DNA of 64,000 nucleotides, from NCBI GenBank assembly GCA_963837175.1, contig CAWIMJ010000021.1, positions 11,901 through 75,900 on the forward strand, written 5' to 3'. The translations under genes were made by a program, and so were the position numbers. This DNA is from an uncultured Nitrososphaeraceae archaeon. GTDB lineage: Archaea > Thermoproteota > Nitrososphaeria > Nitrososphaerales > Nitrososphaeraceae. This document shows positions 1-64,000 of this stretch, in pieces. Position 1 is the first letter of the stretch; each line of letters opens with the position of its first letter. The notes beneath the pieces are model-generated. The model saw only the letters and a program-made list of their open reading frames with translations, did no database searches and was not told the DNA's origin.

Positions 1-249
1 CTCAATAATGCTTATTTCAACTGATTTTTTGGGATTTATCGTCACAATTTGTTTACATACAGAATTTCTAAAACTAATTACTACGTTTCTTTCGATGATG
101 TTATCTTTCTTTTTTATATTTTTGATAGATTTAGTGCCACGCCAGAATTGTGGTTCTCTATCTACGTCTGATACTATATCCCATACTTTATCAATTGGTG
201 CAATTATTTCTCTGCTAACTTGAATTGCAACCATGTCTTCTTTAATCAT
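1..249 (-). CDS. SRPBCC/polyketide cyclase family protein (partial, runs off window start)
   Basis: Manual translation from ATG at 249: MIKEDMVAIQVSREIIAPIDKVWDIVSDVDREPQFWRGTKSIKNI..., the typical I-x-AP-x-x-x-VW-x-x-x-x-D SRPBCC start; open to position 1. Confidence 0.75.
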   Translation of the reverse strand, partial: MIKEDMVAIQVSREIIAPIDKVWDIVSDVDREPQFWRGTKSIKNIKKKDNIIERNVVISFRNSVCKQIVTINPKKSVEISIIE

Positions 250-693
250 TTTCAACTATTTGGATATATCTAACTACTAAGAATGTGTTATCAAATACTA
301 TAGAGAGAATAAGATAAAGTTAGGGGCGCTATTATAATTCCAATAAGTATCGAACGTCTACAATTCGAGATCTGTTGCTCTATTCAGCCCCCATGTCTTC
401 CCAAAATTGATTCGGCCATAGAAAGATGATGACTCTAGCTTCTCTTTTGACAACTGTTTTTTGTTAGACTCAATCTTCGTGGTGCCATCAACTATACAAC
501 ATTAGTAAATAAATCTAATTTCATAGAGACCTTTGCTACGAGTAATGCCTTATTTTGATTCTTCATTGGAAAGAATACTTAATCAGTTGTTGCCCTTTTA
601 TTCAATTATAGAATATTTTCCTTGCAAGTAAAATTAATATGATCGCTAAAGATTTAAATACTATTGATTAGTATACTATCTATTAGAATTATT

Positions 694-1242
694 ATGCAGA
701 AGTATGACTTTGAAAATAGTATCGGATTTATAGTTAACCAAGCAGCTAAGGCTTTTGTCAAGGCTCTTGATTCTGAATTACGTCAGAAAGTGGGTATCAC
801 TATTGGTCAATGGAAGGTTATGGTTATACTCGTCAACCAAAATGGGCTTGCTCAAAAGGAGATTGCTGAGAAATTGGCGCTTGAGGGTCCAACTCTTATT
901 CCAATAATAGACAAAATGGAGAAGGAAGGTTTAGTGATAAGAAAGGTAGATCCAAATGATAGAAGAAATAATAGAATTTACCGTACTGAAAAGGCAAATA
1001 CATTGTGGAATAGTATGATTGAATGCGGATTGAAAATAAGAGAAGTCTCTATAAAAGACATACCAGACGAAAATGTCAAGATAATGAAGAATGCATTAGA
1101 AAAAATGTGGCAAAATCTTAGACTTAATTTTAATGATGATTGTACCATTATAGATAATACAATAACTACAACTACCAATGGTACTACTACTGCAAACACT
1201 GCTACCACTACGATCCCTGCAAAGAACAAGGAAAATTATTAG
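694..1242 (+). CDS. MarR family transcriptional regulator
   Basis: wHTH motif QKEIAEKLALEGPTLIPIIDKMEKEGLVIRKVDPNDRR; Thr-rich tail; ATG at 694 preferred over TTG 664. Confidence 0.9.
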   Translation: MQKYDFENSIGFIVNQAAKAFVKALDSELRQKVGITIGQWKVMVILVNQNGLAQKEIAEKLALEGPTLIPIIDKMEKEGLVIRKVDPNDRRNNRIYRTEKANTLWNSMIECGLKIREVSIKDIPDENVKIMKNALEKMWQNLRLNFNDDCTIIDNTITTTTNGTTTANTATTTIPAKNKENY

Positions 1243-1250
1243 AATGAAAA

Positions 1251-2897
1251 GTGGTGATACAAATGAAATCATCAAAAAAAAATACAGATAATTATAATTC
1301 AAAGCATACTCTACACGATACTGCATCCTCTGTAAAGATTCCATCTTATGCGTGGAAGGTACTTGCTGTATTAAGCTGCATTGCTACTATGGTAATGTAT
1401 GCAGAAACAATGTTGATACCGGCTATTCCTGATCTTATCAAAGAATTTCATGTATCATATAGTATGTCATCATGGATCCTTACAGCTTATCTAATATCTG
1501 GAGCAGTTATGACTCCAATAGCTGGCAAATTATCAGACATCTATGGCAGAAAGAAAATTTTATTGATTATAATGGTGATTTATGCAGTAGGTGTTTCTAC
1601 TGCTGGATTTGCTACAAATATCTACTTTATGATAATTGCTAGAGCCATTCAAGGTATAGGGATGTCGATGTTTCCTATTGCGTTTGGTATTATAAGAGAT
1701 CAATTTCCAAGAGAAAAAATATCGATAGGTCAAGGTGTAATCACGTCTATGTTCGCATCTGGTGCGGTAATAGGTCTATCTGTCGGGGGGTTTATAATTC
1801 AGGACTACGGATGGAGAGCCACATTCTTTACAATAATACCTATTGCAATTGCTCTTCTCTTGATTATAAGGCATTTCATTCATGTAAATCAAGATGAACA
1901 AAAAGAGTATCACCAGGGAAAACATGAACAACAGTCTCATGTTACAAATAAAGACCCGCAAAAGAATATAGATAATGCAAAAAGTAATAATGGCAAATCG
2001 GCAAATCAAATCGATATAAAAGGTGCATTACTATTAGCTATTGCTATTACCTCATTCTTATTAGTATTGACGTTCATTGAAACATCTGGCAGTAGCAATA
2101 GCACTACTAGTATTGGCAATACTTATGATAATGATAATGATAATAATACTTCGATACAAATTGTCGCTTTTCTTATTGTAGGAATTATTTCGCTTTTGCT
2201 ATTCATAATTATAGAAAGACGATCTAAACACCCATTAGTGGATTTTAGGTTAATGCTCAACAAGTCCATACTACCAGCTAATTTGATTATAATGATCGTA
2301 GGTATGTCTATGTTTATGGTATTTCAGACAATACCAATATTGGTAAGAAATCCTGAACCAATAGGATTTGGCGAAAATGCCATAAGCACTGGTAAAGTAC
2401 AGTTGCCGTTTGCAATAATACTCTTAATTTTTGGTCCAACCTCTGGTTTCATAATATCAAAATTAGGCTCACTAAAACCAATCATAGCAGGTACGATTAT
2501 TACTGCCATAGGCTTCTTCGGTCTATTAATACTTCATTCAACCGAATTCTTAGTGTCAGTAAACCTCGCCATTTTATCTACTGGACTATCATTGACTAGC
2601 GTTGGAGCTATGAATGTAATTATACTTTCAACACCAAAACAATTTAGTGGAATATCGTTAGGAATGAGCAGTCTTATGAGAATTATAGGGGCTTCAATAG
2701 GTCCTGCTTTAGCTGGTATGTTTATGCAAACACATCAATCGATACTAAATATTAATGGTGTAGTACAGTATTTCCCATCAACTATATCATTTAACTTGAT
2801 ATTTCTTTCTGCTGCGGTATTATCCATTGCATCAATAGCATTAGCAATATTACTAAGACAAAAGGCGATCAAAATGGCAATACCGAACCTTGTTTAA
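1251..2897 (+). CDS. MFS transporter (DHA2/14-TM drug:H+ antiporter-like)
   Basis: Motif A GKLSDIYGRKK, ARAIQGIG, many TM helices; directly downstream of marR. Confidence 0.92.
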   Translation: MVIQMKSSKKNTDNYNSKHTLHDTASSVKIPSYAWKVLAVLSCIATMVMYAETMLIPAIPDLIKEFHVSYSMSSWILTAYLISGAVMTPIAGKLSDIYGRKKILLIIMVIYAVGVSTAGFATNIYFMIIARAIQGIGMSMFPIAFGIIRDQFPREKISIGQGVITSMFASGAVIGLSVGGFIIQDYGWRATFFTIIPIAIALLLIIRHFIHVNQDEQKEYHQGKHEQQSHVTNKDPQKNIDNAKSNNGKSANQIDIKGALLLAIAITSFLLVLTFIETSGSSNSTTSIGNTYDNDNDNNTSIQIVAFLIVGIISLLLFIIIERRSKHPLVDFRLMLNKSILPANLIIMIVGMSMFMVFQTIPILVRNPEPIGFGENAISTGKVQLPFAIILLIFGPTSGFIISKLGSLKPIIAGTIITAIGFFGLLILHSTEFLVSVNLAILSTGLSLTSVGAMNVIILSTPKQFSGISLGMSSLMRIIGASIGPALAGMFMQTHQSILNINGVVQYFPSTISFNLIFLSAAVLSIASIALAILLRQKAIKMAIPNLV

Positions 2898-3255
2898 ACA
2901 ATCAGTCAATACTATAGGTAATACTTAGTGTAATCCAATCTATTGTGTCATTCATATTATTTCTTGGAAACTAGCTTTTTATACTGATGTAAAATGGAAA
3001 ATATCTCTTCCTAATGCATTATTCATGCCCCTCTAGAGATACTATTTTTTATTTATTGTAATATGGTGCAGGTGATAATAAGAAATCTATCAAGGGTTAA
3101 ATAATACGCTTTGAATAAAATGATATATGGTATCTTCAATTCTGCTAAGCTCCCCTAATAATTTTCTAACACTTGTCTTATTTTAGACTATAACACCTAA
3201 ATTGAGTATATGAATTTATCAGAGTATGGGATACTTACTAATAACCTTAAATTTA

Positions 3256-3792
3256 TCATATCTTGTTATTCAAAACACGTTCTCTAACTTCCATCCGAAT
3301 ATACACAAGCATAAAGTGAACGCTTATACAATCTTCTAATCTTTCATCAATTTCTGTGCGTGTTAACTCTCTATAGTTTGTTTCTCCATTATTCCCATAA
3401 GATATTAGTCGAATTGTATCTGTCAAATCCTTAGCCAAAAATTCGTCAGATGTATCAAGCATCGAATGAGCTAGCCAATCAAGGTAATTTCTAATTTTTC
3501 CGAGCTCATTTATTAATGTTGGATATTCTTGAAGTAAATCCGCGTAATGCAATAACAGAATCCTTTCAAGTATGTCGATACTATACGAAAACGTATAATC
3601 TCTATTGCTATTTAGAATAAGCGACACAAACTGTTTACGTTTATCTTCATCAGGACAGAAATGATATGAAATAATATCTCTAACAAGTTGTTCAATAGGA
3701 ATTACAGTGGTTAAATAAGCTCCCCGTATGATTACATCAAAGTGATTAAGTTTGCCAAGTTGTTTGTTTTTATCAATATGGGCATCAGACAA
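3256..3792 (-). CDS. Hypothetical protein (helical, loosely HEPN/MtlR-like)
   Basis: 178-aa ORF with natural composition; IRN...LAH resembles a degenerate R-x4-6-H motif. Confidence 0.6.
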   Translation of the reverse strand: MSDAHIDKNKQLGKLNHFDVIIRGAYLTTVIPIEQLVRDIISYHFCPDEDKRKQFVSLILNSNRDYTFSYSIDILERILLLHYADLLQEYPTLINELGKIRNYLDWLAHSMLDTSDEFLAKDLTDTIRLISYGNNGETNYRELTRTEIDERLEDCISVHFMLVYIRMEVRERVLNNKI

Positions 3793-4703
3793 TTTTAATT
3801 CTGTAGAATATTGTAGACTATTATAATATTTGCCAACAGGATGTAATAACTAATTAAATTGCAATAGATATAATCAATGTCTAAATTCTGCAAATGGGTT
3901 GAATCCCATAATAATATTATCATCTTGAAATTATAAATGCTTCAAGACTTTAAACGGGTAAAATAATAAATCTGATTAACGGTCACATGCTTATAAAATT
4001 GTATATGTTACATATTTCGGTATTATATTCCTCAATTCCTTGAAGGTCAAGATTTGATTTTATCGACATCATAAATGGTCAATCCTCATTTGTTTTAATA
4101 CCATTCAAGATCGGCAGCCAGTCGGTGGAATAAGAAGTTATCCATATATGAAATAAACAATTCTTGAAATAATCAAACATCATAGTCTAGGAATAAGAAT
4201 GCTGCTATTGACTGGCTTAATGTGGAATATGCAATCATTGTATTAATCTTATCTTATCATCAGTTGCACTTTTTCTAAAAGACATTAACTATAACTTCTG
4301 ACATAACTTAAGAAAACTAAATAGGAATTACTACTCTCATCTGCTGATTAAAGAAGAAAAATTTTTTACTTAACATCAAACAGCAATTGATAATTAAAGT
4401 AAATTATTTTTAGTCTCATTACCCATATAGTTTCTATAGTAATATCTATAGAAATATCTATAGTAATATCTTCAATGTATAAGATTAAATTTTCAACTGC
4501 TGTCTCGTGACGAAATTGTGTATGCCATTCATTCGATCCTTGTTTTATTATTTACTCAGCTATTAGCAAGTTTTATCAGATAAAAAAGGTTTCTATATCT
4601 AAAAGTTAAATTGGTATTATTGATAGATTTTATTTAATGGAACAATTTATGATACAGAATCTTTAAGAATCTTGCTTATAATATATATAAATAACGACCA
4701 TAT

Positions 4704-4961
4704 ATGTCTATTAACAATCCTATAAACGAACAATTAAAACAGTTTGAAAATATAAAACGAAAACTAGAGAGTCCAGAAATACAACGAATAGTTGATAAGA
4801 ATTTAGATAAACTAAGAGAACAAAATCGTAAGATTCACTCAGAGGTTCTAAAACAGTCTATTGAAAAAATGGAATTGTTAATTATAGATGATGATTTAAT
4901 AGCTGCAGCGGGCTACAAAATATATATTGAACATTTAATTTCCTTAGCACAGCATCTATGA
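4704..4961 (+). CDS. Hypothetical protein
   Basis: 85-aa ATG ORF with coiled-coil composition after an AT-rich TATA-like stretch. Confidence 0.5.
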   Translation: MSINNPINEQLKQFENIKRKLESPEIQRIVDKNLDKLREQNRKIHSEVLKQSIEKMELLIIDDDLIAAAGYKIYIEHLISLAQHL

Positions 4962-5363
4962 TCTTATATAAGCATTTATAAGCATTCAGAAATTACAAAT
5001 GATAATGGCATATTAATAATATTAAGATAAATTCTTAGCATTGAATATAGATTCATCTGTGTATTATACCATTACAAATCTTTGTATTAGTTGTCAGAAA
5101 GCTATAATATACTTTAAAAGGTAATTTCTAATTAAAAATTTATGTGCAAATAATATATGCTTGCGGTTACGATAAAGAGTCATTGATAAGCAACAAACAA
5201 GGAGGAATTAAATAATACTAAACATCAACATCAATACTTTTAAAAAGCGAAAAATAAATCTATTTTAAAGTATGGATAAAACATCAAACATGATATAAAA
5301 CAAGATTTTAGAGGTTTAGATAAGTCATTACAGTAAAGAGATAGCAGTATTCTCTCTTATTTA

Positions 5364-5489
5364 TTATTCTCCAATTGAAGTAACCTCATCTGAATGAACT
5401 CTTTGATAGTGAATATCAGCATCATATTTTGTAAGGAATTCCTTCGCACAGATCTGGCATCTAAATGTACCTCCTTCATAATCTGACAT
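5364..5489 (-). CDS. C2H2 zinc-finger microprotein (41 aa)
   Basis: Manual translation MSDYEGGTFRCQICAKEFLTKYDADIHYQRVHSDEVTSIGE*; F-x-C-x2-C-x3-F-x8-H-x4-H; below ORF-track cutoff. Confidence 0.8.
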   Translation of the reverse strand: MSDYEGGTFRCQICAKEFLTKYDADIHYQRVHSDEVTSIGE

Positions 5490-6192
5490 TTATTATATCC
5501 CTAGTATTGATTATGTAGATATTGTTATAAAGATTTTTAAAATGTCTTAATGGAATTTATCATATTTTCTCACGCATCACTAACATTATCTGCTGGAATT
5601 GATTATAGGAGAACACAATCTCAATTTGCATTGACATCTTTATAACGTAAGATGCCATTATATATGATAATACATTTTCGCTACAATTTAATTAGAAAAA
5701 TTAATCATGATAGATTTTACACGTTCCTCTTTTCTATATTTATTCATCCATTTTATGAAGAATGAGAAAGAAATCCGATTGTAAAAACCAAGGAAGGATA
5801 TAGAACATCCTAACCATTGAACTATACAAACATAATATATCCGATATTCAAAATTACTCAAATTCTTTTACCTCCTGAATTTCAAGTATCTGAGCATCTT
5901 TTACTATATTGATATAGCTAGCTTTCTAAGCAAATAGTGTAGCCAGCAGTTTCGCATTATATGACACGTCTATGATTACATTTTGAAATCTATCGACCAT
6001 ACAATCAGTATGCACTATGAGAGATTAAAAGTGATGGTGATATTAAATACGTTGAGTTATAATTTTTGAATATAAATTGCCCTATGTATAATTATTATAA
6101 AATCATCCGACAGATATAAGGATGATATTCGGATTTACACTTGTGAATCCTTCTATCTATCTTATATAGTTTGTCTACCTGTAAGACAATTA

Positions 6193-6420
6193 TTGTCATC
6201 AGTAGACATTATAGGAAAAGTCCTTCATGATAACATAGGTAAATCTGTACTCATAAAATTAAAGGGAAGAAAGATAATCACAGGTACCTTACTTCGATTC
6301 GATCAACAGATGAATTTGTTCCTACGAGACTCAGTAGAATTATTAGAAGAACATGGCAAGTCCAATAAACTTGGTACTATTCTGATCAGAGGCGACAATG
6401 TAATTACTGTATCTATCTAG
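6193..6420 (+). CDS. Sm-like (LSm/SmAP) RNA-binding protein
   Basis: Sm1 motif GTLLRFDQQMNLFLRD and Sm2 motif ILIRGDNV. Confidence 0.9.
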   Translation: MSSVDIIGKVLHDNIGKSVLIKLKGRKIITGTLLRFDQQMNLFLRDSVELLEEHGKSNKLGTILIRGDNVITVSI

Positions 6421-6939
6421 GGTACTGAATAAGTCTAATTTCAAACTCAAACATTTGCCAATTATTTACACACAACAATTATTGACAGATTGCTTGATAT
6501 AACTCCAAAAAAGAAGTAATGCTAAACGGAAACTAGTAAGACTTATCCGTAATATAGCGAGGCCGCATACAGACTACTAGAATTCCCATATCCAACTAAG
6601 AAGTAACATTGTGATTATTATGAGCATTACACAAGTTGAATAGGTAATTAAAGAAGCTTTGAATATGTTTTCTTATTATTATTCCGATACAGAATATATT
6701 ATGCATTAGTCTGCTAAACAAAGCTTGTCTTGATACTACGAAGTATCATAAAAATCAGGGTTATTTGTAATCAGTACTTTTCACTTTTCATAATGCTTTA
6801 AAGTTATACTCTCAACCTATCTTAATTTATCTATCAGAATACAAAATTATGTAGTTGTTGTTTATTACTTAGTCATTCTTCTTTACTAGTGATATGCTAT
6901 TATTGTATTGATGCTACCTCTTCTTCTACTCATCGTTAT

Positions 6940-7315
6940 CAACAGTAGTAATAGTAATTGTTGGTATCATAGTGATTGTGGCTGCGGCTGCTCGTCCTGA
7001 TCTCCTTTCTGTTCTTCTTCAGAATCATTTCTCTATTGGGTTTTGTATTATAATCACCATCAGTATCATAGGCATTGTGTAGCATTTCTTCCTGCACTTG
7101 CTAGTGCAATAGTTATTAAGCGCTATTTAGATTCCTAGACGAATGTGATACCATCTTCTACAATGCTGCCATCAGAAGCCATATTTAGCCTTCTTTCATT
7201 ACAATCTATAACTAAAGATAACGCGTGAAGTCTATCATGATATGATATATTTAGATTACTTCCTTTCCGGAACATAGGGGTAATACGTAATTTTTTAAAA
7301 AATAATATTCTCATG
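6940..7315 (-). pseudogene. Remnant of a Nitrososphaera-type hypothetical family (C-terminal part)
   Basis: Fragment LHALSLVIDCNERRLNMASDGSIVEDGITFV* followed by acidic/Gln low-complexity sequence, broken by stops; family resemblance from memory, boundaries approximate. Confidence 0.4.
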
Positions 7316-7537
7316 GATGTAGCAAATGGTTATAGCAGTCTGATGTGATTTTGGTCTTATATCGTTTCTGACGAATTTCTCGACGTTTCTCTGCAGAGGA
7401 GTGTAACTATGATTGTATACAAGACATACTTGTTAACAGATTTTTCTAAAGGTATTCCATTAGCTGTATAAATTAACATTGTCAATTCACATAGTTACAC
7501 AATGTCTTTATTTTAGATTTTTGAATCTGTTACCAAG

Positions 7538-8077
7538 GTGAAACAGAAGAAGATGATGATAAATAATTTAAGGAGAGAAATGCTCGCAATAAGTATTCTA
7601 GCAATCTTTTCGTTGATTATGCTCATGGCTCCATCAACAAGATCTGTAGTTGCTGCCACCACCACTACACAAAGCAGCAATAAATTTGTTGCAAAATTAA
7701 CAGGTAAAGATGAAGTACCACCCAAGAATACCAAGGCAACAGGTACTGCTAATTTTGAACTTAGTATTAATGGAAATATGTTGAAGTACAAGGTTAATGT
7801 AATGAACATCGATAAGGTCACACAAGCACACATACATAGTGGTAAAGTAGGTCAAAATGGTGATGTCGTAGTTACCTTATTCAAATCTCAAACACCCACT
7901 GGTCCAAAAAGTGGAATCTTGTCACAAGGAGACGTTACCTCTGCTAATCTTGAGGGACCGTTGAAGGGTAAACAGATATCTGATTTAATCAAACTCATAA
8001 ACACTGGTGGAGCATATGTCAATGTTCATACAGAAATGAATCCCAAAGGCGAAATTCGTGGGCAAATATCCAAATGA
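7538..8077 (+). CDS. Secreted CHRD domain protein
   Basis: Signal peptide; LTGKDEVPP, AHIHSG, YVNVHT..NPKGEIRGQI CHRD signatures. Confidence 0.92.
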   Translation: MKQKKMMINNLRREMLAISILAIFSLIMLMAPSTRSVVAATTTTQSSNKFVAKLTGKDEVPPKNTKATGTANFELSINGNMLKYKVNVMNIDKVTQAHIHSGKVGQNGDVVVTLFKSQTPTGPKSGILSQGDVTSANLEGPLKGKQISDLIKLINTGGAYVNVHTEMNPKGEIRGQISK

Positions 8078-8425
8078 AACTTTGTTTTAAATAATGCAAT
8101 TATAGGTACAACAGCAGTGTATACAAAGAGATAATGTAGCATCAAATAAAACCAATCAATTTAATTCTCATGGATGACTATTGTTATCCTATTTTTATTT
8201 TTTGATAACTAGAATGGCACTTTTCCCCATATTGCTTTATCAACAGCATATGCACTTCCCTACGAGTCTGCTTCTGTGTCAATTAATTGGTTGTAGATAG
8301 ACGGTTTCTCAATTTTTAGCATTATTATTCTTCTTCTTCTTTTATCCTTCTCGCAAAAACTGAAACAACACTATACTATATACAACCTTGTCTGCTACTT
8401 TATACTGTATTGTCAAATTAATATA

Positions 8426-9163
8426 ATGCTCGATAATAATTATCAAATTTCAAGGTATTATGTTATAGGAATAATGAAACGCAGTATAATTAGGGACACT
8501 ATGAATTGGAATAGTATAATAAAAAAAGAGGTAAGAGGTATTAATGATGCATACCTTGGCATAGTACAGGGAATTAGTGAGCCTTTTATAATAACTAAGA
8601 AAGGAATTATAATCAAGGAGAACTTCTTTATTCCAAAAAATTTGCTAGAAGGATATGACGATACTATAGTATATTGTAAAATAGCTGAAAAAGAAGCGAG
8701 AAATAACTTTAAGAGAAATTTACAGCCTCTCCATGAGGATTGTTATTCTGATTCTATGATAACTGACATAAATGAAGAAGGTAAATTACAAAATAACATA
8801 AATGAAAAAAATATAAGAAATAATACTTTTGTATACGACAAAGCAGAACTTATCAAAAATATAAAGGGAACGTCAAATGAGATTACAGAAATAATACAAG
8901 CAGTAGTCAGAATAGCAGAACAAAAGATCAAAGAAGCACAAATTGTAATAAAAAGGCTTGAGGAAGTGAACTTAGAAACTATTGCCAGAAAAACATCTAA
9001 TAAAATTAAAAGACTATTATATGCTGGATTTAAAGTAGCAGCAAATCTATCTAAAATGTCACAATTTGCAATCCAGTTGTCAAATTCATTTGAATATATA
9101 TTATCTAACGTTAGAAGACGAACATATTCGCAACGAGAACGCATACAGCGTTTCTCAAAATAA
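8426..9163 (+). CDS. Hypothetical protein with N-terminal PRC-barrel-like domain
   Basis: WNSIIKKEVRGINDAYLGIVQ...FFIPKNLLEGYD resembles the thaumarchaeal PRC-like domain; true start probably 8501; 3' end may be frameshifted. Confidence 0.6.
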   Translation: MLDNNYQISRYYVIGIMKRSIIRDTMNWNSIIKKEVRGINDAYLGIVQGISEPFIITKKGIIIKENFFIPKNLLEGYDDTIVYCKIAEKEARNNFKRNLQPLHEDCYSDSMITDINEEGKLQNNINEKNIRNNTFVYDKAELIKNIKGTSNEITEIIQAVVRIAEQKIKEAQIVIKRLEEVNLETIARKTSNKIKRLLYAGFKVAANLSKMSQFAIQLSNSFEYILSNVRRRTYSQRERIQRFSK

Positions 9164-9668
9164 TTCATCAGCAGAAATGAAATATCTCACGATATAAGAT
9201 AAAGATAGACAGTTCAACTTACCTTAGCAACAAGAATAATATTACAAGAATTTCTGCCTTCAAGTGAAGTTTATACAAGAAAACAAGTTATGAGTAATAA
9301 AATTAAAATGATATAAAATAAGCAAAATGAATGGGGGAAGAATCATGAAGATATGTTTTTAGATAAATTGGCAGGACAAATACTAGCGAACTTAATTGTC
9401 CATCACAAATATCAGAGTCTCAGTATAATATCTCTTCTTTTCAGTTTTAAGCAGTAAATTCTCAATTTTTGAACGGGATTATGAAGTGTTTAGAAACAAT
9501 TAAGCTGATATAGAATAATCAAATATCACGAAAAATATAAAAAATCGTTTTTACTTTAGGATAAGCGTCCTATATAGTCTTTATATTAATAATTGCGAAC
9601 TGTCAGAATGTTCTAAGAGAACAAAAGAATAATATTTGTACGAGTTTCTATTTGGTTATAAAAGGAGG

Positions 9669-9947
9669 TTACCGTCTCCTTGCGACTATTGTATGAGTCT
9701 GCTCTACATACCACCGGACCTTATCCTTGAAATTAGACCACCAATCAAGGAATGAATCACTACTATCTGCTTCAAATATCAAGAATCCATTGTATTCTGT
9801 TCCCCATGCGTGATCATATTCACCTACTAGCTCAATACCCGAGGGCAAGCTATTTTTCAGCTCTCGCCATTCAGTATTAGCTTTCTGGGCTTCCTCTTTA
9901 CTCATTGCTTTGAATCGGTAAAACACTAAGAACGTAGCTGGAGTCAT
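9669..9947 (-). CDS. Small ferredoxin-like alpha/beta protein (GYD/darcynin-like)
   Basis: 92 aa, GIELVGEYDHAWGTEYNGFLIFEADS pattern. Confidence 0.65.
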   Translation of the reverse strand: MTPATFLVFYRFKAMSKEEAQKANTEWRELKNSLPSGIELVGEYDHAWGTEYNGFLIFEADSSDSFLDWWSNFKDKVRWYVEQTHTIVARRR

Positions 9948-10262
9948 ACAGTTTGTTCGAATTTATAATATTAATAAGTTCTCCAACATTTTTAGTGCTT
10001 TTTACAAGTTCTTTTATTTATAAAATCTTTGAATTATTGGAATTACCATTCTATCTGTGAATACGTTCAAGCCATAGTCAATAGACTATTATTCATATCC
10101 TCTAGCATACATATAAACAACAATAATATTCGCAATTGCATCATAGTAACTGTTGTAAATTGTTTTGTCGACAGAGTACTTCCGGCAATTTACCAGTTTT
10201 TAAATTCCATAATTTTTTCCTGATAAGATTTAATTTTTAGTCCATCAGTTCTGTAATTAACA

Positions 10263-11636
10263 ATGCCCATTCTACCGATTGATTCAGGACGTTATGGAAG
10301 TGAAGAAATCAAGAAAATATTTGAAGAAGAACAACATCTACGATACCAACTAGATTTTGAAGCTGCAGTAGCAGCAGCGCAGGCTCAAATTAAAATGATT
10401 CCGCAAGATGCTGCTGAAGATATCATAAAAAAGGCAAAATCTGGCAAAGTCACTATTGGGAAAGTTAAACAATTAGAAGCAACTACAGAACATGATACTG
10501 CTGCATTAGTAGAGGCTTTGGGTGAACAATGTTCAGAAAAATCAAGACCTTGGGTTCATTATGGGCTAACAAGTAATGATATTTTGGATACTACTATCTC
10601 AACGCAAATGAGAGACGCATTTTCTATTATTGAATCTAAAATTCTAGATATAGCAATTGCTATGAGTGACAAGGCATTAGAATTCCGTGCCCTCCCTGCA
10701 GTTGGTAGAACACATGGACAACATGCAAGTATAATTGGATTTGGCCTAAAGTTCGCGGTATGGGCTGCAGAAATGGCAAGACACATAGAAAGAATAGAAG
10801 AAGGAAAAAAACGATTTCTATTGTGTAAAACCCTTGGTGTTGTTGGAACAGGCTCTTTAATGGGAAATAGAGCATTAGATGTACAGAGAATAGTAGCTAT
10901 GGATTTGCGACTTTATACTATTGATGCCGCTACACAAGTTATTCCTAGAGAGCGACACGCAGAGATGCAATTTTTGATCGCTCTTGTTGCTTGTACGCTT
11001 GACAAGATTGCAATTGAGATTAGAAATTTACAACGAACAGAGATAGGCGAAGTTGCCGAACCCTTCAGAAAAGGACAGATTGGAAGTAGTGCAGTTCCTG
11101 TCAAACGTAATCCTATTAAGAGTGAAAGGGTTTCTTCCCTTGCAAAGATTTTACGATCATTAGTTAATGTTGCAATGGAAAACATTGCCTTATGGCATGA
11201 AAGAGATCTATCTAATTCAGCAAATGAACGATTTACGCTTCCAATGGCTGTAATTCTGTTAGATGAAATGTTAAATTCGATGAAGAAGGTCATCTTAGAT
11301 CTTAACGTAAATACAAAAAGAATCACCTCAAACCTTGATATTACAAAGGGCCAAATCTACGCAGAATTTGTTCTTGAGGCATTAATAAAGAAAGGAATCC
11401 CTAGATTTGAGGCATATCGTGATATCCAAAGGGTAGCATTTGCATCACTCAAAAGGGAAGAAGAGTTCTTTGATGCTCTGAGAAAAGATCCTAATTTATC
11501 AAAGAGCCTTACTCCATTAGAATTAAAAGACATATTTAATGCAAAAAATCATCTATCAGCATCATCAAAAATTATAGAGAATGTGGCGAAGAAGGTAAAG
11601 GCCACAAATAAAAAATATTATAATCAATTACACTAA
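10263..11636 (+). CDS. purB: Adenylosuccinate lyase
   Basis: HD, HYGLTSND, GRTHGQHA, GSSAVPVKRNP, WHERDLSNS signatures. Confidence 0.97.
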   Translation: MPILPIDSGRYGSEEIKKIFEEEQHLRYQLDFEAAVAAAQAQIKMIPQDAAEDIIKKAKSGKVTIGKVKQLEATTEHDTAALVEALGEQCSEKSRPWVHYGLTSNDILDTTISTQMRDAFSIIESKILDIAIAMSDKALEFRALPAVGRTHGQHASIIGFGLKFAVWAAEMARHIERIEEGKKRFLLCKTLGVVGTGSLMGNRALDVQRIVAMDLRLYTIDAATQVIPRERHAEMQFLIALVACTLDKIAIEIRNLQRTEIGEVAEPFRKGQIGSSAVPVKRNPIKSERVSSLAKILRSLVNVAMENIALWHERDLSNSANERFTLPMAVILLDEMLNSMKKVILDLNVNTKRITSNLDITKGQIYAEFVLEALIKKGIPRFEAYRDIQRVAFASLKREEEFFDALRKDPNLSKSLTPLELKDIFNAKNHLSASSKIIENVAKKVKATNKKYYNQLH

Positions 11637-11702
11637 ATAAATTTGATGTTTTTATTTTAATTTGTATTTACAGTAGATCGTTGCTAATTTTCGTTGTTCT
11701 TT

Positions 11703-12479
11703 TTATATACTTACTATTCTATTATTTTTATTAACCACCTTGAAATTTTTGTGAATTAATGAACCATATTGAAGGGCCTTTTTTGGTTTCATTGCAGACT
11801 CTCTTGGAACCCCTAGAGAAAGAGCCAATTCCCTCAGAATATGTTTTCGCATAAAATCGTCAGTACCGGTGATCTTCTGTTCAATGGGTATACCCTTAGC
11901 GAAATTAATGAATTTTTGTGATAAAAAAGGTTGTTTTGTAAGCACTCCAAATTCCGTTGTTATCTTATCTATCTCTTTAATAAGCATACGTTCATTAGCT
12001 ATTCTTTCATCCATAAAGTCTAATAGCCTTTTTTCTCCCTTTTCATAGATTAGTCTGAATTTATTATAACCACAGAATAATTCATCGCAACCATTTGCAG
12101 TTAAAATTAATTGTAGATTATTCTGATTGGCCATTCTTGCGATATAGAAATACGCTAAACAATTTTCAATATGGGAAATGTTCCTACAAGCTATTTTTTG
12201 TTGGACGTATAGTAAATCTTTCTGGAAATATTCTGGCGTTAATACTGATATTATATGAGATAAATTTAATTTTAGAGCAATCTGTTTGGAAAATTCTATA
12301 TCCTGAGATAGTGGAAATCCTACAGTTAATAATGTAAACTTCATTCCAACGTCCTTGCATATTTTTGCAAGTAAAGAACTATCAATCCCTCCCGAAAAAG
12401 CAACAGCTAAAGAAGAGCTATTTTTGTTTATCGTATCTAATACTGCTTCAAAGAGTGCTTTTTTTAGATCAGTAAGCAA
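11703..12479 (-). CDS. Asparagine synthase C-terminal (synthetase) domain protein
   Basis: PP-loop AFSGGIDSS, ANGCDELFCGY, KHILRELA, PKKALQYGS; no glutaminase domain. Confidence 0.88.
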   Translation of the reverse strand: MLTDLKKALFEAVLDTINKNSSSLAVAFSGGIDSSLLAKICKDVGMKFTLLTVGFPLSQDIEFSKQIALKLNLSHIISVLTPEYFQKDLLYVQQKIACRNISHIENCLAYFYIARMANQNNLQLILTANGCDELFCGYNKFRLIYEKGEKRLLDFMDERIANERMLIKEIDKITTEFGVLTKQPFLSQKFINFAKGIPIEQKITGTDDFMRKHILRELALSLGVPRESAMKPKKALQYGSLIHKNFKVVNKNNRIVSI

Positions 12480-12937
12480 TTATATTTATACTCCTAATTT
12501 CTTGGTTAATGAAATATAGCGTTCTGAAAGATACAACTGTTTCCCTTATAACATTAGAATTTGCGAGTTACTAATGAAATTTTTGCTGTTACAATATTTA
12601 TATCTAAAGTTTACAAATATCATTTTTTACAAAAATAAGATTGTTTATCATTAATATGAATTTAAGTAAAAGTCTTCCATACAGACTAACTTACTTGTTA
12701 AAGCTGTTAGTTTAATCTTTTTCCAAATTGTGGCGCAACTACAAATTGTAGCGATCTCATAAGTGAATGTAAAACTAATACATATTATTTTTCGATATTA
12801 TGCTATCTTTTTTCTGTTAGATTGACTTCTGCCTAATGCAATTAGTGACATACATATATTATTTTACTTCCAAAAATATGTATATATATCATTATATTTA
12901 TTGAAGGTGCTATATACGTTATCCACAATTTAGTTTT

Positions 12938-13171
12938 TTAATAAATGAACCCAATAGCGTTGCTAACCTCAAAAATATCTGATGTTATTTATCTTCTACA
13001 TTTTGAAGTATGACACAATATATCTTTACTTTCGTGATTATCAGTAAAAGCAAATGGTCGTTATTGTATATATCGAATTATCTTACTCTTATCTGCTGGA
13101 AATTCCATATCTTTTAAGATTCGTTCCATAGACGCAACTTTTGTAAAATCTTCTGCATTAACCTCCTGCAA
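12938..13171 (-). pseudogene. DUF2795-like protein, degraded
   Basis: LQEVNAEDFTKVASMERILKDMEFPADKSKIIRYIQ*...LQNVEDK*...FEVSNAIG; FPADK motif with internal stops and frameshifts. Confidence 0.65.
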
Positions 13172-13263
13172 GAGAATGAAGCCTGAAATATAACTAATAC
13201 TTCAAAAATAATAAAATAAACGGTTTATAAGTCACAATAGTTACTTTTTATTAGAAATATTCA

Positions 13264-14080
13264 ATGGAAAGAGTAGTCCTTGACAATGATATCAAATACA
13301 TTGATATCAAAGGCAATCTATTTCGAAGCAGAGCAGAATTATCTATCTCAAAGATGCTATCCTTTTTAGGACAAAATTTTGAGTATGATATACCCTTAAA
13401 AATTAATAATGACGACATAGTAAACGTTGATTTTAAAATAGATGACAAATATATTGAGATCATAGATTGCGAAAACGATGTTAATAAATTCCTTCGAATA
13501 CGAAGAGAACTGCCAGAAATCAAAATTATTGCTGTTGGTCACTCAAAATATGCGGGTAGAGTCAATGAACTAGACTCTTTCTTCTTCTTTAATTCCAACT
13601 ACAACCAGACTGGTTCTATATTCATAGAAGATCCCTCTCTTGCTTTTGATTATGCACATATTTTACCATTAGTTGAAAAATGTTCTATACTACATGGACA
13701 CACCTCCACTGTCATGGTCGAAATAATCGGTGACATGAAAAATAATCTTATTATTGATTTTGGTGAAGCCAAGAGAATAATCAAAGAGACATTAAGTATC
13801 CTTGACCATAAATTCTTCATTAATACGAAGTATCTGCAGAAAGAAGATGATGTTTATTATCATATATCCTTTGAAGGACCACGAGGATTTTTCAGTTTAC
13901 AATTGCCGAAGATGACAACTTTCTTGCTGCCAGGTGAAGCTACTGTAGAAAACCTTTCAACTGAAATAATAAAGCTCGCTTGCTCCAAAGATGCCATCAA
14001 CTGTAGATGCTTTGGGCATATATGTTTATGAAGGAGTAAATAAGGGAGCACACATAATAGCTGAAATAAAAAAAGGTTAG
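13264..14080 (+). CDS. queD: 6-carboxytetrahydropterin synthase with N-terminal PD-(D/E)XK-like domain (one frameshift near 13980)
   Basis: FDYAH, CSILHGH, IIDFG, LDHKF, ATVENL; shifted frame continues APKMPSTVDALGIYVYEGVNKGAHIIAEIKKG* ending immediately before the queC ATG. Confidence 0.9.
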
Positions 14081-14746
14081 ATGATGAAGAGAACTACTGC
14101 CCTTGTGATGCTATCTGGCGGATTGGATTCGGCCACTTGTCTTTACTGGGCTAAAAAAAATTTTTCAGAAATTTCTGTTATTACATTTAATTATTACAAT
14201 AGGCTTGAAAACGAAAAAAGGGCTGCAGTGGAATTAGCAAGAAGAGTGAATATTGTAAACTTCCTTGAGATCAACATTCCCTTTATTAAAGAATTTTCTG
14301 ATTTTAATAATAGTAATCATCCCACTCCAGGGTATGACGGAAGGTGGGCATCATATGTTCCTGCAAGAAATCTGATATTTTATTCAATAGCGGCACACTA
14401 TGCCGAATTTCTTAATATAAAATGGATTATAGGAGGCCATAATGTTCATGATGGGACATTTTTTATTGATGCAACAAAAGATTATATAGAAAAACTAAAC
14501 TTGCTAATTAAACGCGGATGTTTGTTCAGTAACGACGATCCTTGCATGATACTCGTTCCTTTAGTTGAAATGGATAGAAAAACCATCATCAATTTGGCAA
14601 TTGAGCTAAATGTACCTATTGAATTGACATGGAGCTGCCATAATAAATCCGAAACACATTGCGGACAGTGTTATGCATGTCTACAGAGGATAGAAGCGTT
14701 CCGTTCATTAGGTATAAAAGATCCAGCATTTTTCAACAATGGATGA
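14081..14746 (+). CDS. queC: 7-cyano-7-deazaguanine synthase
   Basis: SGGLDS, YVPARNLIF, TWSC...HCGQCYAC..R. Confidence 0.95.
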   Translation: MMKRTTALVMLSGGLDSATCLYWAKKNFSEISVITFNYYNRLENEKRAAVELARRVNIVNFLEINIPFIKEFSDFNNSNHPTPGYDGRWASYVPARNLIFYSIAAHYAEFLNIKWIIGGHNVHDGTFFIDATKDYIEKLNLLIKRGCLFSNDDPCMILVPLVEMDRKTIINLAIELNVPIELTWSCHNKSETHCGQCYACLQRIEAFRSLGIKDPAFFNNG

Positions 14747-14956
14747 CTATTCTCTATGAAAAAGGATCGCAATTTATCACATTCCATTGTATGTGTGTAA
14801 AGATATGTGAAAATTAGTCATAGAATCTATTGTATAGAAAGATATTTGGAAACTCATATGTCAGGTTTATCCATTAAAATAGACTATTATTACTCTTGAA
14901 ATCTGTTTATCATTTATTTGATTGCTCGGTAATTGTTCTAAATCTCTGGTTGATTA

Positions 14957-15214
14957 TTATTCCGGTAGTGGTATCGAAGATGATGTCCTAATAGCTGAGG
15001 CTGCTGCTATAATCTCATTTGTCAGTTTTGTTGTTAACTCAGTGTAAAGCTTTTCAGCCTCTTCTAATATAAAAGTAGCATAGATATCATCACTAACGTA
15101 GCCAAATGATTGTTCCGATGTAGGAAGTTTCTGTGCTACAATAGCTGATGTTTGCTGTCCACTGGCTAAAAGTTTAGCGTCTTTCATGTTCTTGTTTTCG
15201 AATCGTTTTGCCAC
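14957..15214 (-). pseudogene. C-terminal remnant of Nitrososphaera HTH/coiled-coil family
   Basis: ILEEAEKLYTELTTKLTNEIIAAA..SSSIPLP resembles the C-terminus of that family; N-terminal part absent. Confidence 0.5.
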
Positions 15215-15226
15215 TTGTGCTTATCG

Positions 15227-15690
15227 TCATGCATCACTTCGACTTTCAGCCTTGACTTCTAGCTCCACTGACTTTTCTTTCTCATGTGGTAAATTCTCCA
15301 ACTCACATCTACCTCTTGCTACTTCTAGATGAAAGCCATCAGAGGGCACATCGACCTTATTGTCGACTATGGGTATTATTTTGCTAAAGTCAATTCGTGG
15401 TGTACTGGGATCTAATAATTGGATGAGATCGGAGATCTTAATGATATTACTGCTGTCAAGGGTCCAGAAGGTCCGGAAGCTGGGAACTATTATTTGCTGC
15501 TTATCAATAAATGAGCGTCCTATATCAAAAACAAGACGTAATAGTGTAGGCACATTATCTGAGGGGAAATTTTTGATTCCGATTCCTGGTGTCTTATCTA
15601 TAACATCATTTACAAAGTCTATTATATCTTGATTATTAGTCTTCTGAGCGATATAGACAAGAAACTGTTGCGTATAGTAATTTTGATGAC
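15227..15690 (-). pseudogene. Hypothetical protein fragment without a clear start
   Basis: Frame of the 15227..15553 ORF stays open upstream to about 15695 (HQNYYTQQFLVYIAQKTNNQDIIDFV...) without ATG. Confidence 0.35.
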
Positions 15691-15979
15691 ATTCCGACTA
15701 GGTATAAACACTTAGTCTAGTTAATTGAGACATGGGCATAATTCAATTCTACACTTTAGTTCCTTCTTCTTCAAGCAATACTGTACACCACGTTCCGTCT
15801 TCTTCTTCCATCTGTATATACACAGTAATAAGAGAAAAGAGAATTTAAGGTTTCATATACGGTCTCTTATTTTTAGAACTTCTACAATCAAAAATTTGAT
15901 AAAGAAAAAGTAATCTTTGTCTTTAGATTAATGCTACTAGTCTATGAAACTAAATTCATATGTATGATATTACAACATA

Positions 15980-16585
15980 TCAGTATTGTATTTTAGTACG
16001 GCATTCAGCTGGTTTTATTCCATCATACTTACTCTCAATAATTTCATGAATTCCTTCACGCATAAACTCATTTGAATTTAATGATATTTGCTTTCCTTCT
16101 TCTGGTGTTATGTATGTGTTTGGCTGTAATCCAATGCTACCTGCTACAGTTTTGCTGGATTGATTGACATCTTCTAATGTTAAATCATTTACAATTCTTT
16201 GGAATTCAGATTTTGATATAGTTGCCTTTACTATTCGTTTATCAACATTACTATTATCGCTTATCGGCTCATCTGATATTATGTTAATATTATACTTGTC
16301 TGTAAAGTCTGAACTCTCGGCTTGAGTTCCGCTAAAGATAACTGGTAATGTTGCTTGTTCTGTCTCTATAGCGTCAAGCTGTAATCTTAAAATCTCTATC
16401 TCATTCTCAGCTGCAAGGTTTTGATACTTAACATTTGCTGAATCAAGTAATTCATAGCACTTACCACCAATGTTGACATTTACATGCTTTTCAGGATAAA
16501 AGCTGTAAGCCATAAGTCCACTCACCATACCTCCAATTATAACAACAACAATAGCAGGTATTGCGAATTTATAGTAGTCTACCAT
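15980..16585 (-). CDS. Membrane-anchored hypothetical protein
   Basis: N-terminal TM helix, two Cys, 201 aa; co-oriented with 16634..16945. Confidence 0.75.
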   Translation of the reverse strand: MVDYYKFAIPAIVVVIIGGMVSGLMAYSFYPEKHVNVNIGGKCYELLDSANVKYQNLAAENEIEILRLQLDAIETEQATLPVIFSGTQAESSDFTDKYNINIISDEPISDNSNVDKRIVKATISKSEFQRIVNDLTLEDVNQSSKTVAGSIGLQPNTYITPEEGKQISLNSNEFMREGIHEIIESKYDGIKPAECRTKIQY

Positions 16586-16633
16586 TAATTTTTTGCACCG
16601 TCTTGTCTTACTGTATAATAAATACTTCTCTAG

Positions 16634-16945
16634 TTAGTTATAATCAACGTAATATCTATGGCGTCTTTCTACTTCTTTGTTATTACCAGCAAGTACTATC
16701 GAGATTTCTTGACGCAAACCTTTTTTGGCATATTCTCTAAATATATCTGACTCTTGGTTTTGGGGATAGTAAGATGATAATATGTTTTCTAGATTCTTCA
16801 TGAATTCTACTACTTTATTACGATATTCTTCTTTGGAAGGCTTCTTATTGTTTGTCGTTTTAAACCAGCTGGTTGTACACGGGGCAGCGAACGTCCTTGC
16901 AAGTTCCTCAATTACACGGTCTATTTCAAAATAGTCCATTTTCAT
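16634..16945 (-). CDS. Hypothetical protein
   Basis: 103-aa ORF divergent from the Lrp-GAF regulator. Confidence 0.75.
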   Translation of the reverse strand: MKMDYFEIDRVIEELARTFAAPCTTSWFKTTNNKKPSKEEYRNKVVEFMKNLENILSSYYPQNQESDIFREYAKKGLRQEISIVLAGNNKEVERRHRYYVDYN

Positions 16946-16970
16946 AATATATTATAGGCAATAGTGACTG

Positions 16971-17092
16971 ATATTCTGGCCGGAAATAAATTGAGCCACA
17001 AAATTTCCGGATCGGAAATCACATTCCCTTGTAGTTAAAAAATCATATAGTTAAAAAGAGCTAGGTATATTAACAATTTCCGATTGGGAAAT
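16971..17092. promoter_or_regulatory. Three 17-bp palindromic operator-like sites (ATTTCC-N5-GGAAAT)
   Basis: ATATTCTGGCCGGAAAT 16971-16987; ATTTCCGGATCGGAAAT 17003-17019; ATTTCCGATTGGGAAAT 17076-17092. Confidence 0.7.
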
Positions 17093-17109
17093 GAATAATA
17101 ATCTCGTTT

Positions 17110-18132
17110 TTGAATTATGTATCTATCTTGCTTGATGAAATTGATAAGCTTATTCTTTCTTATCTAGGCAAGAATGCACGTATATCATCGTCTGAAATTG
17201 CTAATAACCTACAAGATATTGGATATGGAATAACAGAAAGAGCAATAAGGTACAGACTTGGCAGATTAGAAAAAAACAATATCATACTTGGTTATTCGGC
17301 AATTCTCAATCCTGGTCTTATTATTTCAGAAAAAATAAACCGTACAATTATTCTTAAGTTTAAATTTTCTAAAGATATTCAGGTTCTGATCGATAGGCTA
17401 AGAAACTATGTTGAAGAAGCACCATTCTGTGTTTATTCTGCTAGGCTAACTGGTGGCGGAGATTTTGATTGGATATGCCATTTTGTATTCGATTCAATTG
17501 AACAATATGAATTAGAAAGTAATAACTTTTTGAACAGGTTTGTAGAATTAATAGCAGATTATCGTTCATATGAGTCAAAGCCTGTAAAAGCATCTCCCTA
17601 TGTAGTCTTTGACGAATATGGGTTAAAGGAACAGAAATTCTACGTCTATAAGATTCTGAATTCTCTGAAAAAATACGATAATCTAAACGATAAGCTTCAG
17701 GTTATTGTCGAAAGCTTGGTAAAATATTTTAATGCAAAATTCGCTCGAGTATGGTTAGTTGACAAACGAAGGCAAAATCTAATTCTAAGATACAGTGCTG
17801 GTAAGTACAAGAATATTGATGGTGAATTTTCTAGGATATCCATAGATAGTCTTAAAATAGGACCAATAGTTAAAACGAAGAAACCTGCAATTACAAATGA
17901 TGTAGTAAACAATCCTAGGATAAAATACCCTGAGTGGGCAAAAAAAGAGAATTTGAAATCTTTTGCAGGCTATCCATTAATATACAAAGGTGAATCAGTT
18001 GGAGTTCTTGGAATGTTTAGTGAAAAGAGACTGCGTCCAGCCGATTTTGAGATACTCGGGATATTTTGCGATCATCTTTCAAAAGAACTTGCAGGATTTT
18101 TTGACGCTCTAGACTTCTTATCTATAAAATGA
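17110..18132 (+). CDS. Lrp/AsnC family regulator fused to a C-terminal GAF domain
   Basis: LDEIDKLIL..L.KNARISSSEIA HTH; RAM-like middle; GAF motif WAKKENLKSFAGYPLIYKGESVGVLGMFS. Confidence 0.88.
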   Translation: MNYVSILLDEIDKLILSYLGKNARISSSEIANNLQDIGYGITERAIRYRLGRLEKNNIILGYSAILNPGLIISEKINRTIILKFKFSKDIQVLIDRLRNYVEEAPFCVYSARLTGGGDFDWICHFVFDSIEQYELESNNFLNRFVELIADYRSYESKPVKASPYVVFDEYGLKEQKFYVYKILNSLKKYDNLNDKLQVIVESLVKYFNAKFARVWLVDKRRQNLILRYSAGKYKNIDGEFSRISIDSLKIGPIVKTKKPAITNDVVNNPRIKYPEWAKKENLKSFAGYPLIYKGESVGVLGMFSEKRLRPADFEILGIFCDHLSKELAGFFDALDFLSIK

Positions 18133-18472
18133 TAATAAAATAAATTTATTTTATCAGCTTGTTGCAACTAATTACTAAGAATTTAAATAAAAAGACTCAT
18201 AATTGTAAGTGATGCATATGCTTTATTTTAAGCAATAAATCATCTTCCTCTATTAATAATAACTCAGACCAAAACAGTTGAAGTTACTCTTATTCATACA
18301 TGGCAACAAGAAAAGAATCACAATTAAAAAATAGATAAACAAAATATATAATGCATAAATTAGTAAATATTTTTCGAACCTTTTATGTAATCTGGATATC
18401 AAACCTAATCGAAATAAGGTCTAACTAAGAGTTGAATATTACCTATGATATAGATTTTTAATTGTTGCATGG

Positions 18473-18590
18473 CAACTATACTAACTAACAAAAGTTCGTT
18501 TACAGATTTTTCTTAATATGTAAGGTTTACTATGCTTAAAAAATCCTTTTACTTGGTTTTAAAAGATATGCGAAATTATGTTAGACAGTA
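18473..18590 (-). repeat. Dispersed ~118-bp non-coding repeat, copy 1
   Basis: Reverse complement of 50143..50260 with only about 4 mismatches. Confidence 0.85.
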
Positions 18591-18691
18591 TACTTCTGGA
18601 AGCACTGTAAAAAGTTGTTCAATGGTAAGACTTTCAACTGTAATATTGATACCGCATTCGATACTCTCCAATCCATTTATTATTGCTATTG

Positions 18692-19166
18692 TTACTCTAA
18701 CTCTGCCATTATTCTCTTTATCAAATAATCTATTGCAATAGGCTTTTTTATAAAACATCCTATACTTATGGTTGGATATAATTCTCTTACAGCTTCATGA
18801 TTCACTTCTCCGGCAGACATAAAGCAAATCTTGACATTAAGATCTACTTTTAATATCTCTGTACATAATTCAAAGCCATTCATATCTGGCATATTAATAT
18901 CAATTAGCAATAAATCATAGAAACTTGGCTTGAATTGTGATAATACTGATAGAGGATCATTAAACGTATGTACTTCAAGTTTACTGTTACTACTATTATT
19001 TTCCTCTTCTAAAGCTAATTTGAAGCTTAAAGTAATATCAGGATCATCATCTACAATTAGAATCCTTTTGAGAAATAATGGTTCTTCTTTTTTATCAGTA
19101 AAAGCAATAGTTTGATGCTGATTGTTGATATGATGATTACCGTCTTTTATTTTTGTTACCGTTCAT
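18692..19166 (-). CDS. Stand-alone response regulator receiver protein (apparent one-base frameshift near the start)
   Basis: RILIVDDDPDI...DLLLIDINMPDMNGFEL...FMSA...FIKKP; ATG at 19166 joins the frame if one A is removed from an A-run near 19145. Confidence 0.85.
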
Positions 19167-19426
19167 TAGTTTATGCGAGTTAGAAACTAATAAGGTTTGA
19201 TTATTAAATTAGTCTAATATTAACCAGAAGCATGTAAATATTATTTAGAAAACATGGTCTTGCTAAATAAAACACACATAATTAATTTTAATGTAAATCT
19301 ATTAAAACCTTCTGAAAATGTTATAAATTGTATATTAATCCTGTTTAAGCCATCTGAAAATTAAGAAGCATTCTCAACATTACTTGGCATCTGATTGTCG
19401 TGTCGTAGATATATATGACTATGAAA

Positions 19427-19780
19427 TCAATCAGCAATATGGCATTTACTATAATGATAAACTTCTGACTAGTCTATTTGAATATATCACTTTGATTATG
19501 TGGCTTTGGGAATTTCGATGAAGACTGCAGCGATGATAGCGTGTGATTGGAGAAAGTGGCGGCAGTATCTATAGCATTATTGTCGATGCTTCAACAAGGT
19601 TTTCGTAATTCTTTTCGGCCAAGTCTAATATGTTATCCTTATCGTATTCAAGGTATCTGGTAACGTTATCGTTGTTATTATCTTGGTGTCCCTCACGCTC
19701 ATTTGCAGTCAGGGAATTAAAACTGGACATATAATAGCAAAGTTGTCATAAAACATAACTTTGGCTTGCGGTAAGCCTAA
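19427..19780 (-). pseudogene. C-terminal remnant of Nitrososphaera HTH/coiled-coil family
   Basis: DNNNDNVTRYLEYDKDNILDLAEKNYENLVEA../NNAIDTAATFSNHTLSSLQSSSKFPKPHNQSD...HIAD*, with frameshifts and stops; 5' boundary approximate. Confidence 0.6.
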
Positions 19781-19858
19781 ATCAATCTAAGACAATACAA
19801 TGTTTAACATGATAATACCTGAATTGAACGGGAAGTCAAAAGAAGGCGAAAACGGTCT

Positions 19859-20623
19859 ATGACATTAGAGAATGATAATAAACTGAAAAGAAGAATGCCT
19901 ACAATGATATCAGCAGCAAAGGCCATAATAATTCTGTCCCTTGCTCTACTTTTTACATATATGGCTTTTGTTAACTTATCACAACCTTCTTTCGCACAAA
20001 CAACAAATACAAATCAGACATCATCATCATCAGCAGCACAATCACAACCAAAAACATTAACGACACCCTGTAAATTAACAGAGTCGACGGCGCAAGGTCC
20101 AGAATATAAAGAAGGACCGCCATTTAGACAGGGTCAGGATTTTGCTAAAGGATTACAAGGACCACGATTAGAGCTAAGTGGAAAGGTATTGAATACGGCT
20201 ACATGTAAACCAGTGCAAGGAGCTGTATTAGATTTATGGCAAACGAATTCAAGCGGAGATTACGACTATAAAGGATTCAACCTTAGAGGTAAGATCGTAA
20301 CTGATAAAGATGGTAAATACCTATTGGATACTATTTATCCTGCAAGATTACATGGAGAAGGTAATATAACTCGTCCTAGTCACATACATGTATTGGTTGG
20401 AGTTCCAGGGCAACCCACAATTACTACACAAGTATATTTTGAAGGGCAACCGAGGGATTTTGCTGTAAAAGATTCATTAATAACGAAACCAGTTACTGAT
20501 GCCAATGGGACTAAAAGCGCGAATTTTGATTTTGTGATAGAAGATTATAGAGGATTTGATATCAGCAAGGGAATAATCGGCAATCCTACAATAGGTGCTA
20601 TAGGACAGGGCATCAATAAATAA
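19859..20623 (+). CDS. Secreted intradiol ring-cleavage dioxygenase family protein
   Basis: Signal peptide; QGPEY, CKPVQGAVLDLWQTNSSGDY, LRG, TIYP, RPSHIH, TTQVYF. Confidence 0.85.
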   Translation: MTLENDNKLKRRMPTMISAAKAIIILSLALLFTYMAFVNLSQPSFAQTTNTNQTSSSSAAQSQPKTLTTPCKLTESTAQGPEYKEGPPFRQGQDFAKGLQGPRLELSGKVLNTATCKPVQGAVLDLWQTNSSGDYDYKGFNLRGKIVTDKDGKYLLDTIYPARLHGEGNITRPSHIHVLVGVPGQPTITTQVYFEGQPRDFAVKDSLITKPVTDANGTKSANFDFVIEDYRGFDISKGIIGNPTIGAIGQGINK

Positions 20624-20776
20624 ATAATTTTTTATTACTTTTTTACTTTTCGTTTGTAACCTTGCCTATATTCTTGTATATTTGAAATCCTTGATTATTC
20701 TTCTGATACATTGGTTAGTCATTGAAAATAATAGTTTGTCAACGATCCATTTTGTTGTTTAACATTTGCTTCTGGC

Positions 20777-21366
20777 TTGTCTGTACGACATTTCTTTCTA
20801 CTATGGCTAGTAATGTTATTTTTTATACGTATAATCATGATATCATCGTTTCCTTCTTCTTTTATTACGTCAGCGACACCAATACCGTTGACAGCAGCAT
20901 CAACAGCAGAAGAAATTATGGACGATTCATACTACAGTGATTATGAAACATATAATCCGGAAGAAGATGACAAGCTTTTAGATTGTATGCCCGGCACAGT
21001 CGCAACCTTCAGCTGTCCTTGGTACATCCTACACTATGAGAATTTGCTTGACGAAGATAACTATAGCGACGTAATCGAATTCATTGAAGGCGTAACCAAA
21101 GAAATGTGTCATGAGTTTGATTTAGGTGATATTAACATTGGTCCGAACTCTGTCATTTGAAGTGGACAATTTTATGCCGCATTATGCGAGACTATCAGCG
21201 TTTCGGTGATAACATAAATGATGAGATTAAATGCAGAGTATTTGAAAAATTCCTACATTTCGAGAAGTTTGTACGTAAAGTAATTGATAATGAAGAAGAA
21301 CAAGAAACGAAGCTATGGCAAGATGAACCGTGTGAGATAGATGCGATAGATAGGTACTGCAACTGA
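20777..21366 (+). CDS. Putative secreted acidic Cys-containing protein(s) (two abutting ORFs, perhaps one frameshifted gene)
   Basis: Signal-like N-terminus, acidic body; ORFs 20777..21160 and 21157..21366 overlap by 4 bp. Confidence 0.5.
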
Positions 21367-21505
21367 GATCACTGCGGTGATTCGTCTATCAACTAGATTA
21401 ATCATCGAATATTGATATTTGCCAAATTTCTATATTTATAAGAGCTGCTAAGAAAATTGCAAATATTACTAAACTTCTATATATTATATTTTAGAAGCTT
21501 ATTTA

Positions 21506-21625
21506 ATGTCATCAGAATCAGACCCTGTGAGTGAGCCCGTCAACCACAAATGTGAGGACTGTGGAAAAGTTTTTCCCACTGCAGAAGAACTTACGATACA
21601 TTATAGAAAGGATCATACAGAGTAA
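21506..21625 (+). CDS. C2H2 zinc-finger microprotein (39 aa)
   Basis: Manual translation MSSESDPVSEPVNHKCEDCGKVFPTAEELTIHYRKDHTE*; canonical C-x2-C-x3-F-x5-L-x2-H-x4-H. Confidence 0.85.
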   Translation: MSSESDPVSEPVNHKCEDCGKVFPTAEELTIHYRKDHTE

Positions 21626-22141
21626 TCTAAAAGTGGAGAGTAAGAACAAATTTCTTTGCACCTACCATAAGGTCAAACAACTGACGGCGATTAATCAGTT
21701 ATATGCATTTTGCAAATTCGAGTCCATATATGGGATATAAGCAATTTATAATCATTCGAATGTAACTAAAAAGCGATTAACTCAATTTTATCTAGATCTT
21801 CTAATAAATACACCCATATCAATGATAAAACTTACGTACTATTTTCAAAACACGAGTTATCAATCATCTTCGCTATTAATGGTCTAAGAATAACATACCG
21901 CGTTTGCATATTTTGATGGATAATGGTTCAGGTGAAGTGAAGATAGATAGACACATTACTTGACCCAATATCAATAAGTATTCTATTGATAAGAATAATG
22001 TATATTCCGAAAATGATCTACTAGTTCTACTAATTATTGGAAAACATCTAATATATTATTTTTTTATATATATAACACCATATACCGTAATTTAATATGC
22101 TCCTAAATGGATAAATAAATAGAAGAATAGGAACATATGAC

Positions 22142-23171
22142 ATGACTGTAGAATCAAATACAAATACTGAAACCGCTATAATAGTTAATCCAAAATCTGC
22201 GAGTGGATTGACTGGTAAAAATTGGGACAGCCTCCATTTAATGATTAAAAGGCTTTTTGGTGATAATATTCAAGTTGCTTTTACTGAAAAATCTGGTGAT
22301 GGAACAAGCTTTACAACTAATTTTATCAAAAAAGGATTTAAAAAAATTGTTGCAATAGGGGGGGATGGAACTATAAATGAGGTCGCAAACGGCTTCTTTG
22401 AAGGAGATATCCGAATTCATGGCAATGAAAATAATAACAACGACAATGATTCATTTCTTAACCAAGCAGTACCTGAAGCCAATAAACTCTGATGTAGTCA
22501 TGGCTGTTTTTCCGTGTGGAACAAGAAATGTATTAGTTAAATCACTAGACTTGCCAGCAGAGTTTGGAGAATGTTGTCAAAATTTTGAAGCATGTAAATT
22601 GCAGAAGATCGATGTTGTTAGTGTAAGGGCAACAAATATGGAGGATCATTCAAAAACAGCAATCCGCATTTTTCTCAATGCAGCTGAGATTGGTATCGGT
22701 GCTGAGATTATTGATAAGGCAAAAAAGGTTCGAAATGTGGTTAATAGTCGTCTTATCTCTACAATGACTGGTTTATTTTCAACTGTGCCTGCCTATGAAA
22801 GTAGTCTCTGTGAAATTTCCATCGATGATGGGCATGAAAATATTCTTACAAAGATGACAATGGGTGTCATTGCCAACGGCAAATTTCTAGGGGGAGGATT
22901 TAAAGCAGCGCCAAAAGCGAATATTTCAGATGGATTGCTGGATATTGTCATTCTAAAGGAATCCAGTAATTTAGAGATGATAGAGAATTTTCTCAATATA
23001 AAAGATGGTAATTATACTAATGAGGGCGACGTATTCTATAGACAAGCTAAAAAGGTTGCAATAAAGTCAAAGGAGAATAGAGATATACCCATCACAATTG
23101 ATGGTGAACCAATAGGTATTCTTCCAGCAACCTTTGAAGTTCTTCAAAATGCTCTTACAATTAGAATGTAG
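22142..23171 (+). CDS. Diacylglycerol/lipid kinase family protein (YegS/DagK-like), one frameshift near 22475
   Basis: IIVNPKS, GGDGTINEVANG, PCGTRN, FLGGG, DGLLD, IDGE. Confidence 0.88.
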
Positions 23172-23654
23172 ATTCTCTATGCAAATCTATTCCTATAATC
23201 GGATTGAAAGAACTGCATTTCATTTTACAAGACCTTCGTGATAAGAATTCTATGATGATGATTTGATACAAGTGATAAGATGAGGAGACACAAACAGATA
23301 GTTACCACCGTGTTATTTTTGCACTTGTGATATCTTATATAAGTGAAGCGTAATCGATTGAATTCACATACTAATATATAGAGAAGTTTGCAACTATTTT
23401 TATATTCATTTTCTATGACTAACTTTAAGCAATATCAATTAGAAATTACTTTTATGTCTACAGATGAATCAAGTTCATTCATCTCTTCATCATCCTAGCC
23501 TTAAGGGCAAACTATTTCATACTGTTCCCTCTTAGCTATGGCTAGATATTTTATTCTCAGATGGTTTATCAAATATTATCTTATATTAGGATTGGATTTG
23601 CCATTCTACCATTACCTTTATACGAGATGAAAAAAGTGAATTAGTTATTCTTAT

Positions 23655-24248
23655 TCACTCAATCTCTACTGAATGAAGCATTTGTTGTATTGTCGGTAAG
23701 TTCTTTGAGAATTTTGGTGCTCCTGCTTCATAAGACAAAATGTACAGTTTATCACCTATTGTAGTCCAAACTTGCATTATATTGAAATTAAATGGCGCAG
23801 AAGGAGATATAGCTGAGAATATGATTTGGTGTGCCGGATTTTTTGCTAATATAAATGGATTTGATTGATTAACTATAAAATTTTGTGATTGATTTAATGC
23901 ACTAACGGTAAAATTAGTGTATTCATCTAAGGATATATTTTGTGAATATCTAATTACTGATAAGGCAACTCGTGCAGGTAATGTATCTGAAAGGTTCTGT
24001 AGTGGTGAGTAAAATGCGACAACATCATTATAGCTTTGAAGAGCGCTGACTGACATTGTCCAATTAGAGGGATACTGCATTTTTATACCTTGGGATGGAT
24101 TTTCATAAGTCAAAAAACCTGATATTGTTGTAGCGTTGGATATAGATGACTGCAATTCTTTTTGGCCCATTGCTTGATGGGCATTACAGAAGATAGTGGC
24201 AGTTAAGATCACTACTAAATAAACTACTATGTAGGATATGTTTATCAA
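23655..24248 (-). CDS. Secreted PsbP-like protein
   Basis: Signal peptide; FLTYENPSQGIKMQYPSNW, KLYILSY, IQQMLHSVEI. Confidence 0.85.
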   Translation of the reverse strand: MINISYIVVYLVVILTATIFCNAHQAMGQKELQSSISNATTISGFLTYENPSQGIKMQYPSNWTMSVSALQSYNDVVAFYSPLQNLSDTLPARVALSVIRYSQNISLDEYTNFTVSALNQSQNFIVNQSNPFILAKNPAHQIIFSAISPSAPFNFNIMQVWTTIGDKLYILSYEAGAPKFSKNLPTIQQMLHSVEIE

Positions 24249-25460
24249 TTGCTTTCAGACATTTAGCAACTAAGAGATGGATATAAATGGTTAGTAGGGT
24301 TAAAGACGACGATATAATAACAAATATCGAAAAGAGCAGAATAAGAAGTAACCAGCAATAACAATCATCGTTATTTTATCATCACCAGGATAATAAAATA
24401 AACGATATTATTTTTTGGCATCATATAAACACTCCAAATAGGTTTTAACACTTTAATCATCAATTAGAAATAGTATGTATATTAACAATAATAAGACTAG
24501 AATATAGGTTTGTAGATACTTTTATACCTTTCATCTATTAGAATTCAGCGATCTTCAATCACTAAATATGGATGCCTCGCCACTAACAAGTGCGAATTGC
24601 TGATCTAGTGATGTTAGTTGAATAACCCATCTGGCATATAGAATGCCAATATTCTAGATGGATGGGATCTTCATTCCTTAATCTGTTCGGAATTTAATGT
24701 TATAGATGAGAATATTTTGCCTTCAAGCTCCTCTAAAGGTAATTGATAGACTAGTATTGTCACTTTAAAATGAACCTGCAAATATATCAAGACCCAGCTG
24801 CCATTAATGCAAACATTGATAGAAGAATTATCATAATTAATTTGTAAATGTATGTTAAGATTAAATCGCATACACCATACAATTTAATAGAGAATATCGA
24901 TTAGCCAATCAAGGAATTAGGATATATTACATATGTATCACTGGTCTTCTACAATTGAAGATTATTATTCGAGATCACGTAACAAAAGGTCATACTTATA
25001 TTCAATTGTGTAACAAGAATAAGGATATACCAATATTTACCGGTAGCAGAAAAGGTTAGTGAGTCACTTGAAATAATTAGATAGAACGACCAAAGTCTGG
25101 AGATTAGATAGAAAATCATCCTCAGTGAAAAGTTTGAATCGGGTTGTTAATGAATTCAAACCATACGTCAGAGAGGATAAAATGAAATTTAATAATATTT
25201 AAATCCAAAATTGTAGTAAGTTTTTTGGGACCTGAATACTGTATTGAATATACAAACTTAATTTTTAGTGTAACAATTTTATAGTATTAATTAATCTATT
25301 TTACTACTTTAATATATCTTAACAATGAGGCGATGAAATCCATGTAGCAAGTATTTCTTTCCTTAATAATGACATTATAATTATTCTATATTTCTGAATC
25401 AAAATTTAACATTTAAATCAAGGATATTACTATATCTCATCATCACTAGGCTATTTTGTG

Positions 25461-25524
25461 TTTGACCGACTTATTGACTGATTTGACCGGATAAATGACC
25501 AACTTGACCGGTAACCTTTAAAAG
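25461..25524 (+). promoter_or_regulatory. Phased TGAC(C) direct-repeat array followed by a TATA-like box
   Basis: TGAC at 25463, 25475, 25484, 25496, 25505 (12/9/12/9 spacing); TTTAAAAG at 25517-25524 lies ~28 bp before TTG 25552. Confidence 0.6.
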
Positions 25525-25551
25525 CAATGAGTATTTAGGATAGCGGAAAAA

Positions 25552-26893
25552 TTGACTGTGAAAATATCTGAAAGTATAAGACAAACAGTAATACGCTTAT
25601 GGCTTGAGAACAACTCAAGAAAAGATATTGCTATTACTTGTGGAGTAAGTGAAGGTACAGTATCTAACATAGTATCTGATTGGAGACAGAAACTTGGTGA
25701 CGTAGATGTAGAGGCTCTAAGGGAATTAGGAAGTAACCTTAAGAGATGTAGAATAGATGCAGTTCGATGCGCTCAAGGATTTAGGATTTCTATGATTATG
25801 AGAAAAATGGGAATCAATGAAGAATATTTTGAATCATTTATTTCAAAAGCTTATGAACGTTGCCAGAAAGTTGAAGGTTTGACACCAGATAAGATGGGTT
25901 CATACTTGGAAGATTTACTTGAATTTTCTAAAGATGAAGATGATAAATAATAATAATGGTGATGGTAATACTATCAAACTATCAGAAATTCCACATTATA
26001 TTGAGCAGAAGAAAAATGAAAAGAGAATATTAAAACACGATATTGAAAATTTACATAAAGAAAAACAAGAAGCTCAGCAAGAAGCATCATATGCAAATGA
26101 GCTTTGTGATGCAGCTTTAGAGAATGAAAAGACAACCGTTGCTAAACTTAGAGAATATTCGAATTTAAAGGCAGGACTAGAAAAGCATGGACTATCAATA
26201 GAAGAGGATATTTCAAAATTTGTTCGAGTAGTTTATGGAATAAAGCAGTATGGATATGATGTTGATAAGGTATTATCAGATTATTCAGATCAAGAATTTA
26301 AGCAATTAAAACGTGACTTACTTATCAACCAGGTCAAGGAATTGGAAGATAAAAAAACAAGACTTTTGTCTGAATGTTCTTTCCTTGAATCAAAGGTAAA
26401 TCTGCATAGTCAACTACTTTATGTTTATAATGAACTTAAATCGATAGGAGTTGGGCTTAGAGAGTTAAAAATAATAACAAATACAATTAAGGAAATTGCA
26501 GCTGAAAATAATATCATTGACTATAGGTTGGCAATTGATAAATTCTTTGAATTTCTTGAGCAAAGATATGATATAAAACTAAGACAAAAGGTTCTGGATG
26601 AGCAGCAGCAGGAATTGCAGAAATATAATAATAATACTACTGCTAAACCTGATAATCCAAATCGAACATTTCCTCTTTCTCGTAATAACGAGTCTTCTAG
26701 TGTAGCACCAAAGCCGTCTGCATTAGTGAATAGACAAGGAGAACGACAACGAGAAATGCCATCATCGTCAATATCTTATACATATAGTAAGACTACCACT
26801 ATCCACTCCAAAACAACAGCAGAAGAAGAAGACGAGCAGATAAAACCTTATCAGGATGAATGGGATAGATCAGACGATGACCGTAATACATAA
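25552..26893 (+). CDS. HTH plus long coiled-coil protein (Nitrososphaera-expanded family), one frameshift near 25945
   Basis: N-terminal HTH RKDIAITCGVSEGTVSNIV; heptad-rich body; overlapping ORFs 25552..25950 and 25919..26893. Confidence 0.75.
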
Positions 26894-27508
26894 TTAAGCC
26901 GAAGAGAAAGAATGGTGTCCTCTTATATTCCTCTACTCTAAGCAATAATGCAATGATATATTTCAATAACAGCTAGCTCATTGACTCTGAATTTTTTCGT
27001 TACCTATCAACAGTGACAATCTGCAATTGATCCTGGTTTTGACAGATGGATAATGGATAAAAAATGAACGACGGCAGGTTGGGATCTGGTTCTATTTCTT
27101 GTTCTTATTTCAATCTTCGCCTATTTATTATACATCTTTTATTAAGAGTCTTATTTGAGGGCCAATAATAATAATTATATTAATGGCATCATGGAATGCA
27201 ACATTATATGCTGTCATATTTGTTTTCACTATTCCTTTCACATGCTGTAATAGTATAATATTCTCAGGCAGGCAGAGAGATAGACATATTTCATCTTATA
27301 AAATATAATTTTTATCGTGCTTGCCTCTGAGGAGAATTTATTTACATCATATACAGTCATGGGATAGCGTCACTTGGCTTAACCAATAAGAGGCTGGTCA
27401 TGAGGTGGCCTTGTCAAATCAAATGTTATATGCTGTATTGATACAGCTTACAGCTTCGCTGCATTCATTTTTCTAATATAGTTTGAAACTGAAAGTCTTA
27501 TTCATCGT

Positions 27509-28558
27509 CTAAAATAAGGCTGAATACACTTTTGGAAGCGAGATGTCATATCTATAGCTTATATTCATATGACCATCATTAAACTCTTCATAATAATGCT
27601 TGATATTCATCTTCCCAAGCTTAGAATGTAGTATCCTTGCACCCCACTGAAGGTTAAACTCATCTCTTGTTCCACAGTCGATGAATATTAATTTGAGCTT
27701 TTTTAGATTATTTCGGTATTTCTCAACCATCCTCACCGGATCCCAAGAAAGCCACCGATTCCAAACTTTTTCTAACATTTCTCCTGTCTCAATATCAAAA
27801 GGTAAATCCACACCCATATTTTCTGAATTAGAATTTGGCGAATAATGAGCTGCCATTGCAAATATATTCAATGGAGGACCATCGCTTTTTTGATGTCGAT
27901 TAGATTTCTTCCAGAATTTTTCAAGCCATTTTTTTGGATTATCACCTGTCGCTCTAAAAGCATCAAGAGCCTTTGGAAAATCTGGAAGATAGCAATATTC
28001 AAAAGCTGCATCTCCAGAATGATCCACTAATCCCTGAAACACTTCTGGATGGCGCATACCCAGCACAAGAGCACCATAACCTCCAGAAGATTTTCCCCAA
28101 ACTGCATGGGAGGAGGTATTATAGGTTTTATCGACAAATGGTACAATTTCATTTATAATATAATCTTCATATCTTCCTGTAGCTGACGAATTAATATACT
28201 GATTTCCTCCAAACCTGGTAAAACAATTGACTAAGACTAAGATCATTGGACCACATTTGCCTTCTGAGATCAATCTATTCATTTGAGCTTCGATGTTCTC
28301 ACCCAGAGGATCAGTATTTAATAATGTTTTTCCATTGCTGCCAAAGCCTGCCAATCCAAACACCGTGATATATCCTTTCGAATAAGACTCTGAATAGCCT
28401 GGAGGAAGATATATTATTACTTCTCTAAAATAAGGATCCTTTAAAGGATTGGATTTAAGAATGGTGCTTTCATGTGTATGAGTTACTACTTTTCCCTTGA
28501 GTCGTTTCAATTTCTCACACAATATCAAATTAATTGGATATATATTGATTGAAAGCAT
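27509..28558 (-). CDS. Putative esterase (enterochelin esterase-like alpha/beta hydrolase)
   Basis: IYLPPGY, GKSSGGYG nucleophile elbow, DCGTRDEF, YEEFNDGH; real start probably near 28500. Confidence 0.88.
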   Translation of the reverse strand: MLSINIYPINLILCEKLKRLKGKVVTHTHESTILKSNPLKDPYFREVIIYLPPGYSESYSKGYITVFGLAGFGSNGKTLLNTDPLGENIEAQMNRLISEGKCGPMILVLVNCFTRFGGNQYINSSATGRYEDYIINEIVPFVDKTYNTSSHAVWGKSSGGYGALVLGMRHPEVFQGLVDHSGDAAFEYCYLPDFPKALDAFRATGDNPKKWLEKFWKKSNRHQKSDGPPLNIFAMAAHYSPNSNSENMGVDLPFDIETGEMLEKVWNRWLSWDPVRMVEKYRNNLKKLKLIFIDCGTRDEFNLQWGARILHSKLGKMNIKHYYEEFNDGHMNISYRYDISLPKVYSALF

Positions 28559-29019
28559 TAGCGGGATAGCCTAATGTAAATTACGGGTAAAATCAAACAT
28601 TTCCTCTTTCAAATAGACAGCAGCAGCATGGCCATAATCCTTTTTATGCATATGCCGCCACCTTGGATGCACTGACAAAAAATACTGCCAAACATTCTTT
28701 ACAGTCATTTGTTGTTCTTCACACAATAATAACTAAAAACGCAATAACCAAAAAAGATATTTTACCTGCTAATGGGAAATAGATGATAAAATTAAAGAGC
28801 AAAAAGTAGTAGCAATATTTGACAACAACAGATAGTAGCAGTAAAAAGAAGCCGTAATCCTATATCCTTTAGTGAAGCTAATTAACAATATCCAAGTTAA
28901 GGCAGTAATAGATAAAGCTAGAATAGATAGACTTAGTCTAGGAGATTAAAATATATATATTGATATTGGAAATGCGAAAGAGATTAATTAGTTAACTTCA
29001 ATTTTATTGTAGACGGGAA

Positions 29020-29271
29020 ATGGTAGATGATAATAATAAAGGTGATTCTGATACAGAATTTGTTGTATTAAAAGTCTATAAATCAGCGATAGATAAATTC
29101 ATTAAAGATTTAAAAGAAACTAAAAGATTAAATCAAAATTACGCACCAAATTATGACCTGATATTAGTTCGTTTCAGGGATATGATAATTGATCTCGGTT
29201 CACATGAAAATCTTAAAAAGGCGATAATATCCACCGATAATACTTCTGTATTGGGAAGAGATGAGTTATAA
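29020..29271 (+). CDS. Hypothetical protein
   Basis: 83-aa ATG ORF. Confidence 0.45.
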   Translation: MVDDNNKGDSDTEFVVLKVYKSAIDKFIKDLKETKRLNQNYAPNYDLILVRFRDMIIDLGSHENLKKAIISTDNTSVLGRDEL

Positions 29272-29969
29272 GAGAACTTTTGAAGACATACTGTTTGGGA
29301 TCCGTTAAGAACGTATATGAGAATAGAAAAATGGCAAGAAATGGAAGATGAGATGTATGAAAGACAGAAGAGTTGCAAGATAGTGGCTCACCATAATATC
29401 CACAAAGCATTTTGAAACCATTTCATAAACATAATTATGGATGACCAACACCTAATGTGATTATGATAAAACCCAAATCTGAAGACTAAGAAGATAAGAT
29501 GATGATGGAGATATCTAAGACGGTATAGAATTAATAGCAAAGTTAACGAAACTCATCATCTTCAATTCTAAATGAAATGTACTCTTTATACTGCTGCCAC
29601 ATAGATAATGTGTTATACAACAAAAACATATTCTACTTTTGGTTACAATAAATAACGGGAGAATATTCAAAAGTATAATCCATATATTCCCTAATTTAGT
29701 TTGTCGTTATTTATTTCAATAAAAGATGATAATGAAACTTTTTACTCAATTTACCTCAATTTAACTAATGATCATATATTACTTCACAATGATGTATTGA
29801 CTGATCTATTGCGGATATGTAGGATATATGCAAACTTCCATTTTTCAGTCAATGATCCGCATCATGAGCTATATATTTTTATGATCTTTCTATAAGATCT
29901 TTGAGTATTTCGTCGGTATCAAATATATTATTGCAGATCTAATAAATAGAAGGAGATATATCCTTCAGC

Positions 29970-30503
29970 TTGCAGGATATCTACTTAATAGCAATATATA
30001 TTACAATTGTAGGACCTTCTCTACTGTTAGCTAGAGAAACAAAAACAAGACTTTCAAATCTGAAAAGTGGTTATAAAGCACTCATTTTTTTACCATTAAC
30101 CGTGAGCTTATTGATTAGTTATGTCTTTTTTGTAATGGATTTCTTATCTAAAATTCCAATATTAAATTGGTCTTGGCTTGGCTATAATATTGCCATTGGA
30201 CCGTTTGCTGATCAAGGGATATTTGGTATTTTACCATTTATACCGTTACTTATTTATATGCTAATCCATGTCAATTACTTTGAAGAATTTTATTTTAGGA
30301 AAAATGTAAAGCGGGTAGTCATCTGGGCACTATTGCATATTGTTATGGGCGTTGCTGTATATGTTGTCATTGTTTTGTTTCCTCTCGGTCTTTTTTATCG
30401 ATACATCTTTGACAAGTATAGCATAAATCATGCATATACTCTTCATTTTGTCACAAATCTACTTATTATTGGAATATCAGTTAGTTCATATTTTCTTTTA
30501 TAA
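29970..30503 (+). CDS. Membrane protein, CPBP/Abi intramembrane protease-like
   Basis: Several TMs; EEFYFR, WALLH and H-x3-N (HFVTN) motifs. Confidence 0.7.
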   Translation: MQDIYLIAIYITIVGPSLLLARETKTRLSNLKSGYKALIFLPLTVSLLISYVFFVMDFLSKIPILNWSWLGYNIAIGPFADQGIFGILPFIPLLIYMLIHVNYFEEFYFRKNVKRVVIWALLHIVMGVAVYVVIVLFPLGLFYRYIFDKYSINHAYTLHFVTNLLIIGISVSSYFLL

Positions 30504-30828
30504 GACGTATGCTGATAATTTATTACAAAAGAACAGATTACCTGAAGGTTACTATTCGATACAACAGGGCAACAAATCCTTATTTTGTCAAAATTTAATA
30601 CAATATTACCATAAAGAAAAAATGGGTAACAATATGTGATCCTGTTGCATTATCTACTATTTGATTTGATTTCTTAGATATCTAACGCCTTCAAAAGGTC
30701 CCATTGCATCTATAATAATAATAGTACGTTGGCCTTGGTATCTTCACCTCATAGAGACTCTTTTTAGCCATATCATATATTCTTAATTGCTGTACTTGCA
30801 TTATGCGAATATGATTGACATCAGTATG

Positions 30829-31026
30829 CTATATTCGTTTTACTTGGATAAGTTTTGAGCGATGCCAAGGTTTAGTTCTAACTTTTTGATTACACTCTGG
30901 ACATCTCAGAATTTGTTTAGAAAGTTTCAGTCCGCACATAGCACAGTAATTAAAAAAGTTGTAATCAACTCTGCTTCGAATTGGTTTTAATAATTTCGAG
31001 GCGTAATAGTCGGTATGCTCTGGCAT
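30829..31026 (-). CDS. Small zinc-ribbon protein
   Basis: MPEHTD...YCAMCG...RCPECNQKVRTKP; ATG 31026 just downstream of the cdc48 stop. Confidence 0.75.
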   Translation of the reverse strand: MPEHTDYYASKLLKPIRSRVDYNFFNYCAMCGLKLSKQILRCPECNQKVRTKPWHRSKLIQVKRI

Positions 31027-31042
31027 ATTTAATTCCCTGTTG

Positions 31043-33280
<2,238 letters not shown>

Positions 33281-33316
33281 TTAATCTCCCTTACTTAAAA
33301 AAAGTATTGTGGAATG

Positions 33317-33847
33317 TTACTCCACTTTTACTTCTCTACCTTTTAGTTTTGGAGCCTCTTTTAGTTTGAACTTTAACTCCAATATACCATTTGAGTAGGT
33401 TGCCTTTGCAGAAGCATCATCTAACTGAACATTCACAGGTATGTCCGTATGATATTTCTTCTCTGCTTGCTCGGCATGTATAGATACAAATTCATCTGCT
33501 ACATTGACCTTAATGTTTTGCTTTGTTACACCTGGCATCTCAGCTGTAATAGTCAATGTATTTTCCTTTTCATTGATAGCTGTATCTACCATCGGTTCTC
33601 TTATACCAGTCTGCTCTATTAATCCACGAACAGATGGCCGAACATTTCCAAATTCTCTTACCTTTGGTTTGCCATCATGACCTACTGTTATCTGATATCC
33701 GTAGTAATAAGGAAAACTGGCCATAGTAGATGGCTCCATTTCTCGTACCGTTCGGAATATCCTGTTCAACATATCTTCTGCTTCCTTAAATTCCGAGTCG
33801 ATATTTTCTAACATTCCTCTACTAAATTTCCATGGGTCTTTCCACAT
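33317..33847 (-). CDS. hsp20: Archaeal small heat shock protein Hsp20
   Basis: PYYYGYQITVGHDGKPKVREFGN, AEMPGV, ATYSNGILE. Confidence 0.95.
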   Translation of the reverse strand: MWKDPWKFSRGMLENIDSEFKEAEDMLNRIFRTVREMEPSTMASFPYYYGYQITVGHDGKPKVREFGNVRPSVRGLIEQTGIREPMVDTAINEKENTLTITAEMPGVTKQNIKVNVADEFVSIHAEQAEKKYHTDIPVNVQLDDASAKATYSNGILELKFKLKEAPKLKGREVKVE

Positions 33848-33869
33848 ATTTGATATTCACCTAACATTA

Positions 33870-33885
33870 TGTAATATATATTACA
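33870..33885. promoter_or_regulatory. Perfect 16-bp palindrome in the hsp20/regulator divergent promoter
   Basis: TGTAATATATATTACA. Confidence 0.5.
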
Positions 33886-33911
33886 ATATATATTTTTTTC
33901 GAATTAGCGTA

Positions 33912-34641
33912 ATGTTTATTACTAGACAATACATTTATAACAACATGTATAAAGTGACAGCATCAGTACCACAAGCTATAAGGGAAGTATTATCTTCTAA
34001 CAATCTCTATTTACAATCCCTTAAATCTGGAATTGCTAATTATACTGCTTTAGCACAAAGGATTAAATCTGATGTTGAAACAATTGTAGGCTCCCAAGTC
34101 AATGTAGGTACAATAGTAGTAGCAATCAAAAGATTAGCAGATATATTAGAAAAGGAAAAACTAGCGGAACAAAAGAAATTCATGCCTTCTCATCCTATGA
34201 ATGGGGCTAGAATGTCTCTTACAGGCGAGCATTATTGACATTGATTTTGATCGAGAGCTGAACGAACTTTCAAATATACTAGAAGAGGTATTTGAGAAGG
34301 AAACCGGTTACAATCTTTTTCAGACAAATAAACAACTTCGATTATTCGCAGAAGATATTGATGAAGTTAGAAATATTGTTTCTACTGCTTCAAAAAAATT
34401 CGATTGTAAAATGAAGGAAGGATTATCAAAGATTACGATTAACTTTCCTTCTTCTACTTCTTATGATAATGAACATACTCCATATAACAATCTGCTATCG
34501 TTCATATCAGAGGTTCTATATGATAACCAGATCCCACTTTATAATGCTTTTTTTGCACCCAATGAAACAGTGCTTATATTAAAAAATAAAGATGCTGCTA
34601 GAGCTTATGAATTGTTGAGAGCAAAGATCACAAAGCAGTAG
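33912..34641 (+). CDS. Putative regulator with N-terminal HTH-like region and ACT-like C-terminus (one frameshift near 34225)
   Basis: LQSLKSGIANYTALAQRI...TIVVAIKR; C-terminal NETVLILKNKDAARAYELL; real start may be 33945. Confidence 0.7.
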
Positions 34642-35010
34642 TTTTTTTCTTAGTATACAGATGTTGCAATAGATAGATTATAAGATATTTTTGTATTCTA
34701 GACGAAGTCGCAATAATATAATACTACTATTTGTCTAATCCTCATTAAGGGTTTTTACTGTTTCTTCTAATAGTGCTGCAATTTACTAAATATATTTGTG
34801 ACTATAACATTGACGAATTATAAATCTTTCAAATCATCACTTTAGAAACAGCTTGCAGTATAGTTGCCCTTTATGAATGTGAATTTTGTCTTAACCTTTA
34901 CGCCATCATCAATTTAGAAAATAGTGCAGAAGCAGAGAGAAACTCCAACTCTTATAGAGCAATGACTAGGTGAAGCTATTCTAAAGATTCGATCAGAAGT
35001 ATTTACTTTG

Positions 35011-35235
35011 TTATCTGTTTGAGTTTTCTGTTTGAGTTTTTTCCTCTTTTTCTTCCTTGAAGTAATGTCTCATAAGGAATCCGCTTATGGCTACAACTGC
35101 TGCAAGTATAGAAGTAATAATCATTTTGTCTTGGTCCATATTCAATAATGAACCAAGTATGAGTGGAATACCTGCAGATATTATAACTAGTGGTATCCAA
35201 GTAGTGACTAAATCCGTAATCCTCTTCAAGTCCAA
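35011..35235 (-). CDS. Small two-TM membrane protein
   Basis: Two hydrophobic helices and a charged tail; GAGGTG RBS upstream of TTG. Confidence 0.65.
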   Translation of the reverse strand: MDLKRITDLVTTWIPLVIISAGIPLILGSLLNMDQDKMIITSILAAVVAISGFLMRHYFKEEKEEKTQTENSNR

Positions 35236-35261
35236 TCACCTCTAAATTAAATTGTTGTTAT

Positions 35262-35483
35262 TCAAACTTTGGTATAATGTTTTCGCATATCATCGCCTAC
35301 CTTGTTGATTGAATATCTCAACTGTTCCTCAAACATCCTTTCCATTTCTCTTCTCATATCTTCAAACTCTCTAAATACGTCTCCACCACCATCATCTCTC
35401 CATTGTCCTGTTCTTTGACTGCCTCCTCTACTGCCAAAAAATCTCCTAAACCAATCATTTGGTTCAATACCCCAAAAGATCAT
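35262..35483 (-). pseudogene. Truncated Hsp20 paralog (N-terminal region only)
   Basis: IEPNDWFRRFFG...FREFEDMRREMERMFEEQ resembles archaeal Hsp20 N-termini; alpha-crystallin domain absent. Confidence 0.6.
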
Positions 35484-35648
35484 TTGTATAATCAGCTAAG
35501 TTGATCTATGGTTTGTAAATTACATAATAATTTGATACTAATTTACATTGGATTACTACATTATGTTATTAATTTGAATTGGTTACTTTTACATTTTGAG
35601 TTATCTTAATATCGCTAATTACCATAATTTAACTAGATAAAATAAAAC

Positions 35649-36018
35649 TTATTCGTTAATTCCAGCATCTCATTGTTCGGACTTACTGCCAGTTTCAGCT
35701 GCGCCAGCAGTACCTTTAGCCATTCCACTTCTTCTAGCTATTTCTTTTGCTTCTTGTGAATTTGTTGTTTTCTGACCAGGTTCGACAATCTTTTCTGTCA
35801 TTTCTCTTTTTACTGCTGTAGGTCTTTTATTTTTGCAGGCGTCATCGGTTCTTTCTCCCTGTATGATGTTAATGGGTCTTCTTTTCTTCCAATCTCTGTT
35901 TCAGCTCTTCCTTCTTCAAACTCTCTTTCGTGCTTGCCATATGAAGAAGAGGAGGAAGATACATTTCTTTGGCACTTGTTGCCTTATCTTTAGCTTTATC
36001 CTTAGTATCCATTACCAT
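35649..36018 (-). pseudogene. Hydrophilic (LEA/hydrophilin-like) hypothetical protein, frameshifted
   Basis: Fragments MVMDTKDKAKDK / REFEEGRAETEIGRKEDPLTSYREKEPMTPAKIK / PTAVKREMTEKIVEPGQ...ARRSGMAKGTAGAAETGSKSEQ* in different frames. Confidence 0.6.
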
Positions 36019-36756
36019 ATCTTTACTACTTTTTAATTTTTCTTTAACTTTTTTTATAATTCCACTAATTTTATCATATAATATTTACTAAACAACCTAT
36101 TAAATGGTATATCATATAAAATATGTAATACGATTTTAGAAATTTGTTTTAATTGAGAATAGTATAGATGCTTATCTATAATTGATGCTATTATTATTTA
36201 TATTAACTTGCACAAATTACTTTTCTCGTATCTTATAGTATTTTGATTTGATTTTGTATGCGAGGTATATATACATATACATATCTATATACATTCATAA
36301 GCAAAGTAATCCAACTATTTGCTATAGAGGAGAAAAAAAGATTGGACAAAGTTCTAAAGACAGTTCTCAAACGACAAATTCCATTCCTTCCTTATTTGTG
36401 GTACTATAACCGGTTTAATTATGACATATTACTATGGCTTTTTATTCAGTATTATCATAAACAGTGCTATTTGGATGTTTATCTCTTTTATTGTCAATAA
36501 GTATTATTGGAAGTCAACAGGATTTAAAGATGAGAAGTATCTTATGCACTATGCAGTATCAAAGCTTAATTCTAGGTCAAGAGGAGCATAGCATAATCTA
36601 AGCAGACTCATTACTTGTGATTAGAATGTTCATTATAGAGCATCTTTCGCAAAGGCTTAGTGAATGTAGAAACATATGCGATGCTTATTTCTGTGTCTTC
36701 TGGCATTTTTACTATATATCTTAACTGCAAAATGGAGCGGTATATGTGTAACTGCA

Positions 36757-36969
36757 ATCTCATTGAGTTGATACTGGCAGTTGTTTCATGCGGTTATTGT
36801 GACAGATAGGACACACTAATAATGGATAATTCACCGAAGTTAAGATATGATGCACACCAAAAACATGAAGGACACAATAGGAAATCTACTCGTTTATCAG
36901 TGTTAGCAGGAAAAATGCGATTTGTTTTGCTTCCATCTTCAATGCTAGATAAAGTGGCTTTCCTCAGTA
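36757..36969 (-). pseudogene. Small CxxC..CxxC zinc-ribbon protein, frameshifted
   Basis: RVDFLLCPSCFWCASYL then, one frame over, CPICHNNRMKQLPVS; start uncertain. Confidence 0.6.
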
Positions 36970-37564
36970 CGTTATACTCTTTATCTATTCGTGGTTATTG
37001 AAAACTTCTTCCACAAACGATTTAACAAGAGCCTTATTCGTTGATATAGACATATTGTATTCTATATGTCTACAGATAATTTATCTCTTACATTACTTAA
37101 GGTATACATTTGGGACAATAATGTTCTTTCTAATAGGAACACAGTACATATGGTTTATGGATAATTTGTAGGAGTATTCTCAATAGACTATTTGGAGATT
37201 ATCATCGATCAGAGGATCATTCTGCAAATCTATACGAAATTAACTCCAAAGTATTTTCCTCTCCGTTTGCTGCATAATTCAGATGCATTGAATACGGCAA
37301 CTTATAGTAGGGGAACTCATTTGAAAATCAATGAACATTCTGCCATCACTATTGGGATTTAATTTACAGACATATGCCTACATATCAAGAAGATAGAGAA
37401 TATAGTTAGCGGGTTCGGTGGGATCCAGTACACTAGTGTATGTAGTCCACTTTCTTCAGCAGGGGAACTTTATCAAATGAAAATTTCTGCAAAGCAAATC
37501 TTCTTTCTGTCCTTCTGGCCTCCCAGATCTATACCCTTAAATAGTTACCAGGTTATCAGCGATC

Positions 37565-39510
37565 ATGTTAAATCACAGACTTATTCGGAAAGATCATCTA
37601 ATCCTTATTGCTGCCGCACCTATGCTTATTATCGCTAGTTCATTAATTGGTATTGATGGCTATTTTGGCACTCCTAAGATTGCGTATAGTCAGTCAGAGC
37701 AAGACCAAATGAATTCCAATACTACGAATTCGGTAAATATACAGGATATCCCATTAGAAAAAGTCCGTGTTGGAGATATTGATGTTGCGTACAAAATGTT
37801 TGGCAAAGGTGACCCAATAATACTTTTCAATGGCGCTTCTGATAAATGGATGCCTGGGACCCATCCCTTCTAACTGGTCTTTCTTCAAATCACACAGTAA
37901 TTGCGTTTGATCAACGTGGAATTGCAAATACAACAATTGGTTCCAAACCATACACTTATCAGCAAATAGCAGACGATGCAGCTGGTTTGCTTGATGCTCT
38001 GAAAATACCAAAAGCAGATGTTATGGGATATTCTCTTGGATCATATTTAGCCCAACAGCTTACAATCATGTATCCAAATAAGGTTAACAGCTCTTACACT
38101 TGTTGGTTCATCATGTGGTGGAAAAGATCATACACCTAAACCACCTGAGTTTATAAAATTGCAATCCGAAATTGTAAACAAATCTCTAAATAATGTTTCT
38201 ACTTCTCAGGAGGAAATAAAATCGCTTGTATCTGCTTCATTAGGATCAGGATGGATAAGACTACATCCTGAATCTCTTGACATACCAGCAAACATTACTT
38301 CATTACAACAGCTGAAGCCTGGTTTGCCCCCTGAGGTAGCGAATAATCAGAATAACATAGGAAAGCATTGGGAGGACAATCCAAACTGGAGTGGTGCTTG
38401 TGATGAGCTTGCGAAATTGGCCAAACCCACGTTGGTCATAACTGGAACTGATGATGATATATACCAGCCGTATGTTAATTCTTTAAAGATTGTAGAAAAG
38501 ATTCCAGGAGCCTGGCTTGTACAGATCAAAGATGCAGGTCATGCAGTGATGAATCAATATCCGGATGAAATCAGTAAGATATTAAGAGCCTATCCCAAAA
38601 ATAGATAGTAATATAGCTTGTTAGTTTATTATCATATCTGATAATGTTTAAGAATAAAAAGTATGTTAGAACAATTATACGCATTCCAGATGATATGTGG
38701 AATGAAATTAAAAATATTTTACCAGATGAGAAACCAGAGAACACAATAGGCAGACCAATTGTTCCTTATAGAAAAGTACTTGATGGTGTCCTGTTTGTCT
38801 TGAGAACTGGATGTCAATGGAAAATGTTACCTAAAGAGTATGGCTCTGGTTCAACATGCCATAGAAGATTTCAGGAATGGAGGCAATCTGGTATCTTTGA
38901 TAAATTATGGATCCGGACTGTTAAAAATATACGATAACAAGAGAGGAATCAAATGGAACTGGCAGTCACTTGATAGTATATCAGTAAAATCACCTTTAGG
39001 GGGGCGATGACCGGTCATAATCCTACTGACAGGAGTAAATTAGGAACCAAAAGGCATATTCTAGCAGATAAAGATGGTATTCCACTATCTGCTATTCTAA
39101 CATCTGCAAATACTCACGATGTTACTGTTGCAATTGATACAGTTGATAGTATGGTTCTCAAAAGATCATCATACAAACTAAATCATAGAAAGAAACAGAA
39201 TCTATGTCTTGATAAAGCATATCATTCCAAAGATTTAGAACAAGAAATTATCAAGAGAGGATACATTCCACATATACGATACAGAAGAGAAGAACAAATA
39301 TTTCATAGAAAACATCCCTTAAGACGATGGGTTGTAGAGAGAACAAATTCATGGCATAACAGATTCAGGAAATTATTTACAAGGTATGAAAAGAAGGATG
39401 AGAACTATCTTGGTCTTGTACAATTGGCAAACAGCATAATTATTTACAGGAGGATAATTTTGGGATAGGCTCTAAATACATTTCTATCGACTACAACCCC
39501 ACCTAGCTAA
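37565..39510 (+). CDS. Secreted alpha/beta hydrolase, frameshifted and interrupted near its 3' end by IS5
   Basis: GKGDPIILFNG, FDQRG, GYSLG, GTDD, DAGH; removing the IS restores ...ISKILNTFLSTTTPPS* at 39510. Confidence 0.85.
38586..39472 (+). mobile_element. IS5 family insertion sequence (887 bp)
   Basis: Perfect 15-bp TIRs GAGCCTATCCCAAAA / TTTTGGGATAGGCTC; TAA duplicated at 38583-85 and 39473-75. Confidence 0.95.
38644..39468 (+). CDS. IS5 family transposase (split frames)
   Basis: LRTGCQWKMLP..YGSGSTCHRRF; middle frame WQSLDSISVKSPLGG; GTKRHI, LDKAY, RWVVERTNSW; shifts near 38915 and at the G6 run near 39000. Confidence 0.9.
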
Positions 39511-39518
39511 TGTAGGTA

Positions 39519-39764
39519 TTATGCTGGAATAAGTTTATCCATTATATTCCCGATTTCTTCTGAGGTTTTGGACTTGACAAAATCACAGAAATTGGTGGCC
39601 TTTTGTTCCACATCAAGACCTTCGAACTTACCGAAATCCAGAAACCTTTCTAATAGGTTGGATATTGTCTTTGAACTTCTTTTGATTTTAATGTCATCTT
39701 GAACTTAGCATAAGGTGACACTCAATGGAATTATTGACTCAGGAGAGGCTACCTGAATGGTCAT
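39519..39764 (-). pseudogene. N-terminal remnant of a tyrosine recombinase/integrase
   Basis: SPYAKFKMTLKSKEVQRQYP / NLLERFLDFGKFEGLDVEQKATNFCDFVKSK across frameshifts, resembling Nitrososphaera integrase N-termini; preceded by a tRNA-3'-like 19-mer. Confidence 0.55.
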
Positions 39765-39961
39765 ATCGTATTTAATGATGTAGTCCTATAAAATGATACA
39801 CTAGTGAATCGGGTTCGGCGGAATTCGAGCTTTGCTGGTAGATGGGTTCAGCTGTTTTTAGCATTTAGCTTTGCTGCTTATGGTCGTTAACTACAATCCC
39901 TATACCGAGTATCAATGTCATTTGATCTATTTTGCCTTTCTATCTACTACCTGCTGTATCG

Positions 39962-40423
39962 TTAGTCTTCCTTAATCTTCCAGGTCCCCTTTTCTTTATC
40001 TTCAACTTTTTTTACTGGTTTTTCTTGGGCTCTCTTCATGTCTCTAGTACCATCGTCAGAGGTAGAATAGATATCTGTTTTATCAATACCCTCAGATTTT
40101 GTCAATGAGGTTCCAGAACTAATTACTTTGGATACATCTTCAGTGTCTGTTGCTTCTCTAGAATTAATTCCTCCTGAACCTGTCGGCGTCACTCCTTGAG
40201 TTACAGCGCCATGTGGTGTCTTTCCTCTAGTTATATCTGCTGCAGTTACATCTTCCTGAATTCCTTTACCTTTCGCTATGCTTGCTCTATCTACATCTCC
40301 GGTATCTGTGATATCTCTGGATGCATCACCAACATTCGTTATATCTGAAGTACCTTGAATACCTTGAGCTGCATTAGACATGTTCTTTTCACTATCCTTC
40401 TTTCTGTCACTAGTTGCACTCAT
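39962..40423 (-). CDS. Hydrophilic low-complexity hypothetical protein
   Basis: Gly/Thr/Asp-rich with DIT-like repeats; ATG at 40423 preferred. Confidence 0.7.
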   Translation of the reverse strand: MSATSDRKKDSEKNMSNAAQGIQGTSDITNVGDASRDITDTGDVDRASIAKGKGIQEDVTAADITRGKTPHGAVTQGVTPTGSGGINSREATDTEDVSKVISSGTSLTKSEGIDKTDIYSTSDDGTRDMKRAQEKPVKKVEDKEKGTWKIKED

Positions 40424-40605
40424 ACAGTGTTGTATATTAAACATAATATTAATATCGTATAGGAATAATATTGGGAATGGTTCTTTTAGATTCTCTATTA
40501 AAAATTTTGATGAATTGGTAGAAAATGCATAATTATTTAATGGAGGACATAGAAAATGTTGCTATCAGTTATACCTTATATAATCGTATGCATTGAATAT
40601 AAGTA

Positions 40606-40821
40606 TTGGGTTTCTTACTATATCATAAGAAAAATCATTGTGAAGTATGTCATCAAGCATTTGATAAAGAAGAAGAGTTGTTTAAACATGCAAAGGAAGA
40701 ACATCACAAGCCTGTTATAAAATGCCATAATTGTGGGATGCAGTTCTTACATGAAAAGGATAGACTTCATCACATACAAGAAGAAAAGAAGAAGAAAGTA
40801 GATATACGTAGACACAGATAG
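40606..40821 (+). CDS. Tandem double C2H2 zinc-finger protein
   Basis: CEVCHQAFDKEEELFKHAKEEH and CHNCGMQFLHEKDRLHHIQEE. Confidence 0.85.
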   Translation: MGFLLYHKKNHCEVCHQAFDKEEELFKHAKEEHHKPVIKCHNCGMQFLHEKDRLHHIQEEKKKKVDIRRHR

Positions 40822-41289
40822 GATTAAATTTCTCTTTTTATAAAATGTTAAAGATACCTTTCTTGATGGGAAACCTAATTTTACTCAATGCTCTCTTTTA
40901 TTTTAAGGTTATGCTATCCATCTAATCTACTTTTGACGGTAAAATAAATCTCCCCTAAATTTAGTAGTATTACACATACATTGTAATAACTACTAGTTCA
41001 AATAGGTCTTCTAACTGCATGATTCTTGAAATATGGAAATTGAAAAATAGATATGAAGTGATTACCTTTTAATATCTATATATTTTTATAAGTGGTTTCT
41101 TCAAATTCCCCTTTATTCATTATAAATCACACTAATTTAAAAATGACGAGTCGGTACATTTTAGTTCTAATAAGCAAGGATACTGTTATTTAATAGAATA
41201 CTATCTTACCGCTCAGTAGAAACTATTGCTATAATAACAAGATTGGTTAATCTGTGCATATTGTAGGTTATACATCTGAATGACAATTC

Positions 41290-42200
<911 letters not shown>

Positions 42201-42321
42201 TATTGTTGTATACTTCCAATTATAATAACGGCCCTTCTTATAATCCTGGGCAAATTTATCTCACGTGTGTCTTTGATATTTGCTTGTATTGAAGACATCT
42301 AATCCTGTTAAAGCAATCTGA

Positions 42322-42555
42322 CTACCTTGTTTTCAATTCATAATTAACTTCAAACATTGTCAATATGTCTTTTAAATTTTCATCATAGGCAAACCGACAA
42401 ATTGTAATCCATTTCCTTCTTATATTTGCCTTTATTTCACAGACAGCGCTAACATCATTAGGAATTATTTTAATTTGAACATCATATTTGTGTCTTAACT
42501 TCTCTTCTAATTTATTGACAACCAGTTCTGGTGCAGAAATCAAGATTTTTTGCAT
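42322..42555 (-). CDS. Small hypothetical protein
   Basis: 77-aa ORF with natural alpha/beta pattern. Confidence 0.7.
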   Translation of the reverse strand: MQKILISAPELVVNKLEEKLRHKYDVQIKIIPNDVSAVCEIKANIRRKWITICRFAYDENLKDILTMFEVNYELKTR

Positions 42556-42889
42556 ATCTAGTCCACTGTACTATCATTCACATATACGTGAATATAAAAC
42601 ATATATCTATCTACCTAATAATGAAAATATTAGATATCTTCTATGGAATGATATTATAAAAGTTCAATTAGATAGGACATAGACAGGATACTAAAATGAT
42701 GATTCATAAAACAATTGAAGCTCTAAACTGCTAAACTATGAAATACAATACCGTAATACCGCTTTACGAACCCATTCTTTAACAAGTTCGTCTTGTTCTG
42801 TTCAAGATTCCTGCTTAATATTGAAGTACTCATGCCAGAATCAGAATTGTGATTACTCTGACTGCATTATTATTGGTACATTTGTAGGT

Positions 42890-44329
42890 TCATGCTGCAA
42901 ATCTCTCTTCTTCTTTTTTGCTATACCGTTGTTTTCTTTCTCTCCATACTATCGATTTTACTTTGTCTGATATCAATAATGGAATAATATTAGTAATGTA
43001 ACCAGCCATCAGAAAAATTGCACCTAAAAAGGCTAGTAGGGAATAAATTGGTGTAATTTTGTATTTTTTGATATCTTTTATTGCTACTGCAGCAATTACA
43101 ATAATAGAAGATACTACGTTTAGAATTAATACAACTAAATGAAAATCATCTACAGAAAATTGTAAGAGGGGTATAAACTCAAACTGTTGTTGGATAACAG
43201 CAATTGATAAACTATAGATAGTAATTAGAAATGGTAACATGACCATGAAAAACATAATTAGCAAATTCATAACTATCTGCAACCTGTTCATAGGGGCAAG
43301 TGTCCTTCCTATTCCATGCCATAGGGTATGAAGGTCGCGAGACCAAAGAGCTGACATAATCTTGTCTATCCTGACAATTTTCATATTGTAGCCTGCTTTC
43401 TTAATACGTATCCCGAGTGATCTATCTTCTTGTATAGATTTACGAACAGATTGATATGTTCCGATCTCTTCAAAGACCTTCCTATTTATCATAATAAAGC
43501 TCCCATTAAGATATGCTGTCTTACACTTTGGATTATTCATACAAGCTGTGTTTGCACCCAAGAGTATGGAAAAATGATTCCATACTGGCATTGTAATCTT
43601 TGACCAAAAATCACGAAGTTCTATGCAAGGAATACCAGTTAACACATCAAGATCTTCCTTTTGCATATATAAAATAGTCAACAATATAGCATCTTTGCTG
43701 CTAAAGTAGGTGTCAGCATCAGTAAATAGTAAAACATTTCCATTACTTGTCAGGTATCCTTGTTGTGAAGCCCAAGTTTTGCCAGTCCAATCGGTTGGTT
43801 TATCAGTTAAAGACAAAATTTTTAATGTCTTTGCTTGTAGGTTTGTTTCTCTGCTTTTGATATTTTGCAATATATCTAAAGTAGCATCAGTTGAATTATC
43901 ATCTATTGCAATAACTTCAAAATTTGGATAGTTCTGGCCAAGCAAAGAAAGAATACATCTTTCAATATTGTCTTGCTCATTTCTTGCAGGTACTATGATA
44001 CTTACGAATGGAAAGGATGAGAGTTGGGGACATATGTCCTTTTCAGAATAAAAAGCAATATCATCAGGAGACATATTCTTCTTATCCTTATCTACAATAC
44101 ATTTTATTATTTTTTTATTTTTGGTATACTCTAGATTTGATGAAATAGATGTCATTCTTCGCTGCTGTTTTTTTTCAGAAAAAATAGAAGGAGTAAGAAG
44201 ATAAGACCTGATAGAGATGAGAAAAAGGTAAAGCCATGAAGTAATGATTATTAAAGATAACACAAGTAACGAAGTGTCAATTGTAATACCTCTAATTATA
44301 CCCAATATATTAGGAAAATCAGCCACCAT
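42890..44329 (-). CDS. Membrane glycosyltransferase family 2
   Basis: IIVPARNE, DDNSTD, WTGK, FTDAD, ED; N- and C-terminal TMs. Confidence 0.92.
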   Translation of the reverse strand: MVADFPNILGIIRGITIDTSLLVLSLIIITSWLYLFLISIRSYLLTPSIFSEKKQQRRMTSISSNLEYTKNKKIIKCIVDKDKKNMSPDDIAFYSEKDICPQLSSFPFVSIIVPARNEQDNIERCILSLLGQNYPNFEVIAIDDNSTDATLDILQNIKSRETNLQAKTLKILSLTDKPTDWTGKTWASQQGYLTSNGNVLLFTDADTYFSSKDAILLTILYMQKEDLDVLTGIPCIELRDFWSKITMPVWNHFSILLGANTACMNNPKCKTAYLNGSFIMINRKVFEEIGTYQSVRKSIQEDRSLGIRIKKAGYNMKIVRIDKIMSALWSRDLHTLWHGIGRTLAPMNRLQIVMNLLIMFFMVMLPFLITIYSLSIAVIQQQFEFIPLLQFSVDDFHLVVLILNVVSSIIVIAAVAIKDIKKYKITPIYSLLAFLGAIFLMAGYITNIIPLLISDKVKSIVWRERKQRYSKKEEERFAA

Positions 44330-45190
44330 ACGTTTTCACTTGTAGATACTCTATATAATATATATGTAGAATTAATCAATTAAGGATTAAAGTTTAAATG
44401 AATTCCGACCAATATGGAAATATAAGGCGTATTGAGAATGCCTATAAAATAGTAGAAAAATAAATGACGTTAACGGATGATAGTTGAAAGATAGTATTTA
44501 GCAGTTTTTTCACATTAGGAGCGGTACAGAGAAAAATAAATTTATGATGTTAATAATGATATCAAAATACTCCTGTATAAATTTTAAACTTTAGATTGGT
44601 AAGATACAAACTCATTCTGTAGCAGAATTTATAGCAGCAGCTCCTTCAAAATTAAATGCTCAATATCCTATAGTATATGAAAGCTTGTAACTACAAAAAT
44701 CCAGACAAGATAAATATTAGATTCTGTGCTAAACCTAGGATAGTATTGATATAGGATGTTTATAGTGAGACTCGAAAGATACAGAGGTTCACGTATTATA
44801 GCAAAAACATGGTCAAAATACTAACCTATATGTGCAAAGAAATGGAAAAACAAATTCCAACAGATACTTGAAAGAGAGATGTTTGAAAATTAGTTTGATT
44901 TATCTAATGCTTTCACACAGAAAAGTAATTACTGCTTGACTTTCAGACCTAGCTGCCTGTCTTTGCATTGTCCACGGCAGAAAACCGTTTGGCGACAATA
45001 ATGTGTAGTATAATGACTTGATCAATCGATTGATTTTAATTACTATAAGCCTGTTTTTTGTATAGGAAGAACATAATTGTGCTCATTAGTTTTGGTGGAA
45101 ATATACCATTAGAATAACAGGGGATATTTTATGTCCTAGGGTTTTGAAGATAAGCAATTTTTAAGATGCCTATATCAGATTATTTCAATT

Positions 45191-46290
45191 CTATGAGAAT
45201 GGTAGCTTGAATGGAATGTTATCATGCACGTGCTTGACTTTATCTTTTATCTTTGTGGATATCTCTTTGACTTTATCTTTTATCTTTGATGATACGTCTT
45301 TTGATGATACGTCTTTTGATGATACGTCCTTGACCTTATCCCCTGCATTTTTATCCTTTTTTGTGGATATCTCTTTGACTTTATCTTTTATCTTTGATGA
45401 TACGTCTTTTGATGATACGTCTTTTGATGATACGTCTTTTGATGATACGTCTCTTTGTATCTTTATGATACGTCTTTTGATGATACGTCTTTTGATGATA
45501 CGTCCTTGACCTTATCCCCTGCATTTTTATCCTTTATATCTCCTTCATGAGACTCTACTTGGGTTGGTTGTTCTGGAATTATAGGAGGTTCTGCATTTGA
45601 ATGTGATGGGAATACGGTTACTGCTGATGTACCGTTGCCTAAAGTTGTGCTATTGTCTATTATTGGTAAGGATTGTTTTTCTTCTACTACAATAGGCCTT
45701 GGTAAAATATTCCTACTATCTACATTTTCTGCTCCTACTGCTAATGCTGCTGTTGTTGTTGCTGTACCATTACCTAAATTTGTACTATTGCCTAAAGTTG
45801 TGCTATTGCCTGTTATTGATAAGGGATGCTGTTGATTTCGATCAGACGTTAACCCTGTGACATTTACACTATAATATGTTGTTAAATTAGCAGTACCACC
45901 ATTATTATTAAGACATGATAGTTTAGAAGTTAGATTGTTCGTTCCGTTTGTAATAAGATGGTATTTATCAGTATATGTATAATCCCATGTTGAATAATCA
46001 TTTACTCCTCCAAGACCTGCTGCTATAGCTTTTTGAAATGGCTTTACGTTATTCAAATCAGCATATACTGTACAATCACTAGTTGCATTATCTGTTGATA
46101 TACCAGTGATATTCATTTCACCGACTGGAACTTCTTGACCTGCGGTAGGAGAGGTAATTTTTATTCCTAGTATTGGCTTTTGTGGAAGTTGGGTTTGCTG
46201 GACTTGGGCATATAGAATACTATATGATGGAAAAGTATAGAGAAGACATGCTCCAAAGACAAGGACTAAAGATACCGCTTTAAGTTCCAA
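45191..46290 (-). CDS. Secreted Ig-like-domain protein with KDVSS repeat tail (frameshift near 45463)
   Basis: Signal peptide; IKITSPTAGQEVP..CTVY..KLSC; shifted frame continues (KDVSS)n..KIKDKVKHVHDNIPFKLPFS*. Confidence 0.8.
45234..45535. repeat. Nested coding tandem repeats (15-bp GATGATACGTCTTTT units within a larger duplicated block)
   Basis: About 10 copies of the 15-mer in groups, with duplicated CCTTGACCTTATCCCCTGCATTTTTATCC and TTGACTTTATCTTTTATCTTTG blocks. Confidence 0.9.
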
Positions 46291-47668
46291 CTACTAAAAT
46301 CTTTTTTCTGAAGGCTATAAGTAGTGCTATAGTATAATGTATATTTATTTACTATTAAATGGTTGTTCTAAATTGAATCTAATAACTACTATATCTCAAG
46401 CAGCAGAATGATTAAAATTTAATAATAATCTCCTTAATGCTAATAGAACAAAATTTAGTAGAATTGTTATAATTTCCTTCTTCCAATTACATACGCACCA
46501 GCTTTACCAGCCTATGATAATACTGGAACATTATATAGTCCTAGATCAGAACTGAAGCCCAATAGACAATACCTACTAGGATGGCAATAATCATAGAATA
46601 TATGAGCTGTAGCATATTACAAATACTCACAAGAAGTAGAGTATTATTTCCTTTTTGAAGTAATGATGTTTGTACGTCGAAAGTATCAGATAGGAGGAAT
46701 ATTATAAACATTCAGCATCTAGTGTTGCGGCAAAAATGCTCAATAGACGTGTAAAAATATTTAGAAAAGTAATAATAGTTAGTACAGAGGTTAACACACC
46801 ACTAATATTTTAGAGCGATCTACCAACATTAAGTTATAATATATACTAGACTAGAGAAGTAAACTGTTGGCTATACTACAACAAACGTTACTCATTAACA
46901 GAAACAATATCCATAAAATAATTGAATTCAAGAAACAAATCAACAATATACAATAATGATTAGAAGATCAAGACGATATTTTATAATAAGATTGTAGTAG
47001 TTGATATTGATAGAAGTGAAAAGGAAAAAAGAATCTCTGTCTTAAATATTCTTAGAATAAATTATTTATCTAACTCGGCACACTTATTCTACCTAATATT
47101 ATTTTTTATAAAAATATATTTAATAAAAAATAAGAAAGATAATAACTTGACATAAAAATACCCTTATCATGAGCAATTTTTGCGTTATAAAATACATATC
47201 ATTTTCACCAGTAATCGGGCTCTTCACTTTACAATAATTTATAGAAGGTCCACTATTTCATAGATGGTCATTATATTCAAAGAAATTGAATATCTCTCTT
47301 TGCAGCTGAATATCTGAATTCATTATAGATTAAAACGATGGTCAAAGCTAAAAATGAGTATATTCATGCTTATAGCTTGCTATTGAGCCATCTGGAAGAG
47401 GACTATTATTCTTATTATTTTCTTTCTATTGAAAGAAACATAAGCTGATTAGTTAATAACAGTGCCTAAAAGCTCAAATCACTCATTAATCGATTATAGT
47501 TGGATATCAAATGTACTATGCTGTTAGATAAAATGCATTAATGCATCCTCGTCTTTTATACAGTGAAACTATTCAGAGAAAATAAATGATAAATATCTAA
47601 TCAATCATTCCAATATATCATCTATTACTCTGAAAACTTATATGAGATACATTTTCTGTTAATTTGAG

Positions 47669-50124
47669 TTGACTTCTATACCACTACTGACTTTTCTTCT
47701 TATTACACTTTTCATGCTATCCATTAGTGTATTATTATTTGAGCTTGCACTCACTAGAATTTTTTCAATAATCCTCTGGTATGATTATGCTTTTATGGCG
47801 ATTTCCGTAGCGTTTTTTGGACTTGGAATTGGATCCTTGCTGATACACATTCTGAAGAATAAAATAAAAAGAGAGAAACTAGCATCAAAAATACTTCAAA
47901 CTACTATAATTTTTGCAGTGTCTGTGCCAATCTTTTTACTCGTAATAGGACAAATCATCCCACCAAACATATATTTCATTTATCTATTCTATTTGGCTTC
48001 TTCAATTCCTTTCTTTTTTGCTGGAATTTCGATGTCACTAATATATTTTGCAATGCCTAGAGAAGTAAGCAAACTATACTTCATTGATCTAGTCAGGAGC
48101 AGCGTCGGCTACACTTATGCTTGATCCTCTAATGCAAAGATTAGGTGCAGAATCTGTGCTACTTTCGGCAGCTCTGTTAGTACTCGGTCCTTCTCTTATT
48201 GCTGCCTTTATTATTGTCCACTTCACAGAAAAAGAATGTATCAGACGCGCCAGTAATTGAAAACAAAATAAAGCTGTATGGAATAATTGTGTTGGCTGCC
48301 TCTACTGTGTTATTAGCAGCTAATTCAGGCTCCAATATAATAGCAATAAAACCCGGCGAAAACAAAGGATTGCATTATCAGTTGTCAAAGCCTTCAGAAT
48401 TTGAGCATTTATCAACCCAATGGAATTCTTTCTCTCGAATTGACGTTACTAGACAAATCCATCATCATGACAGCGACAACGATAATACTGGTAGATCTAG
48501 AGCCCTAGCCGCAATAGCTATCGATGCCGATGCCGACACTCCAGTCTTTAGATGGAATGGTTCGTCTGCAGATCTTCTATGGATGAAAAAATATATGGAT
48601 TATTTACCATTTGAAATATCAAATGATGTCAACAATACTTTAATTATTGGTAGCGGTGGAGGGGAGGACGTTTTAATTGCCTTGGCTGGAGGCTCGAAGA
48701 AAGTCACTGCAGTAGAGATAAATCCATTGATAATATCAACAGCAAAACAATTTGGCAATTCTACAGGAAATTTATACGAACGTAATGAGGTGGAATTATT
48801 CGTTGATGATGGCAGACGATTTATCAGCTCTAGTAATTCAAAATATGACATGATAGTAATAAAGCTCGTTGATTCTTGGGCTGCTCAGCTTGCTGGTGGA
48901 TATGCACTTTCAGAAAATTATCTCTATACAGTAGAAGCGTTCAGAGAATATCTACATCACTTGGATGAAGATAATGGGATGCTTGTTATGGTACGTTGGA
49001 ACTTTGAATTGCCAAGACTCATGCCCCTAATAGCAGAATCTTTACGACAGGAGCAAAAAGAAGGAAGTATGGAAGACATTAGTCAGCAGATTTTGGTAGT
49101 CGAAGATCGGCCTGGATTATATTTTGCATCAAACGATCAACAAACAATATATCCGGTCGTTCTAATAATAAAAAATAGTCCATTTACTGATTCAGAAATT
49201 AATCTGGCAAAGGAGAGGATCGCTAACAATAATGCTAAAGTAATTGCAATGCCAGATGGATATATAGAACCTCCTTATGACAGACTACTATCAGATAAGA
49301 ATTATTATTATCATCGTCAACAATTGCAAGAAAATGATCCTAAAACAAGTTTAGAGTTAAAACCGCCAACCGATGATTCACCATTCTATTTTGCAAGAGA
49401 GCAGATTCCAAACCAGATGATATTTCTCTTAGAAACTGTTCTTGGAGTATCTGCAGTACTTGCTTTGCTTTTGATATATTATTCAAGAAGAAATAAAATT
49501 CAACTAGTTACATCGTCAAGGTCATCATGGTTCCATATGATCTTTGTATTGTTTATCGGACTTGGGTTCATGTTTCTAGAAATAACCTTTATTCAAAAAT
49601 TTCTGTTGTTACTTGGAACACCAATAATGGCATTAACTGTTATTCTTTTTTCGATCCTACTGTCTAGTGGAATAGGCGCATATTTGAGTGGAAGACTATT
49701 TCGTAAAAATCCTTATAAGGCTGTAGTAATAACAATACCCCTTCTGGTTGGAATAGTATTAACATACTATGGTCTACTACAAGAAATTATATATACAGGT
49801 ATAACTCTGCAACTGTCGCAGAGAATTGCGTTGACTTTTGCGCTTATATTGCCTGCAGGTCTTCTTATGGGATTTCAATTTCCATCCATTATTAGAATGG
49901 CTTCCATGCATTCAGTGAAAGATAATAATACTGATGGGGATATCACTTTGCTATGGGGTATAAACGTGATCGCCTCAGTAATAGCAACCGTGTTGACTGC
50001 TATATCCTCCATGGTGATTGGCTTTAACGGCAACCTGTTAATCGGAGCAGGATTATACGTTGGGGCATTAGTGTCTGCCATAGCAGCAGTGAAATTAAGA
50101 CGAAAGCTCGCTCTCCCAACTTAG
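47669..50124 (+). CDS. Large membrane protein with central spermidine-synthase-like SAM-binding domain (frameshifts near 48095-48190)
   Basis: N-terminal TMs (LFELALTRIFS); IIGSGGGED, AVEINP, DDGRRF, ENYLYTVEAF, PPTDDSPF; C-terminal TMs (GLGFMFLEI). Confidence 0.85.
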
Positions 50125-50142
50125 CCTTACCTATCCATTATT

Positions 50143-50260
50143 TACTGCCTAACATAATTTCATATATCTTTTAAAACCAAGTAAAAGGATTTTTTAAGCA
50201 TAGTAAACCTTACATATTAAGAAAAATCTGTAAACGAACTTTTGTTAGTTAGTATTGTTG
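50143..50260 (+). repeat. Dispersed ~118-bp non-coding repeat, copy 2
   Basis: Reverse complement matches 18473..18590. Confidence 0.85.
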
Positions 50261-50514
50261 AACTAATTGAGCAAGATCTTCAGAATGTACTCTCAACAGC
50301 TATTTAATATAGAAAGAAGATGGCAATTTATAATTAATAATAGAATATAATTATTATCTTCTTTAAATAAATTAATTTTTGAGATCAGAACATATTTGAT
50401 AGGAGATAAAAAAAATGTATTCCTACTATAGAGTTTTCGAGGTAAATAGTCCTATCAGGTATAGAATCTATTATAATATCTGAGCGCTAATAAAACATTT
50501 TAGGTTGTAAATAA

Positions 50515-51210
50515 GGCACTGTTCAGTTAACGGATAGATCTATAGCTAAAAACATCCTATTATACCCATAATGGCTATATTCAAGGAAAGAAGTAGGACC
50601 TCTTCAAAGTATATTTATTACGCATTACAGCTATACTCTTCAGGGCTATCACTCAGGAAAACGTCTGAAAGATTAACTGCGGTACGTATCAAAAGAAATC
50701 ATGTCTCTATCTGGAATTGGATTCAACGATACAAACCAAAGAGGATATTTCAGGCTAGAAGTACAATATCTGAATTCATAATTGATGAGACATTGATTAA
50801 AGTAGGTAGTGATTATGTATGGATTTGGGTTGCGATTGAGCCAATGAATAAGATGATTCTAGGCATTCGTCTCTCTATAGAGAGAGAAGTATGCTAGTTG
50901 CTGAACAGTTTATAAAATCACTGATTAGAAGATATGGAAAGCACAATATTTCAACAGACGGTGGTACTTGGTACCCACAGGCATGTAGATTTCTAAACAT
51001 TGAACATCACAATCATTCCTCGATTGAAAAAAGCTTCATAGAAAGGACTATACAGTACATAAAGGATAGAACTGAATGTTTTGATGATTATTTTCCTTGT
51101 ACAAGAATTAACTGCAAACTGGAGCACATAGTGAAGTGGTTAATTTTATTTGTAGATATGCATAGCAGAGAGCTCATAATAAAACGAAGAATTGTTAAAT
51201 GAACAGGGCC
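50515..51210 (+). mobile_element. IS6 family insertion sequence (696 bp)
   Basis: TIRs GGCACTGTTCAGTTAAC and (reverse complement) GGCCCTGTTCATTTAAC, 15/17 identical; 8-bp TSD GTAAATAA at 50507-14 and 51211-18. Confidence 0.95.
50571..51202 (+). CDS. IS6 family transposase (one frameshift near 50885)
   Basis: GLSLR, HVSIWNWIQ, IDET, TDGGTWY, IER..KDRT. Confidence 0.9.
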
Positions 51211-51515
51211 GTAAATAAGAACATAAATTATAATAAATATAAATGAATATCTTTTTATTATATTGATATAATTGTTACTACACTATAGATAATATTATTA
51301 TGTTTCTTAAGAAATGACAAACGGCTGAGATCTTTTACAAAAAAATTGAGACTCATAGCCGTTTGCAATAGATTTCCAAAGTTTTGCAGCTATGGTTCAG
51401 CAATCTACATTTTTATTCTAATACTAAACAGTAAAATTACCTTCTGTAAGCGAACTTTCCAAATGCGTGTATTAACATAAATTATATATGTAAAAATCAA
51501 CAATTACGTTATAGA

Positions 51516-51638
51516 TTGACAACTGGTACTAATAACAATACCAACAAAAAAAGAGTAACTAAAAAAGGAATACTACTAACAGCTCTTATTGTAGCAGCGA
51601 TTATCGGAGCAAGTTTTATAGTATATGTTATACCATAG
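51516..51638 (+). CDS. 40-aa single-TM peptide
   Basis: TTG start; MTTGTNNNTNKKRVTKKGILLTALIVAAIIGASFIVYVIP*. Confidence 0.6.
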   Translation: MTTGTNNNTNKKRVTKKGILLTALIVAAIIGASFIVYVIP

Positions 51639-51789
51639 GTATACGAAGTATCCGATTTGATAAGAATCAGATTATTGGCTTTTTTCTATATAGTTGAAGA
51701 TTAGAATACCAAATTAATCATATCTATTAATGTCACTCTCTATTGCCTGAAGAGACAAAGATATATTTCCCTTGTGCAGAAATGCTGTC

Positions 51790-51917
51790 AGCGGGGTGGG
51801 GAAGCCAGTTATCTCTGAGAAGAGAGAGGTTAAGTAATCCCGGCGGGCTCATAACCCGCAGAGCGGTTTCCATCTGCTTAAAGCATTTGGCTGTATGTTC
51901 AAATCAACCCCCCGCTA
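51790..51917 (+). tRNA. Initiator tRNA-Met (CAT) with two introns (51809-51833 and 51869-51896)
   Basis: Acceptor AGCGGGG/CCCCGCT with A1:U72; D-stem GGGA/TCCC; anticodon arm GCGGG-CTCATAA-CCCGC; spliced T-arm GGTTG-TTCAAAT-CAACC; mature length 75 nt. Confidence 0.92.
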
Positions 51918-51943
51918 TTATTTTTAAAAGACATATGGTACTA

Positions 51944-53311
51944 TCATGTGGCAAAAGAAAACCATTTAACAAATAATTTTGAATCTGAGATAAAACTTAG
52001 TGATTTCTTTTCCATTCCATATCTATAGATAGGTTTGGTTAAATGTCTATGTGATTTTGGAGCCGGAAGGTAGAGTCCAATTTCAAGGTTTCTATCTCTT
52101 GCTACATACACTTTCTCTGTATTATGGTCTTTATATCCACATCTATTGCATTGGAATCCTTTATTTTTTCCCTCTGATTTCATTCTCTTTCCGCAATCTT
52201 TACATAAAGGATTGCTTATATCATAAGTTTGAACAAGTTTCAAAATAGAAAGATACTCTATGTTCAAAATTTTTGCATATTTCGATGTTGCTTTCCTAAC
52301 TCCGCATCCAATTCTAACTAAATCTCCTGGTTCCAACTGGGATGCAATATTTGTTAAACATGTTGGCTCATATATTGCAGCAGAAAAAATGACACCAGTA
52401 AAATCCTCAACCGTGAATAAGACGTGCCCTCCTTTGATTATAAGAGGCTTAGTTTTTATTTTGCATCGCACATGACCTGCCATGTAAGCTTTGACCTTTG
52501 ATAGTTTTAACTCATTTTTCAAATGCATATCCGTTCCTTGGTTTGAGCGGAAAACCATATACCCTTCCAATTTCTCTTCTGGTTGTAACGTTTCTAATGA
52601 TGATACAACCGCTTCTGGATTTTCACCTCTTATACCACAAAAAACAGGATCCGGCCCATGTGGAGCAATTAAAATGCGTTTGTGATATTGATCATAATTG
52701 TTGAAAGTGTTAGGAAATGTATATTTGCTATATTCTATTACTTTGGAAATATTTAGTATCCTACGAGTCCCGCAATTTTCTGGTTTTCTGTATGCTATTG
52801 CTTCAAACGTATGGTCGCCATGTAACAAACAACCGATCGCAGCTAGTGAGCCTACTAGACCTTGACCGTTTCCAAAAGTGAAATACTTAATTCCATATTT
52901 TTTCGCCAGAGTTTCTGCTTTTTGTTTACTTAAACTGTCATACATAGCAATATTACTAAATTCCTGTATATCTTCTGGGACTTGTTCTCTATCATAAAAT
53001 GCAAGACCAGGATTTGCTCCTGAGTATATTGATGATCCTTCTTCTACGAGTTGTTTTATACTTTCCATAATTTGTTCATGATTTTTTGCCTTAATTCTAA
53101 GGCAAACAGCACCGTTACCACGTGTTTTCCAAGGAACATTTGGGTTTAATCTTATAAGTAGTGGATAATCAAGAAAGTCTGTTTTTTTTTCCCTCAGCAA
53201 ATAGTCTGTAATTTTAAATGCCAAGTGAGTAGTGCATCTGCCCTTCAAAGAGTCAGTATCATCAAATCCAATATGTAAAATCTGAGAAGGTCCAGTACTC
53301 TTGGTAGTCAT
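51944..53311 (-). CDS. tiaS: tRNA(Ile2) 2-agmatinylcytidine synthetase
   Basis: IGFDDTDS, CTTH, LIRLNPNVPWKTRGNG, PHGPDPV..GIRG, SNQGTD, OB fold, C-terminal Zn ribbon, RHLTKP. Confidence 0.97.
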   Translation of the reverse strand: MTTKSTGPSQILHIGFDDTDSLKGRCTTHLAFKITDYLLREKKTDFLDYPLLIRLNPNVPWKTRGNGAVCLRIKAKNHEQIMESIKQLVEEGSSIYSGANPGLAFYDREQVPEDIQEFSNIAMYDSLSKQKAETLAKKYGIKYFTFGNGQGLVGSLAAIGCLLHGDHTFEAIAYRKPENCGTRRILNISKVIEYSKYTFPNTFNNYDQYHKRILIAPHGPDPVFCGIRGENPEAVVSSLETLQPEEKLEGYMVFRSNQGTDMHLKNELKLSKVKAYMAGHVRCKIKTKPLIIKGGHVLFTVEDFTGVIFSAAIYEPTCLTNIASQLEPGDLVRIGCGVRKATSKYAKILNIEYLSILKLVQTYDISNPLCKDCGKRMKSEGKNKGFQCNRCGYKDHNTEKVYVARDRNLEIGLYLPAPKSHRHLTKPIYRYGMEKKSLSFISDSKLFVKWFSFAT

Positions 53312-54377
53312 TGTGTCAAATAATCAAATACATGCTACAAATATTAACTATAAGCGATAAGTGGCAAATTCTGTTTATATTTTAGTAGCATATGTTAAAT
53401 GCTACACACTCTTTTTATTACTCTTGCCATCAAAAAATTATTTTAGTGTATTTATATATTCTGAGGAGTTCTCACCTATGATTGGTTGAAATTTAGCTAA
53501 GTCACATTTGCCATGACCAAAAAGAAGTAAAAAATGAGGAGGTTGATTATAACTTGATAATATATGCAAGAAGTAAGGTTTTGTTTTAGGTTAAAGAATG
53601 CTATATGTCCATGCTAAACTTACAGGATACAAAGGCAGTGAAGGTAGTGAAACATACAGATAATGACTAACCTTATAATAAACAATATTACAATCCTGCT
53701 GTAAGCAGTAGCGCAACGACTACTACTTTGGACTTCAACAGAATTAGAAATAACAGTAAATCGTCACAATATGACAATGACATTGCAATTGAAAATAATA
53801 TTGGAAGCAAAATCATCTTCTATAGTCCCTTCATCGTCTTCGCTATTGTTAGAATATGAAGTAAACAAGACAAACATCCATTGCATAGGAAACACACAGA
53901 CACTTGGACTTGTAGGAACGGTAAGTACTGATAGAAGATAAATTGCATATGCAAGTCAATCCTTTAGCTCAGATGCTCTAGAGCAGCCACAGTGTGTCAT
54001 CATAGAGTTGAGCAATTCTCCTCTAAGATAGATGCCATACCTTTCTGTATATGATATATTATTGTTCATGTATGAGAAAAGTCTAACTAGAGTTTGTAAT
54101 AGTATTGACAGCATTTATAGTTATGTGGATCGCCAATAACAATGGTAATATCTCAAGCAGCATATGTAATTCAGGGCGAAGGGAATCAATCTTCATCAGG
54201 TGCTAATTGCATCTGATCAACTCCCTGCAAGTATAAACGGAACGATACAATGTATGTGACAAAGATAATGTTACTCAGAAGGCTTTGAGGGGAAAGGAAG
54301 TTGGTGGTGGCATATAACCATCATCAGATGACATGATGACGACGACAAACAAGGGTCAATGCTATTGGATTTTGTTA

Positions 54378-54980
54378 TTAACTGTATAGAATCTCAAACG
54401 AATCAATCATCTTTTGTACAGGTGGAAGGTAATCATAGTATCTGGTTTCATTTGTAGCATATGTAATGTGATATGCTTTATCGTCTTTTATCGTCCAGAC
54501 TTGCATTATCTTTTGTCCTTCACTATTAATATAGACTAGCTTGTGTGCACGAGTATTATTATCACCTTTAAGAGTAATTGTGTTTGATTCAAGAACACTG
54601 GCCTGTTTTCTTATGAAGTTAATCTGTGCATCAGAATATTGATCTAGTGTTATACTCTGAGAATTCAATAAATTTTGTATTCCTACACTAAGGGCTGCCG
54701 GGGGAGATCTATATAAAGCGCTTTCTTTAGGTGAGAGGTATCCAACGATGATATTAAAATTATTTGTTTGAGAAAAGTGACCAGGTTCTACCTTTTTCCA
54801 ATCAGAAGGATACTGCATCAATATTCCATAAATAGAATTTACATAGGTCTTGAAACTAATGTTATTTATTTGCGCTAATACATTTTGTTGATGTATAATG
54901 ATAATAGGATTATTAGCAGCAACTGATAAAATTGAAATACTTATTATCGTCATAAAGGCAAACAGAATTAGTTTATTCAT
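54378..54980 (-). CDS. Secreted PsbP-like protein
   Basis: FKTYVNSIYGILMQYPSDW, KAYHITY, VQKMIDSFEI; paralog of 23655..24248. Confidence 0.85.
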   Translation of the reverse strand: MNKLILFAFMTIISISILSVAANNPIIIIHQQNVLAQINNISFKTYVNSIYGILMQYPSDWKKVEPGHFSQTNNFNIIVGYLSPKESALYRSPPAALSVGIQNLLNSQSITLDQYSDAQINFIRKQASVLESNTITLKGDNNTRAHKLVYINSEGQKIMQVWTIKDDKAYHITYATNETRYYDYLPPVQKMIDSFEILYS

Positions 54981-55232
54981 ATATACAATGATCTAGTAAT
55001 TAATAGTAAGTAATTAAAATTTTCTAAAAAAGTTGTTAGAGCTTTGCAACATCATTTGAAGAAACCATTAGTTGATCGGTAACTACTTCAGAATAGCCAT
55101 CTTTGGCATTCACGTCTATATTCAGTTGATATAATGTTTAGTAATGGGCACAAGAATTGCCTGAATGCATTCTAATGGATGAAAACATTGAAGGTCGGAT
55201 AATGGTACATTAAAGTACTAAACGAAGGAGTT

Positions 55233-55472
55233 TTGAAAATTCCTTTTGAACTATATAGTTCATCTAATAATTCACTGTATAGACAACTAGAAAATAACAT
55301 GTCAGAAGCATTGAAACAGATGGTACAAAATACAATACTGTCATCAGAGTTTGCTAAGGTGATTCTACAAGCAGTTCCATTAGATAATGCTGAGTTCGGA
55401 TGTGTAGGAAAAAGATGCTACTATGCCATAGAAGCAAGATGAAGTATGTATTACAAGGAATTTCAAAACTTA
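55233..55472 (+). pseudogene. Hypothetical protein fragment
   Basis: 69-aa ORF with an apparent continuation VGKDATMP*KQDEVCITRNFKT in another frame. Confidence 0.35.
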
Positions 55473-56071
55473 ATGAAGAAACAGTTTATCTTTCATATTT
55501 ATATTACATAATGTAGAATTAAGGATGAAACTTAATTCTTTTATGGTAAAGACACACATATTAAAAAAAAGAAGGGAAAGAATACCGAGGACAAAACTTC
55601 AATTATATAGTTTATTAGAAAAATGGAATAAGTCTGTCTATTACAATATATTGAATAAAAGAGAAAAAATATTTGTCTGATTTCTACAGAAGCTATATTG
55701 AATCATATACTTAAATCTTATATGTAAGTGGATTCAGTTAACAAATTCAAATTGCCTGAATAGAAACTTTAATTGCTTAAGAAATAAAAAATAAGTTAGC
55801 TACCATCTATTAGTATCAATTTTATAATCCAGTGGAATTTTGAAGTCTCGGTTCGAGTTCCATTTCCAATAGGCTTCATAATTCACTTACAAGAAAAGCT
55901 GTAAACAATCTTTTTCCGAATACTTACTCTCAACTTTCAATTCTCAATTAATCTCATAATATAAATAGAAGTAGGTGGGATTATGTTCACATATATAGAA
56001 GGGTTCTGTTTATTTCTATTTAGCTTACTTCATAGCATTAAAATTATACAATATAGACACTAATAATGATT

Positions 56072-56371
56072 CTAATCAATGACTTTTATCTTTCTTATTC
56101 CAACTGGATTAACTAAATAAAATTCATCTGTTATTTGAATAACATCTCCTGGCGATATTCTGTAATGGCTTCTCCGTTCCTTTAATGGTATACCAAATGG
56201 TTTTTTGTCTTCTCTAAATTTTAACCAAACTCTACCTGCATTGAGAATATTCTTAAACTCACATTCCCAGACTAAATCATAAATAGTATCTAATGCCTGT
56301 CTACTAAATTCATTGCCTTTCAGAATAATTTCAATATCAGGCTCTTTGCAGAAATAGACTCTTACTTTCAT
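56072..56371 (-). CDS. Hypothetical protein (YodL-like)
   Basis: 99 aa; ISPGDVIQI...YLVNPVG resembles the YodL C-terminal motif. Confidence 0.6.
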   Translation of the reverse strand: MKVRVYFCKEPDIEIILKGNEFSRQALDTIYDLVWECEFKNILNAGRVWLKFREDKKPFGIPLKERRSHYRISPGDVIQITDEFYLVNPVGIRKIKVID

Positions 56372-56697
56372 GGACTTTTATTTGTCCAACAGCTGTAGAT
56401 AAGTTCATTGTGTTGCAATTAGGTTCTTTGATCTGATGTTATGTATATACCTAAAGCTAGTGCATATTAAAGTTATTTGCAATACATATCCACCTACAAA
56501 TTAGCACAATTGTATTTACAAAGTTTGAAAAAGTCATCAAGAGATGAATGTTCGGCAGCAGCCAAAAATAAATTAAAGCTTTATTACATTGCAAAGTAAG
56601 TGTGGTGTCTTTACATACATACTTTTACCTCTCAGCAGCAACTATCACACTCATTTATGAGTTTGGAGGAGGAGCAGGAGGTGTTCTTTGATTAATT

Positions 56698-57240
56698 GTG
56701 AAAGATGATCTCAAAGGAAATACTGATAAGGTGCTACGCTTTATTCAGCAAAAGCCAGGATGTCATCTACGGCAGATCCAAAAGCAGTTAGATATATCGG
56801 GTAGGATCTGTTCAATACCAATTATCCCGACTAGAAGAAATGCGGAAGATAACTTCAGCTAGACAAGGCTCGTATAAATTTTATTTTCCTTACGGGATTT
56901 TTAAGGATAATGAAAAAAATATATTGCAAGTATTAAGCCAAGAAACTGCAAGAAAAATACTGATGTTTATTATTGAGCGAAATAATCCAACTCATACAGA
57001 TATCGTAAACAGCATTGGAATATCAGCAGCATCTGTAAACTGGCATGTCAGACGCTTAATTGCTCTTAAAATAATATATGAGATTAGATTAGAGACGGAA
57101 GGTACAAGAGATATCAACTTCCTGATAGTGCTGATTCCAAATACATAGTGGTATTGTTGAAGAATTATTATCCTGACATTTGGGATAAGTGGAGTAATAG
57201 ACTAGCTGAAATATTTCTGTCATTATCTAGGGGAGATTAA
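56698..57240 (+). CDS. Double winged-helix transcriptional regulator (two frameshifts)
   Basis: GTG start; VLRFIQQKPGCHLRQI / GSVQYQLSRLE...RKILMFI...ASVNWHVRRL / KRYQL...YYPDIWDKWSNRLAE. Confidence 0.75.
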
Positions 57241-57256
57241 CAACAGAAGAGATATA

Positions 57257-57584
57257 TTGATTATTTTTGGATCATTTCTCTTTCTTCTTCTTGAGGTTGA
57301 ACTAATTGACTCTGTAGAAGGCATGATTTATGTAAGCAGTACGACACTCTCCCTTCTTTTGTTGGCACTATCCATTTCTGCTTATAGAAATACAGATTTA
57401 AAGAAGAGAAAAGAAAATAAAATACGTCATAGCGGCATTTGCTCTATTTACTGCCTTTTTATTTTATGAACATTTGGAAAATATCTTTAAATTTTTAAGT
57501 GGATCTTATAGTGATTTAGTAGTACCTTCAATGACATTTGGTATTCTAATCTTATTCTTTTTAGCAATAATTAGGAAAAGTTAG
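57257..57584 (+). CDS. Small three-TM membrane protein (frameshifted)
   Basis: LLLALSISAYRNT then YVIAAFALFTAFLFYE...GILILFFLAIIRKS* in another frame; follows the wHTH gene. Confidence 0.65.
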
Positions 57585-58031
57585 TTTAAAATGAATAATC
57601 AGTTATTGGATATTTTATTTTTAGACATATTTGCTTATCAGATATTTAAGAACATAATATAATTTCTAATAAGCAGTTTGCAATTAGAACATCTCTTCAT
57701 GTAGTAGTTTAAAAATTGAAATCCATTTATTATTGTCTTCTTTGACAGCACATGCTGCCTAATTCTGTCTGACTATTCCTCTGTGTTATTATTTCTAGGT
57801 TTTGCAGTAACTGTTGTATGATACAAAATATGAACAAAGGCAATAATAAATGGAAAAGTATTATGTGCTTAGAGAACCTATTATTTATTTCCGCTCCATG
57901 TTTGAGTAGTATAAACAAAAGCCATACAATCAGCTGGCTTTTGGAAAGTTGCTATAATAAAGGCATTTTAATGGGACACATAGTTAAAGAAAGGTAAGGT
58001 ATTCTTCTGCTTCTAGTATTTACTTATAAGT

Positions 58032-59276
58032 CTACTGTGCTTCAACCTGATCATTTGAAGATGGGATAATTCTATAAATTATCCCATCTTCAAATGACAG
58101 TATGTATAAAAAACCATCTGGACCAGTTGTTATATCAGTTATGCTGCCAAAGCCAGACCCAAAAATAATTGCTGATAATTCCTTTTCATTGTCAACTATA
58201 AGATCTAGTAGACCTGTTTGACTAGTGTCAAACTTTAGCCCAGTCCTATTTTCGTTAACTTCCAGATAATATATATTACCATTGTTGTTGTCGCCAACGA
58301 AAATGTTATTTGCATATTTATCTCCAAATTTTGAGGAATGTAAGAACTCTATGTCTGTAACTGCAGGGGGAGTTTTCCAGCTGAATACAGGATCAATATA
58401 CTGCGATCCTTGGAAATTTACCAGTTCATCTTCAGTGTGGCCGCTTCTAGAAATTGGACCCATAACTGTTTGCCATCCACTATTAAAACCTGGTCTGACC
58501 AGATTAATTTCATCATACTCACTCGGTCCATTTTCGGTGTCCCACAACATATTTGTAACGGGATCTATTGTTATTCCGAAACTATTTCTGATACCATATG
58601 CATAATATCTGTTTAATACACTGTTGCCACTATTTACAAAAGGATTGTTAGGAGCTGCTAAACCATCATTCGGATTTAATTTGAATATGACTCCAGTATC
58701 ATCAGGCTCTGGCCCATCTAGAAAATTCTGAAGCTTGCCATCATGATTCAGATCTCCTATTATTACATAAAGATAATGATCAGGTCCTATTATTAATTTT
58801 CCTGCATTATGATTTGGGCCGGGTATCGCAGGAAGATCTAGAATTAAAGTAGCATTGACAAGAGATTCTCCATTCCAATTATATCGATATACTCTATTTC
58901 TTAATGTTTGACCGTTTTCAGTAAAATAAAGGAATACGGTATCATCGCCTAGAATAGCAATTCCTAATAATCCACGTTCACTCTGTATATCAACTGGTAC
59001 ATTTAACACTGGCTGCTCTTGTAGAATACCATTGGAAATAAGACGTACTGAGCCACTCTTTTCCAAAACTAAAATATTATTATTATCTATAAAGGCCATA
59101 CTTGTAGGAGAAGATAATCCTTCAGTAACTATCTCTGCCCTTATGTTAGGCTCGTTGATAACCGGCTGTGCACCAGCGTAATCAAAATATCCAATATATA
59201 TAAAAGACAGAATAGTGATCAAGAATACTGCGTCAGTTTTGAAAAAGTTGAAGATGTTTCTCATAACTGATATCAA
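58032..59276 (-). CDS. PQQ-dependent sugar dehydrogenase (GSDH family)
   Basis: PTSMAF, ERGLLG, NHNAG, YGIRNSFG, ENGP..DEIN, GPDG. Confidence 0.93.
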   Translation of the reverse strand: MISVMRNIFNFFKTDAVFLITILSFIYIGYFDYAGAQPVINEPNIRAEIVTEGLSSPTSMAFIDNNNILVLEKSGSVRLISNGILQEQPVLNVPVDIQSERGLLGIAILGDDTVFLYFTENGQTLRNRVYRYNWNGESLVNATLILDLPAIPGPNHNAGKLIIGPDHYLYVIIGDLNHDGKLQNFLDGPEPDDTGVIFKLNPNDGLAAPNNPFVNSGNSVLNRYYAYGIRNSFGITIDPVTNMLWDTENGPSEYDEINLVRPGFNSGWQTVMGPISRSGHTEDELVNFQGSQYIDPVFSWKTPPAVTDIEFLHSSKFGDKYANNIFVGDNNNGNIYYLEVNENRTGLKFDTSQTGLLDLIVDNEKELSAIIFGSGFGSITDITTGPDGFLYILSFEDGIIYRIIPSSNDQVEAQ

Positions 59277-59486
59277 GTTATTATCTGATCCTCTTTCTAC
59301 TTTATAGTTATCTAAATCTTATTGTTTATTATCTATTTCTGACTATAACCAAAGATAACAGTGTTTCCCCACCCCTCTGGTACTCGCTAGAGCATCACAA
59401 GTCCAAAACATCTATAGTTTAAGGGGTTATAATGGCTAGGCGCGTAATACTAATCGACTACAATATATATGAAAATCTCCCTTTAT

Positions 59487-60029
59487 CTATCCATAACTTG
59501 AATATCTATTCCTCAAATTATCACGTAATTTGAAGGTTAGTTTTTCAGCAACTTGCTTTTGATATTCATTAGAATTCACTGGATTTCTATGTGTAAAGAC
59601 AACTGGTCCATATACATAATTCTTTCCGCTCACTGGTCTTACGGTTTCAAGCGAACTGAGAATTGAATTAAGATAATTATTACCATAAGATTCTTTATGA
59701 GCATTCATATGTTGTTCCTCATTTAGATTCTTTAAAATATTCATTATTGTAGGTGGTTCAAGCTTTCTGTATCCAAAGGGCAAAGGACTACTACTGATCC
59801 TCTTTTCTATCTTTGTGGAGTCTAAGTCTACCTTTGTCCCAATTACTAATGGTAATGGTTTATAAATTGAGTCAATCTTGAGTTGCCATACCTCATCAGT
59901 ATTCGAAATTGTAGCATCGAAGAATCCGTCCTGTAACGAAGTGGAGATAATAAAATTCCAGTTTTTTGGATTTGATGTGTATTTTTCAAATAGATATTTG
60001 GCAAGATTTTTATCCTGTAAAATTTCCAT
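59487..60029 (-). CDS. Hypothetical protein
   Basis: 180-aa ORF, WQLKIDSIYKP motif. Confidence 0.75.
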   Translation of the reverse strand: MEILQDKNLAKYLFEKYTSNPKNWNFIISTSLQDGFFDATISNTDEVWQLKIDSIYKPLPLVIGTKVDLDSTKIEKRISSSPLPFGYRKLEPPTIMNILKNLNEEQHMNAHKESYGNNYLNSILSSLETVRPVSGKNYVYGPVVFTHRNPVNSNEYQKQVAEKLTFKLRDNLRNRYSSYG

Positions 60030-60272
60030 GTCCGTATAACAACATAGAATGAATTAGGACAATATATGTATTGCAGTATTTGTTTGCCTGTTAGCATATC
60101 GTTAACTTAGATGGCCGCAGAACTGAGAGCAGAGAAAAAATATAGAAAGAATAAGAAGTCTTACACCAGCAGAATTTACAAGTCATGTACTATGTTAGTT
60201 GCGTTACATATAAAAAATTATTTAAAAAGTATTTATCTGTCTTTTTGTTATATTGTCAAAAAGTAAGTAAGG

Positions 60273-60590
60273 CTACTGACCTAATATTTTTTTATGCTCA
60301 ACGTTGTTGCGCTTTCTCGATTCTCTATAAATCCATAGCAATGTGGATAACGTGTATACTGGAATAAAGTCGCCGACAAAAGGTATAAATTCAATTGTAT
60401 TTATCGCCGAAGATACTTTACTTCTTGTTATCGAAAACAATATACTAGTTACAATAACATCAAATATGTCTCCAATTATAGGGGTACTGAAAATCGGAGC
60501 TGCAATGAAATCAACGGCATCGGCTATTAAGGATATCCCAAGAGCAGTAATAGATCGGTAGTTAAAAGAGGCAGGTATTAATATTTGCAT
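60273..60590 (-). CDS. Small membrane protein
   Basis: PIIGDIFD and EFIPFVGDFIPVYT motifs. Confidence 0.7.
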   Translation of the reverse strand: MQILIPASFNYRSITALGISLIADAVDFIAAPIFSTPIIGDIFDVIVTSILFSITRSKVSSAINTIEFIPFVGDFIPVYTLSTLLWIYRESRKRNNVEHKKILGQ

Positions 60591-61391
60591 GAAATATATG
60601 TACACAATATATAATATATATTTATCACTAGTGATATTCCTTTAAATCTTAAACAAGTAGTAATTTGGAAGACTGTATAGCTATATTATAAGATAAAGAG
60701 ATACATGTATTACTATATCCTTCCTTTGAATTTTGCAAACCGATTTTGTCTCGCTTTTTTCATTTCTAAAATACCATAACATGCTTACACTACTAAGGTA
60801 TAGGAAAAAGACAATTCTATACAATAACAGTTTTTCATAGAATATAAGGTTAAATCAATATAATGGAATTCATTTTAATAATAATGCTTCTGATTCATAC
60901 TCTCTATTGAGCTTTCTAGAATTATATTACAAATTTTCATTAATCCTTTCAATTTTTTCTAAATCGTAAATGTCCTTCAGTTATATAGGTATGTTATAGT
61001 TAGAGTTAGCGATAACTTGTAAATAAATTAGAACATATCATATATATTTATAATAATCTGTATCTTAGGTGAAATGATTTTTTAGAGACAGAAAGAATTG
61101 CCAAATCCCGTATAGCACTACTGAGTTATTTTCTGACTATATCTTATACCCATTGTTTGTGATTCACAGATTTATGTGCATTTTTTTCTATAATTTCTCT
61201 CAAATAGACTATACAACGAGCGATCGTTGGTTATGTGCTGTAATAACAAGTAGCAAAAATCTGCCAATATGGATATTTCTCTCCAACTATTTTACAAGAA
61301 ATCATTATTATTATTACTATGATCAAGCAAGAATATTTGGCACCTGCTAAGCTCGAATTAATAAATATAATAAACAACAATAGTTATTGAC

Positions 61392-61811
61392 ATGAAAGTA
61401 GATCTCCATTCTGATTCTGAATTGAGAAAAATTTATGACTTAAAAAATATTGCAGTAGTAGGAATGTCAAAAAACGAAGAAAAGGCAGCGCATTACGTTC
61501 CTAAATACCTTATTGAACACGGCTACAATATTATCCCAGTGAATCCTACTATGTCACAGATTCTAGGACGAAAATCATATCAATCCATTGCTGACGTGCA
61601 AGAAAATATTGACATCGTTGATGTATTCAGAAAATCAGAAGATGTACCAGCTGTAGTAATGGATACTATCAAGAAAAAAGGAATCAAAGTGATTTGGATG
61701 CAAGAAGGCATATATAATGAAGAAGCAGAAAGAAAAGCGAAAGAAAGTGGGATTGATGTTATTTATAATAGATGCATGATGGCAGAACACAAGAGGCTAT
61801 TCAGCAAATAA
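61392..61811 (+). CDS. CoA-binding protein (YccU-like)
   Basis: IAVVGMS, IPVNP, DIVDVFR, WMQEGI, RCMMAEH. Confidence 0.93.
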   Translation: MKVDLHSDSELRKIYDLKNIAVVGMSKNEEKAAHYVPKYLIEHGYNIIPVNPTMSQILGRKSYQSIADVQENIDIVDVFRKSEDVPAVVMDTIKKKGIKVIWMQEGIYNEEAERKAKESGIDVIYNRCMMAEHKRLFSK

Positions 61812-62018
61812 GATTATTCTAGTTGAACTAGCAGACATACAAACTTTGATTCAAAAATTTCTGATTCTTACTAGGTACAATTAGTGGGGAACATTCTCTA
61901 TTGAGTTCTCTGTCTTCTTCTTGAGCTGTTGCTCTAGTTGATATTTTCAACCTAACATTATATAGACCATCTTCAAATCATGTATATTGAAACTTTATAT
62001 TTTTTAAACTGGGGATAA

Positions 62019-62474
62019 TTATTTTAATTGATTAACAACTGATGAATCATGTAAAGCTTTGCTAAGCTCACGATATTTTTTATTTATAAAAGCTAATGAT
62101 TCTGATAGTTTCTTAGCTTTACCATATTTGAAACGAATCAATTCTCTGTGTCGCCAGAAATGTTTATCTTCTGAAACGGTAATTGTTGTAAAATAGTCAG
62201 GGCCTTTCAAATAGTCTGGTAATTTTATGTTATGAGGTAATAGATATTCAATGCTGAACCATTCGTCGCCGTCAGGATAATCATTTCCTGTTACAATGTC
62301 AAAATAAAGATGTAAAACATCTTCTACTGTTAAACCATCGTAACGCACTAACGGATGTTTAATAAAAGATCTGTGATAATCCATATTTAATAATTCTGGC
62401 TCAAAGTAAGTCTTAATTATGGCCTTTCTAAAAATCTCATTTGATTCCTTAAGGTTCAAAGATACTATAACCAA
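62019..62474 (-). CDS. Hypothetical protein
   Basis: 151-aa ORF with natural composition. Confidence 0.75.
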   Translation of the reverse strand: MVIVSLNLKESNEIFRKAIIKTYFEPELLNMDYHRSFIKHPLVRYDGLTVEDVLHLYFDIVTGNDYPDGDEWFSIEYLLPHNIKLPDYLKGPDYFTTITVSEDKHFWRHRELIRFKYGKAKKLSESLAFINKKYRELSKALHDSSVVNQLK

Positions 62475-62618
62475 GTATACCTATTTTATAACCTTTTAAC
62501 AAAAAGTCTGTAAAATTTATAAATGATCTATAATCTTATGCCTTAGGAGTTTGAATTTTTACTTTAGTATCGATCTGCTATAATTAATATAATGCTACTA
62601 AACCTTTACTGCATTAGA

Positions 62619-62702
62619 GCGGGGGTCGCCTAGCCTGGTAGGGCGTGGGATTGCTAATCCCATGTTCGAAAGAACTCGTGGGCTCGAATCCCACTCCCCG
62701 CG
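62619..62702 (+). tRNA. tRNA-Ser (GCT)
   Basis: Acceptor GCGGGGG/TCCCCGC; anticodon arm TGGGA-TTGCTAA-TCCCA; long variable arm GTTC-GAAA-GAAC; T-arm GTGGG/CCCAC; discriminator G. Confidence 0.95.
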
Positions 62703-63008
62703 CTTTACTTGAGATTTCTAAGCAAACCTTTTAAGCTTCATAGAATTCTCTTTTTCATAGTGACACTGGAACGGATATCAGCAGAGAGTATCTCTGGATT
62801 AGAAAAAAGAATACCTGTAGCAACCAAACAGTAATGAACTTTCGATCGGATTAGTTTCAAAATCCTATCAAATCAAATTTGGGCATCAACATGATCGTCA
62901 TATAAAATGCTAGCAGATATAACAACAACAAATTTTCCTATATAAAATTAATTTAATACTTCATAATATCTATCAATATATTCAAATGCCTTTATTTTAT
63001 GATTCGGA

Positions 63009-63655
63009 TCAATCATTATAGTTTTTAGTTTGAATATAATTTTTATATTCAATTTTATTTTTAGTATTTTCAGAAATAATAATTTGATTATCTTCTGTCC
63101 TTGCTTCTAACCTACTTGCCAGATTAACAGTCGGGCCAAATGCTGTAAATTGATCTCTTTCAATGGTTGAAAATTTTCCAATCAATGTTTTACCTGTGTT
63201 TATTCCAAATTTTAGGTCTATAGTCGTCACTTCATGCCGAAATTACTTTTTCCATATTTCAATCCATTCTATCTGATTTCTTCAAAAGATTTTTGTAATT
63301 CAAAGGCAGCGTTTATGGACTTGAATGCTCCTTCTATCCCATCATCGGAATCTTTATAACCAAAATAGGCCATTATACCAGCTCCAATAAATTTGTCTAA
63401 AATCCTGTTATGCTTATTAATAATTTTATTTGCCATCGTAAAATACTCTTGTAAAAACTCAACTATCAAATGTGGTTCATTTTTCAAAACATTACACATA
63501 TTAGAAAAACCGCTAATATCCCAAAAAACAATAGTAAGAACTCTATTATGAATTCTCTCTGATATACATTGTCTTAATGTAGATATGAATGTGGCTAATA
63601 GGACCCTCACATACCAATTATTACGAATATTTATGGTAATAAACTCACGATACAA
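63009..63655 (-). pseudogene. Class III adenylate/guanylate cyclase, degraded
   Basis: IVFWDISGFS, DKFIGAG (second metal Asp replaced), GINTG, FGPTVNLASRLE; frameshift plus in-frame stop near 63250-63270. Confidence 0.8.
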
Positions 63656-63689
63656 GATTTATTATTCACAAACAATACGTCAATAGCTC

Positions 63690-64000
63690 ATTGGAAAAAG
63701 AGGCGACACTGCGCTAGCTCTTCTTACTCTTGCAGATATAATTGTCCTTGTTGTTATGTATCCTCTCTTACCAAGGCCATCGAAACACTTGTTGTTTATA
63801 TTTTTGATGCCTTCGTTGTTGCAATCATGGCGCTTGGTTTCTACACAAGGATGAGCAAATCACAACAAGTGCGGAGAAGAATATTTATCTTATATAACCA
63901 GTATGAAATCCTTGCAATGATACCTATTGCAGTTTTTGCTGCAGCCCGAAGCTTCACTACTCATGATGACATCATTGTAGTAGGAATAATGTTCCGAGCG
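63690..64000 (+). pseudogene. Ion-transport (K+ channel-like) protein N-terminus, frameshifted, partial
   Basis: ALALLTLADIIVLVVMY / VVYIFDAFVVAIMALGFYTRM...YEILAMIPIAVF resembles S1-S3 helices; runs off the window. Confidence 0.5.

Follow-up and report, generated by a model that had tools for sequence, protein, structure and literature searches.

In the 64,000-nucleotide stretch of DNA analysed here (the window), a preliminary description had singled out one short locus as an initiator tRNA-Met gene interrupted by two introns outside the canonical position, at a place where an open reading frame also suggests a small protein. Is this locus a working gene for the tRNA that starts translation, and how might its transcript be matured? 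We are highly confident that window positions 51790–51917 hold a functional, twice-interrupted initiator tRNA-Met gene.

Anatomy and identity of the gene

Cut by script on the plus strand, the gene separates into consecutive pieces of 19, 25, 35, 28 and 21 nt, which are listed here together with the reading frame that overlies them.

51790..51808, plus strand: exon 1, with the 5′ strand of the acceptor stem, U8, G9, the 5′ strand of the D stem and the D-loop up to G18
51809..51833, plus strand: intron 1, 25 nt, splitting the D-loop between G18 and G19; a hairpin, then GGTT, the pairing partner of AGCC in the exon (positions 14–17)
51834..51868, plus strand: exon 2, with G19, the 3′ strand of the D stem, the anticodon arm, the variable loop and T-stem positions 49–52; CAT at 51850–51852
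51869..51896, plus strand: intron 2, 28 nt, in the T stem between positions 52 and 53; a hairpin, then CTGT, which pairs with exon GCGG (positions 47–50)
51897..51917, plus strand: exon 3, with G53, the T-loop, the 3′ strands of the T stem and acceptor stem, and the discriminator A
51743..51976, plus strand: 77-aa open reading frame with a TTG start, overlying the tRNA gene; spurious

With 51809–51833 and 51869–51896 removed, the remaining three pieces join into a product of 75 nt that ARAGORN identifies as tRNA-Met(cat), bearing out the cloverleaf put forward in the preliminary description. By ARAGORN, the product has a 7-bp acceptor stem whose first pair is A:T and ends in a discriminator A. 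Its 4-bp D stem closes a 10-nt loop with GG in it, the variable region is 5 nt long, and the T arm has 5 bp in its stem and TTCAAAT as its loop. The anticodon arm consists of the 5-bp stem GCGGG/CCCGC, with three G:C pairs at its foot, and the loop CTCATAA. This loop is uninterrupted in the window gene, so the further claim that there is no canonical intron at 37/38 also stands. The spliced product has a G+C content of 62.7%, compared with 34.0% genome-wide, and CCA is absent from the gene sequence, exon 3 ending at the discriminator. The junction of intron 2 can be written in the window as 51/52 or 52/53 with an identical product, because T flanks both cuts; in some relatives intron 2 ends in A or G, which fixes the junction at 52/53.

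Archaeal initiator tRNAs are characterised by A1:U72 and by the pairs G29:C41, G30:C40 and G31:C39, as listed in an excerpt of PMC6412873. All of these are present in the window gene alongside the CAU anticodon, in line with the hallmarks first attributed to it and with that feature list, and they hold in the aligned genes of the family, where A1:U72 occurs in 34 of 34 and the three G:C pairs are invariant (34 of 34). The window belongs to a genome of 3.81 Mb, assembled into 58 contigs with a completeness of 91%; our survey of its tRNAs returned 38 ARAGORN calls and 30 matches to the Rfam tRNA model. Two other CAU tRNAs were found (C16:52255–52330 and C50:312818–312894), both intron-less, with G1:C72 and with anticodon stems that lack the three G:C pairs. 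They could fill the roles of elongator tRNA-Met and tRNA-Ile2. The initiator-type anticodon arm motif has a single occurrence in the 91%-complete genome. An intron-less initiator gene elsewhere, which the preliminary description had named as potential counter-evidence, was sought, and no other initiator-like CAU tRNA was found in that assembly.

Transposition of the introns within the genome was considered separately and rejected, as blastn-short found no second copy of the introns or of the gene: searches with each intron and with the whole precursor against the genome returned the locus itself only, the next matches being 12–21 nt long with E values of 0.7 or worse.

The suspicion that such a gene could escape standard tools proved justified for the two that we applied. 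On the unspliced window DNA, ARAGORN made no call at the locus, with or without its intron option. Rfam found no tRNA there at the gathering threshold and none at E values up to 10; the unspliced locus does not reach the 29-bit cut-off of the tRNA model RF00005, and at a permissive threshold the interval 51700–52000 gave two chance matches only (snoR15, E 4.8; U6atac, E 2). The same holds for ARAGORN across the family, where 34 of 34 spliced genes were called tRNA-Met(cat) and 0 of 34 unspliced ones. Neither ARAGORN nor the Rfam tRNA model sees the sole initiator tRNA gene that was found in this genome. An annotation made without an archaeal search for non-canonical introns would leave the initiator tRNA off its list and might enter a spurious protein of 77 aa.

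Some observations on tRNA detection lie to the side of this locus. A natural intron-less orthologue (L043) scores 65.6 bits with RF00005; another (L041; G033:C39, 174–248, minus strand) is tRNA-Met(cat) by ARAGORN yet, unlike the similar L043, fails to match RF00005 at the gathering threshold. At 62619–62703 (+) lies an ordinary tRNA-Ser(GCT) without introns, the sole tRNA in the window seen by ARAGORN and Rfam. Over the whole genome, these programs detect none of the tRNAs for Asp, Asn and Phe, and two genomic Rfam matches span model positions 9–63 only (C17:49730–49788 and C16:125288–125344). The genome probably conceals more tRNA genes whose introns are non-canonical or multiple.

Conservation and splice-site structure

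The preliminary description proposed comparing intron positions among relatives. We searched 60 relatives by BLAST with the 128-nt gene, added the remaining loci, and parsed full-length genes from the family, 34 in all when the window's own is counted. Full-length matches that included the introns came from most of the family's genomes, at 73–98% identity, and matches to the exons only came from other families of the order. The same two introns, at 18/19 and 52/53, are common to 32 of 36 Nitrososphaeraceae genomes. Among the exceptions, one genome (G020) has the T-stem intron only, one (G009) has a D-loop and a T-loop intron, and one (G033) has an intron-less gene. The last (G005), of the same genus and 94% complete, yielded neither the anticodon-arm pattern nor a match to TiaS, the product of the neighbouring gene described below; as the tRNA gene and tiaS are missing alike, the region is unassembled there, and its absence is not evidence of loss.

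Exons and introns have evolved very differently in these genes. The exons of the 34 parsed genes have a mean pairwise identity of 98.5% and make up just 8 distinct mature sequences; in a MAFFT alignment of all 34 (A1), the acceptor and D-stem columns of exon 1 are invariant or nearly so and exon 2 is almost invariant. Intron 1, by comparison, has 31 distinct sequences among 33 genes and ranges from 14 to 27 nt, and intron 2 has 33 among 34 and ranges from 24 to 34 nt. Fixed exons combined with drifting inserts of changing length indicate real introns and rule out a chance cloverleaf.

In a bulge-helix-bulge (BHB) splice site, a 4-bp helix lies between two 3-nt bulges, with relaxed forms, termed hBH and HBh′, at non-canonical sites (described in part of PMC4090602). 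The motif of intron 1 in the window has the central helix AGCC/GGTT with bulges AGT and AAG; that of intron 2 has GCGG/CTGT, including two G:U pairs, with bulges TTT and ATG. Under the pairing rule that we applied, the exon contributes a word of four nucleotides lying two positions 5′ of the 5′ junction, and this word faces four intron nucleotides that end two before the 3′ junction. Helix 1, AGCC against GGYU-like words, forms four pairs in 25 of 33 genes, three in 6 and two in 2; helix 2, GCGG against YYGY-like words, forms four pairs in 29 of 34 genes and three in the remaining 5. Variation on the intron side of the helices is mostly C or U opposite G, so that pairing is preserved. Each intron also contains a hairpin between its 5′ bulge and its pairing word, the sequence of which varies among genera while its pairing is kept.

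Folded to its minimum free energy (−46.4 kcal/mol; z −2.35), the window precursor forms both intron hairpins, AGCC:GGUU and the stems of the acceptor, D and anticodon arms; of 200 shuffled sequences, 3 fold as well. GAGCG is paired with UGUUC in this structure in place of GCGG:CUGU, which can be forced at a cost of 2.4 kcal/mol. A consensus fold by RNAalifold recovered neither central helix, preferring an invariant exon–exon pairing of GAGC with GUUC, and we therefore tested an explicit BHB model on alignment A1, comprising the acceptor, D and anticodon stems, both central helices and the outer parts of the hairpins. The model has 95.5% of its cells paired, compared with 39–48% when the 3′ partners are slid by 1–3 columns. 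Cells changed on both sides number 53, where shuffling gives a mean of 14.7. None of 500 shuffles (0) attains the covariation score of the real alignment, a count that is not a probability because the sequences of A1 are related. The slid controls preserve this relatedness, yet still fail. In the hairpins, pairs changed on both sides amount to 5 of 5 in intron 1 and 3 of 4 in intron 2 (outer pairs).

Both 5′ splice sites fall in 3-nt bulges (AG/U and UU/U, the slash marking the cut) closed by the intron hairpin. At the 3′ site of intron 1 (AA/G), three more unpaired D-loop nucleotides follow, giving six unpaired before the D stem in all, and the outer exon–exon helix of intron 2 has two weak pairs at best. 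These weak or displaced outer helices place both sites in the relaxed hBH/HBh′ class and not among strict BHB motifs. Two relaxed sites had been claimed from the outset, and we find them with the helices and bulges then given. By the general rule for such sites, the splicing endonuclease would cut after the second bulge nucleotide. In the window, this cut is the only junction that restores G18G19, and it restores the T stem as well, as had been claimed.

One relative's gene (L007; G021:C5) reads AGCCGAG in exon 1 where all others read AGCCAG. Applied to it, that cut rule leaves the D-loop lacking G18G19; moving both cuts back by one nucleotide restores GG. The oddity may be a real difference of register or an assembly error; in view of this case, the cleavage register is not fixed by sequence alone.

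Expression, maturation and the tiaS neighbour

Signals that could govern transcription lie on either side of the gene, and a second gene meets it from downstream.

51755..51768, plus strand: putative promoter, a purine-rich BRE-like stretch, then TATA-like ATATATTT at 51761–51768 (−29 to −22 from the mature 5′ end)
51918..51925, plus strand: T-rich run TTATTTTT, directly 3′ of the gene; likely transcription stop
51944..53311, minus strand: tiaS (tRNA-Ile2 agmatidine synthetase), tail to tail with the tRNA gene, from which a 26-nt spacer separates it

The general layouts of archaeal promoters (BRE/TATA) and terminators are the basis of these assignments. By eye, the motif (A/G)AGATATAT, in full form AGAGACA(A/G)AGATATATT, occurs at a similar distance in most of 41 upstream regions, and by analogy with the archaeal layout we infer that it may serve as a BRE/TATA promoter. 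On the same analogy, the T-run at 51918–51925 is likely to stop transcription; T-runs follow the gene in many, not all, relatives.

Eight sequencing runs were identified, of which two are recorded as RNA, both with small word shares. Logan contigs of four runs contain no joint across either intron. The contigs from RNA libraries, which can show neither splicing nor strand nor ends, lie only over 51893–52189, an interval that covers the 3′ end of the tRNA, the spacer and the 3′ end of tiaS.

The preliminary description held that a tRNA of this kind needs a splicing endonuclease of broad specificity. Two ORFs with the endonuclease domain PF01974 are encoded in the genome, of 183 and 207 aa. The PDB chains closest to the 183-aa ORF are 3p1z_B, 2cv8_A, 3ajv_B and 2zyz_B (E 3e-40 to 7e-34), which we take to be crenarchaeal catalytic subunits. 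Closest to the 207-aa ORF are residues 23–174 of 5x89_A, the N-terminal EndA-like part of a fused construct, and 1a79. By sequence likeness, the two paralogues fit the catalytic and structural subunits of an α2β2 endonuclease. Thaumarchaeota endonucleases are of the α2β2 type, which an excerpt of PMC4090602 links to non-canonical and multiple introns; the need voiced for the window gene is thus matched by an encoded two-paralogue enzyme of the type that is said there to accept non-canonical sites. The ligase RtcB is encoded as well (E 7e-174).

Taken together, these elements suggest a route of maturation. A TATA-type promoter some 25 nt upstream would drive transcription of the single-copy gene, and the precursor would carry two protein-spliced introns, of 25 nt at 18/19 and 28 nt at 52/53. 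The helices AGCC:GGUU and GCGG:CUGU would form relaxed BHB sites, each with its 5′ splice site in a 3-nt bulge between helix and hairpin and its 3′ splice site in a bulge on the opposite strand. A heterotetramer-type endonuclease would cleave each bulge behind its second nucleotide and RtcB would join the exons; end trimming and addition of CCA would then yield the 75-nt initiator tRNA. The sequences themselves show the anatomy, the cloverleaf, the conservation and covariation, and the genes for the enzymes; we infer, on these grounds, the transcription, cleavage register and ligation of the window tRNA and its role in initiation.

Exon identity of 98.5% over 34 genomes with all cloverleaves intact, inserts that vary yet keep their pairing, a promoter-like motif conserved upstream and a genome in which no other initiator-like CAU tRNA was found sit poorly with the idea of a decaying tRNA pseudogene with two insertions, the working initiator tRNA being encoded elsewhere. 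We hold that idea to be very improbable, even allowing for the room that a genome just 91% complete leaves for a second initiator gene and for the failure of ARAGORN and Rfam to recognise the locus.

The tail-to-tail arrangement with tiaS was part of the preliminary description, and the domains of the neighbouring ORF at 51944–53311 confirm the gene's identity (Pfam: TiaS_FLD, 1.4e-37; TiaS_TCKD, 1.3e-22; Zn_ribbon_TiaS, 2.2e-15). TiaS is the enzyme that must tell CAU tRNAs apart. The arrangement is kept among relatives: by tblastn of the window TiaS, tiaS is convergent and directly downstream of the tRNA gene at 25 of 29 loci, the search giving no hit at the other four (L003, L010, L025 and L027). 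We also assembled a TiaS-anchored set of 80 loci from named records (Nitrososphaeraceae MAGs, Candidatus Nitrosopolaris, Nitrososphaera and Candidatus Nitrosocosmicus), in which 77 loci have a two-intron gene no more than 1.5 kb away on the other strand, two have none in the retrieved stretch and one has another layout. Since the sets have species in common and the genomes are related, these counts describe a conserved gene order, not independent events. The convergent orientation excludes co-transcription.

This adjacency, at 77 of 80 loci, together with the anticodon CAT, could be read as the pairing of a substrate with its enzyme, the gene then encoding a CAU-bearing tRNA-Ile2, the substrate of TiaS, or else an elongator tRNA-Met. 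We give such an identity very little credence: A1:U72 and G29–31:C39–41 are initiator features, A:U at 1:72 is kept in all 34 aligned genes, and two G1:C72 CAU tRNAs are already available for elongator-Met and Ile2.

Least credible is a 77-aa protein-coding gene with coincidental tRNA-like features, a reading so improbable as to be nearly negligible: the TTG-start ORF noted in the preliminary description does exist at 51743–51976 (+), and some frame is free of stops across the gene in 25 of 41 homologous genes, a test that is weak on its own, but no Pfam family matched the ORF, conservation is limited to the three exon blocks, differences in intron length among relatives are not multiples of three, and 16 of the 41 genes have no open frame across the gene.

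Elsewhere in the window, a 641-aa ORF at 48199–50124 (+) has a weak match to a spermine/spermidine synthase domain (E 1.8e-6) over residues 136–228 only.

Known systems and intron number across Nitrososphaerales

An initiator tRNA-Met gene with two introns can be compared with interrupted tRNA genes already known. Both Crenarchaeota and Thaumarchaeota are on record as having non-canonical tRNA genes with more than one intron (parts of PMC8450103 and of PMC4090602, the latter citing Sugahara 2007/2008), and tRNAscan-SE 2.0 has a BHB covariance model trained on Thaumarchaeota introns, with 107 non-canonical introns counted in that phylum (excerpt of PMC8450103). With these genes the window gene shares short introns outside 37/38, more than one per gene, relaxed BHB splice sites and a host with a two-subunit endonuclease. 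There is no difference in kind, the window gene being the initiator gene of an uncultured Nitrososphaeraceae genus; since multi-intron tRNAs with relaxed BHB sites are documented for Thaumarchaeota, it belongs to a kind already described. A literature search on introns in the Nitrososphaera initiator tRNA found nothing, and the per-genome intron tables of PMC8450103 may already include such genes. What is added here is the pair of sites, 18/19 with 52/53, common to 32 of 36 family genomes.

Initiator genes of unusual structure are known from two other archaea, the split gene of Nanoarchaeum equitans, divided at 37/38, and the permuted gene of Thermofilum pendens, opened at 59/60 and carrying a canonical intron besides (both from an excerpt of PMC3218864). 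Like them, as far as that excerpt describes them, the window gene is an essential initiator gene, present in one copy, whose maturation would require the splicing endonuclease; unlike them, it is contiguous and colinear, interrupted twice, with neither intron canonical. The canonical intron at 37/38 has a 4-bp helix and two bulges that carry the splice sites, the rest of the intron being free to vary (portion of PMC4090602 on the strict BHB). The window introns share the 4-bp helix flanked by two splice-site bulges described there, and they likewise vary apart from what pairing demands. They differ in lying in the D-loop and the T stem, in their weak or displaced outer helices, and in the exon nucleotides that enter the central helix, which come from the D-loop (intron 1) or the variable loop and T stem (intron 2) in place of the anticodon.

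To follow the introns beyond the family, 136 full-length genes drawn from overlapping sets were aligned, with splicing, to the window mature sequence or to two natural intron-less orthologues, an intron being counted if it was 8 nt or more. The numbers of introns per gene were as follows.

No intron: 2 genes
One intron: 4 genes
Two introns: 123 genes
Three introns: 5 genes
Four introns: 1 gene
Five introns: 1 gene

All 136 spliced products are tRNA-Met(cat) by ARAGORN, a figure that is partly by construction, as the products were selected by their likeness to tRNA. The insertions fall in at least six regions: the acceptor stem at 4/5, the D-loop at 18/19, the D arm near 21/22, 37/38, the T stem at 52/53 and the T-loop near 58–60. 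Outside Nitrososphaeraceae, the regions include the acceptor stem at 3–5, the D-loop at 18/19, 37/38, the T stem near 47–53 and the T-loop near 56–60, positions given to within 1–2 nt. Because the sites at 18/19 and 52/53 are also found in several other families, they predate Nitrososphaeraceae.

Two genes stand at the upper end of this range. Removal in silico of four inserts of 18, 16, 30 and 23 nt from L059:75–236 (minus strand), and of five inserts of 18, 17, 16, 30 and 24 nt from L126:2992–3171 (minus strand), leaves a perfect 75-nt initiator cloverleaf in each case, and a single copy of the initiator anticodon arm was found in each of the two genomes. An excerpt of PMC8450103 gives up to three introns for archaeal tRNA genes; with four and five inserts, these genes lie above the maximum published there. 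A literature search for four-intron archaeal tRNAs found none. We suggest, with somewhat more doubt than conviction, that the initiator tRNA gene of Nitrososphaerales is an exceptional hot-spot for introns, of which the window gene would be the stable two-intron state, and that its convergent lock with tiaS might reflect coupled expression or termination.

The phenomenon is one already described, and the finding opens no new question. Its weight is that, throughout a family of soil ammonia oxidisers, translation initiation would depend on predicted endonuclease cuts at two relaxed sites in one precursor, and that a single gene with near-identical exons, whose introns have been gained and lost at several sites across the order, makes a clean natural series useful for studying tRNA intron turnover and endonuclease specificity. 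Some 100 nt away from one member of this series, the initiator tRNA gene of G020 with its T-stem intron only, a fluoride riboswitch lies at L030 1710–1790 (+) (RF01734; 45 bits, E 2e-10).
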